Shown one piece after another: positions 1 to 64,000 of a DNA stretch of 64,000 nt. Source of the DNA: a virus; the IMG/VR virus record IMGVR_UViG_3300018007_000001. The stretch is one strand, 5' to 3'. Within the stretch, counting starts at the first letter, position 1. The number at the start of each line of letters is the position of its first letter. The position numbers and the translations under genes were made by a program. A model generated the notes under the pieces. It was not told the origin of the DNA. It did no database searches and was given only the letters and a program-made list of their open reading frames with translations.

Positions 1-416
1 GGATCGAAGATTGCCCATTCCCTTAACGACCTTATAGGGACCGATGTCCATTCCAAGCGATTTCAGAAACTTCTTAGCGTGATCGCGGTCAAGTTCGAGA
101 TCCTCACCCATGAACGATCCGAAAACCCGATGCCCAAGATCCCGCAAGTGAACTTGCAAATCGCCGTCGTAGGTGTCGGGAAACACCCAGAGGTCGACTT
201 CCTTTTCAACCCGCCAAATGTCGTTTATCCGTGTGACGCCTTCGAGACCATGCCCAATTAGTTCGGCGTTGCTCCGGGCGAAGGCTGGATCTGAGCGAGG
301 GGTAACATAATAGACTCGGCCGAAGTCCTTGGCGAGTAAAGGGGCAAGCTCGCAAAAGAGCCCGTTGTCGTAGATTAAGCAACACTTTGAAGGGTAGCGC
401 TTTTTCGCGTCCAGCA
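1..416 (-). CDS. ATP-grasp-like enzyme (PurD-type N-terminal region); 5' part only, ORF runs off the left edge
   Basis: Hand translation from ATG (414-416, minus) gives MLDAKKRYPSKCCLIYDNGLFCELAPLLAKDFGRVYYVTPRS...DLWVFPDTYDGDLQVHLRDLGHRVFGSFMGEDLELDRDHAKKFLKSLGMDIGPYKVV, open to nt 1. The layout resembles the pre-ATP-grasp plus start of the ATP-grasp fold (from memory). Confidence 0.4.
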
Positions 417-446
417 TGCGCCTATCTTACTACCCTGAACGGGGGA

Positions 447-474
447 TTGACAATATTAGGGCTAGTGATAGGAT
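447..474 (+). promoter_or_regulatory. sigma70-like promoter candidate TTGACA-N16-TAGGAT
   Basis: TTGACA at 447-452 and TAGGAT at 469-474, in a 240-bp AT-richer gap between two minus-strand genes. No clear plus-strand gene lies downstream. Confidence 0.2.
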
Positions 475-658
475 GGGCCGTATGAAAATGGGATCTGGGA
501 GAGAATCGCATGCTAATAATAATTCTAATGCAAATCGTGACATGGAAAGCGCTGCTTATCGCGCTTGGAATCGGAGTTGCGGGAACCCTTTGCTTGTTAA
601 AAGCGATCTATGGCCATTGGCTCGGGCCGACAGACGGGTTTTGGTAAAGGGAGGGCGC

Positions 659-1225
659 CTAATCCGGCTTCTGTTGCTTGAACGTTCGAATCGATTCTTC
701 TCTTGTTTTCGGTTCGCCTTTGATAAAGTGCGAATTGGATTTCGGCTTTTCAACGATGAGTGCGCCAATCGCCTCTTCGTATTCTTTCCACGAGATCCCC
801 ATCTGAGCGGAGAGGGTCATTTCAATCGCTTTGGCCGTTAGGTGTGCGTCACGGTAGGGCGCATCGGGTTCCTCTCCGGGCTCGCCGTTGCCTTTGTATT
901 CAAGATCGAAGGCGTTGATTGTCTCATCGGAGACGCCGGCATTCCGCGCGAGTAATCTTTCAACCATCGCGTGAATCAAGAGCATTTGGTTATAGACGGG
1001 ATTTCCGGTGTCCGTGATTATGAATTCCAGCCGATCCCCGACCTGACGCCAGTCGTCCAATGTCTCATAGGCTTGGGCGTCTTGCTCGACAAAGGAAACC
1101 TTAATGTGCTTGACGCCTGGGTCGATAATTCGGCCAGTTCCTTTGCAGGCGAGGCATTCAAATTCGGAAGGATGCCGACCTGAGCCCTTGCAGTTGTAGC
1201 AGAGTGCGGTTAGCGTATTGGTCAC
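659..1225 (-). CDS. hypothetical protein with DnaJ-type CxxCxGxG zinc-finger repeats
   Basis: 188-aa ORF. Two CxxCxGxG units (CYNCKGSGR, CLACKGTGR) near the N-terminus. GTG start overlaps the stop of the giant gene (GTGA). Confidence 0.55.
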   Translation of the reverse strand: MTNTLTALCYNCKGSGRHPSEFECLACKGTGRIIDPGVKHIKVSFVEQDAQAYETLDDWRQVGDRLEFIITDTGNPVYNQMLLIHAMVERLLARNAGVSDETINAFDLEYKGNGEPGEEPDAPYRDAHLTAKAIEMTLSAQMGISWKEYEEAIGALIVEKPKSNSHFIKGEPKTREESIRTFKQQKPD

Positions 1226-4200
1226 GGAAGGATACTAAACCGGCCGCCGTGTTCTATGCAATTCGCGGCGACCTTTGCGCCCTCGAAAGCCTGGCGAGCG
1301 ATTTCGTCATCAATCTGTTTTAAGAGCGTTTGGCGCTCTGAATCACTCATATTATCAACACGCTTTGTCAACGCGGGGAGCTTGGCGAGGCTAAACATTC
1401 CTGGCGTCTCGACCTCTTCGGGCTTGCCTCCGAACGCCTGAATAAACGCATCAGTCGGCGTTACGGCTTGCGCGAACAGTCCGCCCGGTTCTCGCGCCTC
1501 TGCGTATGTTCTGAAAGCCTTCGCCGTTTTGATCGGCCCCATCTGCAAAGCGTTTCCAAGTTGAATCTCCCTTGCGGTAAACGGCTTTTCAACGAACAGT
1601 GAGCCCTCTTTTTTGGTGTAGCCTTCCAAGTCTTTGCCGACGCCGGCGGCTTTCGCGTCCGTGATCAAATCGATTGCGTTTCTAATCTCTTCGGTCAAAT
1701 CCCATTCCGGGTCGGCCTGTAGCTTAATTAGGCTCGGCGCTGCGCGCTCAATATTCTGGCGGACATAGGATGGCGTGCGCCCCATCTGGTCCAGATCCCG
1801 GAAGATGCGCCCAAGCAACAGGCGTTCAATTCTTTGCCTCGCTTCGGGCAGAATTCCGCCGGCTTTCAATAGTGCGTTTCGTTCCTGGGGCTGGAAGACT
1901 CCGGATTGAATAAGATGCTCGACAATCGCCGGTCCCTTTGCTTCCAGTACCTTTGAGAGCGTAGCCTCCGGGCCGCCAGATTCGATTTGCCCGGCGAGAT
2001 AATTAACCGTCGCGTCTTTCATCTGACCGGCCTCGGCGACAGCCCGCTCTTGAGGGGTCAGGGCGCGAGTTCCGGAAACATTCAACTCGGTAATCGCCTG
2101 ATGCGGCACCAGGTTTTCATCTGTGACCTCGCGCACAAGAATAGGCTGTTTCATTTTGACGATTTCGGGGAGCGCGATTCCGTAGATGGGCGCCTGCTTG
2201 TAGAGTTCGGCCTTGTACGGTTGGCCTGCGCCCTCCGCGCGATAGAAGCGCCCGAGCATCATACTCCGCGAATTGCCCCCGAGGACATTCCCGTTCATAT
2301 CAATGATCGGCGGACCATTTTCGGCCGTGTCGGAATTGTTGATCAACCGCTTGGGCAAAAACTTGTCCGGCGAGGATTGCGTCATAACCTCTTGCTGATA
2401 AAACTTCTCGCGGTCGTAGTGCCGATCATTCACCCATTGATAGGCCGGGTTCGGCTGAAATGTGAGGGGATCGTGAGAAGGGAAGACGTCGGCTAGCTCC
2501 CGAATGGCGTACCTTGCGTTGATCGTTTTATTCGTGCCAGGGATGACGATCTGCGTAGCCTCGCCGATGCTCCGCGGGCCGCCTGGCTCACGAGTTTCAG
2601 AAAGTTTTGGCTTGAGGGTGGTTTCGGTAGGTTCGGCTTCGGGGGCTTCGGTAATTTTTTCGGGTTTTCCACTTGGTTCCTCCTTCGGTTCCGGCGCTGT
2701 CATCTCGCCTACGATCATAGGCAGCGCGTCTTTAATCTTCCCGTGACCTTCTGGTCCTAGCAGGCTTTCAACCTCTTTTTCAATTTCGGCGGGGTCGGCC
2801 ACGTCTTCATCAATCAGCGTTTGAACCAGATCCTTTAGGGCGTCGAGTTGCTGCGCGCTAAGCGGCGCGAGGCTTTCTGCTTCTTGAGAAACTCCCTGAG
2901 CCCCTCTTTCCCGCCCTTTTGCCACTGTTCGAAGGCCTGGACGACCGGCGACCGCTCTTCCTTTTTCTGGAGCTCTGTCTTGTTCAAGTTTTGCTTTGAC
3001 TTCATCTTTGACCTCTTTCAACTTGCCGTCTAAATGGTGGAATCGATTCAATGCGTCAGGCGCAAAGGCCCGCCCTATCATATTGAAATACCCATCCATA
3101 AAGTCGAGTGCGTCATCTTCCGACATTCCAAGTTCTTGTTCTTGTCCCGCCGCAATGTGCGCCGCTGCTTCGTGAACAACGAGCCTGGGGTCGGACAGCC
3201 AAGCGTAGCCCCTCTTCTTGACGGCTTTCGCGACCTTTTGATAACTCGGGATCTCTAAAGCGGCCCCGACCGGGATCTCTTTTCCGTAGTATCTTCTGAC
3301 CGCGTAGTCGGCGACGTGTGTTAATTCGTGCTTGTAGGTGGTCGGGTGTGGGCGCCCGACAGCAAATTCAAATTTAGAACTTGCCCCTTCATAGAGAGCG
3401 CGGGCCAGGGCATGATAATTCTCGGCTTCCTCTCCCGTAGAGCGCCGGGCTTTGGCGGTTGCTTTTGCGGCGTACTGATAGGCGGCCGGGCTGTCCATCG
3501 TGACTCCGGTTATATTGTGGCCGGCCAATTCGCTGAGCATTCCAAGGCCCTTCGGGTTCACGAAGAGGTAATGGCCGCTTGGATCCCAGCCGGCGAGCGC
3601 CATATTGGAGGATTGGGCTTCCCGTGAGGAAACGCGGCCGGAAGGAAGACTTAGGTCTGTAGTTAGCGGGGCCTCGGGCTCGGCGAGCATCCCTAATAGA
3701 CGGGCGGCCTTTTGAGAGCGGGGGTATTCAGCAAGGACGGATTCGGGGACTTTTTCGCCTCGGGCGACCGCCTGTTTGACCAGTTCGGAGTGCATGGGAG
3801 CTTCAGATGGAGGCGGAATTTTCATTCCAGCTTGGCCGGCCAATTGATCAACCTGCGGGCCGGTAAGATTCACCCACTTGGTCGCTTGGCGGATCTGGAC
3901 ACCAGCGGAAGGCGTCATCCGGATATGCTCCGGACTTGTGAGCGGATCGCGTCGATACTGAGTTGTCAACGTGATCGGCCTTCCGACCTGGAGTGCGCTT
4001 GTTATTGCCAGGACTTTTTCCCGGTTCTGCGCCGCCCGATATTCCGCGCGGGTTTGCTGCCAGGGCTCCAGGGCTTGGGCCTCGGCCTTCCGCTTCCGCT
4101 CAGGAGGTTCTTGAACGGCCGCCACGCCGACTGGTCTTTCAGCAGCTCCGGGTTCAACCTCGGGTCGTTTAGCAGCTTCCTCAATTCTCGGTCCACCTTT

Positions 4201-7200
4201 AGCCTCTTCCTCGACCGGCTTCAATTCGCGGCCCACTTTCGAATCCGTCGCAATCGTAATCGGCTTTGTCTTACCGGGAATTTCGACCTTGACCGAATCC
4301 TCATTGGCGGCAACGACGGTCATAGGTTGCCCGCGGTTCAAGGCTGGATGCGTTACCTGATCTCCGACGACAATCTCAATGGGGGCGGGGCGGTCTTTAA
4401 CCGCTACCCGCGCCGGCTCTTCTTCAGGTCGGATTTCGACATGCCGTGATGGTGCTTCCGGCTCTCGCTCAATGACATTGGGGGCTTGGGCTTCGGTTCG
4501 CTGTGCGGGCCGACTGGCGCCTCGTCTGGCTTCCTCTGCGCGTTGAATATCCGCGCCGCCTTCCCCTTCGCTTCCTGCTCGGATTCGCCCTCCGCGATAA
4601 ATTTGTCCCTCATCGCTTCGTATTTCCTCGGCATCGGTAATTCCCCCTTCTGGCGCTGGGCCAAGTTGTTTAGGCGCCGCAGGTCCGGGCGCTAATCCCC
4701 TCGGGCCCTTTGGCGGCGTTGGTTCTTGCGGAGGCTCGCCTTCGCCTAATTGAGCCTGCCCGCCTCTCAAGAATCTGTTTCCTCGGAGCCCGCCCCAGGT
4801 CTGGCCGGCCGAAGGAATTTCACCGACCGGCGTTCTGGCTTCTTCGGGCGCTGGTTCGACCGGCCCCCGAGGCGTGACATTTCGCATTTGGCCGGCGCGT
4901 TCACGAGCAAGGACGTCCCCGAGAAGGTCGCGAACCTCACCCCCAGCGCCCGGAATCTCCAAGGCGGCCCTGACTGCGGGGATAGCCTCAAGTGCAATCA
5001 TCTGAGCGACCGTTTCCTCTATTTCTTTCGCATTCATCAAGCGGCCCTGCCTGGCCCCATTAATAGCTTCAGCCGTCGCAAGAAACGTTCCGGCCCGTAA
5101 GGCGCGCTCGGCGGTCATCCCCACAACTTGGGCCATAACTTTTGCTTGAATCGCTCTGGCTGCGGTGTCGATTGCTTCCTCTTCGGTTCCGGCTGAAAGG
5201 GCCGCCTGAATCATTTCCCTGCTTGGTGTCAAACGGCCGACGAGAGCCTCGCGTAAATACCCGGCAAGCGGCGATTTTGTCACGATCGCATAAGGACCAG
5301 CCGCGGCTAATGCGGTCATGGCGGCGCTTCCCGGGCCCTTTTGTGCGCCCTCGAAAAATCCATAGGAACCCAAGCCGGTAATACCGCCCATTTGCGCGGA
5401 TAGAACGATGGGAAACATGTTCGCTATCAGCTTAGCGCCATGGCGAATCGCCGCGCTCGATTGAGCATCTTTCCCAACGCCATATTTGCCGGCGACATTC
5501 TCCGCTTCGTCCGACAGCCGATCCGCGAGGTCCGACCTTGAAATCTGTCCGTAGACTTTCCCCTTCTTCGCGTACTTTTCAGAAAGTGCGCCTCCAGTCA
5601 ATAAGTCAGAGAAAAATTGATTGGCTTTTCCTACGGGATGATCAAGGTAATCCCCGATGTTGTGAACGGTCTGTGCGAGCCGTGCCGCACTATCCAATAC
5701 GCCCCCAGCGGTCGTATCTAAAAGGCGCTTGGCGTCTGGGCTGTTTTGTAGCAACGCGGCGGCGGCTTTAATATCCGGCGTGATCTTCGGATCTTTGATC
5801 ACGGAGTTAAGGAAGTCATCGCCGGTAAAGTGAAGGCCCCTTGCCATCTCTTCAGTCTGCGTCGCCAACGGCCTGTAAAGCTGGCGGTCTCTCAGAAGGG
5901 CGCTCACGGTTTCAGGGTCAATATTGAATTCCGCAAGTCCTCCGTGTCCCTGGCCCTGCCTAATGATCGAATCAACTGAGCTTTTAGTCGACGTGCCGGG
6001 CTCAACAAGATTTCCTAACGGGTGCTGCCCGTACTTTTCGGTAAGAGCGGCCATTTCCGTGTCGGACAACCCCATCTGGCGGCCAGCGTTATCCTGAATT
6101 TCTTTCAGTATCTGATCGTCCGAATAGCCGGCCTTTCGAAGTCCCTCGATCTGGGCAACGGGAAACGTCGCATACGCGCCGCGGTTAGAAACAACGTTGC
6201 CTTCTGCATCGGTGACTTGCATTCCCTTTCGAGTTGACGAATAGGTCCGCGTCTCGCTGAAGTGATTCAGCGTCTCTTGCATCCAAGACGCATATTGTCC
6301 ATTCGGGTACATCTGAAGATAATTCTTTGCCGCGTCGATTTGCCCGCCAAAGTCCCCGATGTTTCTGGCCTGATGCCAGGCGCCCCAAAGTTCGTCTTCC
6401 GATTTCTGCTTAGGCTGCAGTTTTCCGGAAACATCAGGAAGCGCGCCCTCTTCTTCTTCGGGTGTCGCGGGCCGAGACGTTACGCTCGGGCCTACCTTGG
6501 GAGCCATCCAGTCGGTTAGATCGGGCGGCGCCTCGATGGTATGAGCGGTCGGGCTCGGCCCCATCCGACGTAGCTTTGTAACTAAGTCGAGATATTCAGG
6601 TTTGATCTTCTTATCAAGAACGGTGGCGCTTAGTTCCCCCAGCAGCCGGCCATGGGGCGCTAGGCTCTCGACAACCTTGTTGAGTTTATTCAATCGGGCG
6701 ACAATTTGGCCGCGCGTTGTGGGCGCTGGCGTTTCATCGGTTATTACATTTCCGCCTTCATCGACCAACTTCTCACCAACCCAATGAGGAGCACTCGGTA
6801 GCGCATACTTGGATTCGTTCGAGAATGTTTTGTGGTAGGGCGTTTTATAGGTGTCGGGGAAATGCATGCGACGGTCGAAAGCACTCAATGCTTGTTTAGC
6901 GTCCGGGTCGCCAGCCATCAGGGCCTTATAAAAACCGCGCATGTCGTAGTCCGCATTGGGTTCGTCGCGCCACGGTACATGGTTGGCTTTAACCCATTGC
7001 TGGAATTTTTGCTCATCCGCGGGTGCTAGCGTCGTGACGTAAGGCCCCGGCTTGGCGTGCGCGTTAGCAGATTCGATTCCCTCATACGGCCCAACCCTCA
7101 AGATCCGGTTCCACTGGTCATACAAACTCTCATCGGAGGCTACAGGCATACGCTGTGGCTTGGATTCTGGCTCTGTAGGCTCCTTGCCCACCTGGACAGC

Positions 7201-7416
7201 CGTTCTATCCCCGGAAGCGGGCTCGGGCGCTTGTAGGCGATTCTGTGGCGATGTGGCGCTTTTTGACACATCTGCGACCGCCCGAATGTAGGGATCGATC
7301 GCCTCATGCTTGATTTCGGAGAATCCAGGAGTTTTAGGAAGAGGGGACGGCGTTTCGCCGCTGATGATTTGCGGGATTATCTGAGCGTAAGGATCGGTTT
7401 GCTCGAGTCCGTTCAT
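1222..7416 (-). CDS. giant polyvalent virion protein (internal/ejected protein candidate) with HExxH metallopeptidase-like and ParB/Srx-like motifs
   Basis: Uninterrupted 2064-aa ORF. HELTH at aa 1363-1367 (nt 3316-3330). IIDMNGNVLGGNSRSMML, with GGNSR at nt 2266-2280, resembles the ParB-fold GxxR motif. Long P/E/G/A-rich linkers. It is the last gene of the virion module. Confidence 0.6.
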   Translation of the reverse strand: MNGLEQTDPYAQIIPQIISGETPSPLPKTPGFSEIKHEAIDPYIRAVADVSKSATSPQNRLQAPEPASGDRTAVQVGKEPTEPESKPQRMPVASDESLYDQWNRILRVGPYEGIESANAHAKPGPYVTTLAPADEQKFQQWVKANHVPWRDEPNADYDMRGFYKALMAGDPDAKQALSAFDRRMHFPDTYKTPYHKTFSNESKYALPSAPHWVGEKLVDEGGNVITDETPAPTTRGQIVARLNKLNKVVESLAPHGRLLGELSATVLDKKIKPEYLDLVTKLRRMGPSPTAHTIEAPPDLTDWMAPKVGPSVTSRPATPEEEEGALPDVSGKLQPKQKSEDELWGAWHQARNIGDFGGQIDAAKNYLQMYPNGQYASWMQETLNHFSETRTYSSTRKGMQVTDAEGNVVSNRGAYATFPVAQIEGLRKAGYSDDQILKEIQDNAGRQMGLSDTEMAALTEKYGQHPLGNLVEPGTSTKSSVDSIIRQGQGHGGLAEFNIDPETVSALLRDRQLYRPLATQTEEMARGLHFTGDDFLNSVIKDPKITPDIKAAAALLQNSPDAKRLLDTTAGGVLDSAARLAQTVHNIGDYLDHPVGKANQFFSDLLTGGALSEKYAKKGKVYGQISRSDLADRLSDEAENVAGKYGVGKDAQSSAAIRHGAKLIANMFPIVLSAQMGGITGLGSYGFFEGAQKGPGSAAMTALAAAGPYAIVTKSPLAGYLREALVGRLTPSREMIQAALSAGTEEEAIDTAARAIQAKVMAQVVGMTAERALRAGTFLATAEAINGARQGRLMNAKEIEETVAQMIALEAIPAVRAALEIPGAGGEVRDLLGDVLARERAGQMRNVTPRGPVEPAPEEARTPVGEIPSAGQTWGGLRGNRFLRGGQAQLGEGEPPQEPTPPKGPRGLAPGPAAPKQLGPAPEGGITDAEEIRSDEGQIYRGGRIRAGSEGEGGADIQRAEEARRGASRPAQRTEAQAPNVIEREPEAPSRHVEIRPEEEPARVAVKDRPAPIEIVVGDQVTHPALNRGQPMTVVAANEDSVKVEIPGKTKPITIATDSKVGRELKPVEEEAKGGPRIEEAAKRPEVEPGAAERPVGVAAVQEPPERKRKAEAQALEPWQQTRAEYRAAQNREKVLAITSALQVGRPITLTTQYRRDPLTSPEHIRMTPSAGVQIRQATKWVNLTGPQVDQLAGQAGMKIPPPSEAPMHSELVKQAVARGEKVPESVLAEYPRSQKAARLLGMLAEPEAPLTTDLSLPSGRVSSREAQSSNMALAGWDPSGHYLFVNPKGLGMLSELAGHNITGVTMDSPAAYQYAAKATAKARRSTGEEAENYHALARALYEGASSKFEFAVGRPHPTTYKHELTHVADYAVRRYYGKEIPVGAALEIPSYQKVAKAVKKRGYAWLSDPRLVVHEAAAHIAAGQEQELGMSEDDALDFMDGYFNMIGRAFAPDALNRFHHLDGKLKEVKDEVKAKLEQDRAPEKGRAVAGRPGLRTVAKGRERGAQGVSQEAESLAPLSAQQLDALKDLVQTLIDEDVADPAEIEKEVESLLGPEGHGKIKDALPMIVGEMTAPEPKEEPSGKPEKITEAPEAEPTETTLKPKLSETREPGGPRSIGEATQIVIPGTNKTINARYAIRELADVFPSHDPLTFQPNPAYQWVNDRHYDREKFYQQEVMTQSSPDKFLPKRLINNSDTAENGPPIIDMNGNVLGGNSRSMMLGRFYRAEGAGQPYKAELYKQAPIYGIALPEIVKMKQPILVREVTDENLVPHQAITELNVSGTRALTPQERAVAEAGQMKDATVNYLAGQIESGGPEATLSKVLEAKGPAIVEHLIQSGVFQPQERNALLKAGGILPEARQRIERLLLGRIFRDLDQMGRTPSYVRQNIERAAPSLIKLQADPEWDLTEEIRNAIDLITDAKAAGVGKDLEGYTKKEGSLFVEKPFTAREIQLGNALQMGPIKTAKAFRTYAEAREPGGLFAQAVTPTDAFIQAFGGKPEEVETPGMFSLAKLPALTKRVDNMSDSERQTLLKQIDDEIARQAFEGAKVAANCIEHGGRFSILP
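4404..4634 (-). CDS. candidate overprinted small ORF (76 aa) in an alternative frame of the giant gene
   Basis: ATG at 4634 is preceded by AAGGGGGA 7 nt upstream. Product is MPRKYEAMRDKFIAEGESEQEAKGKAARIFNAQRKPDEAPV..., which reads as helical and protein-like. It lies over a low-complexity linker of the giant ORF. Confidence 0.25.
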   Translation of the reverse strand: MPRKYEAMRDKFIAEGESEQEAKGKAARIFNAQRKPDEAPVGPHSEPKPKPPMSLSESRKHHHGMSKSDLKKSRRG

Positions 7417-7422
7417 CGAAGG

Positions 7423-8829
7423 TCATTGTACACTATACCCGTGAGCTTCCAAGTCCTGCCTGAGTGAATCAATATCGGTTATCCCTCTGGCCTGCACGTC
7501 CGGATGCTGGAGAAGTTGCGCCAGCGCCGAAGATGGAACGGTCTTCCCTGGACTCGATTCTTGATTACTCAACGTCGGGACGCCGTTTTGCATTGACGCC
7601 TCGGTATCAGCTTCGCCCTCCGGTTCTTCAAGACCGCCTTCGCCGGGCTCAGTCATTTGAGCGGTCGGCTTAGTGACCGTGTGCTTGAAAGGGTCGCGCT
7701 TTGGCGGCGTGTAACCCGGAGCGGGGGTTTGGTCTACGTCGGTCTCTTCGTCCGTGTCGCCCCCGCCCCCTTCGGAAGTCGCGGCGCTCGGGATGAACTT
7801 CACGAATGGATACCCCCCGGCACCGGGCCCGCCCTGAATCTCATCAGGGTAAGCCGCCGTAGCCTCATCGACCGCGGCTTTGGCCGCTTCCCAATCGCCC
7901 GGAAGGTCGGATGTCCTGGCCTTGTTGATGAGCGTCTGAGCACGAGTGAGCATTGTTCGTGCGCCAGCAGAGGGACCGGCCTTTACGGTTTTCTCCTTTG
8001 TTTTCTTGCCAGCGCCTTTAATGATTCCGAGATCAACAATTTTCCGAGTTTTCGGATCGTAGGCGGCATAGTGAGCATCGCCCTTGTCGTCTACCGTATG
8101 GCTGAAGTCCGTCAGATCCGGATTCTGTCTTTTTTTCGCTTCTTCAATGTTCTTCAAAGCCTGGGCGCGTCGCTCCGCAGCCAAGCCCGGAGCTTCGACT
8201 TTAGATCGGCGCACGGCCTGAGTCGGCCCAAAGCCTTCAAGTGGCCCGGCCGGCACGGTGACATAAGGATCGGTGATATTCAGCTCGGCCTCTTTTTCAA
8301 TTCCCGCCGCCCTGCCCCTTTGCGCCGCCCCCTCGGTCTCAGCGGCGATTTCTTCTTTCCGGCTTGGCAGGTTGTATTGCTGACCGCCCGGAGCTGTTAC
8401 TGTTGGCCTGAAAGACTCGGCGGTTGGTGGCCCCAGCGCTTCCCTTGCCGCCGCGTCCCGTCTGACGGCTCCTGGCGTCGCGGGGATCGCATGGGCCTTG
8501 GCAAGCGCCAGGGTCGTATTGAAATCTTCAATCTGTCGGGCTCGCTTTGCCTCATCAAGTTTCAATTGAAACATCTGAGCCTGTTGCTCGCGCTGTTGTT
8601 TCCTGAGCTTCAGATTCTCGACATAATCATGCATCTCCATAGCCATTCGGTACGGGCGAAACATTCCCAAAATGGTTTTGAACATGCTTTGATGATCGAC
8701 ACTCGGTTGGGGGACCGGGGGCGGCGCGGTGTTCATGTCCTGAAGAGGCAACGGGGAAGGGGCCGGTAGCTGATTGGGCGCCGGCATCGGGGCGGACATA
8801 TCGGGAATGACAGGAAAGACTGAGCCCAT
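7423..8829 (-). CDS. hypothetical virion-associated protein (P-rich N-terminus, coiled-coil segment)
   Basis: 468-aa ORF immediately upstream of the giant gene. Coiled-coil-like LKLRKQQREQQAQMFQLKLDEAKRARQIE. No recognisable catalytic motif. Confidence 0.5.
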   Translation of the reverse strand: MGSVFPVIPDMSAPMPAPNQLPAPSPLPLQDMNTAPPPVPQPSVDHQSMFKTILGMFRPYRMAMEMHDYVENLKLRKQQREQQAQMFQLKLDEAKRARQIEDFNTTLALAKAHAIPATPGAVRRDAAAREALGPPTAESFRPTVTAPGGQQYNLPSRKEEIAAETEGAAQRGRAAGIEKEAELNITDPYVTVPAGPLEGFGPTQAVRRSKVEAPGLAAERRAQALKNIEEAKKRQNPDLTDFSHTVDDKGDAHYAAYDPKTRKIVDLGIIKGAGKKTKEKTVKAGPSAGARTMLTRAQTLINKARTSDLPGDWEAAKAAVDEATAAYPDEIQGGPGAGGYPFVKFIPSAATSEGGGGDTDEETDVDQTPAPGYTPPKRDPFKHTVTKPTAQMTEPGEGGLEEPEGEADTEASMQNGVPTLSNQESSPGKTVPSSALAQLLQHPDVQARGITDIDSLRQDLEAHGYSVQ

Positions 8830-8832
8830 GAG

Positions 8833-9267
8833 TTAGACTCCTGGCGCACGTTTCTTCATTTCAGCGATCATTTCCGTTAATGCGCTAAGATCCGGGTTGG
8901 TATTCCGGCGTGCACGAATCGAGTCGAAATAAGAATTCGGATTTGCGACTACCCATCCAATACGCTTCGCTCTCGCCAGAACCCATAGCGCGATTCTTGC
9001 CGCGTAATAGTGCCGACAGTCGTCAACAGTGAAAAGTGTCTGGCATGAATCTGCGGCAAAGCCGAGGCACCGAACGGGGCGGCCGTTTAGGTTAAGGCGC
9101 GAATTAGGAAGCCGGGCGTCAAAACGGTCATAGATTTTCAAATCGCTCAGTATTTCCGCCGAGACATGAAGAATTAGAGCGTTCGGAAAAATCAATTCTC
9201 CGAGCGGAGCCTGCCATGCCGGCTTGATTATCACCATCTCACGTTTAACGCAAGCGCGAAATTTCAT
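8833..9267 (-). CDS. hypothetical protein
   Basis: 144-aa ORF with a 4-nt overlap with the upstream GNAT gene and the same strand and spacing as its neighbours. Confidence 0.6.
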   Translation of the reverse strand: MKFRACVKREMVIIKPAWQAPLGELIFPNALILHVSAEILSDLKIYDRFDARLPNSRLNLNGRPVRCLGFAADSCQTLFTVDDCRHYYAARIALWVLARAKRIGWVVANPNSYFDSIRARRNTNPDLSALTEMIAEMKKRAPGV

Positions 9268-9863
9268 AGCGAAACGACCTCCGGGCTTTGCTCAGATTGC
9301 TCGACCTCAAACAAAAACTCAGAATTGCGATTCTCCCATTCCGTGACAGATAGTGCGTAGAGTTCCGCAGCGACTTCCGCGTCATTCTGCTTGCGAGGAT
9401 TGATCAGCCCAATACTCTTAGCCCCGATCTGGAAATAGAGCCTCTTGAGTGGTTCATTGTGAGCCAGAACCGGAAAGAAAACAAGATCGGCGCCGCTGTC
9501 GTCAAACAACTCGCGAAGAGCCAGATTCATAGCCGTGCGCGTGTATCGGCCTCGCCAAATGTCTGCCTTGAAAATTGCCGACATCTGGGCCGGGCATTTC
9601 AATTCCGGAATCAACCAGCCGCTGGCGTATTCCTGCGGAGCTCTCGCTTCGATATACCCGCCAATTTCGCCGTCGTGATAGACCGCCCAACTCGAATAGT
9701 TTTCGTTGTATTGGCAGCTTTTCATGAAGGAGTCAAGATCCTGCGGCATTGAATCATCGACAACGCTATCCTTGATCCGCTCGCGCCAGGCGAACAGCAT
9801 TGGAAGTTCGACCCGCGGGAAAGGTGAGGAAATCGTTATGTAAGGATTGTAGGAATGGCTCAT
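9264..9863 (-). CDS. GNAT-family N-acetyltransferase (RimJ/RimL-like)
   Basis: 199 aa. The C-terminal half, ...RGRYTRTAMNLALRELFDDSGADLVFFPVLAHNEPLKRLYFQIGAKSIGLI..., matches the GNAT motif A/B arrangement by eye. Confidence 0.55.
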   Translation of the reverse strand: MSHSYNPYITISSPFPRVELPMLFAWRERIKDSVVDDSMPQDLDSFMKSCQYNENYSSWAVYHDGEIGGYIEARAPQEYASGWLIPELKCPAQMSAIFKADIWRGRYTRTAMNLALRELFDDSGADLVFFPVLAHNEPLKRLYFQIGAKSIGLINPRKQNDAEVAAELYALSVTEWENRNSEFLFEVEQSEQSPEVVSL

Positions 9864-10138
9864 TGACCCTCAACTTCAACCTGCTTTACAAATCCAGAGA
9901 TCATAACCAGCTCCATACCATCGCCCTTAAAAACCAAGCCGATGCCTCGCGGCCTACCAAAGCCGTCAAGGGTCCCTGGCGTATCAAAGCCCTCAAGCGT
10001 TACGTCGATGATTTCGGGAGCGGGCGCACCGACGCCATCTATGATTTCCGGATATACTTTGATCGGTAGATCACCGTAAATTTCGATCAATTGTTCCACT
10101 TTTGCTTTAAGCTCTGACCAATTCATTTGATACCCCAA
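9860..10138 (-). CDS. hypothetical protein
   Basis: 92-aa ORF whose stop overlaps the GNAT start (ATGA). It also overlaps the lysozyme 3' end by 16 nt. Confidence 0.55.
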   Translation of the reverse strand: MGYQMNWSELKAKVEQLIEIYGDLPIKVYPEIIDGVGAPAPEIIDVTLEGFDTPGTLDGFGRPRGIGLVFKGDGMELVMISGFVKQVEVEGQ

Positions 10139-10698
10139 AATGATTTGAACGCCGCCATATCTCCATTGAACAGATCGATGTCAACGACTCCGAGCCCGGG
10201 AAAATTCTTAATCGCGTTCTGCCAAATCAGGTAGCTTTGAAACCCCTCGGGAAGATTCGGTTTCGGACCATGCTCAGCCAGCCAGAGGGGATAAAATCTC
10301 AGCATGTCCGTGTCGTGTTCCTTGAGCCAGGAGCCGCTGTAAAGAATAGTTCGGCCGGGTCGGAAGATTCCGACCTTCGCCAGAAAGAGGGTCGCTTGGC
10401 CTGCGCTCATTGACTCGCCCGTAGGGTTCGGTTCGAAGTCCAATGCCAAAACATCGGCCGTGCTTGCGACTCTCATAAAATGCTCGGACTGAAAAACCGG
10501 GTCGTCCCCGGTTCCGAAGTGATAAGCCCCTACCGGAATTCCGAGATCCCGACATTCCTTCAATCGCTCTTCATAAGTAGGGTCAACGAAGGTGAGGCCC
10601 TCAGTGGCTTTCAAAAAGACGAATTGAAGCCCGCTCTCTTTGGCGATCGAGAGTTCTATGCCGGTGTTGAAGTGACTCAGATCCGCACCTATGACCAT
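10123..10698 (-). CDS. GH25-family lysozyme (endolysin)
   Basis: IGADLSHFNTGIEL...LQFVFLKATEGLTFVDPTYEERL...GIPVGAYHF follows the GH25 muramidase N-terminal signature (G-x-D-x-S-H ... IKATEG ... GAYHF). Confidence 0.8.
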   Translation of the reverse strand: MVIGADLSHFNTGIELSIAKESGLQFVFLKATEGLTFVDPTYEERLKECRDLGIPVGAYHFGTGDDPVFQSEHFMRVASTADVLALDFEPNPTGESMSAGQATLFLAKVGIFRPGRTILYSGSWLKEHDTDMLRFYPLWLAEHGPKPNLPEGFQSYLIWQNAIKNFPGLGVVDIDLFNGDMAAFKSFWGIK

Positions 10699-10709
10699 TT
10701 CTCTCCTGT

Positions 10710-11171
10710 TTAACCGAAGGCCGCCCCTAGCCCGCTTACAATGTCAGAGAATGGGCTCGGCGTGTTTGTCGTCTGTCCGGTCGTTGTAGTCGATAGCGGG
10801 GTATTGAACCTGAAGGCGTTCCCGATCATCTGTTGCCAGGTTTGATTCGCCTGGTCTTCCAAATTCGAATAAGCCGCCTGCTTCGCGTTCGAGGTCGCAA
10901 TCGCGTTTGATTCAAGGTTCGATCCTTCCTTGCCGGAAGTTCCGTAGCCCTGGCCCGCGAGTGTCTCTTCAATGTTCTGAGCATTTGCGTTGCCCTGACT
11001 GTTGATAGCCGTCGCACTTTCATCCTTTTGAGCCTGGGTCACGGTCGGCCCGCGCTTGAGCGCGCCGAGGATGGTTTGGAAAAGCTGAGAGTTCATGATG
11101 TTTTGCATCGGGTTTAGGTTGGCGGTCGTTGTCCCCGAGCTGGTTCCGGTGTTCGTGAAGGCGCTAGGCAT
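10710..11171 (-). CDS. hypothetical Q/N/T/S-rich protein
   Basis: 153-aa ORF with low-complexity polar composition, located between GNAT-2 and the lysozyme. Confidence 0.5.
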   Translation of the reverse strand: MPSAFTNTGTSSGTTTANLNPMQNIMNSQLFQTILGALKRGPTVTQAQKDESATAINSQGNANAQNIEETLAGQGYGTSGKEGSNLESNAIATSNAKQAAYSNLEDQANQTWQQMIGNAFRFNTPLSTTTTGQTTNTPSPFSDIVSGLGAAFG

Positions 11172-11196
11172 AATTGAAAGTCCCCCTTGCCGCTTT

Positions 11197-11682
11197 TCAA
11201 TCTCTATATATGCCGTAAGATACCATATCTACCATTTCGCCACAACGCTGAGTGTGCTTAAACAGCGTTCCCTCATACCGAGCCCCGATTCTATCAAGCA
11301 AACCGATCACACGATGATTGTCCGCATAGGCCAGACACCAGAGCTTTTTGTAGCCGAGGCTCCAAAGCAATTGTTGGCCCTGACAGACTGCCGGGATCAC
11401 GGTTTCGGCGCCCCAGAATTCGCGCTTGAGAAAAACATGGACTTGGCAAAGAGACGGGTCAAGATGAATCGCGCTCAAAACGCCGCCGAGTTCTCGGTCG
11501 CGGTAGACGCCTCGCGCGATCGTGATTGGCGATTCGGCGCGTTTCATCTCCATGAAGTCTTCGAGGGTCTTAGGGCTAAAATCGTTAGCTACGCGGTCCC
11601 AAAAAGGCTTGAACCAAACCCAGGCGGCCGGCCAGTCTGCGTCATCCCAGGGGTGAAGGGTGATCATACTCGTTGCTGGCAC
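11197..11682 (-). CDS. GNAT-family N-acetyltransferase (RimJ/RimL-like)
   Basis: 161 aa. ...VHVFLKREFWGAETVIPAVCQGQQLLWSLGYKKLWCLAYADNHRVIGLLDRIGARYEGTLFKH...DMVSYGI matches the GNAT core. The start overlaps the methyltransferase 3' end by 19 nt. Confidence 0.65.
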   Translation of the reverse strand: MPATSMITLHPWDDADWPAAWVWFKPFWDRVANDFSPKTLEDFMEMKRAESPITIARGVYRDRELGGVLSAIHLDPSLCQVHVFLKREFWGAETVIPAVCQGQQLLWSLGYKKLWCLAYADNHRVIGLLDRIGARYEGTLFKHTQRCGEMVDMVSYGIYRD

Positions 11683-13502
11683 AAAACAACTTCAAAATCA
11701 ATTTTTGTTTCAGGATGCTTCGATTCATAGATCCTCCTAAAGAAGCTCTTTCGGGCTGTTTCAATTATATCGACGCCACCATCAAGCCGGCCCTGTTCGC
11801 CGTGGTGTTTGACGAGTAAGGCATGGTGGATATGGAGGGTTCGGAATCCCACCGCTTCGCAGAGTTGCCGCCACTGGTCGGGAAAATCGACATATTTTTT
11901 CCGCCTCACATATCCCTTTAAGACCCAAATTGCGTGCGCGCCTGGAGCAAGGACAAGATGGGTTTGTTCGACTATCTGACGAGCGGCCGGCCAAAAGTCA
12001 TTCGCCATTTGCCCCTTCGACTCTGCGGCATAACCCCTCCCGTAACCGGGCTGACCGCCTTCGTTCTTGTTCCAAGAGTCCATTTGATGTTTGTGGTGCC
12101 CACCTGTTTCATACGGCGGGCTCGAAATCATCGCCCCTAACTGCCCTTCGGTATGCCCGTATTCCGCTGTTAGTGTTTTGTCCTTGCGCCGTTTGGGATC
12201 TTTGAACAATCCGCCTCGTTTGTCGGGGTCATCGCTGGCGAGCGATTCAGCGTAGGGCGGGGAACCGACAACCAAAGCGTGATTGCCCTCTTTCATTGCT
12301 CCGAGTTGGCCCGATGTTTGCCCATAGCCTTCGGCGTGGGCCTGAGAGTTTTTGCCGGCTGGATTACCTGTTAGCTTGCTGGCGTCAATGCCGTTGCCGT
12401 CATGAACACTGGCGGCATAAGGCGGCGAACCCACGGCCAAGCCGGGCGTCGACGTCCAGGCTTCAGGATCGTGGTTTGTCGGAACATCCCCTTTGACCGA
12501 TGGCGTTGTGTTCTGGCGGGCGTCAACAAAGGGTGGCGAGCCGATAGCCGCCCCGTAATTCAGTTGAGCCCGCAAGGTGCGCTCGTGCTTTGTTCCCGGT
12601 CCCCGCTTTCGGCCTTTAGATGAAGGCCCGACCTTGCTCCAGTCGATTCCGTGATCTTGGGCGTTGACCGAATCCGCGTATGGCGGACTCCCCACGGCCA
12701 TCCTTAGCCCCTCTTCGGTCGCGGGGAGGTTGCCAAGATTGCCGTCCGTTGAACCATATTCCACCATCTTAGCGTGCCCAGTTTTGTCGGTCGTAAGGTA
12801 GCCGGTAGCGGGGACGAGCCGTTCCGTTAATATGCCGTGGTCGAACCTGTCATCGAGATCAAGGATATCCTTCAGCATCACCCAGTGTGCTGGCGTCGGT
12901 ATTTCCGTCCCGGCGGGCCTGCCCTCGTACCATGAATACAGAGTGACAGTACCAAGCGCGGAGTCGACATCTTTTCTGCTCAGGCCCTTTGCCTTACGGG
13001 CCTCGCGGAGATAGGCGGCAACGGCCTTTGCGTCTGGCAAAAACGGCCTAGTGCGCTTCTCCTCTGGGCGACTCCCAACGGTGCCGAGTGAATCACAAAA
13101 CGGCGGACTCGAAACCACGATCCCCGCCTGCTGCAAAACCTCGCTCAGTCGCCGCGAATCGCCCTGAATAATTCGTGCTGTTCCAAAGCCAGGGACCGTG
13201 TACATGTATCGGGCCATCCATGTACCGATGTTCGCGTTGCCGAGTAAGGCGAACTTGTTTTCCAATTCGCAGCCGACCCAATGACAGCCTGCTAACATAC
13301 AATCTAGAGCGCCCAGAGCAACGCCCCCGAAGGGATCAACGACGATAGATCCTGACGGAAGCCAGCCCTCAGAGCGAGCGTGCTCGTAGATACGCCGGAT
13401 CAGCCCACGGGAAAATTTAGCCGGGTGCGCGAACGCATCCTCCACGATCACGCCTTTCCAGTTGTCGTCATAACAACCAGCCCATTCGTCGGGTTCAATC
13501 AC
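11664..13502 (-). CDS. N6A/N4C-type DNA methyltransferase with six (S)PP(Y/F) motif-IV copies
   Basis: GTG start with GAGG 8 nt upstream. HPAKF...VVDPFGGVALGA...GCELE is the SAM-binding motif I region. SPPF/SPPY sit at aa 132, 272, 322, 359, 414 and 461 (nt 13098-13109, 12678-12689, 12528-12539, 12417-12428, 12252-12263, 12111-12122). The C-terminal FWPAARQIVEQTHLVLAPGAHAIWV is the usual post-motif-IV region. Confidence 0.8.
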   Translation of the reverse strand: MIEPDEWAGCYDDNWKGVIVEDAFAHPAKFSRGLIRRIYEHARSEGWLPSGSIVVDPFGGVALGALDCMLAGCHWVGCELENKFALLGNANIGTWMARYMYTVPGFGTARIIQGDSRRLSEVLQQAGIVVSSPPFCDSLGTVGSRPEEKRTRPFLPDAKAVAAYLREARKAKGLSRKDVDSALGTVTLYSWYEGRPAGTEIPTPAHWVMLKDILDLDDRFDHGILTERLVPATGYLTTDKTGHAKMVEYGSTDGNLGNLPATEEGLRMAVGSPPYADSVNAQDHGIDWSKVGPSSKGRKRGPGTKHERTLRAQLNYGAAIGSPPFVDARQNTTPSVKGDVPTNHDPEAWTSTPGLAVGSPPYAASVHDGNGIDASKLTGNPAGKNSQAHAEGYGQTSGQLGAMKEGNHALVVGSPPYAESLASDDPDKRGGLFKDPKRRKDKTLTAEYGHTEGQLGAMISSPPYETGGHHKHQMDSWNKNEGGQPGYGRGYAAESKGQMANDFWPAARQIVEQTHLVLAPGAHAIWVLKGYVRRKKYVDFPDQWRQLCEAVGFRTLHIHHALLVKHHGEQGRLDGGVDIIETARKSFFRRIYESKHPETKIDFEVVLCQQRV

Positions 13503-13513
13503 TGGTAAACCTC

Positions 13514-13554
13514 AAAAAAATCGCCCGGCGCGGGTATGCGCCCCTACGCCGGGC
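13514..13554 (-). terminator. intrinsic terminator (GCCCGGCG/CGCCGGGC stem followed by U7)
   Basis: On the minus strand the 8-bp GC stem (13547-13554 pairs with 13523-13530) is followed by GATTTTTTT (forward A-run 13514-13520). It lies about 10 nt before the SD of the methyltransferase. Confidence 0.6.
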
Positions 13555-13607
13555 CTTTCGTTAAAGGAGAACAAAATCCAAAGAAAGATGAAATGTTCAA
13601 TTCAAAC
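13514..13607 (-). ncRNA. candidate ~95-nt small RNA or leader (promoter to terminator unit)
   Basis: Bounded by promoter f (-10 at 13614-13619) and the terminator at 13514-13554. No start codon is usable from that TSS. Contains UUCUCCUUU (anti-SD-like). Confidence 0.3.
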
Positions 13608-13613
13608 AGGTCC

Positions 13614-13654
13614 AACATACACCCAAACCGAATTCGGCGCAATTCCCCGTTTGG
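13614..13654 (-). promoter_or_regulatory. family promoter f: CCAAACGGGGAATTGCGC-N17-TATGTT
   Basis: -35 TTGCGC (13637-13642), 17-nt spacer, -10 TATGTT (13614-13619). The GGGGAA extension is shared with the other family copies. Confidence 0.5.
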
Positions 13655-13659
13655 GGAAA

Positions 13660-15984
13660 CTAGGTCAGAAGAACGGATTTCAGCACGCCGCCGATATTCG
13701 CCCACAGCTTCGTGTCCCCGCTTCCGGAATTGTACCAAACGGCAAACCTGCCCTCTAAAATATCGGAAGTCGTCGGGTCGCTCGCTGACTCATAAGCCGC
13801 AATTCCATTATGCGCGATCAGCGCCCTTGTAATTATCAACCCGCTCGCGTCCAGGATGTCGGTCGAGATTCGCGCTGAATTGATCTTCCTGGCCGAGACT
13901 GAACCTGTAGTGATGCTCGGACAGGTAAAGCCGCCCACGTCGAAAATCGCAACTGCATATTCCCCGGAACTCTGCGCGCCGACAACAAGGTACTTTCCAG
14001 CCGCTACGGGTTTTCCGGTTGTCCAGGGGTTCACGCTAGGAATCACATTGCCCCCTGAGTCCGTCCCGGCAAAGGGCCCGCTTGATGTCTGATTCGCCGT
14101 AAGGCCGCTCAGATCCTCGCCGGTCGCCACTTCGCCCACAAGCTGAGCCGAACCTACCGTATCACCATTAGCCCCGAATATCTGGCCGTCCGCCACATCG
14201 ATCCAGCCGAGCCCCTTCACACTGAGCCCGTCGATTATCGTATTCAGGTCGTAGGCGCTTCCTTCATTGTTGACAAATTCGACAACCCAAAGCGTCCCGT
14301 TTAGGTCGGTCAGATAGATTATCGTTCCTTCGGCGATCACGTCGGCGACGCCAGAAAAACCGCTTGCGCTGACTGCGAGAGTAGGGGAAACAGGGTCGCT
14401 GATGTCGTAGACAAACAATTCGCCCGCGGACGTGTCTACGAGAAGGAGCCATTCGGTGTTGCCCCAAACACTCGTAAAACTTCCATCGCCGAAAGTCGCC
14501 ACAAGCAGAGGATCGGCCGGGTAGGTTATATCGAAGATGGAGCAATGCGCGTCCCCAAGCGCTAGGTACAATTGATAGCCGCAGACGTCCATGTCCTTGA
14601 CAGCGCCAGCAATCGAGAAATTTCCAACATACTTAGGATTCTGAGGGTTCCGGACGTCGAGGATCCAAACCTTGCTTGTAGAGTCGTCCGTGAAATAAAC
14701 AAAGCCGGCGCTTGAGCAGGCCCGTCCGTTCTTCCCGATGGTCCCGGCTTCAAAAGGAATCAAATAGGCGGCGCTCACGAGCGTTTCAATATCAACTGTC
14801 CAGACGCAGATTGTTCCCGAGGCGTCGCCGGGCCCGCCAGTCCCCCCGCCCCCGCCGCCGCCTTCTTCCAGATGCCAGATTGAAAACTCAACCTGAAGGG
14901 CCGTCACATCAGAAGCGCTCTGATCAATCGTGTAGAGTGTGAGGCCGTCGCTCGACATATCGAACGCCGAAACACCGCCATAGCCAGAGGTCGGCCAGTC
15001 TGGGTAGTCGGTCGAAAAATAAGGCGTGTCCGGATCCTGCGTTGGCGAAGCTATGTCGCTGATGTCAAAGACCGTGATGTCCCCTTGGCCACAATAGAGC
15101 TTAGTGCCATCACCCGTGACCCTAAAGGGTTCGCCGCCAAGGATCAGTCCTGTACTTATCAGGGCGCCGGTATCGTCGTAAAGCCACTGATTTACGTTGT
15201 TTTGAAAATAGACGTAGCCTGTTCCGCTCACCGCAAAGGCGCTCACCGAAGCGCCCAGAATACTTACGTCGATTAGTGCGATTCGCGCGAGCGTGTGTGT
15301 ATTCAGGATTAAGAGCCCAGAGTCTTCGGCTTCGGTTCCGTTGCTGTTGTAGATGCAAAAGACAGTCGCGCCAGCCGCTTCCGCCGCGATGTCGTCGCCT
15401 ACGGGTTGAATGGCGCTCAACGTCGTGTCGTCGCCAGGCGGGCCGATCGGATTATCGGAAACGATCACCAAGTCTGAGGGAGCAGTGAGACTTTGCGAGG
15501 CCGCGGCTTCTCCATGCCAGGGTGGCCCCCCAGGTTCAGGCGTACCTCCTATTATTTCCGAATCGGCGCCAACGCCAAGAATAACAATCCCGTCCGTGCC
15601 TTCAACGATCGCATTGACGGTGATCCCGATTTGTGGAGGCGTTCCGGCGTCAACAAAATCCGTGCCCGAATAAGACGTTGCAAGATTCAGGGAAGACGGG
15701 TCGGAGATGTCAAACACGTACACGATTTGCGAGCCCTTGACCAGTACGTAATAATTTGTCCCGTCAATTGCATATTGAGTGAAGGCGTTGCCATCGCTGA
15801 AACTGGCAAAACTGAGAATAGCGGGCGAGGCCGGGGTACTTATATCAATCGCGGTTAGCGTGACAGTTCCGCCGCCGATGCGGTGGCCGTCCAGGTAAAA
15901 CGCAGTTGTTCCGATCACATCAAGCGCAAGGGGCGCAGTGCCTATAGCGTCAAGGTGTGAAATTGGATTGAGAACCAGAGGCAT
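13660..15984 (-). CDS. LVIVD-repeat beta-propeller protein (tail fibre/receptor-binding candidate)
   Basis: 774 aa. Repeated strings YVFDISDPSSL, VFDISDIASPTQ, WILDVRNPQNPKYVG, SIFDITYPADPLLV and FVYDISDPVSPTL match the LVIVD repeat pattern. Confidence 0.6.
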   Translation of the reverse strand: MPLVLNPISHLDAIGTAPLALDVIGTTAFYLDGHRIGGGTVTLTAIDISTPASPAILSFASFSDGNAFTQYAIDGTNYYVLVKGSQIVYVFDISDPSSLNLATSYSGTDFVDAGTPPQIGITVNAIVEGTDGIVILGVGADSEIIGGTPEPGGPPWHGEAAASQSLTAPSDLVIVSDNPIGPPGDDTTLSAIQPVGDDIAAEAAGATVFCIYNSNGTEAEDSGLLILNTHTLARIALIDVSILGASVSAFAVSGTGYVYFQNNVNQWLYDDTGALISTGLILGGEPFRVTGDGTKLYCGQGDITVFDISDIASPTQDPDTPYFSTDYPDWPTSGYGGVSAFDMSSDGLTLYTIDQSASDVTALQVEFSIWHLEEGGGGGGGTGGPGDASGTICVWTVDIETLVSAAYLIPFEAGTIGKNGRACSSAGFVYFTDDSTSKVWILDVRNPQNPKYVGNFSIAGAVKDMDVCGYQLYLALGDAHCSIFDITYPADPLLVATFGDGSFTSVWGNTEWLLLVDTSAGELFVYDISDPVSPTLAVSASGFSGVADVIAEGTIIYLTDLNGTLWVVEFVNNEGSAYDLNTIIDGLSVKGLGWIDVADGQIFGANGDTVGSAQLVGEVATGEDLSGLTANQTSSGPFAGTDSGGNVIPSVNPWTTGKPVAAGKYLVVGAQSSGEYAVAIFDVGGFTCPSITTGSVSARKINSARISTDILDASGLIITRALIAHNGIAAYESASDPTTSDILEGRFAVWYNSGSGDTKLWANIGGVLKSVLLT

Positions 15985-15989
15985 TAGGT

Positions 15990-16700
15990 TTAACTTCCTC
16001 CGGTTTCAGCTACCGATGTGATCAGAACGAGGTAAGGACCGACGACCTGAACATCAGGCGTTACGAGCTGGCTGCCCCCGAATGTTTGATCGCCCGTTGA
16101 AGGCACGAGCGCATTCAAAAGCGCAAACTGCGAACCTCCGCAACCGGCCGAGCGCCCCCCACCGCCGCCGCCCTTTCCGCCGCCGCCAGGGGGACCAGAT
16201 CCTCCGGTTCCCCCTCCCGGCCCGGTCTTTCCGATGGTAGTCGTAGCGGTTGCCTGAGCATTGGTGATCCCCGCGTCTATCAGTCTGCGCGTCGTTCTGA
16301 GGTTCACGGCGTCGAGGTCATCCAGGGGGTCGGCAAGCCCGGCGATTCTATCCGCGCCGACGTTGGAATACGGAGCGGTCGCGCCCACTTTACCCGTCGC
16401 CGCGCCCCCGCCAAGCACTAAGGCTGGCTGAGTGACGCCCCGGTTGTCGGATTGAGTTTGCTTGGCGATTCCAACCGGCCCGAAATGTCCAGACTGCGCC
16501 GAATGAGCCTTGCCGAGCGTCGAAAGTATGCGCTGCATCTTTGAGCCGAGCCCGGGCAGCATTTTGTTCAAGGCGTCTATTTCACCGCCATTGAGAGATT
16601 CTTCGACGCGCCGCAAGTTTTGAAGATTGCGGATCGCGCTGCTAGGAGTAGGGCCAAAATGTCGGTTAGCTGGGGCCATTCTGGCATTAGGGTCTTTCAA
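15990..16700 (-). CDS. tail fibre-like protein with glycine-rich tract
   Basis: 236 aa. GLADPLDDLDAVNLRTTRRLID resembles the common fibre motif (P..xxDA.N..Y.D). Collagen-like tract GPGGGTGGSGPPGGGGKGGGGGG. Confidence 0.5.
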   Translation of the reverse strand: MKDPNARMAPANRHFGPTPSSAIRNLQNLRRVEESLNGGEIDALNKMLPGLGSKMQRILSTLGKAHSAQSGHFGPVGIAKQTQSDNRGVTQPALVLGGGAATGKVGATAPYSNVGADRIAGLADPLDDLDAVNLRTTRRLIDAGITNAQATATTTIGKTGPGGGTGGSGPPGGGGKGGGGGGRSAGCGGSQFALLNALVPSTGDQTFGGSQLVTPDVQVVGPYLVLITSVAETGGS

Positions 16701-16761
16701 CGAAAGTGGCTTTGACTTTGTAAGCGTTACCGAGCTTCGCGGGCGCGGACTTGAGGTAGTC

Positions 16762-16797
16762 CCGGCCGGTGAGGCATGTCCTGGCCGGTTTTTCTCC
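16762..16797 (+). terminator. plus-strand intrinsic-terminator-like hairpin
   Basis: CCGGCCGG (16762-16769) pairs with CTGGCCGG (16781-16788, one G-U), 11-nt loop, then TTTTTCTCC on the plus strand. There is no U-tract on the minus strand. Confidence 0.35.
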
Positions 16798-16847
16798 GTA
16801 CTACTCGCGGGATGCCGCCCATCGAGGTTCCGTTTTCCCTCAAGCCA

Positions 16848-16920
<73 letters not shown>

Positions 16921-16934
16921 ATAAATCGAAAATG

Positions 16935-16976
16935 AATATAAAGCCATTGTACTCTTAGGTCAATTCCCCATTTCGG
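16935..16976 (-). promoter_or_regulatory. family promoter a: CCGAAATGGGGAATTGACC-N17-TATATT, drives the tRNA
   Basis: -35 TTGACC (16958-16963), 17-nt spacer, -10 TATATT (16935-16940). The tRNA 5' end is 14 nt downstream of the -10. Confidence 0.6.
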
Positions 16977-19868
16977 TTATCCCGGCTGATCCTGATTGAA
17001 TTTCAATTCATTCCACACCGCCGGCTGAGTCGGCGTGACCGGCAACGGCATCCATTCCCAGGTCGTCGCATTAGGCCGACCGATGTATTTTCCCCAAAAC
17101 CGAATCGATTCAATCCTCATATTCCCCGCAGGCGTAACCATAACTCTCCAAAGGTGTCCCTTGTAAGTCCCGGTGCAATCAAGAATGACCGCTTCCTCGC
17201 CGTCAGTTTCGGCAAGGTCAAAAGTGTTCAAAGTTTCAAAGGAACCGCCGCGCACGCCGCCATCGGATTCGAGCTCGAACGTTCCGGTAGAACTCGAATC
17301 GTAGGTTATTTCGATCCACTTGACCATCAGCACGCGCTCAGAACCAAAGTCCAGCGCGTCCGAAAGATAATATTCGCCCTTCGCGCCCTCCAAATAGGTT
17401 CCGTAGACTTGGAAAAGCGCCTTGCCACCATAGCATCGGAGATCCGTCCCGTACAGTACAAGCCGAAACAGGCGCCCTATCACCTTCACGTCTTGAGCGA
17501 TAACAACGGGCTCCCAGCGCCGATCACTTGTTAAGCTTATCGTGAGCCCGGTAGTCCGGTCTGCCGTAGGTTCGGGCCGATCGCTTTTGACCGTGACGTC
17601 CGCTATTGCGGAATTGTAAATATCAAAGACCATTTCACGAAGGCGACACATCTTGCCGCCGCCTGGTGAGAACTCCGCGGTATCGTATGCCTTGCCTTCT
17701 CTCGCGATGATGTAATAATTCAAGGCCATCTTGTAGATAATGACCTCGCTCGAAACCGTGCCTGTTATTTGAATCGCGCAGGTCCGCGCATCGAAGCCCT
17801 CGCCGACCGAGCTGAATCTCAATACAAACCGTCCGTCCCCGGTGATCGTCCCAAGCGCAACGGTTCCGGCGTCCGTTACCGCTTCAACCGTGAGAACCTC
17901 GGAGCCGCAATCCGCCCAAATCGTGAAATCTTCCCAACGCTTTTCGTTGTCGATCATTCCCCCGTTGAAGGCTTTCGACAGGTAAGTTACCTCAATAGCG
18001 CCGTCTATATCTGAGTACCCGCTTTCGAGCTCGACAACATCCCCGGCGGTTGTCGCCCCAAGAAGCGAATCAATATCATTGTAGAAACAGGTAAAGGTTC
18101 GGGTGTCTTCCATCCAGCGGTCAGTTGCCATTTCGTACTTGTAGGTCACCGATCCATCAGATGCCCAGAAGATTCCATTTCTATAGCCGACCGCGGCCGA
18201 ACTCGCGTCAAACTTAGAAAACGGCGCATCGCCTTTGAAAACCGGGTCAACTTTTTTTGAAAGGATCTGAGCGGCCCCGCCGTTGAAGAGTGCGAAGCAA
18301 TCGTTCATAACCGCCCCGTCGCCGTTCGGCCCCTGAGCAACACCATTCGCCGAAGCTATGCCCATCTTGCAGGAAGACTGGAAGACTGAGCCTGAAATCG
18401 CGCCCGGGTCGCCCTGAATAACGAGAACTCCCGCCTGCCCGTACATCCAAATGACGCCAGGCTGCATTGTCGCAGCCAGAAGATCGCCGACCGTTTCGTC
18501 TACCGCCTCCCAATCCCCATCGGCTAGTAGAGGGCCGCGGAAAGCATAAGGCTTGTTCAGGTGGCTCCAATAATACTTGTTCCCTCCAAAAGCTATAAGG
18601 CGTCCAAAGAACGGCCCTATTAGTCCACCTACGACCGGCGGCTGGTCGTGATCATCCTCGAGCTGAATATTCAGGTTCGTCAAATCGTCGTCGGCATTCC
18701 CATCCGTGTAGTCGGTTACGCCGTTCAACTTCGGGGAGTCCGGAGTCTCATAAACCGCGCCGAGGTTTCCCCCGGTCCTGTAAAAATTGACCTTTGTAAT
18801 TTGAGAGTCAACTGAGACTCCGATATTGGTTAAGGCGCCGGCGCCCCGGTTGATCGTGATAGGGTCCGAGATTGGCGAGGGATCGGTTTCGTGACCGGCG
18901 TCAGTCGTCCAGGTGTAATACCATTGAATATCATCGCCCTCGATCGGATGCCCCGAGTCTCCAATCAACTCCCAGGAGTCCCAGCGAATCGTTGTCTTCG
19001 CGTTCATGTCGGCTTTCACGCGAACCGCGACGGCCGTTGAGTAGTTCTTGCTTGGAGTCTGGCCGATCCTGAGCATGTACCCGTAGCGCTTCTTATCCTT
19101 CGCTCCGGAGTCGACGTCGAGAGGCCGCTTCCGAATGTGAAACGTGACCGTATCGCGCCCACCCTCTTGAATGTCTTTGGCCGCCATATACCCGGTGTAA
19201 TAGTCGAGTGTAAAGCTGCCATCGTTCACGTCAATATCAAAGGCCAGGGCGTTGACCGCGTTCCATTGCTTGCAAAAGACCCTGATTCGGAAAATGTCGT
19301 CCAAGGTTCCGCCGGTGGCGAAATCGGCGCTGATCGTCTTGGTGGCCGAATACACGACAGAAGAGGTCGCGATCAATTCGAGCGTGGGGGCATAGCTTTC
19401 ATCCCCAGAAGGCGTGACGCTAAAGCCCGCGCTGAAATCGACAACCTGAATGGTTGATTCAGTCGTAGTGTCCGCGGCCGGCTTATCGGTCGGGGGGACA
19501 GCGAGCCATTGCCAATTGCTGCTGCCATCGGATTTCTGTTGGCCGCCGGCCGACATGGCCCATAGAAAATCCATCCATCCTACAAGTCCAACTAGATCGG
19601 AAGAAACGCCGGTGATAATCGCTGACCCTTCAAATAACACCGAGCCGCCGGCTGCCGCCCAGACGCCGCCAAGAGCGCGGGTCATAGCAACGACGGTCGC
19701 CCCGGCACTGAAGCGAAGCGTATGACCTTTTCGAGATCGAAGGGCTCCCGCGGAGTCAAAGGAGAAGTTTTTGCAGACTTGCGCCTCCGAGTCGTCAATC
19801 TGATCGCCAGGCAACAGAACGTTGATGCCGCCGGCGACGAATTTTACTGTCTGTTTCTCGTAGGGCAT
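16977..19868 (-). CDS. large virion structural protein (tail tube/nozzle candidate by size and position)
   Basis: 963-aa ORF directly abutting 19869..20507. Beta-rich composition. No catalytic motif recognised. Confidence 0.45.
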   Translation of the reverse strand: MPYEKQTVKFVAGGINVLLPGDQIDDSEAQVCKNFSFDSAGALRSRKGHTLRFSAGATVVAMTRALGGVWAAAGGSVLFEGSAIITGVSSDLVGLVGWMDFLWAMSAGGQQKSDGSSNWQWLAVPPTDKPAADTTTESTIQVVDFSAGFSVTPSGDESYAPTLELIATSSVVYSATKTISADFATGGTLDDIFRIRVFCKQWNAVNALAFDIDVNDGSFTLDYYTGYMAAKDIQEGGRDTVTFHIRKRPLDVDSGAKDKKRYGYMLRIGQTPSKNYSTAVAVRVKADMNAKTTIRWDSWELIGDSGHPIEGDDIQWYYTWTTDAGHETDPSPISDPITINRGAGALTNIGVSVDSQITKVNFYRTGGNLGAVYETPDSPKLNGVTDYTDGNADDDLTNLNIQLEDDHDQPPVVGGLIGPFFGRLIAFGGNKYYWSHLNKPYAFRGPLLADGDWEAVDETVGDLLAATMQPGVIWMYGQAGVLVIQGDPGAISGSVFQSSCKMGIASANGVAQGPNGDGAVMNDCFALFNGGAAQILSKKVDPVFKGDAPFSKFDASSAAVGYRNGIFWASDGSVTYKYEMATDRWMEDTRTFTCFYNDIDSLLGATTAGDVVELESGYSDIDGAIEVTYLSKAFNGGMIDNEKRWEDFTIWADCGSEVLTVEAVTDAGTVALGTITGDGRFVLRFSSVGEGFDARTCAIQITGTVSSEVIIYKMALNYYIIAREGKAYDTAEFSPGGGKMCRLREMVFDIYNSAIADVTVKSDRPEPTADRTTGLTISLTSDRRWEPVVIAQDVKVIGRLFRLVLYGTDLRCYGGKALFQVYGTYLEGAKGEYYLSDALDFGSERVLMVKWIEITYDSSSTGTFELESDGGVRGGSFETLNTFDLAETDGEEAVILDCTGTYKGHLWRVMVTPAGNMRIESIRFWGKYIGRPNATTWEWMPLPVTPTQPAVWNELKFNQDQPG

Positions 19869-20507
19869 TTACTGTGCGCGTCCCCAATATGCGCCAAAAA
19901 TCTGCTCATACAAAGAAGCGATTCCGTTGCAGGTCCCTCCGACTTCGGGCATTTCAAAATCCGATTCCTTCAAATAGGCCTCGGCGATCACCTTGAATTC
20001 CAGATAGTCGCCGACCGCTGCCGGCGTGTTGATCGCGGTCGATTCATGCGCTTCGTCCAAATTGCAGGGGTATCCATGATAGATGACTTCTGGACTATTC
20101 CCCGCGTCCGCCAGCGCTGGAACGGGATAAAACCCAATCACATTCGGCCCGTTCTTGTCGGCGTACCATCTTGAAACCGGCGCCTGAGTCGTCGCTGCCG
20201 CCGTCTGATAGGCGTCGTCCAGGCATTCAAGCTCGTGCGTTGAACTCGCATTGAGGGGCTTGCCGTAGGTGACCTGCATCGTGTCCAGATGCAGGGTTGG
20301 AGTCGTGTAGATCCCGGTCCCCGAAACAAATACGATTGAGTCCGTGTCGCGAGTCACGAACGCGCCGTAGTTCTCGGCGAAGCGTTTCAGCCAATCGGCG
20401 AAGAAATCAGTCAACTCGGCGTCGGAAGTGAAAACCACGTCTGATCCCGAGGTCGCATGGAAAATGGGCCAGAGGTCGCCTATCAGTGTTTCAACATTGA
20501 GCGCCAT
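19869..20507 (-). CDS. virion structural protein (tail adaptor/tubular protein A candidate by position)
   Basis: 212-aa ORF whose stop abuts the start of the 963-aa gene. The call rests on position only. Confidence 0.35.
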   Translation of the reverse strand: MALNVETLIGDLWPIFHATSGSDVVFTSDAELTDFFADWLKRFAENYGAFVTRDTDSIVFVSGTGIYTTPTLHLDTMQVTYGKPLNASSTHELECLDDAYQTAAATTQAPVSRWYADKNGPNVIGFYPVPALADAGNSPEVIYHGYPCNLDEAHESTAINTPAAVGDYLEFKVIAEAYLKESDFEMPEVGGTCNGIASLYEQIFGAYWGRAQ

Positions 20508-20519
20508 CGCGCCAAAAGA

Positions 20520-20882
20520 TTACCAAAGATCCGAGGTATAGCGAAACCCCTGAAACCCCCGGAAAGGCATAGATTCAGGCGGACGACTAACGGGACCAGT
20601 GCAAAGAGCCCATATTTTCGGCCGTCGGATCGTGCGATCCCAGCATTCGCGAGCGTCTCCGTCTTCGTAGCCGGCTATGTTCAAGCGCACATCAACCTTG
20701 CCGTTAACGATCAAATAAAGATAAAGAACGTCGTGTTTCGGGATCGCTGGAAGCGCAATGGCAATGGCGGGTATCTGGCCGCGCTCAAGCTGGCGAATTG
20801 ATTTTTTGTATTCCTTAGCCCCGATTGACTTATCAGCATAGAGGCTGGGGAGCGTGCGAATAATGCCGGTCGGTCTTTCCAT
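20520..20882 (-). CDS. hypothetical protein (possible ASCH/PUA-like fold)
   Basis: 120 aa with the string ...DVLYLYLIVNGKVDVRLNIAGYE...FRGFQGFRY. The start codon is 9 nt downstream of the -10 of promoter b and has no SD. Confidence 0.5.
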   Translation of the reverse strand: MERPTGIIRTLPSLYADKSIGAKEYKKSIRQLERGQIPAIAIALPAIPKHDVLYLYLIVNGKVDVRLNIAGYEDGDARECWDRTIRRPKIWALCTGPVSRPPESMPFRGFQGFRYTSDLW

Positions 20883-20891
20883 AGGAACAAC

Positions 20892-20933
20892 AGAATAACC
20901 TTAATATGGAAATGGCTCAATTCCCCATTCGGG
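20892..20933 (-). promoter_or_regulatory. family promoter b: CCCGAATGGGGAATTGAGC-N17-TATTCT
   Basis: -35 TTGAGC (20915-20920), -10 TATTCT (20892-20897). ATG of 20520..20882 follows after 9 nt. Confidence 0.55.
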
Positions 20934-21041
20934 TCAGAATGGCAATCCTTGAACCCCGCCCAAATACTCGCCCCAAAAATACCCGAGCGCGAAAAACAGG
21001 GCCGCGAACACGATTAGAATAATTACAGCTTTCGTTTTCAT
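20934..21041 (-). CDS. small membrane peptide (35 aa) candidate
   Basis: Hand translation gives MKTKAVIILIVFAALFFALGYFWGEYLGGVQGLPF, with one hydrophobic helix. A TAGACT box lies 9 nt upstream of the ATG. Confidence 0.3.
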   Translation of the reverse strand: MKTKAVIILIVFAALFFALGYFWGEYLGGVQGLPF

Positions 21042-21066
21042 GTCGAGTCGAGTCTAGCATGCCTGG

Positions 21067-21109
21067 CCCGAATAGGGAATTGCGGCAATGCTTGTTTCCG
21101 GCTTACAAT
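21067..21109 (+). promoter_or_regulatory. family promoter c: CCCGAATAGGGAATTGCGG-N18-TACAAT
   Basis: -35 TTGCGG (21080-21085), -10 TACAAT (21104-21109). ATG at 21118 follows after 8 nt. The inverted repeat GCGGCAAT/ATTGCCGC overlaps it. Confidence 0.55.
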
Positions 21110-21117
21110 TGCCGCCT

Positions 21118-21594
21118 ATGAAATACGCATCTACGACGGAGGTAAGTAGCGAGAAATCACAAGCGGAACTTCGGACCATTTTGAACCGATACGGCGCGAC
21201 GAAGTTCGGCTATCTTGAGGAAGAATCGCGGTGTGCCATTATGTTCGAGGCTCAGGGTCGGCGCGTTCGCTTTATCCTACCCCTGCCTAGTCGAACCGCC
21301 CGGGAAGTTACGCACACCAAGGATCGCGGCCTACTACGCTCAGTCAACGCTCAGCATGAAGCTTATGAGCAGGCTATCCGGCAACGCTGGCGCGCACTCT
21401 GTCTTGCTGTGAAAGCAAAGCTTGAAGCCGTCGAGAGCGGTATCGCAACTTTCGAAGAAGAATTCATGGCCTATGTACTTTTACCCGATGGCCGGACGGT
21501 CGGGGAATGGATGCAACCGCAACTTGAGGAAACCTATCAGAGCGGGAGAATGCCGCCGTTGATGCTTACATCGGGATCTGAGCCGATCAACTAG
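21118..21594 (+). CDS. conserved-looking hypothetical protein on the opposite strand (moron-like)
   Basis: Start trimmed to MKYASTTEVSSEKSQAELRTILNRYGATKFGY... (158 aa). It is the only plus-strand gene inside the tail module. Its 3' end overlaps the 3' end of the neighbouring minus-strand gene by 4 nt (21591-21594). Confidence 0.6.
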   Translation: MKYASTTEVSSEKSQAELRTILNRYGATKFGYLEEESRCAIMFEAQGRRVRFILPLPSRTAREVTHTKDRGLLRSVNAQHEAYEQAIRQRWRALCLAVKAKLEAVESGIATFEEEFMAYVLLPDGRTVGEWMQPQLEETYQSGRMPPLMLTSGSEPIN

Positions 21595-22352
21595 GCTCCC
21601 ATTTGCTCTTTCGGCTGTTTCGGCTTCGGCTCCCTCGGCATCTTGACTTTGCCCTGCGGGGCCTTGCCGAGTCTGAATTCCAACCGCCCGCGGTCGAACG
21701 ACGTCAGATCAAACGGAATTTGATCGTACAGTGGCCCCCTCGATTTACTCATTACAAACGATCTATATTTCTGAGCGTTTGTCAGAAACCTTTGCATAAA
21801 CTGCATGGCGTTCTGCAACTCGGTTCCGCCCTCTTTGATCCGACATCCCCAATAATCGAAATCCTCAAGATCAATTATATGCTCGCCGGGCACAACCGGA
21901 ACGTCTGTCGGGTTGACCAATGCCGGAGGTTCGGCGGCGTAAGTCAAGGCGAGAGAATTGACGCCAGCCGCGGTCTGAGGATAAACCGCCAACAAGTCAA
22001 ATCCAGCCTGAGCGTATTTGAGAGGGTTCCCCGGCGTCGCGCGCCAAGTGTCGTTTTCAAGATCAAGCTGGTGCAGCGTGGCGGGGATCAATCGCGTAGT
22101 TCCGAAATTCACCCGGAGAGGCCGAAGGTAGTCGGAAATCTGCGAGCTGATTGTATAGAAAGCCTGGGTGTTCGTGAGGCTGAAGTTGGCCGTCTTTTGG
22201 TAGAATAGCGTAATCAGCGCAAAGAGGCGCTGCCCGACGTTGAGCCAGTGAAGATGTTCGGTCGCGGCGTAATAGACAAAGCCTGGATCATTGAGCCGGT
22301 TCGCAACGCGGCTCTGCATCGTTTCTACGTTGATCGGGCAGGGTGAAGACAT
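21591..22352 (-). CDS. virion structural protein (hypothetical)
   Basis: 253-aa ORF in the tail module with no recognisable motif. Confidence 0.5.
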   Translation of the reverse strand: MSSPCPINVETMQSRVANRLNDPGFVYYAATEHLHWLNVGQRLFALITLFYQKTANFSLTNTQAFYTISSQISDYLRPLRVNFGTTRLIPATLHQLDLENDTWRATPGNPLKYAQAGFDLLAVYPQTAAGVNSLALTYAAEPPALVNPTDVPVVPGEHIIDLEDFDYWGCRIKEGGTELQNAMQFMQRFLTNAQKYRSFVMSKSRGPLYDQIPFDLTSFDRGRLEFRLGKAPQGKVKMPREPKPKQPKEQMGA

Positions 22353-22358
22353 TCATTT

Positions 22359-22652
22359 TTAGCGTTTCGAAGGCTGGGCGCTAGCGGCCGGCCCTGGGGT
22401 CAACTGGATGATCGTGTCCGCCCTCGCGTAGATCAGCGCATAGGTTTGGTCAAGGAGCCCCTGAGCCTTCGTGAGTGCGGCTTCGGTGTCTTGAAACCAT
22501 TGCAAATCTAAGATCCCCGGCTGCGCCTGAGTGATCATAGTTTGAAGGCCGTTGTTTGCTGAGCGGATCGCGGCGGCTTTCTCATCAATATACGTCCAAC
22601 AGTTGATGATAATGAGCCAGATTCTTGAACACGTAGATGCAATCGCCGACAT
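22359..22652 (-). CDS. hypothetical protein
   Basis: 97-aa ORF with a hydrophobic N-terminal segment (RIWLIIINCWTYI) followed by helical sequence. Confidence 0.5.
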   Translation of the reverse strand: MSAIASTCSRIWLIIINCWTYIDEKAAAIRSANNGLQTMITQAQPGILDLQWFQDTEAALTKAQGLLDQTYALIYARADTIIQLTPGPAASAQPSKR

Positions 22653-22656
22653 TTAG

Positions 22657-23013
22657 CTACCTCTTTTTGGTCGTTAAGCTCTGGCGAAGTTCGTCAATTG
22701 ATTTCTTGACGGCTTCATTGTCGTTTTCGTCCAGGGCCCGGGCAAAAGCCGTAAACAGCGTTTCAAGCTTCGTGGTCCGCCGTTCAAGGTCTTCATATTT
22801 GCTCTGACCCACTATTACGGCGTCCATCTTGGTGTTCATGGCCGAAGCCCACCAGACGCCTCCTATCACTACAGACACCCCGCATACTAACTGCCCACCG
22901 AGAAACAGTAATACCGCCAAAAGTCCCGGTGATATTTTAAGGCCACCCCCGTTGGCGGTATTTTCAGCCATGATATGGTCAAATCGATCAGCAACTAACG
23001 CAAAAGCGCTCAT
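22657..23013 (-). CDS. membrane protein with C-terminal coiled coil
   Basis: 118 aa. TM segment LLAVLLFLGGQLVCGVSVVIGGVWWASAM, then KYEDLERRTTKLETLFTAFARALDEND. Confidence 0.55.
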   Translation of the reverse strand: MSAFALVADRFDHIMAENTANGGGLKISPGLLAVLLFLGGQLVCGVSVVIGGVWWASAMNTKMDAVIVGQSKYEDLERRTTKLETLFTAFARALDENDNEAVKKSIDELRQSLTTKKR

Positions 23014-23058
23014 AGCCTTCCGGCTTTCTGGCGAGGCCCTTAATTGTGAATTTGCCTC

Positions 23059-23274
23059 TCAAGCGTCCCTGTCGACTTTCTCGCATCGTCTCACGGCTTC
23101 CTTGAGTCCGCCGATTTCGCTGGCGATCACCACATGGTCTTTTTCGCGATGCTCGTCTACTCTCGTTTCGAGTTTTACAACTCGCGCCACAAGGCTGTAA
23201 TAGCCAAGTATTAAAAGCGTCCCAATGAGCGCGAGAGCCGCGTCGATCGCCAGCGAAATGTAGGTCGCGTCCAA
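23059..23274 (-). CDS. membrane protein with C-terminal coiled coil
   Basis: 71 aa. TM segment ISLAIDAALALIGTLLILGYY, then VVKLETRVDEHREKD. Confidence 0.5.
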   Translation of the reverse strand: MDATYISLAIDAALALIGTLLILGYYSLVARVVKLETRVDEHREKDHVVIASEIGGLKEAVRRCEKVDRDA

Positions 23275-23282
23275 TTCAAATC

Positions 23283-23465
23283 CTACTCCCCTGCCGCCCG
23301 TGGCCCCGCCTTCTCTTTGGTGTAGGCCGAGACGATTTCATCCCGCTTGATTTGCCGATGAGCCAGCCTGATGGCGAAGTAAATCGACCCGAAGGTCAAT
23401 ATCGTCATCGGCAAATCGTCCAAGAAAATCCACCCAAGATTTGACACCCACTGGTGAAAAGTCAT
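23283..23465 (-). CDS. small membrane protein
   Basis: 60 aa. TM segment MTILTFGSIYFAIRLA. GGAGGA SD upstream. Confidence 0.5.
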   Translation of the reverse strand: MTFHQWVSNLGWIFLDDLPMTILTFGSIYFAIRLAHRQIKRDEIVSAYTKEKAGPRAAGE

Positions 23466-23518
23466 TCAGTCCGTTCCTCCAACCTGCACGATAACGATTC
23501 CCAGGCGAACACGCAAGC

Positions 23519-25642
23519 TCAGTCCATCGTGCGCCAGGAGCCGTTTAGATACTGAACTTCGGCCCCGTGCCCGCCGGAAGATACGACCGTCCCTACCGCA
23601 TGAGAATCATCCGCAACATTCCCGCAGTCAGAGCAGTAAACCCTCGACCCGGCAACTGGCGCCCCTGGAAGGTTAGCCTCAGTGAAACTTTGGGATATTT
23701 CGGGGGTCAGTAGGTTGACATTCCCATTCGCATTCGCTGTGACCGTCCAAGCCCCGCTGTTGGAGGTTGCCAGAGTCAAGCCATTGAACGAATTCACCGG
23801 CTCAATGAAAACGTATGGACCTACCGCCAGGGCTCGCACCATCAAAATGAGCGGCGTATTGGCCGCGGCGTTGATCGCTATGGCCAGGCTTGTAGCTGTT
23901 ACCGCGAGCTGCGCGGCCGTGTTATTGCTTCCGAGGGTAAAATTGGTTCCCGCGGTCAAAGTCTTGGTGTAGGGAAAGCCTCCAATGTTCCCGCTGATCG
24001 TAACGGTCCCGGTCGGCGCCACGCTGTTTGATACGATCGTGAAATATTGAGATCCGACACCGCCGCCAATGTAAAGATTCTGGCCGGTCGCGCCTGGAGC
24101 CATAGTGGCCGCCGGCGCCGTTATCCAAGAAGTTGAATTATAGGGCGCAGTTGCGCTGTCGCCAGCAAGTCCGGTATCAGTGAAAGTCACAGTCGACCCC
24201 AGGCCTGCGCCCGCGGCGACGCTTCCAATGAGCCCCTGAGAGCCGCCCCCCGCCGTCCGGTAGATGTTATAGGTTCCACCACTGTTGGCGTTCATGGTGG
24301 TAACGGAGGTAACGGGGTTCGCGCCAACTCCGAAGGTCGTATTGACTGCTTGCCAACTGAGCGTGATGCTGTTCGTCCCGCTCAGCGTCGCGTTTCCGCC
24401 TCCGATCGTCGCAGTCGCACTCGCGCCCATCGTTGGGCCATTGTAAGGTCCAACGGGAACTATCACGTAAGAGTAAGTCGTTGATCCCCCCGTGCCGTTG
24501 ACAGTCAGAGCGGGGGCCGGCATAGACGGCTGCCCGAATTGGGAAGGCCCATAAACAAACATCTCGTTCATGTCGTTTACTTCCCAATCGGCCTCGCCCG
24601 TGTCGTCATAAAAGCCCGAGAGCCCGCCAAGAGCGCCATAATATCCATCGCCGGTCTCAGTATAGAAGCTAGAAAATAGGTTGCGGAAGCCGGGCCCAAT
24701 CGGCCATGCATAGCCGTCTTGAAACTCTAAGCGAATGAAAGAGGCCGGCGGGTTCGCGGTCGTACTAGCGTCCGACCAGATTTGAAATATCGGCTGGATC
24801 GATCCCGAACCACCGTAGCTGTTCGAGTTCAGATTCAAGGACAATGCGCCCTTCGTTCGGTCAACTATGATCTGTTGCCCGCTTGCCCCTGGGCCCCAAA
24901 CCAAATTCCCGCTCGCGTCAAGCTCTAAGTAGCCGCCTCCCTTGGCCGCCAACTTCAGCGGGATCGTAGAACTCGCGCCGGCCGTCCCTATTGTGACCAT
25001 GCCCCCAGCCGCGGCGTCCGTCACGTTCACATAATTGACCGCTGAGCCGGTCGCCGTCACGGCAACGGCCGTATTCCCATTTGAATCCTTCAGCGGCGCA
25101 CTAGCGGCGACATTCGTCAGTCCGCTCCCGTCGCCAGTGAAAGACGTGGCGCTAAGATTGCCAGCCGCACTAAACCCGAAGTCGGCCAGGCCGGAAACCT
25201 TCAAGTTGACGTCATCGGTCGCCGAAGTGGTCCCAAGAATCAAGTCCCATTCCGCATAACGGGTTACATTCGCATTGCCGAAATACGTTGCGAAGCTCCC
25301 CGAGGTCGTCAAATTCGGGTCCATTATCCCGAAGCTGTGCGAGCCGGTCGTCGTTATATTCGGCGCCTGAAGCACGCCGGAACCGAAAGTTCCGCCGCCG
25401 CCGAGCGCCGCGTAATCACCGGCATCCTGCGATGCGAGAAGCTGCCCGCTTCCGTTATCGAGGTAAATGATGGCCTGGCCCGGCAGACTGATTGGGGGCG
25501 GCGCCGTCCGGCCCCTAAACCTGAGCGTCGAAACATTCGTGATCGAAGTGGAGTCTTGGGCCTCGGCAACGTGACTGTAAAATCGTGCGTCGAGCCCGAT
25601 GGCGGCAAGCAAACATAGCGCGACCAAAACCCAATGTTTCAC
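23519..25642 (-). CDS. fibre-like G/T/S/N-rich protein with N-terminal signal-peptide-like segment
   Basis: 707 aa. GTG start with AGGTGG upstream. N-terminus is MKHWVLVALCLLAAIGLDARFYSHVAEAQ. The rest is beta-rich and low in charged residues. Confidence 0.5.
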   Translation of the reverse strand: MKHWVLVALCLLAAIGLDARFYSHVAEAQDSTSITNVSTLRFRGRTAPPPISLPGQAIIYLDNGSGQLLASQDAGDYAALGGGGTFGSGVLQAPNITTTGSHSFGIMDPNLTTSGSFATYFGNANVTRYAEWDLILGTTSATDDVNLKVSGLADFGFSAAGNLSATSFTGDGSGLTNVAASAPLKDSNGNTAVAVTATGSAVNYVNVTDAAAGGMVTIGTAGASSTIPLKLAAKGGGYLELDASGNLVWGPGASGQQIIVDRTKGALSLNLNSNSYGGSGSIQPIFQIWSDASTTANPPASFIRLEFQDGYAWPIGPGFRNLFSSFYTETGDGYYGALGGLSGFYDDTGEADWEVNDMNEMFVYGPSQFGQPSMPAPALTVNGTGGSTTYSYVIVPVGPYNGPTMGASATATIGGGNATLSGTNSITLSWQAVNTTFGVGANPVTSVTTMNANSGGTYNIYRTAGGGSQGLIGSVAAGAGLGSTVTFTDTGLAGDSATAPYNSTSWITAPAATMAPGATGQNLYIGGGVGSQYFTIVSNSVAPTGTVTISGNIGGFPYTKTLTAGTNFTLGSNNTAAQLAVTATSLAIAINAAANTPLILMVRALAVGPYVFIEPVNSFNGLTLATSNSGAWTVTANANGNVNLLTPEISQSFTEANLPGAPVAGSRVYCSDCGNVADDSHAVGTVVSSGGHGAEVQYLNGSWRTMD

Positions 25643-25649
25643 GTGCCAC

Positions 25650-25988
25650 CTACCTTTCTTCGAGCGCGTTCCAGGTCACGGTAACGGTTCCATCCGTTAT
25701 ATCGCTATCGATTCGCACGCGGAAGCAGTCAACCGGCCCATCAAACTGAATTCTATCTTGAGAGCCCGCCGCTGCCCAAGCGCTATTACCCTCAGTAACC
25801 CACGTATCGGAACCGGGGAAATTCGCCCTGCTCGCGGATTCCGCGACAACCGATCCGGCGCTTGAAGCCGAGCTATATTCAACATAAATCACAATGCTTT
25901 GGCAGTTCGCGGCTGGGATAATCGCGCTCGTGCCCGACGAAACGGCGGTCAATAAAGGCTGATCGTTTGCAAATTTGCGTCTTGCCAT
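25650..25988 (-). CDS. small beta-rich virion protein (hypothetical)
   Basis: 112-aa ORF between structural genes. Confidence 0.5.
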   Translation of the reverse strand: MARRKFANDQPLLTAVSSGTSAIIPAANCQSIVIYVEYSSASSAGSVVAESASRANFPGSDTWVTEGNSAWAAAGSQDRIQFDGPVDCFRVRIDSDITDGTVTVTWNALEER

Positions 25989-26003
25989 AAAAATCCTTTT
26001 TCC

Positions 26004-26918
26004 TTACTGAGCCGGATACCAGTTTCTTAGGGCCGCCCTGCCCCGACGCCTAAGAGTTCTTTCAACGCGATGTTGTTCGTACCGATCCGCCATATGAGTT
26101 TCCGATACCGGCGTCCGGCGCGCGTCTTCCTGGGCCATCCAGCCCAACAAGGTCAGGTATTGCTTTTCCTGAGCTGTCGCTCGGTTCTGATCATCGGCCA
26201 TCCGGTATAGGTCGGCCAGCACTCCGGCATACACGCAATTTGAATTAAACCAGTTTGGGAATTTATCGGAGGAATTCACGAGGCGAATAGGTTTCGCCGT
26301 ATAGCGCATCGGGAGCCCGTAGCTGGCGTCCGGGCCAGGGTAAAGTTCGATCTGTGCGTTTCCGTCCGCTGAGTCCTGAAAAGGCGCCCACCAGGCGGGC
26401 GGGCCATAAGCCAGCCGAGAGGGCGCGTAACTTTCCAGCCAGTCATAAGAGCGTTCTTCGAGGTCGCCGCCAAGTAGGGGGTTCTGCAAAGAAAGGAGTT
26501 CATTGACGTCTGAAGGCAATTCGTAAACAGGTTGCCAGAGATAAAACGATTCATTCACGAAATCACTTGGCCCGGTGAAAGGCCGATCAATCGTAAAATC
26601 CGTGGCGTCAACAAAGGTAAAATAATACCAGTCGATTTCATTCCCCGGCCGAAAATGCCAGCCGGTCATCATATCAGTGAATACCGTTCCCGTTCCGGTT
26701 CCCGCTGTATCTCCAAGATTGATCGAAATAGTTCCGGTGTCGTAGGGCGCCTGAAGAAGAAGAAAGCCCTCGGTTTTATTAAGGCGGGTCCAGGGGCGCG
26801 AATGGCAGATGTCTTCTATACGGGCATTGATGAGGTCCGTCAGTAGGTCGGTACGAATACCGGCGCCGGCCGGCGTGCTGCCAAGTCGCTGTCGCAATTG
26901 TCCGAGTGTTTCAGGCAT
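26004..26918 (-). CDS. virion structural protein (hypothetical)
   Basis: 304-aa ORF with W/Y/P-rich composition, in the head-tail joining region. Confidence 0.5.
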   Translation of the reverse strand: MPETLGQLRQRLGSTPAGAGIRTDLLTDLINARIEDICHSRPWTRLNKTEGFLLLQAPYDTGTISINLGDTAGTGTGTVFTDMMTGWHFRPGNEIDWYYFTFVDATDFTIDRPFTGPSDFVNESFYLWQPVYELPSDVNELLSLQNPLLGGDLEERSYDWLESYAPSRLAYGPPAWWAPFQDSADGNAQIELYPGPDASYGLPMRYTAKPIRLVNSSDKFPNWFNSNCVYAGVLADLYRMADDQNRATAQEKQYLTLLGWMAQEDARRTPVSETHMADRYEQHRVERTLRRRGRAALRNWYPAQ

Positions 26919-26929
26919 TGCCGCATCTT

Positions 26930-27127
26930 TTAACGCTCGAAGGCTTCGCGGGTTTCTACAGGAATTCCGCCCTTTGCTCCGCGGTAGGCCTCCACTTCCT
27001 CTTTGGGCATTCTCTGTTTGCCCGCGGGCGGGACTGCGGGCTTATAGCCGTGCATGTGTTCGCCGCCTCCGGGTTTCGGAGGTCGGGCGGGAAGTTTGGG
27101 CGCGCCGTGCTTGTTCTGAAGAGACAA
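26930..27127 (-). CDS. hypothetical small basic/P-rich protein
   Basis: 65-aa ORF with tight spacing to its neighbours. Confidence 0.4.
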   Translation of the reverse strand: MSLQNKHGAPKLPARPPKPGGGEHMHGYKPAVPPAGKQRMPKEEVEAYRGAKGGIPVETREAFER

Positions 27128-27135
27128 AGCGTTGA

Positions 27136-27528
27136 TTACTCCTTCCGCATTTTTTCGTGGGTGCGGTGATGCTTGCCGTGGCGGTGATCTGGCGGCATCG
27201 GCCTGGAAGACGGTGGCCGAGGGAAAACGTTGTCGCGGAGGCTCCGACCTTCGCTGTATTCGTCTATGACCTTGTTTTGGCGTGCGGTATGTTCGTGGGC
27301 CATTTCCTCACGCGACAAGGTTCCATCTTTGTCGAAGTCGCCCTCGCGCTGTTCGTTACCCCTTCCGCCCATCGGGTGACTCATAGAATGCGCCGCCTCG
27401 TGCATAGAGTTAGCGTGCTTTTGGACACGCTCCATCCGGCCAGAGTCCTTTTGGATTTCGTGGGCGTTGTGCAAAGTGTGTAAATCGTGTTCGGCTTCCC
27501 AATCTTCCATTTTCGCTACCTCGCACAT
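27136..27528 (-). CDS. His-rich protein with a canonical EF-hand loop
   Basis: DFDKDGTLSREE (aa 64-75, nt 27304-27339) fits D-x-D-x-D-G-x-L-x-x-x-E. Roughly 19 His in 130 aa. An alternative start MEDWEAE at 27510 has GAGG 9 nt upstream. Confidence 0.5.
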   Translation of the reverse strand: MCEVAKMEDWEAEHDLHTLHNAHEIQKDSGRMERVQKHANSMHEAAHSMSHPMGGRGNEQREGDFDKDGTLSREEMAHEHTARQNKVIDEYSEGRSLRDNVFPRPPSSRPMPPDHRHGKHHRTHEKMRKE

Positions 27529-27536
27529 TTTTAAGG

Positions 27537-27740
27537 CTACTCCTGAGCGGCCCTCTTTGCCATCTCCGCGGTCATATCAGCGCCGGTGATCGCTTGGCCC
27601 GGCTGCTGCTTAGGATGCCCGCTCAGGGCGGTTTTGAGCCGAGTCACGGCCTGGCCGATAGGCGAAGATCTCATGCGCTTTTCGAGCAATCCGCCGATTC
27701 CATGAGCATCGCTTTCGGTACTCAAGGTGTCGCCGTTCAT
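27537..27740 (-). CDS. hypothetical protein
   Basis: 67-aa ORF with a 4-nt overlap with the upstream gene. Confidence 0.45.
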   Translation of the reverse strand: MNGDTLSTESDAHGIGGLLEKRMRSSPIGQAVTRLKTALSGHPKQQPGQAITGADMTAEMAKRAAQE

Positions 27741-28077
27741 TTCTCAGCCTCTTGGCGCTTTCTCATTTCGCGATCCCACTTTCGAGTTGCCCCGCCCATA
27801 ACCGGGGCGGCTGCTTTCGGCCTCGCCGGCGCTGACGAAGATTTCGGACCTTTCAACGCCTCGGAAGCTCCCGCATCGCCCTCGGTGATTGAGCGTATCT
27901 GAGCTGTCGCCTGCCCCATCATTCCCGTTTGCATCGCCGGATTCTTCGCCGAGGTCGCCTCTGAGCCCGCCTTCACCCCTTCAAATGCGCTATGCGCCGA
28001 GTCGTGAGCCTGGCTCTCGGTTCGAAGCGTATTATGCTTCTTGCGGTTGCCCCGCATTCCATAGGGTAAGGCCATAA
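27737..28077 (-). CDS. hypothetical protein (start trimmed)
   Basis: The tracked ORF 27737..28234 overlaps the beta-helix gene. The internal ATG at 28077 (MALPYGMRGNRKK...) lies 6 nt after the upstream stop. Confidence 0.4.
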
Positions 28078-28082
28078 TTTCC

Positions 28083-29048
28083 CTACGTCGCGTTGATTGC
28101 GATGCCACCCGCTCCGTTCGGGGCGGCCATATCAATGTAAATCTGGGCCTTGCTTCCGGCGTCCGCGCCCCAATCGCCGATCCCAACCCCGAAGCAATCC
28201 TTGAAGGCGAGTAATCCGCCAGAGGCCGCCGCAACCTTCGCGAGGCCGGTCAAAGCCGTCGCCGCGGAGCCGACAGCGTTCAGGAAGGAACAGCGCTCAA
28301 ACAGGGTTTCGCGGTCAATCGAGGCCGCCGCCGCCGCGAGGATCCCCAGAACCCCTGCGTTCGTTGCGTACATCGGGAAGCTGCAATCCCTGAATCGATT
28401 GCGCGGTGTTCCGCCGGCGAGTTCCAGGTTGGAGTTTGCGACTCCCCGCGAGGTCGTGTCGTCGCCGATAACGCAATCCTCGAAGAAATTCTCGCCGGTT
28501 CCGGTTATCAACAAATTTCGGCTTGTAGTTGATCCAGCGCTTGTGGCGTCATTCATTCCGGCAAACTGGCAGTCCTTGAAGTGGTTTCGGCCGCCGCTGA
28601 GGGTCATGCAGATTGACGCCGCAACTCCCGCCGCAAAGCCCTGATAGAATTCGATTCCCTCGAAATAGCAGCCATCAACGGAAACGGTGAAGAAATTGGC
28701 AAAGGCCGTTGTCCCGCCAAGCGGCGCAATTCTGGCGCGGTTGGAATTCCGCGAGCCAGAGCAAACGCCAATTAGATGAGTAGCCGCCTTGTTCCAATTA
28801 AAGCCCGCAGTCAATCGCGCGCTGGACGCCGTTGTTCCATCAGAGATCAAAACTATCAGGTCGTTGTGTCCCGCAACGCACGCATTGAAGGCTTGGCCGA
28901 GAGTCTGAAAGGGGGCCTGTAGCGTCCCCACTTGGCCATCGCTCCCGTTTTTCGGGTCAACGTAAAAGACGTTTCCCGTAAAGGGAGACATCGGGATCGG
29001 CGTCGGATACCGCGAGCCGGGATTCAAAAGTCCATTGAGAAGATTCAT
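28083..29048 (-). CDS. right-handed beta-helix (pectate-lyase-fold) protein; tailspike/depolymerase or decoration candidate
   Basis: 321 aa. FYVDPKNGSDGQVGTLQAPFQTLGQAFNACVAGHNDLIVLISDGT is the typical N-terminal cap of pectin-lyase-fold proteins. G/A/N-rich repeats follow. Confidence 0.55.
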   Translation of the reverse strand: MNLLNGLLNPGSRYPTPIPMSPFTGNVFYVDPKNGSDGQVGTLQAPFQTLGQAFNACVAGHNDLIVLISDGTTASSARLTAGFNWNKAATHLIGVCSGSRNSNRARIAPLGGTTAFANFFTVSVDGCYFEGIEFYQGFAAGVAASICMTLSGGRNHFKDCQFAGMNDATSAGSTTSRNLLITGTGENFFEDCVIGDDTTSRGVANSNLELAGGTPRNRFRDCSFPMYATNAGVLGILAAAAASIDRETLFERCSFLNAVGSAATALTGLAKVAAASGGLLAFKDCFGVGIGDWGADAGSKAQIYIDMAAPNGAGGIAINAT

Positions 29049-29105
29049 AGTCGCCCTCGAATTGTTTCAGAAAAATCGAAGGGTCTTAATACGGCGCACT
29101 GTCCT

Positions 29106-30080
29106 TTAGCCGCCGAGACCCGGATCGCCATCAACCCCAAAATAATGACTGTAGCCAAAATCGAAACGAACCCAGCCGCCCACATGTATGGCTCTGGTTT
29201 CGTTATCTTTCCAGAGATTGCGCGTGAATCGCTCGCGCCAGATCCAGCGGAGGCCGGTCTGTTCTTTCGGCCCTAATCCGAAGTAGGCGCTGGGGTTCGT
29301 CAGATAATATGACGGCTTAACTTCTATGGCCATCACGTTCTGCAGGACGTTCTTGATCCTGTTTACCGTGTCCGTCCGGTAGCTCGAATCAACGATTTCA
29401 AGCGCCGTCGGGTAGAGCGGCCAAGGTACGTACAATAGCCGCATTGGGATATTGACGGGCATCCCGCGGCCGTCCGTTCTCTGGCCCATCCGAATCATCA
29501 TAGCCTCAAGAGAGCTATGCGCGAGGTCGGCGCCTCCTGAAGGGTTGGTGTTGCTTTGAACGCCGCCGCCAGGTCCAGGGTTAGGGTGAGAGGTCGAGAA
29601 TAGGGCGACGCCATCAGGGTTCCGCAGGCCGGCGTTCATGATTCCGGTCGGCGTGTTGGTCTGGAAGCCTTCGTTGAAGGTTCTCGCTCCCAGGACTTCG
29701 GGCAATCTCCGGAATGACCGGCCAAACCATTTCGCACGCTGGCCCGCGATATTCCACTTGTCATCGGCCTGAATGTCGTGGGAAACGATATAGCCCAGGT
29801 TATAGGTTCCGAAGATGTAGGTCTGTTGAAACCATTTGCCCTGGATGTCGTAGTGGAGTCCGCTCAGTTCGGAATCCGCGTATTGAGGAAGCCCGAACCC
29901 GTCAATGGCGGTGTCGCTTTCCCCTGTGCCGTCCCCGTCTGAAACACGGTATATGTCCGTGTATTCCGGGGGCTGTTCGTCAAAGCTCATGTCGGTCAAC
30001 TCATCGAGCAAATTGAGCTCGGTCTGAGTTGTCAACGAGAGCTGAAACTCTTCCGGATAATTCGACCGTATCATTGGCAT
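29106..30080 (-). CDS. major capsid protein (HK97-fold candidate)
   Basis: 324 aa with GAGGA SD. It follows the scaffold-like gene. The string ...VALFSTSHPNPGPGG... and the overall composition are typical of podovirus capsid proteins (judged by eye). Confidence 0.65.
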   Translation of the reverse strand: MPMIRSNYPEEFQLSLTTQTELNLLDELTDMSFDEQPPEYTDIYRVSDGDGTGESDTAIDGFGLPQYADSELSGLHYDIQGKWFQQTYIFGTYNLGYIVSHDIQADDKWNIAGQRAKWFGRSFRRLPEVLGARTFNEGFQTNTPTGIMNAGLRNPDGVALFSTSHPNPGPGGGVQSNTNPSGGADLAHSSLEAMMIRMGQRTDGRGMPVNIPMRLLYVPWPLYPTALEIVDSSYRTDTVNRIKNVLQNVMAIEVKPSYYLTNPSAYFGLGPKEQTGLRWIWRERFTRNLWKDNETRAIHVGGWVRFDFGYSHYFGVDGDPGLGG

Positions 30081-30134
30081 AATCAGTTCCTCGCTGTGCG
30101 AAAAAGTCCGTTTTCAGAGCGTCGCCGGAATAAG

Positions 30135-30692
30135 CTACACGCCGGCTGTTTGTGTCGCCTCTCTCATTTCGTTGAACTTGATCAGGATTCGGCAATAAGG
30201 GCCGAAGGAATTCAGAACGTCCGGGTAGCGTCTGAGCAAATGCATGTCGAGCGTGCCCGTAACGGCAATTCCCGTCGTATTGATCTGATGACCGGAAAAA
30301 CCCGTCAGAGTCGAGCCTGCCACGCCGGTAGGATCGACATTGGCGTTTTTCCCCATGTTCGTAGCGACAATGCCGGTTCCGTTGGCGTTGTTATCCTGAG
30401 CCTCATACTCGGAGTCCAGATCGACATTCACATGAACTTGGTAGAGCGTCGATGCCGGCGCGTAATTCAGGGCGACGCCTAGCGGAATTGTTTCGCCCGG
30501 GGTCGCGCCTTCGGCGAAGGTTTGTACTGGCGGGGCGTCTTCGCCGGAAACGCCAGAGTTCGCCCAGACAACATCGTTTTGAAAAATCGCGTCGCCGTCG
30601 GCGGCCAGATGATCAAAAACTCGGGTACGAGCTGGAAACGGCTTGTTGATTGTCACGTAACCGAATCCGTGTGGGCTGTTTACGTTCGACAT
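30135..30692 (-). CDS. capsid-associated protein (decoration/minor capsid candidate)
   Basis: 185 aa with a strong AAGGAG SD preceded by a U-run. Located immediately upstream of the capsid gene. Confidence 0.4.
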   Translation of the reverse strand: MSNVNSPHGFGYVTINKPFPARTRVFDHLAADGDAIFQNDVVWANSGVSGEDAPPVQTFAEGATPGETIPLGVALNYAPASTLYQVHVNVDLDSEYEAQDNNANGTGIVATNMGKNANVDPTGVAGSTLTGFSGHQINTTGIAVTGTLDMHLLRRYPDVLNSFGPYCRILIKFNEMREATQTAGV

Positions 30693-30735
30693 ATCGATGC
30701 TCCTTCAAAAAAAGGGTTGCGACCGTCCGCTCTTT

Positions 30736-31530
30736 TTAGAGCAGGTTTGGATTCATTTCGACCGTGAGGCCCGGCTGCATACCTCGCCGAGCGCCGGTAA
30801 CAGGCGCAAGCCTGGCGTCTTGCTGCGCGATGCGCCCTGGCCCGTAACGGTTCTGAGCCTCTCTCTCGTTGAGAGCCTCTTCAGCTTCAACCTTATCTTG
30901 CATTCGCGCAGAGGCGCGCAAATTCGGCTGGCGATAAACCTTGTCGTACAGGTCTTCCGGCATCCAGTGCAGATAGAGCCCCCCGACTACAACTTGCTCG
31001 CCGTTCTTGAAAACCGGCTTCCAGGCAACGCCGGCGCGAGGCGGGATCTTTGGATTCATCCAGCGGAAACGTTTTCCAGGGTTGGCCGCGACATACTCAT
31101 TGACAATCGCGTCAAACTGAGAATCTCCGCGGACAAGCTCGTGCGTGAACTCATCGGCGATCACATAGGCTTCTTGGAATTTCTTGCCTTCCGACGCCTC
31201 GGCGATCCCCTCGTTGGTCTGAGAATCGGGAAGGTGGGAGCCGTGTTGCCTTATATACGCACGTGAGCCCGGCTTCGCGCCCTTTTCGGCGATCAACCTG
31301 AACGCCTCATCCGTGGTCATCAGATTGATGTCGTCGCGTGTCCAGCCAAGGAATTGAAGGCTTTGCCGTTCTTTGGTGTCGAGGTCGTTAAGGCATTCGT
31401 CAAAGGCGCTGTCGATCGGTTCCCCGATCGGTTCGGTCGCGAGAGCCTCGGGGTTTTTGCGCGGGCGTCCAGGTTTGCGTTTCGGGGTTGTGCCCCGGCG
31501 AATTTCGGTGACGTTATTATCGCTCGACAT
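30736..31530 (-). CDS. hypothetical head-module protein with AT-hook-like GRPRK
   Basis: 264-aa ORF with TPKRKPGRPRKNP near the N-terminus. Confidence 0.45.
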   Translation of the reverse strand: MSSDNNVTEIRRGTTPKRKPGRPRKNPEALATEPIGEPIDSAFDECLNDLDTKERQSLQFLGWTRDDINLMTTDEAFRLIAEKGAKPGSRAYIRQHGSHLPDSQTNEGIAEASEGKKFQEAYVIADEFTHELVRGDSQFDAIVNEYVAANPGKRFRWMNPKIPPRAGVAWKPVFKNGEQVVVGGLYLHWMPEDLYDKVYRQPNLRASARMQDKVEAEEALNEREAQNRYGPGRIAQQDARLAPVTGARRGMQPGLTVEMNPNLL

Positions 31531-31588
31531 TTGGGAGGTCTCCCTCAGCGTCGAACGATTAGGCTGGAGATTTCGTCTTACAGAAACG

Positions 31589-32476
31589 TTAAGAAGCTCG
31601 CGAGGCTTGGCGTTTTGCCGCCTCTACCCTGTCGGCCACCTTTTGAAGAACTGTCGGGTCGAGATCCATCCCGGCCGTGCGCCGGGCCATTTTTTGGAGT
31701 TCGGGGGTTATTTTTCCCCTCACGATCCCACCGTCCGGATTGCCGCTGCTCCGAGGCCCGCCTTGAGCGGTCCTGAGCCTCTCACGATTTGCGGAGTCAT
31801 CGGCTTTCTTTTTCACCGGCCCGAGTTCCTTTTCGGCCCTTGCGGCGGCAAGCTCGAATCGCTCCGAATCCGAGAGATGCGGCTTTTCGACAGACAAGTC
31901 TTCAAAGATTTGCTGAGCCCGGCTTTGGAATTTTTCATCCTCGACAAGTCCGGGATAGCGTTGACCGACCTCGCGATATTCAGCATTAAGGCGACGTTCC
32001 TCTTGAACCTGTTGGCGGGCGAAGTCTCTAACCTCGTCCATTGTGGCGAATTTGCATTTTTCTTTTAGCAGTTTCGCCAGCTTCGCGGTTCCGTTATCGT
32101 CCGCGACGTAATCCGCAAGAGGAATTCCCTCGAGCGCTTCTTCGAGGCTGAGAGCCTTTTCAACAGGCTTTCCGTTTGGCTTCCCGTTGGTTGACTCCGC
32201 GGCCGGCCCTCGGGCCTGTTGCCGTTGCGCCTCGCGCGCCCAATAATCCGCCTTCGTGCTTTGGGCCTTAACGTCCTGGCCTAATCGCTCATTTTCGCGC
32301 TTGAGCTTCCGAGCCTCTCTCCGCTCTTCGAGCAATTGCAATTGCAACTGTTCGGCGGTCTGCTTTAATGCGAGAGGATCTTCAGGAAGCGCGTTGTCTG
32401 TGGTCTGGTCGGCTATCTGAGTCTCAGCTTCGCCGTCCGCGTGGTGGTCTGTTTCGACCTGAGTTTCGTCGTCCAT
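31589..32476 (-). CDS. scaffolding protein candidate
   Basis: 295 aa, highly charged and helical (E/R/K/Q/A-rich, for example LQLQLLEERREARKLKRENERL). Positioned between portal and capsid genes. Confidence 0.5.
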   Translation of the reverse strand: MDDETQVETDHHADGEAETQIADQTTDNALPEDPLALKQTAEQLQLQLLEERREARKLKRENERLGQDVKAQSTKADYWAREAQRQQARGPAAESTNGKPNGKPVEKALSLEEALEGIPLADYVADDNGTAKLAKLLKEKCKFATMDEVRDFARQQVQEERRLNAEYREVGQRYPGLVEDEKFQSRAQQIFEDLSVEKPHLSDSERFELAAARAEKELGPVKKKADDSANRERLRTAQGGPRSSGNPDGGIVRGKITPELQKMARRTAGMDLDPTVLQKVADRVEAAKRQASRAS

Positions 32477-32558
32477 GAAGGGCTCCGATGTGGATTTGTC
32501 CGTTCGGACTTAGGGCAGCGTCGGCATCCGGTGGGAATTTTCTCGCCGCTTGGTTCGG

Positions 32559-32588
32559 ACTATAAGCCTAATTTGAAAACCGTGTCAA
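32559..32588 (-). promoter_or_regulatory. sigma70-like promoter TTGACA-N18-TATAGT upstream of the scaffold gene
   Basis: -35 at 32583-32588 and -10 at 32559-32564. An approximately 75-nt leader ends in GGAG 8 nt before the ATG at 32476. Confidence 0.5.
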
Positions 32589-32591
32589 GGG

Positions 32592-32888
32592 CTAGCGGAA
32601 TATTTTATGGGTCGGGTACAGAAGAGCCTCGCCCACTGAACCGAGATAATTCGGCCCGCGAGTAACGATTGTCCATTGTATCGTGCGGCGAATCTCGCGC
32701 TCGATTACATAGCAGAGGCGCTTGTGTTCCTGGCTGAAGGTGTGCCAGTTTGTCCCGACTGCGGTCTCCATGATCAAGCGACCGTCTTCGGAAAATACAG
32801 GCGTTAATGGACAGCCAGGGATGGCCTTGCTTTCGGGTCCTGGTTTCCGTTCGGGTCTAATGCGGTAATTGCGGCGCCGATTATTCAT
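32592..32888 (-). CDS. hypothetical protein
   Basis: 98-aa ORF, last gene of the inserted small-gene cassette. Confidence 0.5.
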   Translation of the reverse strand: MNNRRRNYRIRPERKPGPESKAIPGCPLTPVFSEDGRLIMETAVGTNWHTFSQEHKRLCYVIEREIRRTIQWTIVTRGPNYLGSVGEALLYPTHKIFR

Positions 32889-33130
32889 GCCGCCTCCATT
32901 CTTTTCTCAGCCCCCATAAACCTTGAGGCCGGTTGCCCGCATTTTCTGCAGGGCGCGACGGTCTGGCCCCATTCGTCCTGAGCGGCTACGGGGCTTCCAT
33001 ACTCGCCGGGTTTTTCTTCGAGGCCGCCGCAGTCCGCACAGCGAAAGATTGCAATATAGTAGGCGGTCACGAGTCGCCCAGTATCGTCGCGATCCCAAAA
33101 TCTCATGCTTGACTTCGATGAGCTACCCAA
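32885..33130 (-). CDS. zinc-ribbon protein
   Basis: 81 aa with CADCG...CRKCG (two CxxC pairs). Confidence 0.5.
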   Translation of the reverse strand: MGSSSKSSMRFWDRDDTGRLVTAYYIAIFRCADCGGLEEKPGEYGSPVAAQDEWGQTVAPCRKCGQPASRFMGAEKRMEAA

Positions 33131-33708
33131 TACCTAGCACGGCAATGGGTGTCGCAAAACCAGGGTCGATTTAGAACTTGGGCATGATGCCCAATATCCC
33201 GGATGAGATTTTCGCCGCAAGAAGAACAGGGTCTAGTAACAATAGCGCAGCTCTCGCAAAGCCGCCTACCGGGAAGATGTTCGTTCAGCCCACAATAACC
33301 ACACAGTGAAGCTAAATACTTTCGGCAATCAGCGCAGAATCCCCGGCTTATGGTCCCGGGGCGCTCGCCGCAGCGTCTACATTTAAGCCGGAAGTAAATG
33401 CGCCGCGTTCGATTGGCGCTGAATTCGATAAATCGGCAATTTTCAACGGTATAATCAATTGCGCTGTTTTTGCGATCTATGGAGGCTTGGGCCATGAAGC
33501 ACGCGCCGTCGCGGACATATAAGAGGTAAAGATCCGCAAGAGTCAGTTCACTACCGATTCCCTTTCCGCCGTAGTATGGAAAGCTTTGCGCCCGGTGATC
33601 CGTGCATCGCGACTTAATATTTGCAAGTATTCTGTGAAACTTCGTGCGTAACAGCGAAGCGCGCGACTTGTCTCGGCTTTGATTTTTCATTTCAACTTGA
33701 GCGCCCAT
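33103..33708 (-). CDS. HNH/AP2-like DNA-binding (homing-endonuclease-like) protein with C-terminal multi-CxxC region
   Basis: 201 aa. ...RILANIKSRCTDHRAQSFPYYGGKGIGSELT...SIDRKNSAIDYTVENCRFIEFSANR matches the RC..Y.YYGG+GI...DR....Y...NCR pattern common in phage HNH-like proteins (from memory). It is followed by about 7 CxxC pairs. Confidence 0.45.
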   Translation of the reverse strand: MGAQVEMKNQSRDKSRASLLRTKFHRILANIKSRCTDHRAQSFPYYGGKGIGSELTLADLYLLYVRDGACFMAQASIDRKNSAIDYTVENCRFIEFSANRTRRIYFRLKCRRCGERPGTISRGFCADCRKYLASLCGYCGLNEHLPGRRLCESCAIVTRPCSSCGENLIRDIGHHAQVLNRPWFCDTHCRARYWVAHRSQA

Positions 33709-34055
33709 TCTGCGATGGTTCCTTGAATTTGTCGTCGATTATGGTGCATGTACCAATTAGAACATTTCGGGCAGAGAAGGGCGTTTTCACCGTCGATCTG
33801 GTGAAGAAACAGTTCCTTGAATCCCTTTTTCTGACACCTGGCGCAAGGATAGGGCGATCTCCCCGGCCCTTCCTTGCTATTGGCTCCCAAGGCCGTTAAT
33901 TCCTTCCCCAGCCGTGCGAGGCCCTCGCGTTCTTTGATGAGGCAGTCGGGGCAAATGTAGCCGCCCCAATCCGATCCAAGTTCGGGGGCGATTGAATCGG
34001 GAACCAGGTTGTCACAGAATCGGCATTGATGGCCGGTTATGAGAGTGATGGTCAT
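33687..34055 (-). CDS. zinc-ribbon protein
   Basis: 122 aa with CRFCD, CPDC, CARC and CPKC. Confidence 0.5.
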   Translation of the reverse strand: MTITLITGHQCRFCDNLVPDSIAPELGSDWGGYICPDCLIKEREGLARLGKELTALGANSKEGPGRSPYPCARCQKKGFKELFLHQIDGENALLCPKCSNWYMHHNRRQIQGTIAEWALKLK

Positions 34056-34058
34056 TCT

Positions 34059-34406
34059 TTAGCCGCAGGCACAGGCACCGCATGTTGCTCTTTCGATTTG
34101 AAGGATAGCCCTGCCAAGCGTCGCCATTGAATTAACAATGACGGTTCCCGAAATCGGCGCGTTGCAGTTATCGCAAAACTTGAAAAGGCACAAGTGTGGC
34201 GTCTTATCGAGAGGCGAAAGCCCGAACATTATGCCGTCAACTCTAGCAAAAACGTCCGTCTTTGCTGGATTTTCAATGCGCTCAATGCCGACTAGTAGCA
34301 GCCCCGTTATTGGCTCCATGAGCCTAAGTAGCGTCTGATAATTTTGTTCGGTTTCCTCTTTTCGGGCGGCATTGTACTGTAAAAGCGCTTCTTCTCGAAG
34401 TCCCAT
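34059..34406 (-). CDS. hypothetical Cys-containing protein
   Basis: 115 aa. The C-terminus carries CDNCN...CGACACG. Confidence 0.45.
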   Translation of the reverse strand: MGLREEALLQYNAARKEETEQNYQTLLRLMEPITGLLLVGIERIENPAKTDVFARVDGIMFGLSPLDKTPHLCLFKFCDNCNAPISGTVIVNSMATLGRAILQIERATCGACACG

Positions 34407-34417
34407 GTTGTGCCTTT

Positions 34418-34702
34418 CTAGTGTGGTCGAATAATCGGACTCGCCTCCCTTTCAGCAATCGATCGCGCCGTCTCTTTGAGGTCAATCGACACAAGGGTCT
34501 TGTCCTTGTTGATGACGGTAATAAACTCGCGCCCGCAGGCGTTGCACTTGATGGCCGGGTCGTGAGGAATGACAACGACGCTCGCAACCGAGCCGTTCAT
34601 AACCGACATCCTCGGGACGCGAGTTCTTAGCAGCCCTCGGCCGCATTCGCAGTTGACGACTTTATCCTCGGGGGGCGCGCCGCCTCCGTTTTCAGTACTC
34701 AT
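34418..34702 (-). CDS. zinc-ribbon protein
   Basis: 94 aa with CECG...CNACG. Confidence 0.5.
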   Translation of the reverse strand: MSTENGGGAPPEDKVVNCECGRGLLRTRVPRMSVMNGSVASVVVIPHDPAIKCNACGREFITVINKDKTLVSIDLKETARSIAEREASPIIRPH

Positions 34703-34908
34703 TGTGGCCCTTGCTCCTTGAACAAAGCGATCCGTCGGCCCAGAATGTCGGAATACACGGACATCGCGGTTAGTTGCTGGCTGAGTAGCGTTTGTTCACC
34801 TTGGCCCAAGGTCGGAAAAATCTCGCCGCCAATGAAGGCTGAAAGCTTTGAAATCTTTTCGTTCAGGTCTTTTTGCTCTTCGACAACGCGGAGTTGGTAG
34901 TCTTTCAT
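34699..34908 (-). CDS. hypothetical helical protein
   Basis: 69-aa ORF with 4-nt overlaps on both sides. Confidence 0.5.
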   Translation of the reverse strand: MKDYQLRVVEEQKDLNEKISKLSAFIGGEIFPTLGQGEQTLLSQQLTAMSVYSDILGRRIALFKEQGPQ

Positions 34909-35171
34909 TTGTCGCCTTTCTCTCTCTTATGCTCTCGGCCCAGAATTTCCGGAATCGTCAGAACGAGCTCGCAAACTTTGACGTGCGCCTGGCAGTCGGC
35001 GAGCTCCTCAGGCTTGCAGGTTTTGAGTTTCGCGGAATAGGTCTTGAGGATTTCAAGAAGCCGCTCATGGACCTTCGGATGAAACTTCAGGTCGTCGGCC
35101 GACCATTCGCCGATCTTGTGCGTTTCAATATCGAGAGGGTCGTTGGCGCCGCGCGCGATTTCGGGTTTCAT
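34905..35171 (-). CDS. hypothetical protein, first gene of the cassette (leaderless configuration)
   Basis: 88 aa. The ATG lies 6 nt downstream of the -10 of promoter g and has no SD. Confidence 0.5.
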   Translation of the reverse strand: MKPEIARGANDPLDIETHKIGEWSADDLKFHPKVHERLLEILKTYSAKLKTCKPEELADCQAHVKVCELVLTIPEILGREHKREKGDK

Positions 35172-35177
35172 TCTGGA

Positions 35178-35219
35178 AGTATAAACTAGCTTCCGCCGAA
35201 AACATATTCCCTATTCAGG
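35178..35219 (-). promoter_or_regulatory. family promoter g: CCTGAATAGGGAATATGTT-N17-TATACT
   Basis: -10 TATACT (35178-35183). The -35 position reads TATGTT, but the upstream GAATAGGGAA is conserved. It sits directly after the portal stop codon. Confidence 0.45.
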
Positions 35220-37742
35220 TCATCGGCCCGGCTGAATTTGGCCCTGCGGAGCTCCGGCTCCGGGCTGCCCCATGCCTCCCTGCAGGCCGGCTATGAGTGC
35301 GTCCAGTGGGTTTTGCTGCCCGCCCTGGCCCGGTTTTGCGCCGGCGGCGGATCCAATCATCCCGAGCATCGATTGAAGCCCCTGCATAAGCTCCTGAGTC
35401 TGGCGCTTCTGTACAAGCGAATTCTGATGCTCGTTGATGTGGTCGCGCATTTTCGTCATCGCGTCCAAATCGTGATCCGCTTCCGGGCCGTCCCACATCG
35501 CCATAATGCGGTTCTGGTGATCCGAGATATGAGCTTCGTCGTTGTCCTGGGGGTGAACGTGAATATCGTTCTTGTGAAGCACGCTGGACCATTCATTCTC
35601 CGGCGTCTGCGGAGCAAAGCCCGGCGCCGGCTCTTTGGAATACTTCGTGAAGTCAAGGCCGAAGGCGTCAAAGACGTCGACCAAAAACCTGTACTGCAAA
35701 ACCGGATCTTGCATGGCAACGGGGAAGCCGCGCATGAGTTGCATCAATTGCGCGAGTTCCTGTTTCTTGCCTTCCTTGACCTGGGCGTCATCGGCAAAGG
35801 ACAAGCTGAAATCATACTTGCCTTGGCGTTCTTTCGCGCCTAACTGAGCCCAGCCGTTTTGAAGCTCCCCATGCTCAAAAAGCCCCTGAGCGTCTCCGTC
35901 TGCGACGCGGAAGAAGTTTTGCTCGCTCCCAAACATGGTCCATTCGTCCCAAACCATATCAAGGAATTTCTTCAGATCCTCAGACAGCATTCGCATGTCG
36001 AGGGCCAATCTTACATCGCCCGCGCCCATGAGCAACCTTTGACCCCCCAGAGTCCGCGGGGCGTTGGGCTGTTCCATCCCTCGACCCATCGCGTTTTGAG
36101 TCAAGCCGGTAAGCATTTCTTGCAGGGAAATGAACATCTGCCAGAGTTCGGCGAAGGGCTGCAGGTTTGGGTTAATGGCCATCTGCTTGACGCCGGCCGC
36201 GTTCGCCACCCAAATAACATCGTACGTTTCGTATTTTCGGTTAGCGACGGACTCCCCGACATTCGGCTCGGCAAAAATCGGCGGGGCGATGGAGAAGTCA
36301 ACGGCCTGGATTACCTTGTTGGCAAGGACCGTCAATTCATTCTCGATGTCCTGAATCATTTCCATCAGGCCCATCGGCCAGGCCTGCCCGTCGTTCAAAA
36401 GCCGCATATCGAAGAATGGCCGCTTATTCGGCGTGTCCGGATAAACTTCGTCGGCGTCCTGTATTCCGACAATCAACCTCAGTCGATCCGAGTAACGGAC
36501 TATCAAATTGGATTCGACCATGTATTTACGGATTCCGTCGGTATCGATGAAAGTCCCGTCATCGGTGGGTTTGCTGGGGGAAGAAAACTCTTGATCTTCT
36601 TCGGCGCCTGGCGCCAATCCGGCATTAGCCGGCCGAATCTCCCCGGCCTGATCTTCTTTGCCCGGATCGAGGGCAACGGGCGTGCTTGGCGTTTCTTTGT
36701 TGAAATCGACGCCGGCCATAGTATCGCCGCCCATAGCGGTTTCGGCGTTCTCGGCGGGCGGCTGTTCGGCCCAGCGCCGCCAATGTCCATGCCACTCCCA
36801 AATTTCAATCTGCTCGCGTTGCATGGTCGTTGACGAATCCCTGAGAATTCCTTCGGCGAGGTCGTCTTCGATCAAAGACGGGTCTTTCTGAGAATCGCGC
36901 TCAAGCCCGAATCGCGCGTAGAGAACAATCTTCTTCCAGTTCTGTTTGATGCCCTGATACCAATCGCCCTCGGGATTCTGTTCACCCTCCGGCTCATTGT
37001 CCTGAGCGAGCATGTTCGTTGGGGTATCCCAATACCTCCGTATAATCCATTCGACGTTTTGAATGTCATCAAAGCCGGTCTTGCCTTCAAGCGAGGCGGG
37101 GAAAATAATCTCATCATTTCCGAGGGGCTGAATCTCCGGCCCTTCGTAGTAAATTTTCCGCTCGGTTTTTCGCTCGCCGGTTATCGGATCGACGGTTGTC
37201 TTGTTGTAGAATTTCGTGATCCAGGGAAGATGGGCGAAGGATCGGCCATGTTTCAGTCTCCGGAGAATCACAAGCGCCAGGGGTTTCATACAGGCCATGT
37301 TTTTGAAGACCTGCCATTTCATGGCGAGGCTCACCTTCTTGGCTATCTTGTCGTCTTGTGGAGTCGCGGGCTCGGCTTCGACCGTTGCGTTCGTTCCAAA
37401 GAGGGCATCGATTTCTCGAGCCCACTTCGTTAGAACCAATGCCAGCACAAACGGCACTTTGAAGTTTGATTTGCCTTGCTCGCCGCCTTGAAGCCCCACC
37501 CAGTTACGCCAGGATTTTTCCTGTTCGGCGCATCGGTCAATTCGGACGTTATGATCTTCGATCGCTCGCCAGTAGTCCTGTTGAATCTGGCGCATGAGTG
37601 CTTCCATTTCGCGCTTCGAGAATTTGAGCTGGGTGGTCGGCCGGCGCGGTTTCTGTTGTGTAGGCTGAGGGTCGTTGAATCCTGCGCGGCGCCGGAAGTG
37701 GCGGCCGAGCCAATCGAAAGGGTTGAGGGAAGCTATACCCAT
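35220..37742 (-). CDS. portal protein
   Basis: 840-aa ORF two genes downstream of TerL. Its size, position and G/Q-rich C-terminal tail fit podovirus portals. It carries one acidic low-complexity insertion. Confidence 0.65.
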   Translation of the reverse strand: MGIASLNPFDWLGRHFRRRAGFNDPQPTQQKPRRPTTQLKFSKREMEALMRQIQQDYWRAIEDHNVRIDRCAEQEKSWRNWVGLQGGEQGKSNFKVPFVLALVLTKWAREIDALFGTNATVEAEPATPQDDKIAKKVSLAMKWQVFKNMACMKPLALVILRRLKHGRSFAHLPWITKFYNKTTVDPITGERKTERKIYYEGPEIQPLGNDEIIFPASLEGKTGFDDIQNVEWIIRRYWDTPTNMLAQDNEPEGEQNPEGDWYQGIKQNWKKIVLYARFGLERDSQKDPSLIEDDLAEGILRDSSTTMQREQIEIWEWHGHWRRWAEQPPAENAETAMGGDTMAGVDFNKETPSTPVALDPGKEDQAGEIRPANAGLAPGAEEDQEFSSPSKPTDDGTFIDTDGIRKYMVESNLIVRYSDRLRLIVGIQDADEVYPDTPNKRPFFDMRLLNDGQAWPMGLMEMIQDIENELTVLANKVIQAVDFSIAPPIFAEPNVGESVANRKYETYDVIWVANAAGVKQMAINPNLQPFAELWQMFISLQEMLTGLTQNAMGRGMEQPNAPRTLGGQRLLMGAGDVRLALDMRMLSEDLKKFLDMVWDEWTMFGSEQNFFRVADGDAQGLFEHGELQNGWAQLGAKERQGKYDFSLSFADDAQVKEGKKQELAQLMQLMRGFPVAMQDPVLQYRFLVDVFDAFGLDFTKYSKEPAPGFAPQTPENEWSSVLHKNDIHVHPQDNDEAHISDHQNRIMAMWDGPEADHDLDAMTKMRDHINEHQNSLVQKRQTQELMQGLQSMLGMIGSAAGAKPGQGGQQNPLDALIAGLQGGMGQPGAGAPQGQIQPGR

Positions 37743-37748
37743 AAAGAC

Positions 37749-38000
37749 TCAGTAAGAATTGGCGTTCTCCGCAAACCAGGCGAGAAACAGATCCGGCGGC
37801 TCCTTAATCAAGGGTTGAATTTTCTGGTCTCGCAAGACAAGACAAACGCATGGGTGTCGTGTTTGATAATCGGATTGGTCGACATAAACTGCCTCGCTGG
37901 CGACCAATATGTCCCTGATACGGATAAGCATTTTTTGCCCGGCATCATAAGGGCACTCGGTAGTCAGCACTCCATTTGTCACATCGGGCTTATAGGCCAT
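37749..38000 (-). CDS. hypothetical protein
   Basis: 83-aa ORF between TerL and portal. The ATG lies 11 nt after a TAAACT -10 box. Confidence 0.5.
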   Translation of the reverse strand: MAYKPDVTNGVLTTECPYDAGQKMLIRIRDILVASEAVYVDQSDYQTRHPCVCLVLRDQKIQPLIKEPPDLFLAWFAENANSY

Positions 38001-38011
38001 ACTGGCCGTGG

Positions 38012-38040
38012 AGTTTATTGAATTAGGAATTGCGGGTCAA
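38012..38040 (-). promoter_or_regulatory. sigma70-like promoter TTGACC-N17-TAAACT
   Basis: -35 at 38035-38040 (overlaps the TerL stop codon) and -10 at 38012-38017. Confidence 0.45.
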
Positions 38041-39872
38041 GTGTAGTCGCCCCGTTTTGACCGCTCAATCGAATTTCGCATCCTCGCCTCACGGATCAAC
38101 TTTTGCTTTTCGGCCTCACTGATCCCGTTGCCCTGGCCGTACTTTTTCGGAAGCTCGGCAAGCGGGCCCTTCGGTTTCGTGAGCATAACCGGCGCACGGT
38201 CCAGCGCCCAGGACAAGTACATACAGCCAAAAACTAAATCGTCGTGAGTTCCCTTCTGATGCTCGACCTTCCCGGTCGCGTGCTTCACGAAAGTGTTATG
38301 CTCAGAAATCGCCTGCTTTGAGTGCAGGATGATCCCGCGGTTCATCAGGAACCTTTCGTGGGTCGCTATCAACGTCGGCCGCGTGTTCGGCCTAATGACG
38401 AAACCAACCTCTTTGCGCCGCCGCGCCGTTGCTTCGTCAAGAACCTCATCGAAGTAAAGGCGGTCTGTCGGGTATCCCAGCCGAATCAACTCGACCAAAA
38501 CCGCCCTGCCATTGCCTCCGGAGAATTCGGCTTCCACCACCCAATACACCCAATTGCCCCAGCGCCCGCCATAGTACCATCCGAGATCATACAAATACTG
38601 AGCAAATGGTGTAGGTTCAAGGCGCGTGTGCAACTCGGCGACTTGTTCCCCTAAAGAACGCTCGCCGATTTCAGCCACACACCAATCGGGATCGGGGGTT
38701 CCTTCGCCTTCGTTGATGTCAACGCCTTTGGCGACGTCGACGCCTCCAACGTACTGTCCGCCAGGCTGAGGGTGCTTCCAGATTGAGAGCTCGCCGTACT
38801 GATGCGGGGTAAACATAATTTCCTCGCGCCGAGTCGCGGGATTCAAGGTCATGGACAGTTCGCCGCGGTCGTATGGAACATTGGTGGGCATCCAAATGAA
38901 TAGCTTCGGGTCGAAGCGTTGTCGATCAGAGGCGGCAAAGCTTACTTGCCAGGAGTGGGGATATTCCTGGTCAAACTTTTTCTTGTCCCCCTTGAACTCT
39001 TCGAGCTTTTTCCGCCGCCAATAAAGCTGTTCGAGCTGCAGGTTGTATTGCTCCTGAAGCGCCCATTCCTCATCAGTGAGGGATTGTTCAAACTTCTCCG
39101 GGTCGATTCCTTCAGCGATGAAGTCCCGCCAGTTGTCTTCATCCTCAAAGCAGCCGGCGAAGAAGAACCGATAATCGCCGATCCCGTCCATCGCATCAAT
39201 GCAGTCTTTGTAAAAGGCGTTGTGCCCATTAGCCGTCGATTCCTGAAAGACCATCGTGCCCGGGTCGTTCGGGATCGTGCCAATGAGCGCCGTCATCAGG
39301 CCCCGAATGTTCGGGTAGTAGGCGGCCTCGGAAAGATGAAGGAACCTGAAGTCAAACGACCGCCCAAAGTCCAAATTCTTCGCGGTCGCAATTTCAACGC
39401 TTGAACGGTTTGCCCATTGAATAAAACCGGAATCAACTGAAGCGGAGCGCCGGGTCACGCGCGGGAGGCCGATTTTTAGATAAGGCTTATAAGTCTGCTC
39501 GTACTGGTGATAGTAGCTGAAAAGCTGGCGCGCCGCCTTCTTTTCGTGTGCAAGTATCAAGGCGGCCTGGCCCTCAAAGAAAGGCGTGCCGTGGAAGATT
39601 ATCGCCGAGATGATCCGGGAGATTCCTATTCGCCGGGTCTTGTCGATGATGAACCGAACAGGCTGGCTTTTCCGAATGCAGTCGTTGACCTCGTTCAAAA
39701 ATCGAACCTGCGCGGCTTTTAGGTTGAAGGGTACAAGTTGGCCGGCTCGATTCTGAAGGGTAAGGGCGGCCGGAATGAATTTGCCGTGATCCCTGAATTC
39801 GTTCCATAGATTGAGAGCGCCCGTTATTGTTGCGGGATCAATCGGCGTGTCAAATTGGACTTGAGATTGCAC
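38037..39872 (-). CDS. terL: terminase large subunit
   Basis: 611 aa. N-terminal ATPase region (...FIIDKTRRIGISRIISAIIFHGT...ALILAHEKK...). C-terminal nuclease-like VGGVDVAKGVDINEGEGTPDPDWCVAEIGE...HDDLVFGCMYL. GTG start. Confidence 0.8.
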   Translation of the reverse strand: MQSQVQFDTPIDPATITGALNLWNEFRDHGKFIPAALTLQNRAGQLVPFNLKAAQVRFLNEVNDCIRKSQPVRFIIDKTRRIGISRIISAIIFHGTPFFEGQAALILAHEKKAARQLFSYYHQYEQTYKPYLKIGLPRVTRRSASVDSGFIQWANRSSVEIATAKNLDFGRSFDFRFLHLSEAAYYPNIRGLMTALIGTIPNDPGTMVFQESTANGHNAFYKDCIDAMDGIGDYRFFFAGCFEDEDNWRDFIAEGIDPEKFEQSLTDEEWALQEQYNLQLEQLYWRRKKLEEFKGDKKKFDQEYPHSWQVSFAASDRQRFDPKLFIWMPTNVPYDRGELSMTLNPATRREEIMFTPHQYGELSIWKHPQPGGQYVGGVDVAKGVDINEGEGTPDPDWCVAEIGERSLGEQVAELHTRLEPTPFAQYLYDLGWYYGGRWGNWVYWVVEAEFSGGNGRAVLVELIRLGYPTDRLYFDEVLDEATARRRKEVGFVIRPNTRPTLIATHERFLMNRGIILHSKQAISEHNTFVKHATGKVEHQKGTHDDLVFGCMYLSWALDRAPVMLTKPKGPLAELPKKYGQGNGISEAEKQKLIREARMRNSIERSKRGDYT

Positions 39873-39999
39873 AAGGATGTTTTAGTGAGCGCGCGGTCGT
39901 TGGTAACGAGATTCGTTCCATGCTTCATTTCGAATTTCCCAAACAGAGACGCCCCCAAGCGTCTGCTCAAACGGTTTTTGGAGCGCGCGCTCGCGGTTG

Positions 40000-40027
40000 A
40001 TTCTATAGCAAGTTCAAAGAAAATCAA
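40000..40027 (-). promoter_or_regulatory. sigma70-like promoter TTGATT-N16-TAGAAT upstream of terL
   Basis: -10 TAGAAT (40000-40005) and -35 TTGATT (40022-40027). The ~120-nt terL leader contains the hairpin AGACGC/GCGTCT (about 39944-39968). Confidence 0.4.
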
Positions 40028-40051
40028 AGCCCGGCTGGCAAGACCGGGCTT
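40011..40051 (-). terminator. intrinsic terminator after the glycosyltransferase-like gene
   Basis: 8-bp stem AAGCCCGG/CCGGGCTT (40027-40051) followed on the minus strand by UGAUUUUCUUUG. Confidence 0.5.
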
Positions 40052-40169
40052 CGATTCCATTCAGCACTCGTAATGCGTCAGTGTGTCCCTCACTGAAGAT
40101 TAAGTTGATTATGGCATGGGATCGGGGGCGCGTCAAGGATCAGCGTTTTTATCTTGAGTGGTTTGATTC

Positions 40170-41231
40170 TCATACTGGCATATCCTCGTTTCGCTGTCTG
40201 AAATACGCTCGAATGCCGTCCCTCAGTTTGATGTCTCTGAGGGTTCCGTGATCGACCAAGTGATAAACCCCTTGCCGGTCCCTCTTCAAATCGTGGGTTG
40301 GATCAAACTGACAATCAATTAAAATCTGGTCCCTGGTCGCGTACCTCCGGAATTTTTTCGGCCCGTGAGGATAATGCAGGGCGAGGCCCTTGACGACGCC
40401 TACATTCCTTCTGATGAGTCTTTCGGCCCTTTCCTGCCAGGACATCATCGCGTCAAGAAAATTCTTGTGGTAGCCCTTCCTGATGACGCGCTGCACGCCT
40501 CCAATCAACGCAAAGACCGTGTAATAATCGCAGGCGCCCAAAATAGCGGTGTCGATCAATCCCCCTACCGCGTCCCAGGCATCGCGCCGACAAGCCCAGG
40601 CCAGGCCCGGCGCGCCGGGATAGCCGGGCTTCCCGTAAGGGTAGTAGTAGCCAGCGGCCGGCGGCTTCGTGAAGTCGTACCTTCCGGAAACGTAGTTATC
40701 CATAAAGCCGTTTGCGGTGCCGATCAATTCGCCATCCGAATTCAAATCCTGATACTGACTCCACATCTGCACGAAGGAATAATACTGCAACTGATGGACG
40801 GTTTCATCGGCCCAATCGGGTCGAGCAAACAGCACGTCAGAGTCCACCCACGCGACATACTTCCAGTCCGCGGGCAGCCTCGACACAGCCAAGTTGATGA
40901 GATTCTCTTTGATCCAAAGATCAGTCGAGGGCCAATCAGACCGGAGCTGAATGTTGAACGGATCGTTTGGGGTCGTGACAACGAAATCGCGATCTCCGAA
41001 GGCTACCTCGATCGTAACAAGCTGAGCCTGATGCCCCGCGTTGACAACCATGTCCTTGAAGTCTTCATAGAGCCTCCACCGACTGCGCCAACGAATGGGA
41101 TTGAAAATTGGCGTGACCACGTAGAGAGGATGGTTATGTCTATCAGGGCGCTCAAAGAGTCTGTGCGGGCGGTCAATCAGGAGTTGGCGCGAAGGCGCGG
41201 GCGGGTTTGCTCGGGGCAGATTCGGTTCCAC
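40170..41231 (-). CDS. GT-A-fold glycosyltransferase-like protein
   Basis: 353 aa with GTG start. YVAWVDSDVLFARPDW carries a DxD motif in the usual beta-strand context. The N-terminal VVTPIFNP... is typical of a GT-A first strand. Confidence 0.45.
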   Translation of the reverse strand: MEPNLPRANPPAPSRQLLIDRPHRLFERPDRHNHPLYVVTPIFNPIRWRSRWRLYEDFKDMVVNAGHQAQLVTIEVAFGDRDFVVTTPNDPFNIQLRSDWPSTDLWIKENLINLAVSRLPADWKYVAWVDSDVLFARPDWADETVHQLQYYSFVQMWSQYQDLNSDGELIGTANGFMDNYVSGRYDFTKPPAAGYYYPYGKPGYPGAPGLAWACRRDAWDAVGGLIDTAILGACDYYTVFALIGGVQRVIRKGYHKNFLDAMMSWQERAERLIRRNVGVVKGLALHYPHGPKKFRRYATRDQILIDCQFDPTHDLKRDRQGVYHLVDHGTLRDIKLRDGIRAYFRQRNEDMPV

Positions 41232-41244
41232 TAGAAATGGCCTT

Positions 41245-41382
41245 TCAAGGCATCAGCGCGATCAAGAAAATCGGGACCAAAAGTACAGCGGTGAGGGATA
41301 GCCAAAAAAGAGTTTTCAAGACTCGGGCGCGGCGGCGCATTGCTTCTATTCGGGCTAGGACCGCAAAGGAAACGGAGGTCAT
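41245..41382 (-). CDS. small membrane protein (45 aa)
   Basis: Hand translation gives MTSVSFAVLARIEAMRRRARVLKTLFWLSLTAVLLVPIFLIALMP. ATGA overlap with the upstream stop. AAGGAG 6 nt upstream. Confidence 0.45.
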   Translation of the reverse strand: MTSVSFAVLARIEAMRRRARVLKTLFWLSLTAVLLVPIFLIALMP

Positions 41383-41918
41383 GGGAGCTCCTTCCGCGGC
41401 AAATAGGTTCCACGCTCAGGGTGAGGGAGAGCCTGGATGGATCTAGTTTCCTCAGATGCCGAAGCAACACAGCGCTCATTTTCCCCAGCCAAGTGAAATG
41501 CGCGCGTTTTAGCTGTTCCGCGAACGAGGACAAGGTTTACCTCATCGCCGAGCTTCAGAGTTCCGAAGGCGGCATTTGCGGTCTGGCACCCTAACACGAA
41601 CCCAACTTGAGTACGACCAATGTGAAGGGATAACGCGAATGCATTTTGCTGTCCGTCGGGAACAGCATCGACCACGATTTTCAGGGTTTTGTCGCTGGCT
41701 GCGGGTAGATGGCTACACAGGCTAAACTCGTCATGAGCGGCTTGGCGTTGCTGTTCGTATCGCACGTCCTGCTCTTTACGCATCAGCAAAAGTACGTTGT
41801 CAAGCTCTTCAAGCGTTTGCGGGATACTAACACCGGCTCTGGCGCATACCTCTTGAAGATCGGCCCGGCCTTGCCAGTAGGCAAGTTTTTGGTTGTCGTA
41901 ATGCTGTTCAGTCGGCAT
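41379..41918 (-). CDS. hypothetical protein
   Basis: 179-aa ORF with no recognised motif. Confidence 0.55.
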   Translation of the reverse strand: MPTEQHYDNQKLAYWQGRADLQEVCARAGVSIPQTLEELDNVLLLMRKEQDVRYEQQRQAAHDEFSLCSHLPAASDKTLKIVVDAVPDGQQNAFALSLHIGRTQVGFVLGCQTANAAFGTLKLGDEVNLVLVRGTAKTRAFHLAGENERCVASASEETRSIQALPHPERGTYLPRKELP

Positions 41919-41921
41919 TGT

Positions 41922-42737
41922 TCACCGCCCCTCGTGGAAAAGAGACTTGAGAATCGGCATTTGACGGGTCTCCGTGTACCCGTGTGTAGGCGAAAAGCTT
42001 GGTTCAAATCCAATTTTGGACCGGCGGGCAAGCCGGCTTCCCGCGTGTTTGGCCGCCATCGCCGGGTTAATCTCGGTCCAGTTTCCCGTTGTCGGGTCGA
42101 AGGTCTGCGCGTAGCCCCCGGCCAACACTTGAAAGGACCTGCTCATGTGGCCCCTGAAATCGTACTTCTCGCCCGGTTCGTGGAAGAGCTCAAACCACGA
42201 GGGGAATACGAAATCAGAAACCAAAATACCATCGCCCGGTGGAACAGTTGGGGGTAACGCGATGGCGTAGGCGTACTGATCGTCTTCGCACGGGTCACAG
42301 ACTTCGTATGCCCAAAACCCCTGACCAGCCTGGGCGATTAGATTTATCCCCGGATCGGCCAGCATTTCGAGCAGCTCGTGAGAAGCGCAGACGGTCCAAG
42401 ATTCGCCGTCGTCCATCGTAGTTTTCGCAAAACATTTCCCGAGCGGCTGACCTGTCGGAGTTACGTCGTGATAGCCCAGCGCGTCGGCCTGATCGGAGTT
42501 GTCGAGGATCGCCAGAATCCAAGCGTTTGCGGGCGGCCTCTCAGGTACGGCCGCGCTGCTAGCCTCGACGGCGAGCGAAGGTTTGTAGCCAGGCCAGAAT
42601 TTTACCGCGTAGTCGTCCCCCCAGGCCGGGAGCCAGTCACGGGAGACCTGGATTTGCAGGGCCGCGGCAAGCTGCTGGCATTGCAGGCCGGTGATTACGG
42701 TTGATTCGTTGACGATTGCGATTTGTGGGTTGCTCAA
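41922..42737 (-). CDS. hypothetical protein (possible metal-binding SHELLEMLADP string)
   Basis: 271-aa ORF. GYHDV...SHELLEMLADP resembles, but does not match, HExxH. Confidence 0.55.
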   Translation of the reverse strand: MSNPQIAIVNESTVITGLQCQQLAAALQIQVSRDWLPAWGDDYAVKFWPGYKPSLAVEASSAAVPERPPANAWILAILDNSDQADALGYHDVTPTGQPLGKCFAKTTMDDGESWTVCASHELLEMLADPGINLIAQAGQGFWAYEVCDPCEDDQYAYAIALPPTVPPGDGILVSDFVFPSWFELFHEPGEKYDFRGHMSRSFQVLAGGYAQTFDPTTGNWTEINPAMAAKHAGSRLARRSKIGFEPSFSPTHGYTETRQMPILKSLFHEGR

Positions 42738-42787
42738 GGCGTCCTAGACCTCCCTGTCTTGGATTGGGCTTGAGCCAGTTTGCCGGT

Positions 42788-42976
42788 CTAGGTTAGCGCC
42801 CCGGCCCTTACCCAAGCTGCAACGGGAGCGAGTGTATACCTAAACTGGGGGGCCTTGTCAAGGGAAAAGTTTTTAGCGGGGGTCGGAAGGGTTTTCGGGG
42901 GGAAGATAACGGCAACCACGGGGCCACTGATCAGGCCGAGGACGTACCCAACGAAAAAAGCAAAACCTAAGCTCAC
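42788..42976 (-). CDS. small membrane protein candidate
   Basis: Internal GTG at 42976 with AAGGA upstream gives (M)SLGFAFFVGYVLGLISGPVVAVIFPP.... The longer tracked ORF has an R/G-rich N-terminus. Confidence 0.3.
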   Translation of the reverse strand: MSLGFAFFVGYVLGLISGPVVAVIFPPKTLPTPAKNFSLDKAPQFRYTLAPVAAWVRAGALT

Positions 42977-43246
42977 TTCAGTCCTTCCAGCGCCTCCAGA
43001 GCGAGGATTTCGATTGCGAGAGCGTAGGGCGCCATCAGCCACCACGACCACTGATCCCAGAGGGCGAGTTTCGCGTGCAGGTCGGGGCTCACTTCAAAGG
43101 CCTCTTCGAGCGCATGGTCTCCTTAGCGAAGGCTCAGCATAAGCCGTTCTTCCCCTGCGTCGCCCGAGAAACTCTTCGACGGGACACGTTCGACACTCGC
43201 GATAAAAAGCAACTGAGCTTTGGCGTGCGGTCGGTCGATCGCGGTA

Positions 43247-43420
43247 TTATTGCCAGTAATGCCAATCATGCTCATGCGGCGGCGGTGCGGCTTCCTGTTT
43301 TGCCTGATAGAGCGGGGATAGCGCCGCTTTTTTCTTTGGGACCCAATGGGCAAATTCCAAAAGTCGCCGAAGGATATCGATGCTAAACATGCTTGTCGCT
43401 CTCCGTAGCGGGCGGTTCAT
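43247..43420 (-). CDS. small ORF (57 aa)
   Basis: Hand translation gives MNRPLRRATSMFSIDILRRLLEFAHWVPKKKAALSPLYQAKQEAAPPPHEHDWHYWQ. ATGA overlap with the upstream ORF. Confidence 0.35.
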   Translation of the reverse strand: MNRPLRRATSMFSIDILRRLLEFAHWVPKKKAALSPLYQAKQEAAPPPHEHDWHYWQ

Positions 43421-43569
43421 TTCAACCCCTCCACAAACTCCACCTGGCGCTTGATGAGATTTTCAGTGTCACTCAGATTATCGGTTGCTCTCCGCGCCGG
43501 TATGGGTTCGGGCTCGGAGAATTTGAGCGCGAAGTAAATCACGAGTGGAAGTATCGCGATGATGATCAT
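43417..43569 (-). CDS. small membrane ORF (50 aa)
   Basis: Hand translation gives MIIIAILPLVIYFALKFSEPEPIPARRATDNLSDTENLIKRQVEFVEGLK. ATGA overlap with the 43566..43754 stop. GAGG 8 nt upstream. Confidence 0.4.
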   Translation of the reverse strand: MIIIAILPLVIYFALKFSEPEPIPARRATDNLSDTENLIKRQVEFVEGLK

Positions 43570-43754
43570 TTCGGCAACCTCACAAGCACAAACTCATCGC
43601 CCCTACGAAGAGGCGCGCGACCGATCATTTGGCGAAGGTCTTTTAGTGGGATCCAAACGGAATCGAGGTAATTTCCTTCGTCATCGGCGAATCTGAGAAT
43701 GGCGCAACGTTGAAAGTCGAGATTGTCGGCGGTGCCGTCGTAGATGATTTTCAT
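43566..43754 (-). CDS. hypothetical protein
   Basis: 62-aa ORF with AAGGG upstream. Confidence 0.5.
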   Translation of the reverse strand: MKIIYDGTADNLDFQRCAILRFADDEGNYLDSVWIPLKDLRQMIGRAPLRRGDEFVLVRLPK

Positions 43755-43772
43755 TTCCGCCCTTTGGTATCA

Positions 43773-43841
43773 CGCTCGGGAGCGCCTTAGTGTCAAAGTT
43801 TTCGGTTTTTTCGAATCAAGTTGCTTGACCGCTCCCGAGCG
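43773..43841. repeat. perfect 12-bp inverted repeat CGCTCGGGAGCG / CGCTCCCGAGCG with 45-nt spacer
   Basis: Arms at 43773-43784 and 43830-43841 in the gap between 43862..44146 and 43566..43754. The spacer carries a minus-strand TTGACA. Confidence 0.7.
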
Positions 43842-43861
43842 CATTCTTACGCTACTACGAA

Positions 43862-44146
43862 TCAGGGCCGTTGTAAATTCCCCGCTTGGGTTAGGTGGTC
43901 GGGGTATTTTGCAAGCGCGACTCTCATGGCGTGGCGAATCACGTACAGGTTGGCGATCGCCACTAAATCCGGTAAGCCATCGGAAGCGTTTCTGCGGGCC
44001 AAGCGCCGAACATAGCGCAGAATCGATGGTGTTGGATACATCCCACACTGGTGCATCTCGTGGAGAACAGTGTCGGTGTTGATCGCCACAGGTGTTGGTG
44101 CGAAATAAGCGGAGCCCAGATCCTCTGATGTGTAGCGCCTAACCAC
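43862..44146 (-). CDS. hypothetical protein
   Basis: 94-aa ORF with a GTG start 4 nt after the upstream stop. Confidence 0.45.
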   Translation of the reverse strand: MVRRYTSEDLGSAYFAPTPVAINTDTVLHEMHQCGMYPTPSILRYVRRLARRNASDGLPDLVAIANLYVIRHAMRVALAKYPDHLTQAGNLQRP

Positions 44147-44149
44147 GTT

Positions 44150-44947
44150 TCATCGCTTCAACATTCCCACTTCAACCAGAATATTCTGAATCACGCTGAG
44201 TTGGATGGTCCCACCTTCCCCAAGCGCTTTCTCGACGGGCCGGTATCGGCCTTCGAGTTTCGCCATTTGATCAACGGTCTGAAGCAGCGTCGCGGCCGTC
44301 TCACTCGCCATCTTGCGTGGGTCGTGAAACTTCGCCGGCGTCTTGCGCCAGAGTCGACGGTCGGAGCTTGGGAAGGCGGCATTGATTGCATCTTGCAGGG
44401 AGCCCTTAACGCGCGTCCAGCGCTCGTTGCCCGACTCTCGAAAATATTCCTCGTCGCGCTGTTCCCAAATCACCTGGACCTCGGAAGCGTGCGTGTCAAG
44501 CGTGTACTTGTCCGGGTTCTCCGGGTCAGTGAGATATTCGTCAATCGCGTCATAGACTTTAATCGACTGGTCGATGATCCGGTCCATCAGGGACTCAATG
44601 GTGCGGTAGCGCGCCAAGTCGATCTTTGCTTGCTCTTCGGCGTCCTCGCCGGCTAAGACCTTCGCCCGGGCAACCTCCCGGGCCCTTCGGATCTCAGCCG
44701 CGGCCGCGGTCATGTGGTTGGCTCGATGGTTTCGGAGAATCTGCGTGCCCGTGTGGAATTCGGCCCGAACCTCGGAGATTGATTTGACCACGAGGGCCGC
44801 TTCAATCTCAGCACGCCTAGCGTCCAAACAAACGCGGCAGAAGCCGCCGGCTCGCCCGAGTTTACCAGGGACGCGCTTGACCCTGACGTCGGTCGACGGG
44901 TGCGGATCGTCGGTTAGAGCAGTGTATGGTTCCGTTAGATTCGGCAT
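44150..44947 (-). CDS. hypothetical DNA-binding/coiled-coil protein (small terminase subunit is one possibility)
   Basis: 265 aa. The N-terminal part is basic, the centre is charged and helical (AAAEIRRAREVARAKVLAGEDAEEQAKIDLARY), and the C-terminus looks globular. It is not adjacent to terL. Confidence 0.25.
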   Translation of the reverse strand: MPNLTEPYTALTDDPHPSTDVRVKRVPGKLGRAGGFCRVCLDARRAEIEAALVVKSISEVRAEFHTGTQILRNHRANHMTAAAAEIRRAREVARAKVLAGEDAEEQAKIDLARYRTIESLMDRIIDQSIKVYDAIDEYLTDPENPDKYTLDTHASEVQVIWEQRDEEYFRESGNERWTRVKGSLQDAINAAFPSSDRRLWRKTPAKFHDPRKMASETAATLLQTVDQMAKLEGRYRPVEKALGEGGTIQLSVIQNILVEVGMLKR

Positions 44948-44955
44948 GGTTTTGG

Positions 44956-46328
44956 CTAGTACAAATCCGCTTGGTTGGACTCACCTTCGATTTCAGCCTC
45001 ATTCACGTTGCACATCTGAAATTGCAAGTACTGCCGGTTGAACCGGAGGTAACAGCTCCCGGTTGGCCCGTTTCGTTGCTTCGCCAAAATGAACTTTACC
45101 ACGGGGGTCTTACTGTCGCGATGTAGAAAACAAACTAAGTCCGCGTCTTGTTCGATCGCGCCAGATTCTCGAAGGTCCGACAAATGCGGCCGGCGGTTTT
45201 CTTTTTCGATGCCCCGGCTAAGTTGACTGAGAGCGATTACCGGGCAATTCAGATCCTTTGCCAGCGCCTTCAGGTCGCGGGACACGCCTGCAACTTCCTC
45301 TTGGCGGTTCCGGGCGGCCAGAGGATTAGACACGAGTTGCAGGTAGTCTACGATTACCAAGTCAATTTGCCCTTGTTCGAGCGCAAGCCGCTGGGCCCTG
45401 GCTCGAATCTGCGTCGACTTGAGCGCCGCTGAATCGTCAACCCAAAGTTTCATCTCCGAGATTCGCCGCCAAGCATCGCTGAGCCGATCCCATTCGTGAC
45501 GCTCCACGTAGGCGGATCTGAGCCGGTGAGAATCAAGTTGTGTCTGTCCCGCGAGCGTGCGCGACATCAATTGCTCGGCCGACATCTCGAGGCTGAAGAA
45601 GCCGACAACGCGATCAGACTTGGCCGCATACTCTGCAAAGTTCAAAGCGAGCGCCGTCTTGCCTTGGCTGGGCCTGGCGGCCAGGATAATCAAGTCGGGC
45701 GCCTGCCAGCCAGCCGTCAAAGCGTCGATATCCGGAAAACCCGAGCTCACCCCCGTGTTTGCCGCATACGAGCCCTGGTGTTGTTCGAAGAGCTGCTCAA
45801 TTCTGGAAATCACGCGGCCGGTTATTTCGCCCGCAGACTCAAGCCCGCCCTTCGCCGTTTGCCGGTCGAGGCTCAGAAGCGCCTTCTCGGCCGATGTGAT
45901 GATTTCCTGGCTTGAATCCTCGGCTTCAATCGCGCGGGCCTGCACCTGGGCCCCAAAGCGGATCAAAGCGCGAAGCGTCGACTTCTCGCGGAGGATTGGC
46001 AGGTACGGCTTCAGTGTGTTCGTCCTGGGAACTCCATCGATCAAGCTGGCGAGATAAGTAGCGCCGCCGACCTGCTCAAATTCTCCCTCTAGCCTGAGTG
46101 CGTCGCTGAGTGTGAGGAAGTCGACAACTTGGCCAGCCTGTGAAAGCTTCAGCATCGCGCGGTAAATTCTCCGGTGACTCTCGAGGTAAAAATCATCCAA
46201 GCGCGCCAAGTCGGATAATTCCGCCAGCACGAGGTTATCGAGCAACACGGCGCCTAAGACCGATTTTTCAATTTCCACGGCACACGGCATGCCTTTTTCC
46301 AAAAACGCATCACCATGAATTTGGTTTT

Positions 46329-46332
<4 letters not shown>
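44956..46332 (-). CDS. dnaB: replicative DNA helicase DnaB
   Basis: 458 aa. N-terminal PCAVEIEKSVLGAVLLDN. Walker A in LIILAARPSQGKTALALNFA. ...IVDYLQL..., ...VIALSQLSR...E and RQ.NGPTG are typical DnaB motifs. Confidence 0.9.
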
Positions 46333-47183
<851 letters not shown>

Positions 47184-47539
47184 GAGCGCCCCCTTTCACA
47201 CGTATAGGATAGCATCGAAAACCGTCCCCGCTCTGGTAACACAAGCATCCACACGGTTTGAAGATTAGGAAGCAAGGCCAGGGGAGCGACCCCCGGCCCG
47301 TCGACAGGATGCTTACCTTACCCCCGTGTGAAGGCCCGCCCATCCTATCACCCCCCCCTCAGCGAGTCAATAGCCGGTTCAAAATGTCATTTTTGCGATA
47401 TTTACCCCAGGCGATGTTTAGAATGCGCCAAAGTTTTGTGGAATTCTGGTATAGCCAAACGCCCCAAGTGTGGTGGAACGCCCCGTATAGAATTTACACT
47501 GTTTGTTGATAACAAAGGGGTTAGGGCCTGGCCTTTCGG

Positions 47540-48202
47540 TTGCAGTATCGAAGACGCATGGCAAAGAAACAGAAACGAGACAGAGAGCAGCCCGATTTAG
47601 AATACGGCTTTGTGCTGGAGGGAGAGTTGTTTGACCAATCTCCAGAGCCTCACGCTTATGACTGCGAATGTGAACAATGCCGGTCTGTCTCCCAGATAAT
47701 CACAGCGAAAAACGTCGATGGGTATATCTGGGGCGACGGGGAAATTGAGGTGTACACCTCCAACTGTTTGCGAGATTCGCGCTTAAAAACCCAACGGAGG
47801 ACTCAGATGGCAATGACACCGAATAATATCCAGAAATCACTCTGGCCCTGGCTCACCCAGAAGGGCCCGACCGCCGGCAACCTGGCCGACCTCGAAATGG
47901 CTCAGGAAATCGACCGTATTCTCAGGGACGCGCAGGCCAAAACGTTTGAGATGCGCGCGCCCTACTTCGAGGTTGAGAAACAATTCAGGGCCGAGATTGA
48001 CCGGCTTAGAAAGAAACTCCTGTCGATCAAATGGTACATCGTGAGTGAAGCTGTCCAGAAGTTCGGGCGGCCGAATCCGCGGCATCCTGATTGCTCGACG
48101 TGTTTGACGCAAAGCGTTTTTCCAGGTGGGCCGGACCACGAGCCAAGCGAGTACTGCAGATCTGGGAAGCGTCCTCACTGCAGCTGCGATTCCTGTTTCT
48201 GA
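47540..48202 (+). CDS. hypothetical Cys-cluster protein (start uncertain)
   Basis: 220-aa ORF. The internal ATG at 47807 has GGAGG 6 nt upstream (MAMTPNNIQK...). The C-terminus carries HPDCSTCL...CRSGKRPHCSCDSCF. Confidence 0.5.
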   Translation: MQYRRRMAKKQKRDREQPDLEYGFVLEGELFDQSPEPHAYDCECEQCRSVSQIITAKNVDGYIWGDGEIEVYTSNCLRDSRLKTQRRTQMAMTPNNIQKSLWPWLTQKGPTAGNLADLEMAQEIDRILRDAQAKTFEMRAPYFEVEKQFRAEIDRLRKKLLSIKWYIVSEAVQKFGRPNPRHPDCSTCLTQSVFPGGPDHEPSEYCRSGKRPHCSCDSCF

Positions 48203-48236
48203 AGTATGGTATGGTAATTGAAAGGACTTAATCGAT

Positions 48237-48407
48237 ATGAACACTATAGCGCGTCTTGACGTTTTCGGCCCGGCTGGAATTTGGCTCTACACGATCGACA
48301 GCGGATTGATTGACCTGCTGATCGAACGAGCCGACAGCATTTACCGCAATCAACCCACCTGGCGGCCAGTGCTGAGCGCGGCCAGCGTAGCCCGAACGGG
48401 GAATTGA
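48237..48407 (+). CDS. small ORF (56 aa)
   Basis: Hand translation gives MNTIARLDVFGPAGIWLYTIDSGLIDLLIERADSIYRNQPTWRPVLSAASVARTGN, with GAAAGGA upstream. Confidence 0.35.
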   Translation: MNTIARLDVFGPAGIWLYTIDSGLIDLLIERADSIYRNQPTWRPVLSAASVARTGN

Positions 48408-48409
48408 CA
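48393..48409 (+). promoter_or_regulatory. family motif h: CGAACGGGGAATTGACA (no well-spaced -10 found)
   Basis: Matches the family consensus including a TTGACA -35. The best downstream A/T hexamers are at 12-15-nt spacing only. Confidence 0.3.
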
Positions 48410-48533
48410 GCGCCGTCATACTATTAATTGAAAACCCCGATCCGCGCCGGGGAGTAGCGCGGGAAACAAGCTGGTGAATCCAGCACCGGGCAACAGCGAT
48501 CTGAAGGGGCAACTAAAATCAGGAGATACGATA

Positions 48534-49016
48534 ATGACACAAGAAACTGTAACCTACGAAGAGATCAGCGAGGAGCTTAACAGCTGCATATCCGCCGACG
48601 ATATGCAGAAATACGCGCAGTGGCTGTATACTTCCGGTGCCCTAGACGAGAGCGAGCAGGTATTCAGCGTGACTGGTCCACTCGCTCCATGGAGCCTCCC
48701 TGACGCAGCAGAGGAATTCTGGACGGACGGCGCAGATATGCTCGTCATGTTCCCTGACTGCTCGACCCATGGCCTGAATTGGGCATATTGGGACAACTCC
48801 AATAGGAGTTGGAGAGAGCCGAGGGACCGGGATTTCGCGCTTGCTGGTACTAAGGGTAGCAAATACGCGGTCGAGCCCGGCACTAAATGCGACCGCTGTC
48901 ACGAAAAACTGACCGACGATGAGCGCCTCAATAACGAGATCGAAAACGAGGAGCAAGACGGCAATAGCTCCCTCTGCTCGGAATGTCAGGAGATCGAAGA
49001 GTCTCTCACTGATTAG
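48534..49016 (+). CDS. acidic hypothetical protein
   Basis: Start trimmed to MTQETVTYEE... (AGGAG 8 nt upstream), 160 aa. Many D/E residues. The C-terminus has CDRC...CSEC. Confidence 0.55.
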   Translation: MTQETVTYEEISEELNSCISADDMQKYAQWLYTSGALDESEQVFSVTGPLAPWSLPDAAEEFWTDGADMLVMFPDCSTHGLNWAYWDNSNRSWREPRDRDFALAGTKGSKYAVEPGTKCDRCHEKLTDDERLNNEIENEEQDGNSSLCSECQEIEESLTD

Positions 49017-49116
49017 TCTTATGGTCCCGCTGTGGCTCCTGATGCTCGCTCGGCTATTCAGAGCAGCCCGAAAGGGTTTTCCACGGCGGGACCGCCCATC
49101 GAAAGGAGTAGCGAAT

Positions 49117-49362
49117 ATGGAACCCTCTGGACGATTGAGCGATGAAGATATCTGCCTCGCGGATCAAGTGCTCGAATTCAGTGATAGTCAGATGTACAAC
49201 TGGCCGGGCGAATTGTTGGAAGCACTCCGGCTTTACCCCGAGCAGGTTCTTGAGAGCACGGCGAACGGAAAACTCCGGCGCGTACATCGCATCACGGTCC
49301 CCGGCTACTATTATCGCGATACAATAGAGCCTCTGATTCGGCGATTGCCGGGCGCCAAGTAA
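49117..49362 (+). CDS. hypothetical protein
   Basis: Start trimmed to MEPSGRLSDED... (AAAGGAG upstream), 81 aa. Confidence 0.5.
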   Translation: MEPSGRLSDEDICLADQVLEFSDSQMYNWPGELLEALRLYPEQVLESTANGKLRRVHRITVPGYYYRDTIEPLIRRLPGAK

Positions 49363-49412
49363 CGGCAACAACAGCAACCGCGCCGCCCAGCGCGGGGACA
49401 AGGAGATTGAAA

Positions 49413-49604
49413 ATGTCACAAGCACAAGCACTGAGCGTAAAGGAAGCGAAAGCAGCCGGACTGGTGCTGCCTTACGATCCTGCCCGCGACACTGGCTATG
49501 TCGTCATCTGCGGCGGCAGGGTCGAGCAAGACAGTAACGGTCACCCGATTGTAACCAACGAGTCAGAGGCCTTGGCTCGCGTGGCTGCGCTGGACTGCGA
49601 TTAA
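49413..49604 (+). CDS. hypothetical protein
   Basis: MSQAQALSVKEAKAAG..., 63 aa, with AAGGAG 8 nt upstream. Confidence 0.5.
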   Translation: MSQAQALSVKEAKAAGLVLPYDPARDTGYVVICGGRVEQDSNGHPIVTNESEALARVAALDCD

Positions 49605-49610
49605 TTTTTT

Positions 49611-49634
49611 CCCGCCGCAGCGGACTCCGCGGAC
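49611..49634 (+). repeat. 24-nt intergenic element copy A (CCCGCCGCAGCGGACTCCGCGGAC)
   Basis: 21/24 identical to 49839-49862. It lies directly after a stop codon in the plus-strand cassette. Confidence 0.7.
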
Positions 49635-49644
49635 AGGTTAAACA

Positions 49645-49836
49645 ATGACTACTATGCTTAAACATCAACCGAAATCAATCTATATCGACGTTGACACTGA
49701 TTTGCAACTTACTCCGTTGCTCGCGGCGCTGACCCGTCGCGTGAAAGTCGGGATGCGAATCTCTCTCAGGAGCGGAATGGTTCTGCAACGCTCGGACGCA
49801 CGCAGAAGCGGCATAGCTTGGATCACAGTGAAGTAA
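49645..49836 (+). CDS. hypothetical basic protein
   Basis: 63-aa ORF with a weak SD. Confidence 0.4.
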   Translation: MTTMLKHQPKSIYIDVDTDLQLTPLLAALTRRVKVGMRISLRSGMVLQRSDARRSGIAWITVK

Positions 49837-49838
49837 TA

Positions 49839-49862
49839 CCCGCCACGGCGGACTCCGCGGAA
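49839..49862 (+). repeat. 24-nt intergenic element copy B (CCCGCCACGGCGGACTCCGCGGAA)
   Basis: See copy A. It starts 2 nt after the stop of 49645..49836. Confidence 0.7.
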
Positions 49863-50024
49863 CTTCTTAACTTTGCTGGTCTGTACGTGACCCGGCCCGA
49901 CCCTGCGGTGACAACGCGTCAGAGCGAATGGCTTGGGGAGATGTCCCCCTTGACGTACAGACCGGCCGGCCGCCCCGATGAAGAGGGGATTGAGGAACGA
50001 ATTCAACGAATAAGGAGATTGATT

Positions 50025-50429
50025 ATGTTTATTGGAGGAATCGTTATCTACAGCGCCCAGGCTGAATTGGAGCGCTGGGGCTATCCACGCACCTACAGCG
50101 AAGAGGTTGAATATGATCGGGCTATGCAAGAAGCCAGGAGCATTGGCTCGAATCGGAATCCTCTTCCCCGCAACTTTTCAGAAGAGGGGGCTCGACGGCT
50201 GTTCTTTGTCTTGGGGCATAACGGACTTGAACCGTTCAAAACGATGGACGACGCGAAAGAGGCATCGGCCTCGAAGTTGGCTCGCTGGAAAAGTGTAGCC
50301 AGCACGCCGGACGCGATTGACGAATTCCCGGTGTTCGCCGGGGCTGACCTACTGGATAATCCGCCAAAGGAAATCGTGCTGGGCAACGGCAGATACCCGT
50401 TCTTGACACACGTATACGAAACCAGATAA
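50025..50429 (+). CDS. hypothetical protein (start trimmed)
   Basis: ATG at 50025 with AAGGAG 8 nt upstream (MFIGGIVIYSAQAELERWGY...). The tracked ORF extends to a TTG at 49818, but that extension covers repeat copy B. Confidence 0.5.
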   Translation: MFIGGIVIYSAQAELERWGYPRTYSEEVEYDRAMQEARSIGSNRNPLPRNFSEEGARRLFFVLGHNGLEPFKTMDDAKEASASKLARWKSVASTPDAIDEFPVFAGADLLDNPPKEIVLGNGRYPFLTHVYETR

Positions 50430-50489
50430 ATCAAATCGCTAGGCTGGAGCGGAAATCCAGCCACATTCTGAAACCTAGGAGGAACTCAA

Positions 50490-50762
50490 TTGAAAAGAAT
50501 ATTTCTAATCCTTACGCTGGTCGCGCTTTCCATTTGCGCCAGCGCGAACACCGTCAACCGAGCTAACCGCGCTCACCGCGCAATGTCGCAAGACGATTGT
50601 GCGGACTGCGCGTATAGCGCCGATCACTACGCCTCGGCTTATGAGGCGCTGTGTGACGTGCGTGGAGGCACTGAGGAAGAGTGCCAGGCAATTTACAATT
50701 TTCGATATCAGGACTATTGTATCGAGCATTGTTCTCCATGCGCGGCGTGTATCTTGCAATAG
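50490..50762 (+). CDS. secreted cysteine-rich mini-protein
   Basis: TTG start with AGGAGG 8 nt upstream. Signal-peptide-like MKRIFLILTLVALSICASA. The mature ~70 aa carry 8 Cys. Confidence 0.5.
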   Translation: MKRIFLILTLVALSICASANTVNRANRAHRAMSQDDCADCAYSADHYASAYEALCDVRGGTEEECQAIYNFRYQDYCIEHCSPCAACILQ

Positions 50763-50824
50763 CACGTAGCGCGCCACGGGCCGGGAGTAGATCACCGAAA
50801 CCGGCCCACGCAACGACAAAAGAG

Positions 50825-51286
50825 TTATGTGCCGGCTTTCCACTTCTCAGGATTCCCCCGGGTAATCACCGCCACGATTTCATCCTCTTTCACGATGATA
50901 TAGTTACAATCGCGCTCAAGTTCAATTTCCGTCCCGGCGAATTTGCCGAGTAAAACGTGATCTCCTACCTCCAACGGGATCGGAATATGGCCGCCTGTCC
51001 CAAGTAGACGCTTGCCGGGCCCCACTGCCAGAACGTCGGCTTCTTGGCCCTTGGGTTTCCAGACGTCAGGCGTAACAAGCAAGTTGCCAGAATCATAGAA
51101 CGGCTGAGCCTCGCGCATTCGAACGACAACGCGATCAAGCATCGGCTCGGGCACGCCAGGCTTGATTACTCCCGGGTGATTGATAGGCGCCCTCGCCTCC
51201 GTTTTTTGGGCCGTCCTGCGGCGCTTTGCCATGTGCTCGATCCGTTTGAGTTGACGCTGCGGTTTCGGCCGTGGGTGAACGCTCAT
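50825..51286 (-). CDS. groES: GroES (Cpn10) co-chaperonin homologue with basic N-terminal extension
   Basis: LDRVVVRMREA...ADVLAVGPGKRLLGTGGHIPIPLEVGDHVLLGKFAGTEIELERDCNYIIVKEDEIVAVI aligns by eye with GroES. It has a ~50-aa K/R-rich extension. ATGA coupling to the upstream gene. Confidence 0.75.
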   Translation of the reverse strand: MSVHPRPKPQRQLKRIEHMAKRRRTAQKTEARAPINHPGVIKPGVPEPMLDRVVVRMREAQPFYDSGNLLVTPDVWKPKGQEADVLAVGPGKRLLGTGGHIPIPLEVGDHVLLGKFAGTEIELERDCNYIIVKEDEIVAVITRGNPEKWKAGT

Positions 51287-51969
51287 TCCTCGTCCCCCTC
51301 TCCCTCAGATTCCGCCGGCGTGCTACCCTTCGGCGGCTTCACGTAAGTTAAGCTCGGCTTGCCGGCTTTGAAAACCAGCTTCCCCCCGTTCGGTAATTCG
51401 ACGGAGGCGAGCTCGTGCTTAGCCATAAGCTCTTGAATTTGCTCCTTGTACTCGTTTTCGGACTGCTTCCACACACCGGCGTTATGAATAGCCTCGGAAC
51501 AGGGGGCAAGAAGTTTTTTGAGTGCAGCCGGCAATTTCTTTGATTGCCTGGCATCCTCAATCAATTCAGGCTGCAGATCTGGCTCGCCTTTGGTTTTCTT
51601 TTGCAGGCGAGGGGGAGCGGTCGACCTCGGGGCGGCTGGGGTTGTATTTGCCATAAAGGTATTTTCTCCTTCTGATTTAATTTCTGGAATTTGCAAAACC
51701 TCACGGATTTTTGAGAGTAATTCGTAACTCTCATAAACTAAAGCTTTTTTATTCGGGTCCGGGCTGTCGAAAAATTGCAACTTCGGGATGGCTCGAAGAT
51801 AATAGAGCCCGTTTGTCAGGCCCCCACGATATTCGTCAAGAATGAGATCCTGGAGGTAGCCATCTGAGCAGCCTTCGGTTTGTAGCGTTTCCCATTCCCG
51901 ATCTTGGGTCAGAAATTGGAAAAGTTTTTGCTCAGGCGTCAGGATTACTGTAAGCGGATTCGTCATCAT
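51283..51969 (-). CDS. hypothetical protein
   Basis: 228-aa ORF. Confidence 0.55.
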   Translation of the reverse strand: MMTNPLTVILTPEQKLFQFLTQDREWETLQTEGCSDGYLQDLILDEYRGGLTNGLYYLRAIPKLQFFDSPDPNKKALVYESYELLSKIREVLQIPEIKSEGENTFMANTTPAAPRSTAPPRLQKKTKGEPDLQPELIEDARQSKKLPAALKKLLAPCSEAIHNAGVWKQSENEYKEQIQELMAKHELASVELPNGGKLVFKAGKPSLTYVKPPKGSTPAESEGEGDEE

Positions 51970-52237
51970 ATTGAGCCTCTAAAATCTTCGCGTAATTTTG
52001 AGCGTGCAATGCTGAACAGGCCAGAAATTGTTTGATCAGTACCAAGTATTTCCATTCCCAAAGATAACCGGTCAGAGCGCCGCAGACCGGGCATTTGCCT
52101 AGAATGGCAAATCGCGCCTCATCGGTCGCGGCATCGGGCCGGCCTTCAAGCATACGCACGGAGGAAGGCGGGGGCAAGCGGCGGGAGCCCTTCGGCGGCT
52201 GATCACGGCGGGCGCGGGTTTTAGTTGAAGGGACCAT
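51932..52237 (-). CDS. hypothetical protein
   Basis: 101-aa ORF with GAGG 7 nt upstream and one CPVCG. Confidence 0.45.
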   Translation of the reverse strand: MVPSTKTRARRDQPPKGSRRLPPPSSVRMLEGRPDAATDEARFAILGKCPVCGALTGYLWEWKYLVLIKQFLACSALHAQNYAKILEAQYDDESAYSNPDA

Positions 52238-52478
52238 GAATTACCTCGGGTTTCGGATTCGGCGGCGGCGCGGAGGGCGGAATATTCCAGGCCGGAACCT
52301 GCGAATGATTCATCCTCTGCCCCAAAAATGTGACGCGCGCCGGCGGTTCATCATAGCGCATTCGTTTCTCACGCGCGCATTCATGGCAAATGACCCAAAG
52401 GGCGTTGTCGGGACCGCGGAAAGGCAGGCCCCAATCGTGGCGATGAAAACACAGAAAATACAGGAACCGCCAGATCAT
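52221..52478 (-). CDS. small Cys/His protein with hydrophobic N-terminus
   Basis: 85 aa with AAGGAG 8 nt upstream. Strings FLYFLCFHRHDWG...ICHECAREK. Confidence 0.5.
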   Translation of the reverse strand: MIWRFLYFLCFHRHDWGLPFRGPDNALWVICHECAREKRMRYDEPPARVTFLGQRMNHSQVPAWNIPPSAPPPNPKPEVIHGPFN

Positions 52479-52533
52479 ATACCCTGCTCCTTTTCACAAT
52501 ACGCGGACAGGCTGCTGTAGCGATGCAGGATCA

Positions 52534-53178
52534 TTAATGGTCGTCATGGTCGCTACTCCCCTGCCGTTGCGCCGTCAGAAAGCGATCGATGTCGGTGGCC
52601 TCAACTAGCCGATTAAGACTGCATGTGTTCCACCAGGCCGCAAACGCCTCCAGCAGCGCTCGGTCGTTTCTCTCGTTCTCGGCCCCTGCGGTCAGGCGAG
52701 TGATGCTTATTGACGGTCGCGGCTGTGTATCGCGGCAACGGCTGATCTTCTCGCCCGCTGGCGGCTCCGGGGCGTCGCCCTCTGGCGGCAACGGCTGATC
52801 TTTCACGAAGTCAGCGAGGATTGCGTTGGCTGCTTCTGAGTGGAATGGTAGCGGTGCTGGCGGCTCCGGGGCGTCGTCTGGCGCGGGCTGCGGAACTGAC
52901 AGTAATGGCTCAACGTGCTCTTTAACAAATGCTTCTAGCTGTTCCGTACTGCCATGAAAACCCAGCTCCGTGCGTGACTCCGGGGCCTGCCTCGTTATCT
53001 GCGACTCTTCTCGACAGATAAAGTCACGAAGTCCGCCGCCCGCGGTTAAATGATGCTTGCCCTTCCGTACCGGGCAGGGCTCTAGGTAGAAATAACTTAA
53101 GCCCTCCCGCTGTATGTCCAACTTAACGGGTTCGCCCTTTCGCCACTCGCGCCACTGCTGCTGCTTATCGTTGGTCAT
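52534..53178 (-). CDS. hypothetical protein
   Basis: 214-aa ORF with repeated DAPEPPA strings. Confidence 0.55.
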   Translation of the reverse strand: MTNDKQQQWREWRKGEPVKLDIQREGLSYFYLEPCPVRKGKHHLTAGGGLRDFICREESQITRQAPESRTELGFHGSTEQLEAFVKEHVEPLLSVPQPAPDDAPEPPAPLPFHSEAANAILADFVKDQPLPPEGDAPEPPAGEKISRCRDTQPRPSISITRLTAGAENERNDRALLEAFAAWWNTCSLNRLVEATDIDRFLTAQRQGSSDHDDH

Positions 53179-53270
53179 AGCTTTGTTCCTTTCAGCGCTT
53201 CATCAAACCTGGTCCGCCATTCCTTCAATATCAGCGCGATGCTGTACTGGATGGACCCGTTCATCGTTGG

Positions 53271-53459
53271 TCATTGCTGTCGCTCCGGTACGCTTAACAT
53301 CAGCCGCCCGTACTTCGTCGGACCCGATGATTCTTGCTGTCCCGCCCACTCAAGCACGGTGGATAACGGCGCACTGTCATCAAACAGTGCCGTTTCTAGC
53401 CATGCTGAGCCCGTCTCAGCATTGCCAGCGGATCGTTCTTTAATCACTACTATGATCAT
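53271..53459 (-). CDS. small ORF (62 aa) candidate
   Basis: Internal ATG at 53459 (MIIVVIKERSAGNAETGSAWLETALFDD...) with AGGAG 11 nt upstream. Confidence 0.25.
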   Translation of the reverse strand: MIIVVIKERSAGNAETGSAWLETALFDDSAPLSTVLEWAGQQESSGPTKYGRLMLSVPERQQ

Positions 53460-53648
53460 CGCCGCCGTCGCTCCTTTCGTGATGGTAGCGCCTCGGACAC
53501 GGACGCACAGGCGCAAGATCGCCCGACAATCCGCCATTGCGGCGCTTCCAGAGTGCGCTGAGATGCCGCCGCGCCTTCCGCTACACCGGTGACAGTGCGG
53601 GCGGCTTAATTCGCTTTGCTTTTTTCATGAAATGACCTCTCGCCATTT

Positions 53649-54914
53649 CTATTCCCTCGACGCTTTTACCAGTGCCGCAATCGCCAGCTCGACTTTATCA
53701 TCGGGGACTTTGTTTAATTTGACCGTTCCGGCCGTCAACTCAAGAACCTCTTTCGCCCGGGCCGTCCCTTTAGCCTCCCCACAGGCGACAAAGGCGTCCG
53801 CCATGCGCCCTCGCAGGTCCGTAGGCTCGCCTTCCTCTTCCAAGGGAGTTTCGGGCTCGGGGACCTCTTCCGGCTCATCCTGGGGCGGCTCTGGTTCGGG
53901 AGCGCCCCTTTTAGCGCGAAGCTTGGCCGCCAGATCCTCGGCCTTGCCGTTTTTGCGCTCGGGCTCGGGGTTTTGGGACTCCTCTGGCTCGCCCTGGTCG
54001 GCTAAGGCCTGGGCGAGCGCCGCCTGCCATGTCGTCTCGCCCTTATTGATCGCCTTGTACAAATCGCGGAGATCGGACAGTTCGGCCGGCGTGGATTCCC
54101 CGAGGTCATGGCCGAGGTAGCGCTTGAGTCCTGAGGGTAAGACGTTTAGTTTCGCAAAGCCGTCTGAAATCTCCCGCTCGAATTTCTTGGGATCTTTAGC
54201 TATGTCACCGAAGCGGATCTCCAGTATTCGCGCCCGACACTCAGACTGTATGTCCCCCGGAATATGTCGGAGGATGCACTGCCGAAGAGCCTTAGACGCC
54301 AGTGCGTTTTGTTTATTCAAAACATCGTCGTCGGTTGCCGGTATTGTATGAACCGTCTCTCCGTAGCTGTTCAGCCTCGAACTTATAGCGATGTCGCAGT
54401 TCTTACACGCGCCCCGATCCTTATGCTTGCGCTCCACCGTCTTGCTCACTACGACCGTGGCGCTATGGGCAGTATTGGATTCCAGGTCAACGACAATGAT
54501 ATTGAGTAGGCGCTTGTCGTCGTCGTCGTAAACCGTGATCACCTGCTCGTCCATATTGGTCATGCAGCGCATGGCTTCCTCCGCGAAGCGAATAGAGAAC
54601 CCCTCGACGCCATCGCCGACCGGCTTCTTATACCACGCCGCGCCTTGCCGCTGAGTCTGACCCGGGACTGCGTACCCTTCGGCAAACCCCGGACGCTCGC
54701 ACGCGTCTAACAGTCTCCGGCGAACGTCGCTCCAATCCCGCGGGCGCCGGATGGCCATCACGAAGCGCGCCTCCACCATCGCGCGCGCCTGTGCGGCTAA
54801 AACCGCCCCTGCGGTTTCGCCCGTTGTCTCGATCTCTTCGGAGCCAAAACCCCGACGCTCAATTGTTCCACCGCCGCCCGATCGGGCTAGCGCCCTGCTT
54901 TGATCTTCAGCCAT
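53649..54914 (-). CDS. candidate single-strand annealing / recombination partner of the exonuclease (family not recognised)
   Basis: Start trimmed to MAEDQSRAL... (AAAGGA upstream). Conserved-looking core ...ARFVMAIRRPRDWSDVRRRLLDACERPGFAE...GFSIRFAEEAMRCMTN.... Acidic PEPEPPQDEPEEVPEPE linker. It lies downstream of the YqaJ exonuclease, separated only by a small Cys-rich ORF. Confidence 0.3.
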   Translation of the reverse strand: MAEDQSRALARSGGGGTIERRGFGSEEIETTGETAGAVLAAQARAMVEARFVMAIRRPRDWSDVRRRLLDACERPGFAEGYAVPGQTQRQGAAWYKKPVGDGVEGFSIRFAEEAMRCMTNMDEQVITVYDDDDKRLLNIIVVDLESNTAHSATVVVSKTVERKHKDRGACKNCDIAISSRLNSYGETVHTIPATDDDVLNKQNALASKALRQCILRHIPGDIQSECRARILEIRFGDIAKDPKKFEREISDGFAKLNVLPSGLKRYLGHDLGESTPAELSDLRDLYKAINKGETTWQAALAQALADQGEPEESQNPEPERKNGKAEDLAAKLRAKRGAPEPEPPQDEPEEVPEPETPLEEEGEPTDLRGRMADAFVACGEAKGTARAKEVLELTAGTVKLNKVPDDKVELAIAALVKASRE

Positions 54915-54925
54915 TATTAGTCCTT

Positions 54926-55105
54926 TCAGTGACCCAAATATTTCTGATACTTCGAAAGCGTCAGGCATCGCTCGCAAACACACTTGCTCACGCCATCGAC
55001 GCAAACACTCGTTAGAACCTGATCAATAGTCGCCGCGTCCTGGCACTCGACACATGCCCCTCTCGGGACTTTTGGCTCAGGCGCCGTGTTCATTGGAAAA
55101 CCCAT
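54926..55105 (-). CDS. small Cys-rich (zinc-binding?) protein
   Basis: MGFPMNTAPEPKVPRGACVECQD...CVDGVSKCVCERC. Start uncertain (55135, 55105 or 55093). Confidence 0.4.
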   Translation of the reverse strand: MGFPMNTAPEPKVPRGACVECQDAATIDQVLTSVCVDGVSKCVCERCLTLSKYQKYLGH

Positions 55106-55285
55106 TGTTTTATTAGTCCTTTCCAAGTTTGTCAATCTTCGCCATCAGCGCCCCAACGTCCGGCGCGTCATCCTCAAAGAGCCAATTCATAAACGCGCGC
55201 CCGCACGGTCGACAAATCCATGAACCGAGAAATCTTCGGCAAATCCGCATTTGGGCGCATTCCATGCAGCGAGCGTACTTTTCCA

Positions 55286-56359
55286 TCATCGGGGAGCCTT
55301 CACACGCGGCTTTTTATATCTAAGTGTTCGATGTTTGCCCTGACGGACCACTTTATCGAACAGCCCCTCAAGCCTCGCGGTAAGCGGCTCTGTTAGCTTC
55401 GCATCAGCCGGCAAAACGTAAACGGCGCGCGCGAGTTCCATTAGCTCGACTTGAAGCGCGTCCAGATCCGCATGCCGCGCCCCGTTCTGCTCGAAATAGG
55501 TCAACAGCGCCCCATCTTCAAGCCTCCCAGCCTCAGCGTCCCCGAGCGCGCTTAGAATGATCCGCCGGTAATGCTCAACGTCGGACTCAAGATGCGAAAT
55601 CCGCTCTTTAGTTTTGGCCATATTCGCCCACGCCTCGGAAATTTCCGGTTTCAGAGAAACTATCTCTCCCTGAATCCTTCGGCGTCGCTGAAGCGTTTCA
55701 ACGTGCGCGACTTCGGAGAAATCCGCCGGCGGCGGAAGATCCTTGATAACGTATTCCCAGAATCTTTCGCCGGTTTGCCGCATTTCCAATATCAGATCGT
55801 CGGCGCGGGCCGCCCGGTAAACCTCAGACTGGAACATTTTCTTGTAAGCGGGAAAGTAGACCGGAATCCAGGCGATTTCACAGCCAGCGTGCATCATCTC
55901 CCAATTAGCCTGACAGATGACGTTTAGAGGAACGTCGTCAATAGAGTCGCCCCACCGCTCTTTTTGGATAGTTGACTTCGCTTCAACGACAGCCTCAATT
56001 TGCGGGACCATTGTCAGGTTAAGGAGAACGATTCCACACCCGTCTTTTAAGATGGGCTGTCCCGCCAAAACTGCTCCATCAAGATTCACGCAGAAGATAC
56101 CGTTGCTGTCAAATAACGTGGGTATGCCCGTCATAATCGGCTTTCCAATTTTGCGCGAGCACATCCGCATAATCGCGTCCTCAAGATCGTGCCCCGTTTC
56201 CGCGGGCTCAGAAGTCTTACCCTCTTCGAGCCGCCCGGTCTTGTCGAGCCAGACATCGGAGGCGTTTTTGTACGGGTCGGCCCCAACGATAGCGGCGATG
56301 TCGGATCCCCCGATGTACCGCTTTCGGGCTTCTTTCTGTTCAGGAGTTAATGGAGGCAT
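55286..56359 (-). CDS. YqaJ-type (lambda Exo-like, PD-(D/E)XK) recombination exonuclease
   Basis: MPPLTPEQKEARKRYIGGSDIAAIVGADPYKNASDVWLDKTG is the characteristic YqaJ N-terminus. 357 aa with a C-terminal helical extension. Confidence 0.75.
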   Translation of the reverse strand: MPPLTPEQKEARKRYIGGSDIAAIVGADPYKNASDVWLDKTGRLEEGKTSEPAETGHDLEDAIMRMCSRKIGKPIMTGIPTLFDSNGIFCVNLDGAVLAGQPILKDGCGIVLLNLTMVPQIEAVVEAKSTIQKERWGDSIDDVPLNVICQANWEMMHAGCEIAWIPVYFPAYKKMFQSEVYRAARADDLILEMRQTGERFWEYVIKDLPPPADFSEVAHVETLQRRRRIQGEIVSLKPEISEAWANMAKTKERISHLESDVEHYRRIILSALGDAEAGRLEDGALLTYFEQNGARHADLDALQVELMELARAVYVLPADAKLTEPLTARLEGLFDKVVRQGKHRTLRYKKPRVKAPR

Positions 56360-56370
56360 TTGATTCCTTC

Positions 56371-56429
56371 AAAAAAACAGGGGCGACCGGCATTGATTCT
56401 TCCGTGTGTTTTCCAGGTCCGATCGCCCC
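56371..56429 (-). terminator. terminator-like long hairpin plus U7 immediately before the exonuclease RBS
   Basis: Arms GGGGCGATCGG / CCGGTCGCCCC (56419-56429 and 56380-56390, one mismatch), 28-nt loop, then TGTTTTTTTGAAGGAATCAAATG. Confidence 0.4.
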
Positions 56430-56532
56430 CGGAAGTCCATAAATGAAACTACTTTACTAGAAGCAAACAAAGTTGACGGGTACATCTTTCGGTCCCGCCT
56501 TCCGTTTCCCCGGCCTTTGGGCTGAGGGAAAG

Positions 56533-56904
56533 TCAACGAATTCTTGCGATTCGGCCCCGGCTTGTCCACTTGAACGGTATCGGAGCTAAACGTTTAGGAT
56601 TACGCAATATGATTTCAAAGTCCGCGCCGGTTTCCGTCATGGGATACTTGCGGCACTCGTATACCTCGACGGTTCCTACGATATGGCCTGGATGCCCCGC
56701 CCCTGCCTCAACCTTAACGGCGCGGTCGGCGGCCCATTCCGTCCCGTCTGGATCGCCATTGCCTTTTGTGTCGTATAGGTAAACCGTGCCCCGGTATCTC
56801 CAGGGGAAGGCAATAGTCTTGAACGTGCGCACGCGCCGCAGGATCAAATCGTTCCAAGGCCGCGTATTAGCAACCACGGGATAGTCTGGATTTAGCTCGC
56901 TCAT
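56533..56904 (-). CDS. hypothetical protein (ASCH-like by eye)
   Basis: 123 aa. ...RRVRTFKTIAFPWRYRGTVYLY...HIVGTVEVYECRKY...ILRNPKRLAPIPFK. Confidence 0.4.
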   Translation of the reverse strand: MSELNPDYPVVANTRPWNDLILRRVRTFKTIAFPWRYRGTVYLYDTKGNGDPDGTEWAADRAVKVEAGAGHPGHIVGTVEVYECRKYPMTETGADFEIILRNPKRLAPIPFKWTSRGRIARIR

Positions 56905-57059
56905 TCTTCAACCTCGATTCCGTGTTCTCGGAGAAAATCGGTCAAATCGTCCATAAGATCCTGCTTGTCGTAGTGACCGCGCCCGGAGACGTTATCCCCG
57001 AAAGCGTCCTTGATCCGGTAGCAAAATGCCTCAAGGTCGGCTTTAGTTAATCTTGGCAT
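56901..57059 (-). CDS. small ORF (52 aa)
   Basis: Hand translation gives MPRLTKADLEAFCYRIKDAFGDNVSGRGHYDKQDLMDDLTDFLREHGIEVEE. ATGA overlap with the downstream gene. Confidence 0.4.
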   Translation of the reverse strand: MPRLTKADLEAFCYRIKDAFGDNVSGRGHYDKQDLMDDLTDFLREHGIEVEE

Positions 57060-57294
57060 TCGAAACCTCGAATTCAATTATCGCCATTGGCACAATGCAC
57101 CAAAGTATTTTAGGACTGTGAACGTATGGCGATGTCACCAGCGCTTGGGCCGCAGCATCATCGTAGCAGACCGAGTAGGCCGTCTTGCCCCAATCGTTCG
57201 TATACTCGAAAACCGCAAAGCATTGCGGATCGCCTGGGTACACGCCGTCTCCGGCTATGATTTCATCAGCGATTTTCTTGCTAATTGTCGCCAT
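57043..57294 (-). CDS. hypothetical protein
   Basis: 83-aa ORF that overlaps the ATPase 3' end by 14 nt. Confidence 0.5.
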   Translation of the reverse strand: MATISKKIADEIIAGDGVYPGDPQCFAVFEYTNDWGKTAYSVCYDDAAAQALVTSPYVHSPKILWCIVPMAIIEFEVSNAKIN

Positions 57295-58774
57295 GTTCTA
57301 CCTCGAAATGCTTGATCTTCAGTTCGTCGCCCCTTTTGGTCGCCAGTTCCGTGATTCCGATGACGTCATGTTTCTCAAGCTCTTTGGCGACCTCAATCTT
57401 CGATTCTTCTTCCAGGGCGACCCAAAATTCCTCGGGGAAGGCCGCCAATCTCGCCGGATTCTTCTGAATCCAGATCGGCATAGCACAGCGCGTTCTTTCC
57501 CCGGCGCTCAGTCTGTGAAATGGCTCAAGCTCGCCATCGGGGTGAACAAACTGAAGAACTCCGTCTTCGACGGTAAGTGAGGGAATCCCCGCTTTTGACA
57601 GCAACCCTCCGAGTTGTCGAGGCACCGCCTTTGCCAATGCTTCGTATTTATCGGCTAGGGCGATAAGGGAGTCCCGCAGCTTTCGAGATTCTTCCGCCTG
57701 CTCGCACTTCTTGCGGTATTCTTCGGACTCGCGTGCGGCCTCAAGGGTTTCGCGAGCGAGTTTGACCGCAAGATCCGCTTTCTGGACGTCGGCCTCCGTT
57801 GCGCCAGTGATTTCGGTATCAAGGATAGCCTTTTTACGATCCCACTTGTCAGCTTGGCCTACAGCGTCCGCAGACGCTTGGCATGCGTAGTTTAGACTTA
57901 CCTCAAGAGCATCACATTCGCCCTGAGCAACCAGTAAGTCCCGCTCAAGTAGTGCAACCTTATCGCGAGCGCTCTTCAGTTGTTCCTGTAGGGCAAGCCA
58001 AGTGTTCCGCTTGCTGTCAATATCCGGCCGCTCGCCTAACGTTTCCTGAATAATCAACCGTTCCTCTTCGCGTTCCTTCCGCTGGCCGGCCGACCCCATA
58101 GCCTCCCGCTTGTCCCCGACCGCGCTGTCATAGGCTTTCTGAGCTTCCAAGAACGGGACGTCGACCAAGTTCTCGGGTTTAATCGGAGTCGCCTGTTGAC
58201 GGCGCCCTTCGGCCTGTTCCGCCGATGATATGAGTTCACGCTTCTTTTTGTGGAGGTCGCGGCTGATCATACCGGCGGCCTCGACCGGGTCGACCTGCCC
58301 GAAGTCATCAAGCCCGACCAGATCGTCCAAGAAATCAAGCGCCCGTTCGTCGCCCTGAACCAGCTCGGAGATTAGCTCTCGGTCGGTTTTCAGATTTAGG
58401 ATGGACACTAGTGCCCGAATCCGCGCAGCCTCAGCCGCCTTCTTGTCCTTTAGGCCAGGGTCAATCACTGTCGCCAGGGGACTCACGCTTGCGAGCGAGA
58501 CTTCCGTAGACTGCCCGGTCTTCGACTTCGAGCGCGTGACTTCCAAGACGACTACATCGTCAATTAGAAGCTTTCCCTTTTGGCTTCCGTCCCGCGGCTC
58601 AATAGGAATATCAACGCCGCCGGCCCGCGTGATCGCATTCAGGAAGATGGATTTCCCTGATCCGTTGGCGGCCGTCAGGAGATTCATTCCCGGCGAGACC
58701 TCGCAAACAAAATCATGGATAGGTCCAAGATTCTGAGCCTCAAGCTTTTTGGTTGGTTTCTTTTTCGCGCTCAT
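57281..58774 (-). CDS. SMC/RecN/SbcC-like ABC-type ATPase with central coiled coil
   Basis: 497 aa. Walker [12 protein letters not shown] near the N-terminus, ~300 aa of E/R/K/A/L-rich coiled coil, and the signature-like LSAGERTR near the C-terminus. Walker B is atypical (LAAFPEEFW). Confidence 0.6.
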
Positions 58775-59294
58775 CTTTAATCCCCCAGCCCCGAATTTTC
58801 GCCACCGTTTCAGCGTAATCCAAAAACGCCATAACCTCGCGCCTGGTTTTCTTGCCCGCCCAATACTCGCGGGCTTCAGCCATCGACTTTGAGCGACAGC
58901 CTACCTGAACCATTAAGACCCCCTCTTTGAGCCACGCGAAGGCTTGCCAGCCATCGGGCCAGCCGCCGCCTATAATGGAGTCGGCCCCTCCGAGGTCGGC
59001 CCCTCTGAGGTTGGCCCCTCTGAGGTTGGCCCCTCTGAGGTTGGCCCCTCTGAGGTAGGTCCCTCCGAGGTCGGCCCCTCTGAGGTTGGCCCCTCCGAGG
59101 TCGGCCCCTTCGAGGTAGGCCCCTCTGAGGTCGGCCCCTCCGAGGTCGGCCCCTCTGAGGTCGGCCCCTCCGAGGTTGGCCCCTCTGAGGTTGGCCCCTT
59201 CCTTAGCGCGGGCTTCCAGCGAATCTGTCAGTGATTCCGCTTGATCTTCGCGGATCAAATCGCCCGTGCGCCAATTCTTAATTTGAATCTTCAT
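58740..59294 (-). CDS. pentapeptide-repeat protein
   Basis: 184 aa with about 14 consecutive G-A-(N/D)-L-(R/G/E) units (aa 33-105), followed by a globular C-terminal domain ([37 protein letters not shown]). Confidence 0.85.
58981..59200. repeat. 15-bp tandem periodicity (GGCCCCTCYGAGGTY)n
   Basis: DNA image of the pentapeptide repeats, about 14 units with point differences. Confidence 0.9.
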
Positions 59295-59297
59295 CTC

Positions 59298-59483
59298 TTA
59301 CCCCTCAAATATCGAATCAACATCAATTTCCACGCACCCCTCATAATCAGCGAGCGCCTTCCTTACTGCTTGCTCGACGTCAAGCTTCGCCTGAAGCGCG
59401 AGCTTTGATTTTTGCTCTGAGTCGATTTTGACGCTGGGGTTGAAATTGATCGCGGCCCCGACCGCTATGGCTATTGCTTGCAT
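59298..59483 (-). CDS. hypothetical protein (start trimmed)
   Basis: MQAIAIAVGAAINFNPSVKIDSEQ..., with AAGGAAGGA 8 nt upstream. 61 aa. Confidence 0.45.
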   Translation of the reverse strand: MQAIAIAVGAAINFNPSVKIDSEQKSKLALQAKLDVEQAVRKALADYEGCVEIDVDSIFEG

Positions 59484-59488
59484 GGTTC

Positions 59489-60082
59489 TTATCCTTCCTT
59501 TCTCCACGGCGGCGGCTCTTCCATCTTCGGCCTTGGTTTCCTTGGTCCCTCGCCGCTCAATTGAAACAGCGCCGTTTGCTCCTCGACGGAATTTGCGACA
59601 TCGACATCAAGTTCGCACGCTTCAATAACTACGCGCTCCTCACTATCGTATCGGCGCTTGATATGGAGGTCGGCGAAGCGCGAATCATCCGACACCCAGC
59701 CCCCTATCTTCATGGCGTCGAAACAGGCGCGTGCTATCTTGTCCTGATCCTTGCCGACCTTTGGGTATTTCGGGGCGGTCGGCTTTAGCTCTCCGTTTGT
59801 CCTGAAATGCGCAGCGGGCCTTTTAACGTACACCGTTATTCTGGCGAACATGGCCTCATCGAGTGGGGCATCCGGCCTGACCTCGCGCATTTCAGCAACG
59901 GCTTGAGAGCGCCAGGGCTTGAGGTTTTTGTTGTCATCAAGCATCACGGGGAATTTATAAGGCCGCCCCGTTTTCTTGCTGATGCCTTCCTTTAGGAAGG
60001 TTGTTTTTGAGCCCTGAGTAGCGGCTGGGCCGTAAATGACAACCATGCCGCGCCAGGGAACGAGGGGAGAATCGGCGCTCAT
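59489..60082 (-). CDS. rusA: RusA-family Holliday-junction resolvase
   Basis: ...YGPAATQGSK...KPWRSQAVAEM...ARITVYVKRPAAHF...KVGKDQDKIARACFDAMKIGGWVSDDSRFADLHIKRRY follows the RusA pattern (RP...KPD.DN..K...DA....DD). Confidence 0.7.
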   Translation of the reverse strand: MSADSPLVPWRGMVVIYGPAATQGSKTTFLKEGISKKTGRPYKFPVMLDDNKNLKPWRSQAVAEMREVRPDAPLDEAMFARITVYVKRPAAHFRTNGELKPTAPKYPKVGKDQDKIARACFDAMKIGGWVSDDSRFADLHIKRRYDSEERVVIEACELDVDVANSVEEQTALFQLSGEGPRKPRPKMEEPPPWRKEG

Positions 60083-60510
60083 ATTCTCGGCACGCCCCTT
60101 TCCATCTCACGGTGATACCAAAAAACGCTGGCGCCTGCGAATACGCCCATTTCAGGCGAAACCCCAACGCTCGTAACGATAAGCGGCCCCGCAAACTGCC
60201 AGCCCTGCTTTCTCAGTCTTTGGACTTCGGCCATAAAGTCGGCCATGTCGTTGCGCTCTACGACCTGGTATTCGTATTTATCAAACCCAAATAGCGCTTT
60301 CTCCCCGGCGAATTGCGGCGGGGGCACAAGCGGAAGCGGCCCGATTTTCTTCTCGTCGCCAAAGTTGACCAACGCCAGCAAGAGCGCTTTGACCTCGGCG
60401 GCCTCCAGCGTAAATGTTCTGGTTATGGTAGGCACCCACCTGATCAACGACAAGGCGCCATCCGCGTCCACTCTCGCGACCACTCTCTCTGACAGTTTGA
60501 TTTCACCCAT
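60079..60510 (-). CDS. hypothetical protein (start trimmed)
   Basis: MGEIKLSERVVARVDADG..., with GAAGGAGAA upstream. ATGA overlap with rusA. Confidence 0.5.
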   Translation of the reverse strand: MGEIKLSERVVARVDADGALSLIRWVPTITRTFTLEAAEVKALLLALVNFGDEKKIGPLPLVPPPQFAGEKALFGFDKYEYQVVERNDMADFMAEVQRLRKQGWQFAGPLIVTSVGVSPEMGVFAGASVFWYHREMERGVPRI

Positions 60511-60721
60511 CTGATTTCTCCTTCGCGTCCAGGACGTAGACCCTCTCACGCCTGATGCCCAAAACCTGAAGCAGTCGACCTCTGACCGGCCATCCGTTCA
60601 AAGCCTCAGAGATCCGGCTCTCATGTATCCGATGTTTCTTGGCGAAGTCCGCCCGAGTCCCAACGCGCGAGATTTCCACGAGCAGGATTTTTTTGACATC
60701 CTCTTGTGTTAGAATCGTCAT
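60503..60721 (-). CDS. small HTH transcriptional regulator (Cro/CI- or YdaS-like), leaderless configuration
   Basis: MTILTQEDVKKILLVEISRVGTRADFAKKHRIHESRISEALNG... contains a helix-turn-helix-like segment. The ATG at 60721 lies 9 nt after the -10 of promoter i. Confidence 0.55.
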   Translation of the reverse strand: MTILTQEDVKKILLVEISRVGTRADFAKKHRIHESRISEALNGWPVRGRLLQVLGIRRERVYVLDAKEKSDG

Positions 60722-60730
60722 CGCAAGCCC

Positions 60731-60769
60731 AATATACACCCTTCCACAAAAACTGTAAATTCCCTGAAC
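60731..60769 (-). promoter_or_regulatory. family promoter i: GTTCAGGGAATTTACA-N17-TATATT
   Basis: -35 TTTACA (60754-60759) and -10 TATATT (60731-60736). Confidence 0.5.
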
Positions 60770-60795
60770 GGGTACTATCCCCTTTTTATTTTCCG

Positions 60796-60804
60796 TGTTA
60801 TAGT
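60796..60804 (+). promoter_or_regulatory. extended -10 promoter candidate TGTTATAGT (divergent from promoter i)
   Basis: TGn plus TATAGT at 60796-60804. There is no good -35. It points toward the bidirectional terminator about 110 nt downstream. Confidence 0.35.
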
Positions 60805-60810
60805 TCCGCC

Positions 60811-60949
60811 CATCCTAAGCGCGGGCTCTCCCTCGGGGGTTCGGCAAATTATCCCTGAAGCGGCCCGCGCCGGATTTCCTACCAACAACCTGAGAAGCTA
60901 ACTGAGGCCAAGAAAAGCCCGGGACGTGACGCCCGGGCTTCTGTTTTTT
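60811..60949 (+). ncRNA. candidate ~140-nt non-coding RNA
   Basis: Lies between the extended -10 promoter and the terminator at 60915-60949. The interval has no ATG or TTG and only one GTG, which sits inside the terminator loop. Confidence 0.3.
60915..60949. terminator. bidirectional intrinsic terminator
   Basis: 9-bp stem AAGCCCGGG/CCCGGGCTT (60915-60940). The plus strand continues CTGTTTTTTG and the minus strand continues TTCTTGG. It lies 28 nt downstream of the 60969 stop. Confidence 0.6.
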
Positions 60950-60968
60950 GATTGAAAACGGGAACCTT

Positions 60969-61496
60969 TTACTTCGCCGACGCGGGATGCCCCCAAATTG
61001 GGCGCTGAGCAAACGCTCTGATGACAGCCATATCCGCCGACGCCGTATTTGATGAAAGCCTGGCCCTGACGGCCGTCGAAGCCGTGCCGACTGCGTTTGA
61101 GAGCCAATTAAGCGCGACATTGACAATTCCGAGCCCGGCAAGAATGCCGGCCAAGATCGGCCCCGGAACCAGTCCGGGCGGCAACGCCGCGAGAACAGAA
61201 TCGGCAATCGGGATCAATTGCGCCAGGAAATGAGCCGTGTTTCCCGTCGCACTCTTGGCGGCGGCTAGAAGCTGATTCGCGGCGTTGATGCCGAGGTTAA
61301 TATCGGCGAGAACTTGAGCCGAAAGATTCGGGTCAAGCTGCTTAACGAATGGAATTGTCTGTTGAAATCCGCTGATCACGGATTCGATTGTTGATATGAC
61401 CGTCTGGTTTGGAGTACAGGATTCTTCCGGCAAACCTACGACCGATGCGGCTACGCCTAAACCGACGATCCGCATAAAATGACGGCGATCTTGCAT
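60969..61496 (-). CDS. Tat-signal exported protein (hypothetical)
   Basis: Start trimmed to MQDRRHFMRIVGLGVAASVVG (twin-arginine RRHFM plus h-region), with AAGGAGG 9 nt upstream. Confidence 0.5.
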   Translation of the reverse strand: MQDRRHFMRIVGLGVAASVVGLPEESCTPNQTVISTIESVISGFQQTIPFVKQLDPNLSAQVLADINLGINAANQLLAAAKSATGNTAHFLAQLIPIADSVLAALPPGLVPGPILAGILAGLGIVNVALNWLSNAVGTASTAVRARLSSNTASADMAVIRAFAQRPIWGHPASAK

Positions 61497-61517
61497 AAAA
61501 TTCAAACCTCCTTGGGG

Positions 61518-61688
61518 TTAATTTGAAGGCGCGGCTAGGCCCTTGCCGAGCGCGGCGGCGATAGCACCGACAATGATAAGGACCGTCCCGACCGTCGCCG
61601 GCAACAGGTTGAGAACGCTTGGAACGCTGAGCGCGCCAACAATGGCGGCGATCAGACCGATAATAGACAGAAGCTTTGAGTTGTGCAT
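61518..61688 (-). CDS. small two-TM membrane protein (56 aa)
   Basis: Hand translation gives MHNSKLLSIIGLIAAIVGALSVPSVLNLLPATVGTVLIIVGAIAAALGKGLAAPSN, with GAGGG 10 nt upstream. Confidence 0.45.
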   Translation of the reverse strand: MHNSKLLSIIGLIAAIVGALSVPSVLNLLPATVGTVLIIVGAIAAALGKGLAAPSN

Positions 61689-61738
61689 TTTTGAAACCCT
61701 CGCGGGAAATGGTGGGAATTTACGAACACGCGGGCAGT

Positions 61739-62365
61739 TTACGCCGGTCTTTCAAGGGAATCAAGCAGATCCCAAGTGACTTCATTCGCTGGCGTCAATG
61801 CTCCGATGTCTTGAAACAGCTCGGAACGATAAGGCCAGGGATCAATATCCGCGATCCATCGGAACCAAAGAGCAACCTTTATGCTCCGCTCGATATGTTC
61901 CTTCCATGCGTAGAAGTTTGGTTTCTCACGCCAGAACATAGGCGTGTCCACATTTGGAATCTGGCCGAATGTATTGCGAAAGTGATGGATAATCAGATCA
62001 GCGAGTTTATCACAGATCGTTGAAATCTCAGGCGCGATCCCATCGGCAATCATTGAATGCGTAATAACGCAAAGAACACCATTTGTTTTAAACGGAAGCG
62101 CGCGAGAATATGTCGGCATGTCTTTCGTCGGCTCATGGATATAAACAACCGGCCCGTCGCAGTCTTGATGATCAGGAAAGACATGCTCGAATTCATCAAC
62201 AATCCGCTGCGCTGCTTCGTGCTGAATCTCACCGCCAGTACAGCGCTCATGGTACTGTGCCAGATTGTCAAGCGCCGTGAGCGCGTCTTCGGAAAAAGGT
62301 GTCCGTTCAAGAAAGTCTTTAATTGCCTGGTAATAGGCGAGGTCCGGATCACGCGCATTTTTCAT
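61739..62365 (-). CDS. hypothetical protein (leaderless configuration)
   Basis: 208-aa ORF. The ATG lies 6 nt after a TAAAGT -10 box. Confidence 0.55.
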   Translation of the reverse strand: MKNARDPDLAYYQAIKDFLERTPFSEDALTALDNLAQYHERCTGGEIQHEAAQRIVDEFEHVFPDHQDCDGPVVYIHEPTKDMPTYSRALPFKTNGVLCVITHSMIADGIAPEISTICDKLADLIIHHFRNTFGQIPNVDTPMFWREKPNFYAWKEHIERSIKVALWFRWIADIDPWPYRSELFQDIGALTPANEVTWDLLDSLERPA

Positions 62366-62371
62366 GCAGCC

Positions 62372-62401
62372 ACTTTACTTCAAAAGCGTGGGCGGGGGCA
62401 A
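62372..62401 (-). promoter_or_regulatory. sigma70-like promoter TTGCCC-N18-TAAAGT
   Basis: -35 at 62396-62401 and -10 at 62372-62377. Back-to-back with promoter d. Confidence 0.4.
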
Positions 62402-62403
62402 TA

Positions 62404-62446
62404 CCTGAATGGGGAATTGCGGGGGATGCTATGCTGTTTTTATGAG
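62404..62446 (+). promoter_or_regulatory. family promoter d: CCTGAATGGGGAATTGCGG-N18-TATGAG
   Basis: -35 TTGCGG (62417-62422) and -10 TATGAG (62441-62446). ATG at 62454 follows after 7 nt. Confidence 0.45.
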
Positions 62447-62453
62447 CAAAGAA

Positions 62454-62846
62454 ATGGAAGCCTGCGAAGCTTTCAACGCCGTTGCCGAGATGGTCCTGGC
62501 CCTCGGGGAGTTCCCTTTGGCCGAAAAACATGAAGGGTGTTTTCTTCACAGGGTTGACGAGCGATGGGTTTTCGCCATCAACGGGCACCGCGAAGCGAAG
62601 AAATGTCGGTATGTGACCGGGCCGATGAGCGGCGAAAGCGAGCCAGAGGTCGAGATCATGCCGTTCAATTGCTTTGTCTGGTACAACGGCTGGCCGGCTG
62701 GTTATTTCGATCCGTCTGGCGGGATCATAGCAGGCGGCGAGGCGGCAAACGAAGCGGCCTTTATTGAGGCGGTCAAGGCCGCCACGGAAAAGGTCAAATC
62801 GCAGACCGCGCAAACCTCGAAGCAATCCGATCAACCTGGCGATTGA
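62454..62846 (+). CDS. hypothetical protein (start trimmed to fit the promoter)
   Basis: MEACEAFNAVAEMVLALGEF...WVFAINGH...VWYNGWPAGYFDPSGGIIAGG.... The tracked ORF starts at 62409, inside the promoter motif. Its 3' end overlaps the convergent minus-strand gene by 53 nt. Confidence 0.5.
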   Translation: MEACEAFNAVAEMVLALGEFPLAEKHEGCFLHRVDERWVFAINGHREAKKCRYVTGPMSGESEPEVEIMPFNCFVWYNGWPAGYFDPSGGIIAGGEAANEAAFIEAVKAATEKVKSQTAQTSKQSDQPGD

Positions 62847-64000
62847 TCACGTTCTCATTCAAGTAGCGTTGCAGAATCTCGCCCTTTCGCTTGGCCTGGG
62901 CGGCGCGAGTCTCGGGGCTCATCTTCTGAATGTCTTTCTGTTTGGTGCTGAAGGTTCGGAAAATTCCGTTCAATTGCCTTTTCGCCTCGGCCAAGGTTTC
63001 TTTGTCGACCTTGCCCAATTTAGCCTTGAGCTTTGTTTCCGCCTCAGTCAAAGCGGCCGACCGTTCTAACGCCAAGTCTCTTTCTTCCGGCAAGGCTTCG
63101 ACTTTAGCCTCAGCGTCTTTTCTAGCTTCTTTGATGCCGAATTCGAGCAGTTTCTTTTTCCCGGACTTGTCCGCTTGTCTGTATTCGTCGCTTTCGATTA
63201 TTTCTGGGAGCGTTCGGGCAATCTGTTTCGTGTGCCGATCCGCGCGGGCTTTGTAATCTTCTGGCGATTCTCCTTCCTCGCGCTTCGGCGCCGTGATCTT
63301 CTGGTTTACAGCGTCAAGCTCCTTGCCCACTTTATCGGGCATTCCCCGAACGATTGGGACGTTCGTTCTGAGGCCCGGCGTAACAGCCTCAAATTCCTCG
63401 GCTACTCCCTTTGGCCGCCTAATGACTTTTGGGCGTTCAAGCTGCAACATCCTGGCGACAACATGCCCCAGCCCAGCTTTTTCCTCGGGGTCGGTCGCTC
63501 GGGCAAGCCTTTGAATGTCTGGCGGCAACACTGCGCTTCTGACGGGCGCCGTGATGAATTTGCCGACGCCGCCGGGCTGTTCGGATTCCCTGATAGCCCG
63601 AACCGGCTCACCGAGAAATGGGATTTCCTCAAATAGCGCCAACGACGATTGAACCAAAGCGTCCGTATACGACGCCTCTTTGTTGCCTTTCCGTTTAGCA
63701 TCAAGGATTCGATAAACCGTCGCGTAGAACTGCAGGGCGTTGACGGCCGGGTTATGGACCATCCAGCCCGGCAGGTCCATCCCAAAGAATCGCACGCCTC
63801 CGACCTGGACATCCTCGGATCCCCGCTTTTTCTCGCCGGCCACATAATACCCGCCAAACTCTAGGCCCCTAAAACCGACATACAACAGCAGCCCCAGGAA
63901 GCCTAAGAATGTCGCCATCATTGCGCCGCGGTTAATATTGCGTGCGATGTAATCGGCATCTTCTGGCGTCAGGCGATCAGCGAAGCCGCCCGTTCCGCCT
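62794..64000 (-). CDS. C-terminal part of a large membrane-anchored protein; ORF continues beyond the right edge
   Basis: The frame is open from 63921 up to nt 64000 by hand translation (...GGTGGFADRLTPEDADYIARNINRGAMMATFLGFLGLLLYVGF...). One TM segment, followed by a K/E/A-rich helical tail. Confidence 0.6.
   Translation of the reverse strand, partial: GGTGGFADRLTPEDADYIARNINRGAMMATFLGFLGLLLYVGFRGLEFGGYYVAGEKKRGSEDVQVGGVRFFGMDLPGWMVHNPAVNALQFYATVYRILDAKRKGNKEASYTDALVQSSLALFEEIPFLGEPVRAIRESEQPGGVGKFITAPVRSAVLPPDIQRLARATDPEEKAGLGHVVARMLQLERPKVIRRPKGVAEEFEAVTPGLRTNVPIVRGMPDKVGKELDAVNQKITAPKREEGESPEDYKARADRHTKQIARTLPEIIESDEYRQADKSGKKKLLEFGIKEARKDAEAKVEALPEERDLALERSAALTEAETKLKAKLGKVDKETLAEAKRQLNGIFRTFSTKQKDIQKMSPETRAAQAKRKGEILQRYLNENVINRQVDRIASRFARSAI

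Follow-up and report, generated by a model that had tools for sequence, protein, structure and literature searches.

The window, a 64,000-nucleotide stretch of viral DNA (IMG/VR record IMGVR_UViG_3300018007_000001), encodes on its minus strand a 612-aa protein with six SPP[YF] motif IV strings, against 0.009 expected from its composition (Table 1). The ORF and its motifs (SPPF132, SPPY272, SPPF322, SPPY359, SPPY414 and SPPY461) lie where an earlier sequence-only reading of this DNA had placed them. The same reading described the gene as translationally overlapped with a GNAT gene and preceded by a promoter-terminator unit. The overlap is borne out by an ATGA start/stop junction at 11664-11667, through which the two genes are translationally coupled. 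As for the upstream unit, the terminator is present and belongs to the gene of an LVIVD-repeat protein, but no sigma-70-like promoter was found upstream of the methyltransferase gene. There is no adjacent restriction endonuclease gene; the neighbors encode the LVIVD-repeat structural protein, the GNAT acetyltransferase and an endolysin. The 612-aa protein is the only amino-methyltransferase within the window. The loci of its family are phage-like, and two of the homologous loci (L001 and L002) contain phage replication or early genes. The protein is an orphan methylase and not a component of a Type II restriction-modification system.

Table 1. Features of the methyltransferase locus (window positions; all on the minus strand)
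Feature	Position	Strand	Description or basis
GNAT acetyltransferase gene, downstream	11197..11667	-	Acetyltransf_3 E 4e-5; gene calls on other contigs
Methyltransferase gene, 612 aa	11664..13502	-	GTG start; TGA stop 11664-11666; ORF list, translation
C-terminal core half, aa 503-612	11667..11996	-	AF2; alignment to TTHA0409 and PADLOC MTase_II
Six-module array, aa 127-502	11997..13124	-	each [beta4-like strand - SPP(Y/F) - variable insert - (Y..GQLG joint)]
Module 6, aa 456-502	11997..12137	-	SPPY-E 12111-12122; insert type 'ETGGHHKHQMDSWNKN'; runs into helix alphaD
Module 5, aa 409-455	12138..12278	-	SPPY 12252-12263; insert type 'ESLASDDPDKRGGLFKDPKRR.DKTLT'; joint YGHTEGQLG 12135-12161
Module 4, aa 354-408	12279..12443	-	SPPY 12417-12428; joint YGQTSGQLG 12300-12326
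Module 3, aa 317-353	12444..12554	-	SPPF 12528-12539; short insert type 'VDARQNTTPS.KG..PT.HDPEAW'; without joint
Module 2, aa 267-316	12555..12704	-	SPPY 12678-12689; insert type 'SVNA..HGIDWSK..G.RKRG..KHE.TLRA'; joint truncated (YG only)
Module 1, aa 127-266	12705..13124	-	SPPF 13098-13109; 113-aa insert; joint YGSTDGNLG 12732-12758
Xre-type HTH core of module 1, aa 158-217	12852-13031	-	HTH_31, profile matches, AF2 helices
N-terminal core half, aa 1-126 (strands beta1-beta3)	13125..13502	-	Pfam, PADLOC, TTHA0409 alignment, AF2
Motif III QGDSR	13152-13166	-	within N-terminal core half
Motif II ELE, aa 79-81	13260-13268	-	invariant in 60 homologues
Motif I DPFGG, aa 56-60	13323-13337	-	invariant in 60 homologues
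HPAKF, motif-X-like helix	13413-13427	-	within N-terminal core half
GAGG, between terminator and GTG start	13510-13513	-	sequence
Intrinsic terminator of upstream LVIVD-repeat gene	13514..13555	-	GC-rich hairpin + U7; dG -26.8 kcal/mol, z -2.6

A single permuted methyltransferase core

With motifs I and II, a seven-stranded doubly wound sheet and motif IV, the protein is a SAM-dependent class-I (Rossmann) amino-methyltransferase. AF2 models were obtained for two full-length proteins, the query and its homologue P0085; that of the query shows a single Rossmann core whose two parts span aa 1-127 and 500-612, with pLDDT of about 97 in the N-terminal half and 87-98 in the C-terminal half. Strands beta1-3 (aa 53-113) and beta5-7 (aa 523-571) are modeled at pLDDT > 90, and the beta4 position has no confident assignment. 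A Foldseek search identifies class-I methyltransferases with E-values down to 7e-7 (PDB) and 7e-13 (BFVD). The previously proposed single SAM-binding region is confirmed by a single Pfam match (N6_N4_Mtase), a single DPFGG and a single core in the model, which rules out several complete methylase domains, each with its own SAM site. The query has no Pfam match to C5 methyltransferases, which are marked by a PC motif IV and an ENV motif VI, and its motifs are of the SPPx amino-methyltransferase type.

The order of the two halves departs from that of beta-class enzymes. The Pfam match (PF01555) aligns aa 24-85 with positions 160-216 of the 221-position profile and is marginal (27.3 bits against a cut-off of 26.7). 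In comparisons with the PADLOC MTase_II profiles, the N-terminal half of the query matches C-terminal parts of the profiles and the C-terminal half matches N-terminal parts, so that the halves are swapped. The same holds for TTHA0409, where the N-terminal half of the query aligns to residues 192-276 and the C-terminal half to residues 55-96. A PDB search with the single query sequence yielded nothing significant; the match to TTHA0409 (2zie, E 5e-12, in permuted order) required the family profile. In NCBIfam, nothing scored above the cut-off for the query, and the one matching PHROGs family has no annotated function. The motif order is X-I-II-III-[IV]6-V..VIII, not the beta-class order IV-(V-VIII)-TRD-X-I, and no TRD is present between motifs VIII and X, where the chain termini lie and form only a small, highly conserved subdomain (aa 577-612 plus 1-25). 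The C-terminal half includes alphaD (FWPAARQIVEQ), beta5 (AIWVLK), alphaE, beta6-beta7 and the conserved terminal subdomain (SFFRR). Among 60 homologues, the invariant residues are H26, P27, A28, D56, G60, E79, L80, E81, G114 and D115 in the N-terminal half, and W504, F553, S586, F587, F588 and R589 in the C-terminal half.

The closest relatives identified with the family profile are all DNA methyltransferases, namely TTHA0409, CcrM, the N4C methyltransferase 8s9n, PvuII, DpnA and MboIIA. TTHA0409 (PDB 2zie/2zif/2zig) and M.PvuII (1boo) share with the query the HPA.F...DPF(G/A)G...EL block of motifs X, I and II, the GD.R..L....VV(T/S)SPPY pattern of motifs III and IV with Y..PGQLG directly after motif IV, the subsequent alphaD and L.PGG..hV, the class-I Rossmann fold, and the Ser-type motif IV typical of N4-cytosine enzymes. 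The query differs from both in that motifs X-I-II-III precede motif IV instead of following motif VIII and the TRD, in that its family has no variable TRD between motifs VIII and X, and in that the motif IV segment occurs in 3-11 copies in the family compared to a single one in these enzymes. Thus, the core is a circular permutant of the PvuII/TTHA0409-type beta-class SPPY methylases rather than an enzyme with the beta order. We consider this architecture and the family assignment, taken together, to be very well founded.

Motif IV segments as exchangeable cassettes

Each of the six query motifs follows a beta4-like hydrophobic strand, and what is repeated is the canonical beta4-SPPY-loop-Y..PGQLG segment known from TTHA0409/PvuII-type enzymes. 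TTHA0409 has this unit in a single copy ('VVTSPPYwtlkrYedtPGQLG..F'), with a 5-aa loop between SPPY and Y..GQLG in place of which the modules of the query family carry variable inserts of 25-120 aa. The repeated strings reported earlier are present, YG.T.G[NQ]LG in three copies (aa 249, 393 and 448) and GID.SK in two (aa 285 and 371). The strict Y..GQLG joint is missing in about 29% of the non-last modules of the family, and query modules 2 and 3 are among these. The sequence-only reading set a normal first and a normal last copy apart from four inserted middle ones; a more fitting description is an array of six modules that share one beta4-like context and among which only the last differs. 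The f-D-A-V-V-S-SPP[YFWH] context is alike in the first, middle and last copies; by contrast, Glu immediately after the motif is position-dependent, being found, within one insert type, in 69% of the last-position modules versus 7% of the others (p 5e-45).

The G-Q/N-L-G string present in each module brings to mind a protein glutamine (amide) methyltransferase of the HemK/PrmB type or an enzyme that modifies its own GQLG motifs, all the more so as the (N/D/S)PPY group includes glutamine methylases (PMC7544214) and peptide N-methyltransferases are among the generic class-I Foldseek matches. We regard this as very improbable given that Y..PGQLG is already a single structural element directly after SPPY in the DNA methylase homologue TTHA0409, that the closest sequence relatives are all DNA methyltransferases, that Q is missing from many modules, and that the gene context fits a phage orphan methylase.

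The HTH-like insert previously noted after the first copy is real. HTH_31 is detected in the whole protein with an E-value of 0.0025, seven of the nine members of the cassette alignment match this profile (best E 9e-6), and further profile matches are to 8tac and Aca3. The AF2 model contains helices at aa 158-172, 176-194 and 204-214 with pLDDT of about 80, and the cassette is found at other positions in 9 homologues. The insert is a genuine DNA-binding fold of the Xre HTH type.

At the DNA level, the copies are old and diverged, as had been proposed: TRF identifies no tandem repeat, the longest word common to the units is at most 10 nt, and the invariant Ser of the query motifs is encoded by AGT, TCG, TCC and AGC codons. 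The identical 612-aa protein recurs on 15 contigs of independent assemblies (ERZ27257557, ERZ27257551, SRR7498056), so the six-motif gene is not an assembly stutter. No supporting point was found for an assembly or annotation artefact, be it a chimeric ORF or repeats that had collapsed or stuttered, and its probability is negligible considering also the differing Ser codons, the lack of a DNA-level repeat and the presence of the same architecture in at least 1,027 protein clusters. These results support the original view of one SAM-binding domain combined with several ancient copies of the motif IV segment. Phase variation driven by a DGR or by DNA repeats was also considered and dropped because the inserts are related neither in sequence nor in length and DNA repeats are absent.

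The clusters that share this architecture (at 50% identity) all come from phage-like contigs or MAGs, with no cultured phage among their sources, and the median core identity in the family is 51%. Three to 11 modules are the norm, usually 3-5, and three or more are present in 88% of the proteins even when the census is started from a single-module query; P0203 is a member with one module, and its motif is of the last type, SPPYE. A tblastn search of 50,697 phage records gave no match to the query at 1e-5, and P0085 gave only matches in the motif I region that cover 17-23% of the query. Some homologues are automatically annotated as TrmN6 or Trm11. A literature search on SPPY/DPPY motifs, several copies of motif IV, multispecificity and circular permutation retrieved no description of a repeated motif IV; we found no characterised amino-methyltransferase with more than one motif IV per SAM-binding domain, whereas multiple copies are the rule in this family.

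For the comparison of modules, insert types were defined by re-clustering under stricter thresholds after removal of the conserved ends; when whole units were clustered by single linkage, all of them merged via the shared SPPY/GQLG ends. The inserts recur across homologues as conserved cassette types, the commonest being that of query module 5. There are 201 distinct module architectures in 202 proteins, and types occur in either order (order consistency 0.74), i.e., the cassettes are combinatorial and almost order-independent. Close relatives (87-94% core identity) differ by one cassette, and cores that are 79-94% identical carry from 1 to 5 or more modules. In 10 of 231 proteins, complete modules are located N-terminal to the core. 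In P0038, P0093 and P0168, the same joints enclose three inserts unrelated to one another, and one such insert type is the sole module of P0286. Same-type duplicates within one protein are rare (2 observed versus 27.3 +/- 4.7 expected; among non-last units, 1 versus 21.4), which is what alternative specificities predict, although avoidance of similar neighboring repeats could also reflect selection against misfolding. Thus, the modules behave as tandem, non-redundant, exchangeable cassettes on one core.

The motifs themselves are strictly maintained. All 879 intact motifs in 206 complete family proteins begin with Ser; SPPx is intact after about 96% of the joints, a share that refers to more than 650 internal modules, and its first residue is never D or N, even though the DNA of the modules has fully diverged. 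The insert type accounts for 55% of the entropy at the fourth residue in the motif just upstream and for almost none of that in the preceding strand or the next motif. The fourth residue of motif IV is the base-stacking one (PMC7544214). The inserts are mildly acidic (-3.3 per 100 aa); with this slightly negative net charge, simple electrostatic DNA binding by the inserts is unsupported.

Possible roles of the module array

The enzyme most probably acts on DNA, and the product is probably N4-methylcytosine because every motif begins with Ser, which is the one basis of this assignment. We tentatively propose, as the likeliest reading though at less than an even chance, that the modules dock one at a time into a single scaffold, which would make the protein a multispecific, probably N4-cytosine, anti-restriction methylase. 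Under this docking model, the two constant half-cores would join in one SAM-binding scaffold whose single beta4 slot the modules fill in turn, which would be a naturally occurring instance of alternative-segment folding. With each module would come a separate catalytic aromatic residue and, at a substrate-facing point, a separate recognition insert, so that one polypeptide could methylate several different sequences and shield the phage genome from several restriction systems, with the modules being traded between phages as cassettes. In favor of docking are the beta4/motif IV element retained by every module, the co-variation of the fourth motif residue with the insert, the free combination of cassettes, the scarcity of same-type duplicates, the modules located N-terminal to the core and the HTH fold of one insert. 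Against docking, AF2 places no module confidently (pLDDT 30-58 across the array); it docks the first strand in P0085 but pairs two module strands in beta ladders in the query. The modules without a strict joint and the mildly acidic inserts also count against it. Furthermore, the position-dependent Glu of the last module implies that the modules are not equivalent, which the symmetric docking model does not predict.

A serious rival, even if we rate it as rather doubtful, is that all module strands lie side by side between beta1 and beta5, in the order 3-2-1-[4a..4n]-5-7-6. The Y..GQLG joints would then be crossovers and the SPPx turns a ladder in which only the SPPx adjoining beta1 is catalytic, and the inserts would line one edge to form a composite, fast-evolving DNA-recognition surface with one complex specificity instead of several. 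Extra beta-crossover units are topologically natural in a doubly wound sheet, and the simultaneous pairing of two module strands in the query model is compatible with this arrangement. It would also explain the last-motif Glu, which would adjoin alphaD/beta5, the generic and interchangeable strands and joints, and, through an aromatic/proline ladder, the strict SPPx conservation without catalysis in each copy. On the other hand, the array has low pLDDT although AF2 usually handles repeat sheets well, the inserts are long, polar and without regular secondary structure, and the joint that is meant to be a crossover is missing in a considerable share of the modules. In addition, the presence of 1 to 5 or more modules on cores of 79-94% identity would shift the conserved C-terminal half by 5-20 Å from the SAM site; N-terminal modules and free module order fit less easily, and the avoidance of duplicate types is not predicted.

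It is also conceivable, though unlikely, that there is one true motif IV (the last, next to alphaD, or the first) and that the other copies make up a flexible, for the most part disordered appendage, which would regulate the enzyme or tether it to DNA or to partner proteins; the HTH cassette might then bind an operator for autoregulation, as is seen in some Type II methylases. The low AF2 confidence of the array, the distinct last module together with the last-type motif of the single-module P0203, the docking of the first module strand in the AF2 model of P0085, the HTH cassette itself and the modules that have no joint are all compatible with such an appendage. However, a disordered tether needs neither a buried-type strand nor an intact SPP-aromatic motif, yet nearly all internal modules keep both; moreover, the fourth motif residue co-varies with the insert, same-type duplicates are avoided, and three or more modules are the norm even in the census started from a single-module query.

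Relation to known systems and implications

The multispecific C5-cytosine methyltransferases of Bacillus phages (SPR, phi3T, rho11s and H2) are phage orphan enzymes in which one catalytic core, with a PC motif and a single catalytic loop, carries several non-redundant, exchangeable tandem recognition modules of about 40-60 aa between motifs VIII and IX; these TRDs are used singly and protect against several restriction systems. The query resembles them as a phage orphan with tandem modules on one core, which is an analogy of design, not membership, and differs in that each module has its own SPPx loop and beta4 strand and in that its multispecificity is predicted. By this analogy, it would be the amino-methyltransferase counterpart of the Bacillus phage enzymes. 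In Type I HsdS, Type IIG and Type III Mod proteins, specificity shifts by recombinational exchange of TRDs with conserved flanking joints, the TRDs being separate folded domains outside the catalytic fold. In contrast, the query cassettes are located inside the catalytic loop, which is duplicated along with them.

The gamma-order (D/N)PP(Y/F) methylases (TrmN, Trm11, Trm14 and M.TaqI) also have motif I before motif IV and are the top Foldseek matches in the PDB, but this is generic fold similarity only (TM ~0.36, 8-9% identity); the query has no THUMP or other RNA-binding domain, and the sequence signatures of its family point to beta-class DNA methyltransferases. M.EcoGII and Hia5, non-specific phage or prophage adenine methylases with a single DPPY (PMC3299994, PMC7544214), resemble the query in having a phage-derived, TRD-poor beta-class core, which in their case serves broad protection against restriction. 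These enzymes have no module array, whereas the conserved, non-redundant cassettes of the query argue for recognition functions.

In this family from environmental phages, which comprises at least about 1,000 sequence clusters, a repeated motif IV is thus the rule. If alternate docking is correct, this family would represent a new design of multispecific enzyme, in which the active-site strand is duplicated instead of an external recognition domain, a natural example of alternative-segment folding, and a new layer in the phage-restriction arms race that operates through the exchange of cassettes of about 50 aa. It would also offer a constant core of 245 aa with a stock of over 200 compact recognition modules for programmable m4C or m6A writers, and the module count could help to predict the methylome of a phage from its sequence. 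Should just one copy prove to be catalytic, a new structural explanation would still be needed for the strict conservation of SPPx loops that, in their hundreds, seem redundant.

A gene with six copies of motif IV

The minus-strand ORF at 11664..13502 (612 aa, starting with GTG) is real according to the ORF list and its translation. As the sequence-only reading had it, the product contains six SPP[YF] strings (SPPF132, SPPY272, SPPF322, SPPY359, SPPY414 and SPPY461; 0.009 expected from composition), along with three YG.T.G[NQ]LG and two GID.SK strings, and a single SAM-binding region. The Pfam family N6_N4_Mtase matches aa 24-85 (27.3 bits, cut-off 26.7) with the C-terminal quarter of the profile only; the PADLOC profiles for Type II MTases fall on this block, too. 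The module copies are old at the DNA level, as had also been proposed: Tandem Repeats Finder detects no tandem repeats in the gene, no exact word longer than 10 nt is common to any two units, and the invariant serine of the motifs is encoded by AGT, TCG, TCC and AGC. Fifteen contigs (~68.9 kb) from independent assemblies encode an identical protein, at offsets that differ among the contigs, as a circularly permuted phage genome would predict. Given the diverged DNA copies and the identical protein on these contigs, the possibility that the repeats are an assembly artefact is ruled out.

The stop codon of this gene overlaps the ATG of the downstream GNAT gene (ATGA), in agreement with the translational overlap reported previously. 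Of the promoter-terminator unit that had been placed 5' of the gene, the terminator stands (a strong hairpin, dG -26.8 kcal/mol, with U7, followed by GAGG and the GTG start), whereas no sigma-70-type promoter was detected upstream. The window, whose products include TerL, portal, SU10-type adaptors, an internal virion protein, DnaB, YqaJ and a GH25 endolysin, comes from a podovirus-like phage; an SU10/kuravirus-like podovirus is suggested by the adaptor pair, the internal virion protein homolog and tRNA-Met. Every long ORF of the window is on the minus strand. The methylase is the only amino-methylase in the window, and no restriction gene adjoins it there. The LVIVD-repeat protein and its Gly-rich neighbor are probably tail or receptor-binding components, and the giant ORF, which also shows weak matches to PHROG 5143/2299, could be a "polyvalent" phage protein for DNA modification or anti-defence. 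Both homolog loci inspected (n=2) are phage-like; in these other phages, the family gene (8001-9173 in locus L001, 8001-9803 in locus L002) lies in early/replication modules, with DUF5131, a Lar-like restriction-alleviation gene, RNA ligase or DnaB as neighbors, in contrast to the window copy, which lies in a late structural/lysis block, behind a terminator.

Features of the window in the vicinity of the methyltransferase gene
Feature	Position	Strand	Remarks
Giant ORF, 2064 aa	1222-7416	-	ddrB-like ParB-superfamily domain PF18763, aa 1629-1764, E 1.6e-13
Second GNAT acetyltransferase	9264-9863	-	lysis/tail block; just past GH25 endolysin (10123-10698)
GNAT acetyltransferase	11197-11667	-	lysis/tail block; ATGA-coupled to methylase
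LVIVD-repeat (beta-propeller-like) protein, 774 aa	13660-15984	-	internal Gly run GGGGGGGTGGPG
236-aa protein	15990-16700	-	long Gly-rich tract GGGTGGSGPPGGGGKGGGGGGRS; next after LVIVD-repeat protein
tRNA-Met(CAT)	16848-16921	-	
Internal-virion-protein homolog	16977-19868	-	
SU10_adaptor paralogs, two	19869-20507 and 21591-22352	-	

A permuted relative of beta-class methylases

A word-indexed search identifies 1,515 homologs, and scanning 1.84 billion cluster representatives exhaustively with phmmer yields 2,412 homologs at E <= 1e-3 and 1,027 at E <= 1e-30. There are no family members in 50,697 cultured-phage records and no curated NCBIfam models covering the family; the one PHROG match of note is a family without known function, and in GTDB genomes the family is found on MAG contigs only, from diverse phyla. 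The literature searched contains no account of the family or of any amino-methyltransferase with a repeated motif IV.

The family alignment consists of a conserved N-terminal block of ~130 aa and a C-terminal block of ~115 aa with a variable middle between them. A match in permuted order links the family profile to TTHA0409, a Thermus thermophilus methylase of solved structure (2zie, E 5e-12). The C-terminal residues 192-276 of TTHA0409 align to the family N-terminus (HPA.F...DPFaG...EL), residues 16-56 (GDaR..L...vhLVVTSPPYwtlkrY) to motif III and one SPPY, and residues 55-96 (rYedtPGQLGHiedyeaF...LvPGGrlviV) to the last Y..GQLG joint, alphaD and beta5. The next matches, for motif I, are CcrM, an N4-cytosine MTase (8s9n), M.PvuII, DpnA and MboIIA. 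The halves are likewise swapped relative to the PADLOC profiles in the three-module homolog P0085. By these alignments, the family represents the PvuII/TTHA0409 branch of beta-class amino-methylases in circularly permuted form, and its repeat unit is the segment [beta4 strand - SPPY - loop - Y..PGQLG] of ordinary enzymes. In the DNA methylase TTHA0409, Y..PGQLG already serves as a structural element, which makes it very improbable that the protein is a glutamine methylase modifying its own GQLG strings.

The loop has 5 residues in TTHA0409 but is expanded to 25-120 residues in the family. At the site of the family's chain termini, where beta-class enzymes carry the TRD, only a small, nearly invariant remnant is present; variation in the protein is confined to the module inserts. 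The query falls within the amino-methyltransferase superfamily, with a Ser-type motif that points to N4-cytosine as the probable target. The protein departs from the beta-class in motif order and TRD, and is therefore classed as an architectural variant of an amino-methyltransferase enzyme, a permuted relative of PF01555.

The AlphaFold2 model of the query contains one confident core (aa 1-127 and 500-612, pLDDT ~90-98), with the whole module array, all six motifs included, at pLDDT 30-58 and the helix-turn-helix cassette alone at ~80. Of the module strands, those at 354-357 and 408-412 are placed in beta ladders, unlike the first one; in P0085, the first strand is docked as beta4 (pLDDT ~70-80) and aa 134-276 are undefined. 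Foldseek confirms the class-I methyltransferase fold of the core, the best PDB matches being the linear-order DPPY enzymes TrmN, Trm11 and Trm14 and the best viral ones phage methylases. The models therefore support one core and leave the module positions undefined.

Modules as exchangeable cassettes

Multiple motifs are the rule in the family. Among 206 complete proteins, a sample picked with the six-module query, the numbers of SPP[YFWH] motifs after motif I (motifs:proteins) are 0:1, 1:4, 2:5, 3:56, 4:66, 5:40, 6:19, 7:6, 8:7, 10:1 and 11:1, and protein length is ~320 + 48 aa per motif. A second census, of the 120 best matches to the single-module member P0203, agrees (0:1, 1:2, 2:11, 3:48, 4:48, 5:10), and the closest relatives of P0203 (73-80% identical) have 4-5 modules; therefore at least three modules are the norm, and the six of the query are in the upper tail. 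The finding is real, reproducible and family-wide. The first, middle and last copies share the beta4-like context f-D-A-V-V-S-SPP[YF]-A-e-S. Ser opens every one of the 879 intact motifs, and the fourth position is Y (541), F (291), W (38) or H (9). A scan downstream of conserved joints finds SPPx intact in ~96% of modules, ~24 modules having single-substitution variants (e.g., SLPY, SSPY, SPVY). If one copy were catalytic and the remainder a flexible accessory or regulatory tail, the conservation of hundreds of internal strands and SPPx motifs would be left unexplained, which makes this reading unlikely. Degenerate motifs behind otherwise normal joints include SPSF, SMPY, SRPY and SPAF, and P0068, a 401-aa homolog, has zero intact SPPx; P0068 may represent an inactive or regulatory derivative, or the variants may be sequencing errors.

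Clustering of the inserts reveals many recurring types whose ordinal position varies between proteins. The 113-aa insert of query module 1 is of a type found at the first position in P0066 and at the last in P0003, P0009, P0029 and P0069; P0097 and P0171 carry it internally, and in P0080 and P0088 it is N-terminal. The HTH-like character previously ascribed to it is borne out: this cassette is an Xre-type helix-turn-helix, with HTH_31 matching 7 of its 9 members (best E 9e-6) and its profile matching the small DNA-binding proteins 8tac and Aca3. Several other cassette types contain conserved Cys/His clusters (PC.SQ, GC.HTGG, HH.H), e.g., "SPPFSPDQPCASQ..." in P0009/P0011/P0057, "SPPYADGCAHTGG.." in P0046/P0027 and "ETGGHHKHQMD" in query module 6, and might bind metal or have a chemistry of their own.

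The type of an insert accounts for 55% of the entropy at the fourth position of the motif directly upstream of it, for 30-41% at the next three residues, but for just 0-9% in the preceding strand and 2-5% in the next motif. The module thus has a sharp start at SPP, with the strand, SPP and Y..GQLG as generic joints. The fourth motif IV residue stacks on the target base (beta-class review, PMC7544214). Proteins with 87-94% identical cores differ by single cassettes inserted or replaced; 201 of 202 proteins have distinct architectures, and type pairs are seen in both orders (order consistency 0.74). Same-type duplicates within a protein number 2 against 27.3 +/- 4.7 expected (0/2000 shuffles reach this), or 1 against 21.4 +/- 4.1 with last modules excluded.

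Ten of 231 proteins (P0038, P0080, P0088, P0093, P0097, P0150, P0168, P0171, P0198, P0199) have one or two complete modules on the N-terminal side of the SAM-binding half. Three of them (P0038, P0093 and P0168) start with MIAIVGSPPx and share an identical joint, with three unrelated inserts in between; the insert type of P0038 makes up the only module of P0286, a single-module protein. These [IV]-X-I-II-III-[IV]n-V..VIII forms also resemble the intermediates through which a permutation by duplication would be expected to pass.

Within the same insert type, Glu directly follows the motif in 92/133 last modules and in 26/382 others (69% vs 7%, odds ratio 31, p 5e-45); therefore the module next to alphaD is in a special environment. 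In the query, this Glu is aa 465 (window 12108-12110). Such asymmetry is explained naturally if all module strands lie side by side between beta1 and beta5 in an expanded sheet, with the inserts forming one composite recognition surface; we nevertheless rate this arrangement as somewhat less likely than the alternate docking proposed below, as it is hard to reconcile with a core that accepts anywhere from 1 to 11 modules in close relatives, with the N-terminal modules and with the avoidance of duplicates.

Proposed alternate docking on a single scaffold

The family combines a single SAM-binding scaffold devoid of a variable TRD with an array of non-redundant, exchangeable modules. In each module, strong purifying selection maintains a complete beta4/motif-IV element, and the insert at the substrate-facing position is a different one. 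Bacillus phages encode multispecific C5-methylases of parallel design, whose tandem TRDs of ~50 aa are used one at a time; of the two, the present family alone duplicates the catalytic loop with each module. The scaffold might have one beta4 slot in which the modules take turns, the docked one supplying its own base-stacking residue and its own recognition insert. Among the readings considered, we favor this alternate docking, but only tentatively: AlphaFold2 does not yield confident docking, the strict joint is absent in ~29% of non-last modules, the inserts are slightly acidic in net charge, and the last-position Glu makes the modules non-equivalent. Tandem duplication of the beta4/SPPY segment could have been neutral at first, with subsequent divergence of the inserts immediately useful to the phage. 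The outcome of alternate docking would be a multispecific orphan methylase that shields phage DNA against several restriction systems.

Follow-up and report, generated by a model that had tools for sequence, protein, structure and literature searches.

Overlapping genes for a pentapeptide-repeat protein (PRP) and an SMC/Rad50-like ATPase in the genome of a phage raise the question of whether their products act as a pair. The two genes were found in a 64,000-nucleotide stretch of viral DNA (IMG/VR virus record IMGVR_UViG_3300018007_000001; hereafter the window), and an earlier note on this DNA had read them as a DNA mimic coupled to a Rad50/RecN-like clamp. We examined the layout of the locus, the sequence families and predicted structures of both proteins, and the genes that accompany each of them in other viral records.

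The recombination operon around the two genes

The window derives from an uncultured tailed phage, and both genes are part of its early recombination operon. The operon contains the following features, given from its downstream end.

53649..55004, minus strand: phrog_3657 protein (421-451 aa), candidate annealing protein (phrog_3657 E 6.3e-49)
55286..56359, minus strand: YqaJ/RecE-like recombination exonuclease (Pfam YqaJ E 4.5e-13; phrog_434 E 2.7e-45)
56533..57294, minus strand: three small overlapping ORFs (83, 58 and 123 aa) directly 3' of the ATPase gene (ORF list)
57281..58774, minus strand: SMC/Rad50-like ABC ATPase (P0002), 497 aa (Pfam AAA_23 E 2.6e-09; phrog_1499 E 3.7e-07)
58740..58774, minus strand: overlap of the PRP and ATPase genes, 35 nt, different frames (sequence)
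58740..59294, minus strand: PRP gene, 184 aa (Pfam PF00805 E 4.8e-27)
59298..59507, minus strand: 69-aa ORF between the RusA-like and PRP genes (ORF list)
59489..60082, minus strand: RusA-like Holliday-junction resolvase (Pfam RusA E 8e-08; phrog_140 E 4.2e-18)

The PRP and ATPase ORFs lie on the minus strand at the coordinates that the earlier note gave, and its placement of them within a recombination module, with RusA on one side and the exonuclease on the other, was borne out by the Pfam and PHROG matches. The RusA-like gene is two genes upstream of the PRP/ATPase pair in the same operon, and searches of Pfam and PHROG with the intervening 69-aa ORF returned no match. The exonuclease gene lies 0.9 kb downstream of the ATPase gene. 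The three small ORFs that follow the ATPase gene gave no match in family searches or in tblastn searches against related loci, and they are not conserved in those loci. The phrog_3657 protein occurs together with the ATPase and an exonuclease in the window and in loci L014 and L015; among named ESM Atlas clusters it comes nearest to Rad52, RecT and Sak, although the scores are all low.

The ATPase and its family

The downstream gene was confirmed to encode an SMC/Rad50/RecN-like ABC ATPase by its AAA_23 match and by its motifs, which together with the coiled coil are arranged as follows.

58649..58672, minus strand: Walker A motif AANGSGKS, residues 35-42 (G40 and K41 invariant in 156 family representatives)
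57593..58288, minus strand: antiparallel coiled-coil insertion, approximately residues 163-394 (AF2 secondary structure)
57488..57511, minus strand: ABC signature LSAGERTR, residues 422-429 (S423 in 155/156, G425 in 153/156 and R427 in 128/156 representatives)
57422..57448, minus strand: degenerate Walker B motif LAAFPEEFW, residues 443-451 (HMMER alignment to Rad50 3qf7; family columns)

The AF2 model of the ATPase (pLDDT 88.5) consists of an ABC head and an antiparallel coiled coil, and fold searches with this model matched the heads of SMC, Rad50, RecN and RecF proteins. Its architecture is the split head of Rad50/SbcC (T. maritima Rad50 3qf7; T4 gp46), with an N-terminal half-head that carries Walker A, an antiparallel coiled-coil insertion and a C-terminal half-head that carries the signature and D-loop, and its gene likewise sits in a DNA-end-processing/recombination context. 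Rad50 was also the top PDB sequence match (E 1.2e-07; VIA Z 9.0). Unlike Rad50/SbcC, the ATPase has a short coiled coil of approximately 230 aa in the AF2 model, instead of the 300 aa or so estimated previously, with its apex near residues 272-279, and it lacks a CxxC zinc hook, a motif present within residues 150-400 of just one of 156 family members. It also differs in its lack of an Mre11/SbcD partner, as the earlier note had observed. No Metallophos (Mre11/SbcD) domain was found among the neighbouring genes (51.9-64 kb), no GNHD motif (a crude test for Mre11) was found in window ORFs of at least 100 aa, and Metallophos PF00149 was detected in 0 of 5 related ATPase-bearing records; the neighbours in the window are instead the YqaJ/PD-(D/E)XK exonuclease and the candidate annealing protein.

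A further departure from Rad50/SbcC concerns the Walker B motif, where the ATPase reads AAFPEE and its family lacks the canonical hhhhDE. A canonical DE occupied the Walker B columns of at most one of the 156 family representatives, and the position corresponding to the D-loop that follows (L454-E455 in the window ATPase) was acidic in 123 of them. D-loop spacing and the HMMER alignment to Rad50 place E448 and E449 in the D/E slots, so the motif reads hhhPEE and the acids are not wholly missing. The earlier description of Walker B as atypical holds. Since two adjacent glutamates fill these slots, P0002 may still be capable of ATP hydrolysis.

The ATPase family comprises 1,106 clusters (50% identity, E<=1e-30), nearly all of them full length (460-540 aa). 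It is a very large phage-borne family of proteins of about 490 aa that as a whole lacks a canonical Walker B. The window ATPase is a full-length but remote member of PHROG 1499, and its weak match to this profile extends over residues 9-489 and profile positions 6-418 of 427. In size and in its short coiled coil the ATPase also resembles RecN (~550 aa) and RecF, SMC-like heads that take part in recombination but have no nuclease subunit dedicated to them, and its fold matches included 4ad8 (RecN, one of many similar matches) and 5z69/2o5v (RecF) at Z of about 8. The RecF model TIGR00611 scored 15.2 bits against a cut-off of 172, and no RecN model was found among the NCBIfam or Pfam matches of the ATPase. 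RecN and RecF retain a functional Walker B, unlike the ATPase family, which is also distinguished from them by being phage-borne and tied to RecA-independent exonuclease/annealase modules.

Analysis of the genes surrounding family members revealed an exonuclease, an annealing protein or RusA within a few kilobases of the ATPase in the window and in L001, L003/11, L005, L008, L009, L010, L013, L014, L015, L019 and L023. The recurrent nuclease neighbour is a YqaJ or DUF3799 PD-(D/E)XK exonuclease and not one of Mre11 type; in L004, the start of an ORF that looks YqaJ-like by eye overlaps the ATPase stop. Readings by eye of RecT-like and PD-(D/E)XK-like genes in L005, L009 and L006 were left uncounted, and phmmer searches of the PDB with three neighbour ORFs (L009, L006 and L033) yielded nothing useful. 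The family almost always adjoins a YqaJ/PD-(D/E)XK exonuclease, an annealing protein and/or RusA, a closeness that could in part reflect the general clustering of early genes. SMC-like and AAA ATPases adjoining phage recT/redbeta genes have already been recorded in Firmicutes phages (PMC8093625). Our literature search found no description of family-wide Walker B loss and no study of this ATPase family or of PRPs encoded within phage recombination modules. Comparison by tblastn with 50,697 GenBank phages gave no match for the ATPase, for two distant members of its family or for the PRP C-terminal domain, and genome-contig scans revealed no relative of the ATPase or the PRP.

These neighbourhoods also bear on the possibility that the phage carries the ATPase for defence or superinfection exclusion, as a sensor of the OLD, PARIS, Septu or Lamassu kind, and not for recombination. 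PADLOC returned matches to PtuA (E 2.8e-06), mad3 (E 3.2e-06), LmuB and AriA, and retron PtuA structures were among the fold matches; however, the PADLOC matches were all weak and, except for mad3 and LmuB, were confined to the N-terminal Walker A region. Defence ABC ATPases are recognised by a full-length match to a PtuA-, AriA-, LmuB- or OLD-like model together with an adjoining nuclease effector, a combination that the window ATPase does not show, and no TOPRIM, HNH or other effector was found among the neighbouring genes. Recombination exonucleases, annealing proteins and RusA make up the conserved neighbourhood, and the ATPase gene belongs to the early operon of a phage that encodes its own DnaB, not to a variable island. 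We therefore regard a defence role for the ATPase as highly improbable.

The pentapeptide-repeat protein and the question of DNA mimicry

The upstream gene encodes a pentapeptide-repeat protein with a C-terminal domain, as had been proposed; its PF00805 score was 93.6 bits against a cut-off of 20.2, and the C-terminal part measures 79 aa compared with the earlier estimate of about 75. An N-terminal cap (residues 1-33) precedes two further parts.

58980..59195, minus strand: PRP repeat region, residues 34-105 (15-nt tandem DNA array, TRF)
58743..58979, minus strand: PRP C-terminal domain, residues 106-184 (alignments A2, A4 and A5; no Pfam family)

At the DNA level, TRF resolved the repeat region into a period of 15 with 14.7 copies and 89% matches, corresponding to 14 units of A(N/D)L(R/G)G in the protein. 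The earlier count of about 14 pentapeptides was thus accurate, but two of the units are imperfect (AYLEG and TYLRG). Repeat copy number varies between near-identical relatives, with variants of 4, 13 and 14 repeats in the sequences as assembled; P0012 (134 aa) and P0013 (179 aa) show 100% identity once the repeats are set aside. The AF2 model (pLDDT 82) comprises the cap, an Rfr solenoid of only about 3.5 coils and an alpha/beta domain. The predicted solenoid is a right-handed quadrilateral beta-helix, and its best structural matches were the small cyanobacterial Rfr proteins Np275 (VIA Z 14.3, rmsd 3.1, 94 residues) and Np276 (Z 13.3). The NCBIfam model penta_Alr5209 also matched the PRP (E 1.1e-17), yet below the model cut-off. 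Nothing equivalent to the PRP C-terminal domain is present in Np275, Np276 and Alr5209, which are not known to be connected with phage recombination.

The C-terminal domain was present in at least 319 clusters (E<=1e-3), and alignments A2, A4 and A5 revealed invariant residues in the motifs PxGW, VGC, YW..K..RREV and DYAE. No Pfam family covers residues 106-184, and fold searches with this domain gave no match (best Z about 4 or less). Sequence comparison thus assigns the PRP to a separate and widespread phage family, defined by the C-terminal domain, whose members have 2 to 18 repeats and a net charge between -9 and +6.

The label of DNA-mimic type, which the earlier note attached to this protein, fared poorly. 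The PRP shares with MfpA, Qnr and AlbG a right-handed quadrilateral beta-helix of A(D/N)LXX repeats, and its solenoid superposes on the MfpA (Z 11.0) and AhQnr (Z 9.5) structures. Unlike these proteins, it forms only about 3.5 coils in a family that does not conserve rod length, its charge is neutral to basic, it carries the additional conserved alpha/beta domain, and it is encoded by a phage next to recombination genes. The NCBIfam equivalog models for MfpA and Qnr scored 34.3 and 20.6 bits, far below their cut-offs of 360 and 240, respectively. The strongly acidic surface and conserved, duplex-like rod length that characterise Qnr and MfpA were not found in the PRP, and its family conserves neither charge nor length. 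Because the PRP is not acidic (the repeat region has a net charge of 0 and the whole protein a charge of +2 and a pI of 8.7), DNA mimicry is unlikely.

The PRP might instead be an inhibitor of a host nuclease or repair factor, comparable to Gam or Abc, that heads recombination modules and, through protein binding by its C-terminal domain and not through mimicry, protects the DNA ends on which the exonuclease, annealase and ATPase act. The lambda gam and P22 abc genes hold an equivalent place beside their recombinases. Consistent with such a role, PRP genes lie no more than approximately 3.5 kb from an annealing or exonuclease gene in the window and in L015, L019, L021, L027, L031, L035/36 and L039, the type of annealase near them varies (ERF, RecT or phrog_3657), and fast-evolving repeats of variable length would suit a gene engaged in an arms race. 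However, 12 kb separate RecT from the PRP gene in L017, which is a complete phage, RecT/ERF was not found in four more records (L020, L026, L032 and L033), and the association may result from early-gene clustering alone. The PRP also has no similarity to known anti-RecBCD proteins, and its C-terminal domain, as noted above, gave no fold match. On this evidence we consider a Gam/Abc-like role doubtful.

Association of the PRP and ATPase genes

The proposal that the two proteins form a specific pair was mostly refuted, on the criterion that the earlier note itself had set, by surveys of their co-conservation. Among 14 loci from the family to which the ATPase belongs, none carried the PRP, in a survey that left out the closest relatives P0003-P0009 (47-60% identity), and no pentapeptide protein (PF00805) was found in any of five whole ATPase-bearing records. 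In a weak indirect comparison, none of the PRP-family matches listed had a longest contig equal in length to that of any of P0003-P0009. Conversely, 15 of 17 other PRP-bearing viral records contained no SMC-like ATPase. As a genome search with PF13476 missed one known family member in its control, the test was repeated with the A3 ATPase profile, which recovered the positive control in full (5/5) and matched none of these 15 PRP-bearing records, three of which are at least 98% complete. The gene order of the window recurred only in L015, a very distant phage in which the PRP is followed by a small ORF, a phrog_1499 ATPase (E 4.7e-86), an exonuclease and a phrog_3657 protein. A looser co-occurrence was seen in L019, where the PRP lies 3.4 kb upstream of another AAA_23 ATPase. 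Because the order recurs in L015, and loosely in L019, some functional link of the PRP to the recombination module may exist.

These results allow the original proposal to be weighed as a whole, namely that the PRP is a Qnr/MfpA-like mimic of B-DNA paired with a Rad50/RecN-like clamp, either diverting host nucleases or SMC-type defences as a decoy or regulating the clamp. The 35-nt gene overlap, the repeated order in L015, the looser co-occurrence in L019 and the superposition on MfpA and Qnr speak for it. Against it are the neutral repeats and basic pI, the lack of conserved charge and length in the PRP family, the low MfpA and Qnr scores, and the surveys in both directions. The PRP and the ATPase represent separate, uncharacterised phage families, and because these mostly occur without each other, a system of DNA mimic plus clamp does not stand; we judge it very unlikely for the window phage.

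We instead favour, as the probable reading on balance, two independent accessory genes of an early recombination operon that are translationally linked here and do not form an obligate pair, with the ATPase aiding the exonuclease and annealase and the PRP acting separately. From the structure of the genes, the families and motifs of their products, the folds predicted for these and the statistics of their neighbourhoods, we infer that the ATPase is most likely an ATP-gated accessory of the exonuclease/annealase module and that the PRP is most likely an independent early accessory gene. The ATPase family has kept Walker A, the signature and the D-loop and has lost the canonical Walker B; ATP binding would still drive head-to-head engagement, and hydrolysis would be slow or dependent on a partner. 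Such a protein could hold on to DNA ends or recombination intermediates as an ATP-gated clamp or tether, serving the adjoining 5'-3' exonuclease (YqaJ here, DUF3799 PD-(D/E)XK in relatives) and the annealing protein, in effect as a Rad50 without Mre11 for exonuclease/annealase recombination. The PRP family combines a conserved basic C-terminal alpha/beta domain with a preceding solenoid rod of hypervariable length (2-18 repeats), and the PRP would act through this domain on a host or phage factor of DNA metabolism, and not by mimicking B-DNA, with no need of the ATPase.

A bolder and decidedly speculative extension is that phrog_1499-type ATPases constitute an unrecognised third subunit of RecA-independent phage recombinases, a DNA-end tether gated by ATP binding that works with the exonuclease and annealase and replaces Mre11, and that PRPs are new modulators of such modules, for example host-nuclease inhibitors with a length-tunable solenoid. 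If the ATPase does assist exonuclease/annealase recombination, this would explain why some phage RecET/Red-like operons perform badly in foreign hosts when their 'hypothetical' accessory genes are missing (PMC8313284), and recombineering tools could be improved. A homodimeric SMC-like family with natural loss of Walker B would also offer a useful 'EQ-like' model of clamps gated by ATP. Hundreds of phage clusters, a solenoid of hypervariable length and a conserved C-terminal domain make the PRP family a candidate for interaction with the host.

The translational linkage rests on the arrangement of the gene ends, for which the overlap described in the earlier note proved correct to the nucleotide. 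The PRP gene ends with a stop codon at 58740-58742 and the ATPase gene starts, in a different frame, with an ATG at 58774, producing the overlap of 35 nt, which suggests coupled expression in the window phage. In alignments, ATPase homologues begin level with residue 1 of the window ATPase, and this shared starting position supports the ATG at 58774. A programmed frameshift fusing the PRP and the ATPase was also considered and was dropped because the homologues have an independent start at the same residue. The overlap takes in the last 11 codons of the PRP gene, and these codons are poorly conserved.

Gene order around the pentapeptide protein and the ATPase

The window is most of the genome of an uncultured tailed phage. 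The two genes under study, encoding a pentapeptide-repeat protein (PRP) and an SMC/Rad50-like ABC ATPase, lie in an operon with the order HTH regulator, 156-aa ORF, RusA, 69-aa ORF, PRP, ATPase, three small ORFs, exonuclease, two small ORFs and a member of the phrog_3657 protein family.

35223-37748, SU10-type portal
44959-46347, DnaB helicase
53649-55004 (-), phrog_3657 protein
55286-56359, YqaJ/RecE-like exonuclease
56533-57294 (-), three small ORFs of 83, 58 and 123 aa directly after the ATPase
57281-58774 (-), ATPase
58740-59294 (-), PRP
58980-59195, PRP repeat array
59489-60082, RusA, upstream of the PRP with one 69-aa ORF between
60759-60731, promoter-like site at the HTH regulator

This analysis confirmed the two minus-strand ORFs described in the earlier note, their 35-nt overlap and their placement between RusA and the exonuclease. 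Homologues start at the matching residue, which supports the annotated ATPase start. The three small ORFs overlap each other and the ATPase stop, so that overlaps chain five genes starting with the PRP; no homologues of these three were found in related loci. Two ORFs that run antisense or out of frame across the repeat array (58944-59234 (+) and 58749-58892 (+)) matched the PRP family in other loci, and were rejected as repetitive-sequence artefacts.

Within the module the phrog_3657 protein takes the position of an annealase, and in two related loci (L014 and L015) it is again accompanied by the ATPase and an exonuclease. Its named similarities were all weak and limited to HBoV_NS1-like_N in Pfam (E = 5.8e-4), the NS1 structure 4kw3 in the PDB (E = 0.043) and low-scoring ESM Atlas neighbours (Rad52, RecT and Sak). 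On these matches it may be either an annealing protein or a Rep-like origin-binding protein.

The ATPase family and its motifs

The 497-aa ATPase contains a Walker A motif (AANGSGKS, residues 35-42), the signature LSAGERTR (residues 422-429) and LAAFPEEFW at residues 443-451, and it matched Pfam AAA_23 (E = 2.6e-09), in agreement with its proposed assignment as an SMC-type ATPase. It also matched phrog_1499, a phage family of unknown function, along its whole length (E = 3.7e-07). A word-indexed search returned nine relatives only (24-60% identity); an exhaustive profile search identified 2,159 clusters (50% identity) at E ≤ 1e-3 and 1,106 at E ≤ 1e-30, nearly all full length (460-540 aa). In the AF2 model (pLDDT 88.5) the ABC head is split, and the coiled coil (approximately residues 163-394, apex near 272-279) is antiparallel. 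Foldseek and VIA-align comparisons matched it about equally to SMC, Smc5/6, Rad50, RecN, RecF, MukB, JetC and PtuA heads (Z ~8-9), and the predicted fold assignment therefore stops at SMC-like.

Profile alignment to Rad50 (3qf7) placed P447-E448-E449 opposite I-D-E and L454-E455 opposite the D-loop L-D. Motif columns were counted in 156 family representatives, where G40 and K41 were invariant, S423 and G425 were present in 155 and 153, respectively, and 123 carried an acidic residue at the D-loop position. Acidic residues occupied the three candidate Walker B columns in only 46, 13 and 78 representatives, and a canonical DE was found in at most one of the 156; the atypical Walker B noted earlier thus characterises the family at large and is not peculiar to the window gene. 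The window ATPase has no CxxC hook, and only 1 of the 156 representatives contains a CxxC in residues 150-400. At the position of the ABC H-loop histidine (residues 475-476, window 57347-57352) the family has a conserved Thr (140/156) followed by Glu (82) or Ala (72), which may substitute for the histidine in catalysis or sensing.

The pentapeptide-repeat protein

In the PRP (184 aa), which matched Pfam Pentapeptide at E = 4.8e-27, the first 33 residues form an N-terminal cap and are followed by 14 pentapeptides with the pattern A(N/D)L(R/G)G and a C-terminal part of 79 aa. The earlier description of about 14 perfect repeats and a ~75-aa C-terminal domain held for the repeat number and the C-terminal part, but two of the 14 repeats are imperfect. 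At the DNA level the repeats form a 15-nt tandem array (14.7 copies, 89% matches). Searches with the C-terminal part revealed relatives 54-100% identical there with very different repeat numbers. Proteins of 134 and 179 aa were identical to the window PRP outside the repeats, and near-identical PRPs carried 4, 13 or 14 repeats, indicating copy-number polymorphism or assembly collapse. Repeat sequences are homogenised within a PRP lineage and differ from one lineage to the next (ANLAG in L016, ADLSG in L020, A(N/D)L(R/G)G for the window protein; alignments A2 and A4). Together with the variable copy number, this suggests either slippage-driven concerted evolution or an array that collapsed during assembly.

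The AF2 model (pLDDT 82) begins with a cap made of a beta-hairpin and a helix, continues as an Rfr solenoid of ~3.5 coils and ends in a four-stranded sheet plus two helices. For the C-terminal domain, structure comparisons gave nothing convincing (Z about 4) and no Pfam family matched; a profile of this domain alone, searched against proteins of at least 136 aa, identified 319 clusters at E ≤ 1e-3, and the 120 among the matches listed were 136-247 aa and nearly all annotated PF00805. ESM Atlas results offer a lead that this small domain may also sit behind hexapeptide, YdcK-type and bactofilin solenoids of viral proteins, and may stand alone.

The solenoid matched Np275, Alr5209, MfpA and Qnr in structure comparisons. 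Scores with the MfpA and Qnr NCBIfam models were an order of magnitude under the cut-offs, and the repeat region has a net charge of 0 in a protein of pI 8.7, with relatives ranging from -9 to +6. The proposed MfpA/Qnr-type mimicry of B-DNA is therefore unlikely.

Genomic association and proposed roles

A PRP or its C-terminal domain was found within ~8 kb in 0/14 loci of the window ATPase's own family, and a pentapeptide protein anywhere in 0/5 ATPase-bearing viral records, one of them 100% complete. Seventeen other PRP-bearing viral records were searched with the broad ATPase profile A3 (positive control, 5/5 matched); it matched none of 15, three of which are at least 98% complete, and the remaining two were L015 and L019. 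L015 has the window's gene order (PRP, 117-aa ORF, ATPase matching phrog_1499 at E = 4.7e-86, DUF3799 exonuclease, phrog_3657 protein), with ATPases too diverged for BLAST and non-homologous exonucleases; L019 has an ATPase 3.4 kb downstream of the PRP. An annealing protein or exonuclease lay within ~3.5 kb of the PRP in 8 of ~19 distinct loci (window, L015, L019, L021, L027, L031, L035/36 and L039). In the complete phage L017 the PRP-RecT distance was 12 kb, and no RecT or ERF was found in four further PRP-bearing records. The PRP is thus linked to the early recombination region and not to the ATPase. The earlier observation of the two genes was confirmed and its interpretation stands in part, but a DNA mimic coupled to a clamp is unsupported by charge, scores or co-occurrence counts.

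A homologous gene, ~200-400 aa by stop-to-stop ORF length, is present in eight of the PRP-bearing loci; it is encoded on the other strand, 1-7 kb upstream of the PRP, and has no PDB sequence match.

L016:1364-2341 (-), shared upstream gene
L024:277-1056 (-), shared upstream gene
L026:6436-7149 (-), shared upstream gene
L027:3351-4331 (-), shared upstream gene
L031:2926-3525 (-), shared upstream gene
L032:723-1946 (-), shared upstream gene
L033:2494-3501 (-), shared upstream gene
L035:2157-3083 (-), shared upstream gene

ATPase relatives other than the closest, drawn from viral and metagenome collections, were located near YqaJ exonucleases (L003/L011, L005, L008), DUF3799 PD-(D/E)XK nucleases (L009, L010, L013, L014, L015, L023), ERF (L001), phrog_3657 proteins (L014, L015) and RusA (L001, L013, L014, L015). 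In L004 a YqaJ-like ORF, read by eye, starts on the ATPase stop codon, and in L019 PDDEXK_1, RecT and a 769-aa AAA_23 ATPase are consecutive. As the earlier note had stated, no Mre11/SbcD-type partner is nearby: Metallophos was absent from the window ATPase's neighbours and was recovered from 0/5 related records. A survey of Firmicutes phages already records SMC-like and AAA ATPases adjoining recT/redbeta (PMC8093625). Each of the window's two genes joins a known kind: the PRP adds to the uncharacterised pentapeptide proteins of phages, the ATPase to the SMC-like ATPases encoded next to phage recombinases.

Most likely, the ATPase would form a head-to-head dimer on ATP binding and hold DNA ends or intermediates, with slow or partner-dependent hydrolysis, as an accessory of the exonuclease/annealase pair. 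The PRP would most likely act via the C-terminal domain, which is conserved and basic, the solenoid serving as a variable rod; the most attractive alternative is that it may be Gam-like and directed against a host nuclease. Burkholderia RecET operons contain untested 'hypothetical' genes without which they are not fully active in their native host (PMC8313284), a case in which accessory genes of this sort do count; any relation of those genes to the PRP and ATPase families would be conjectural.

A 198-aa protein in L004 (6136-6732, +) lacks the PRP-family C-terminal domain and carries approximately nine tandem octapeptides, GGTIERI(D/Y). It lies 1.3 kb upstream of that phage's ATPase-YqaJ pair and, from its repeats, looks like another solenoid.
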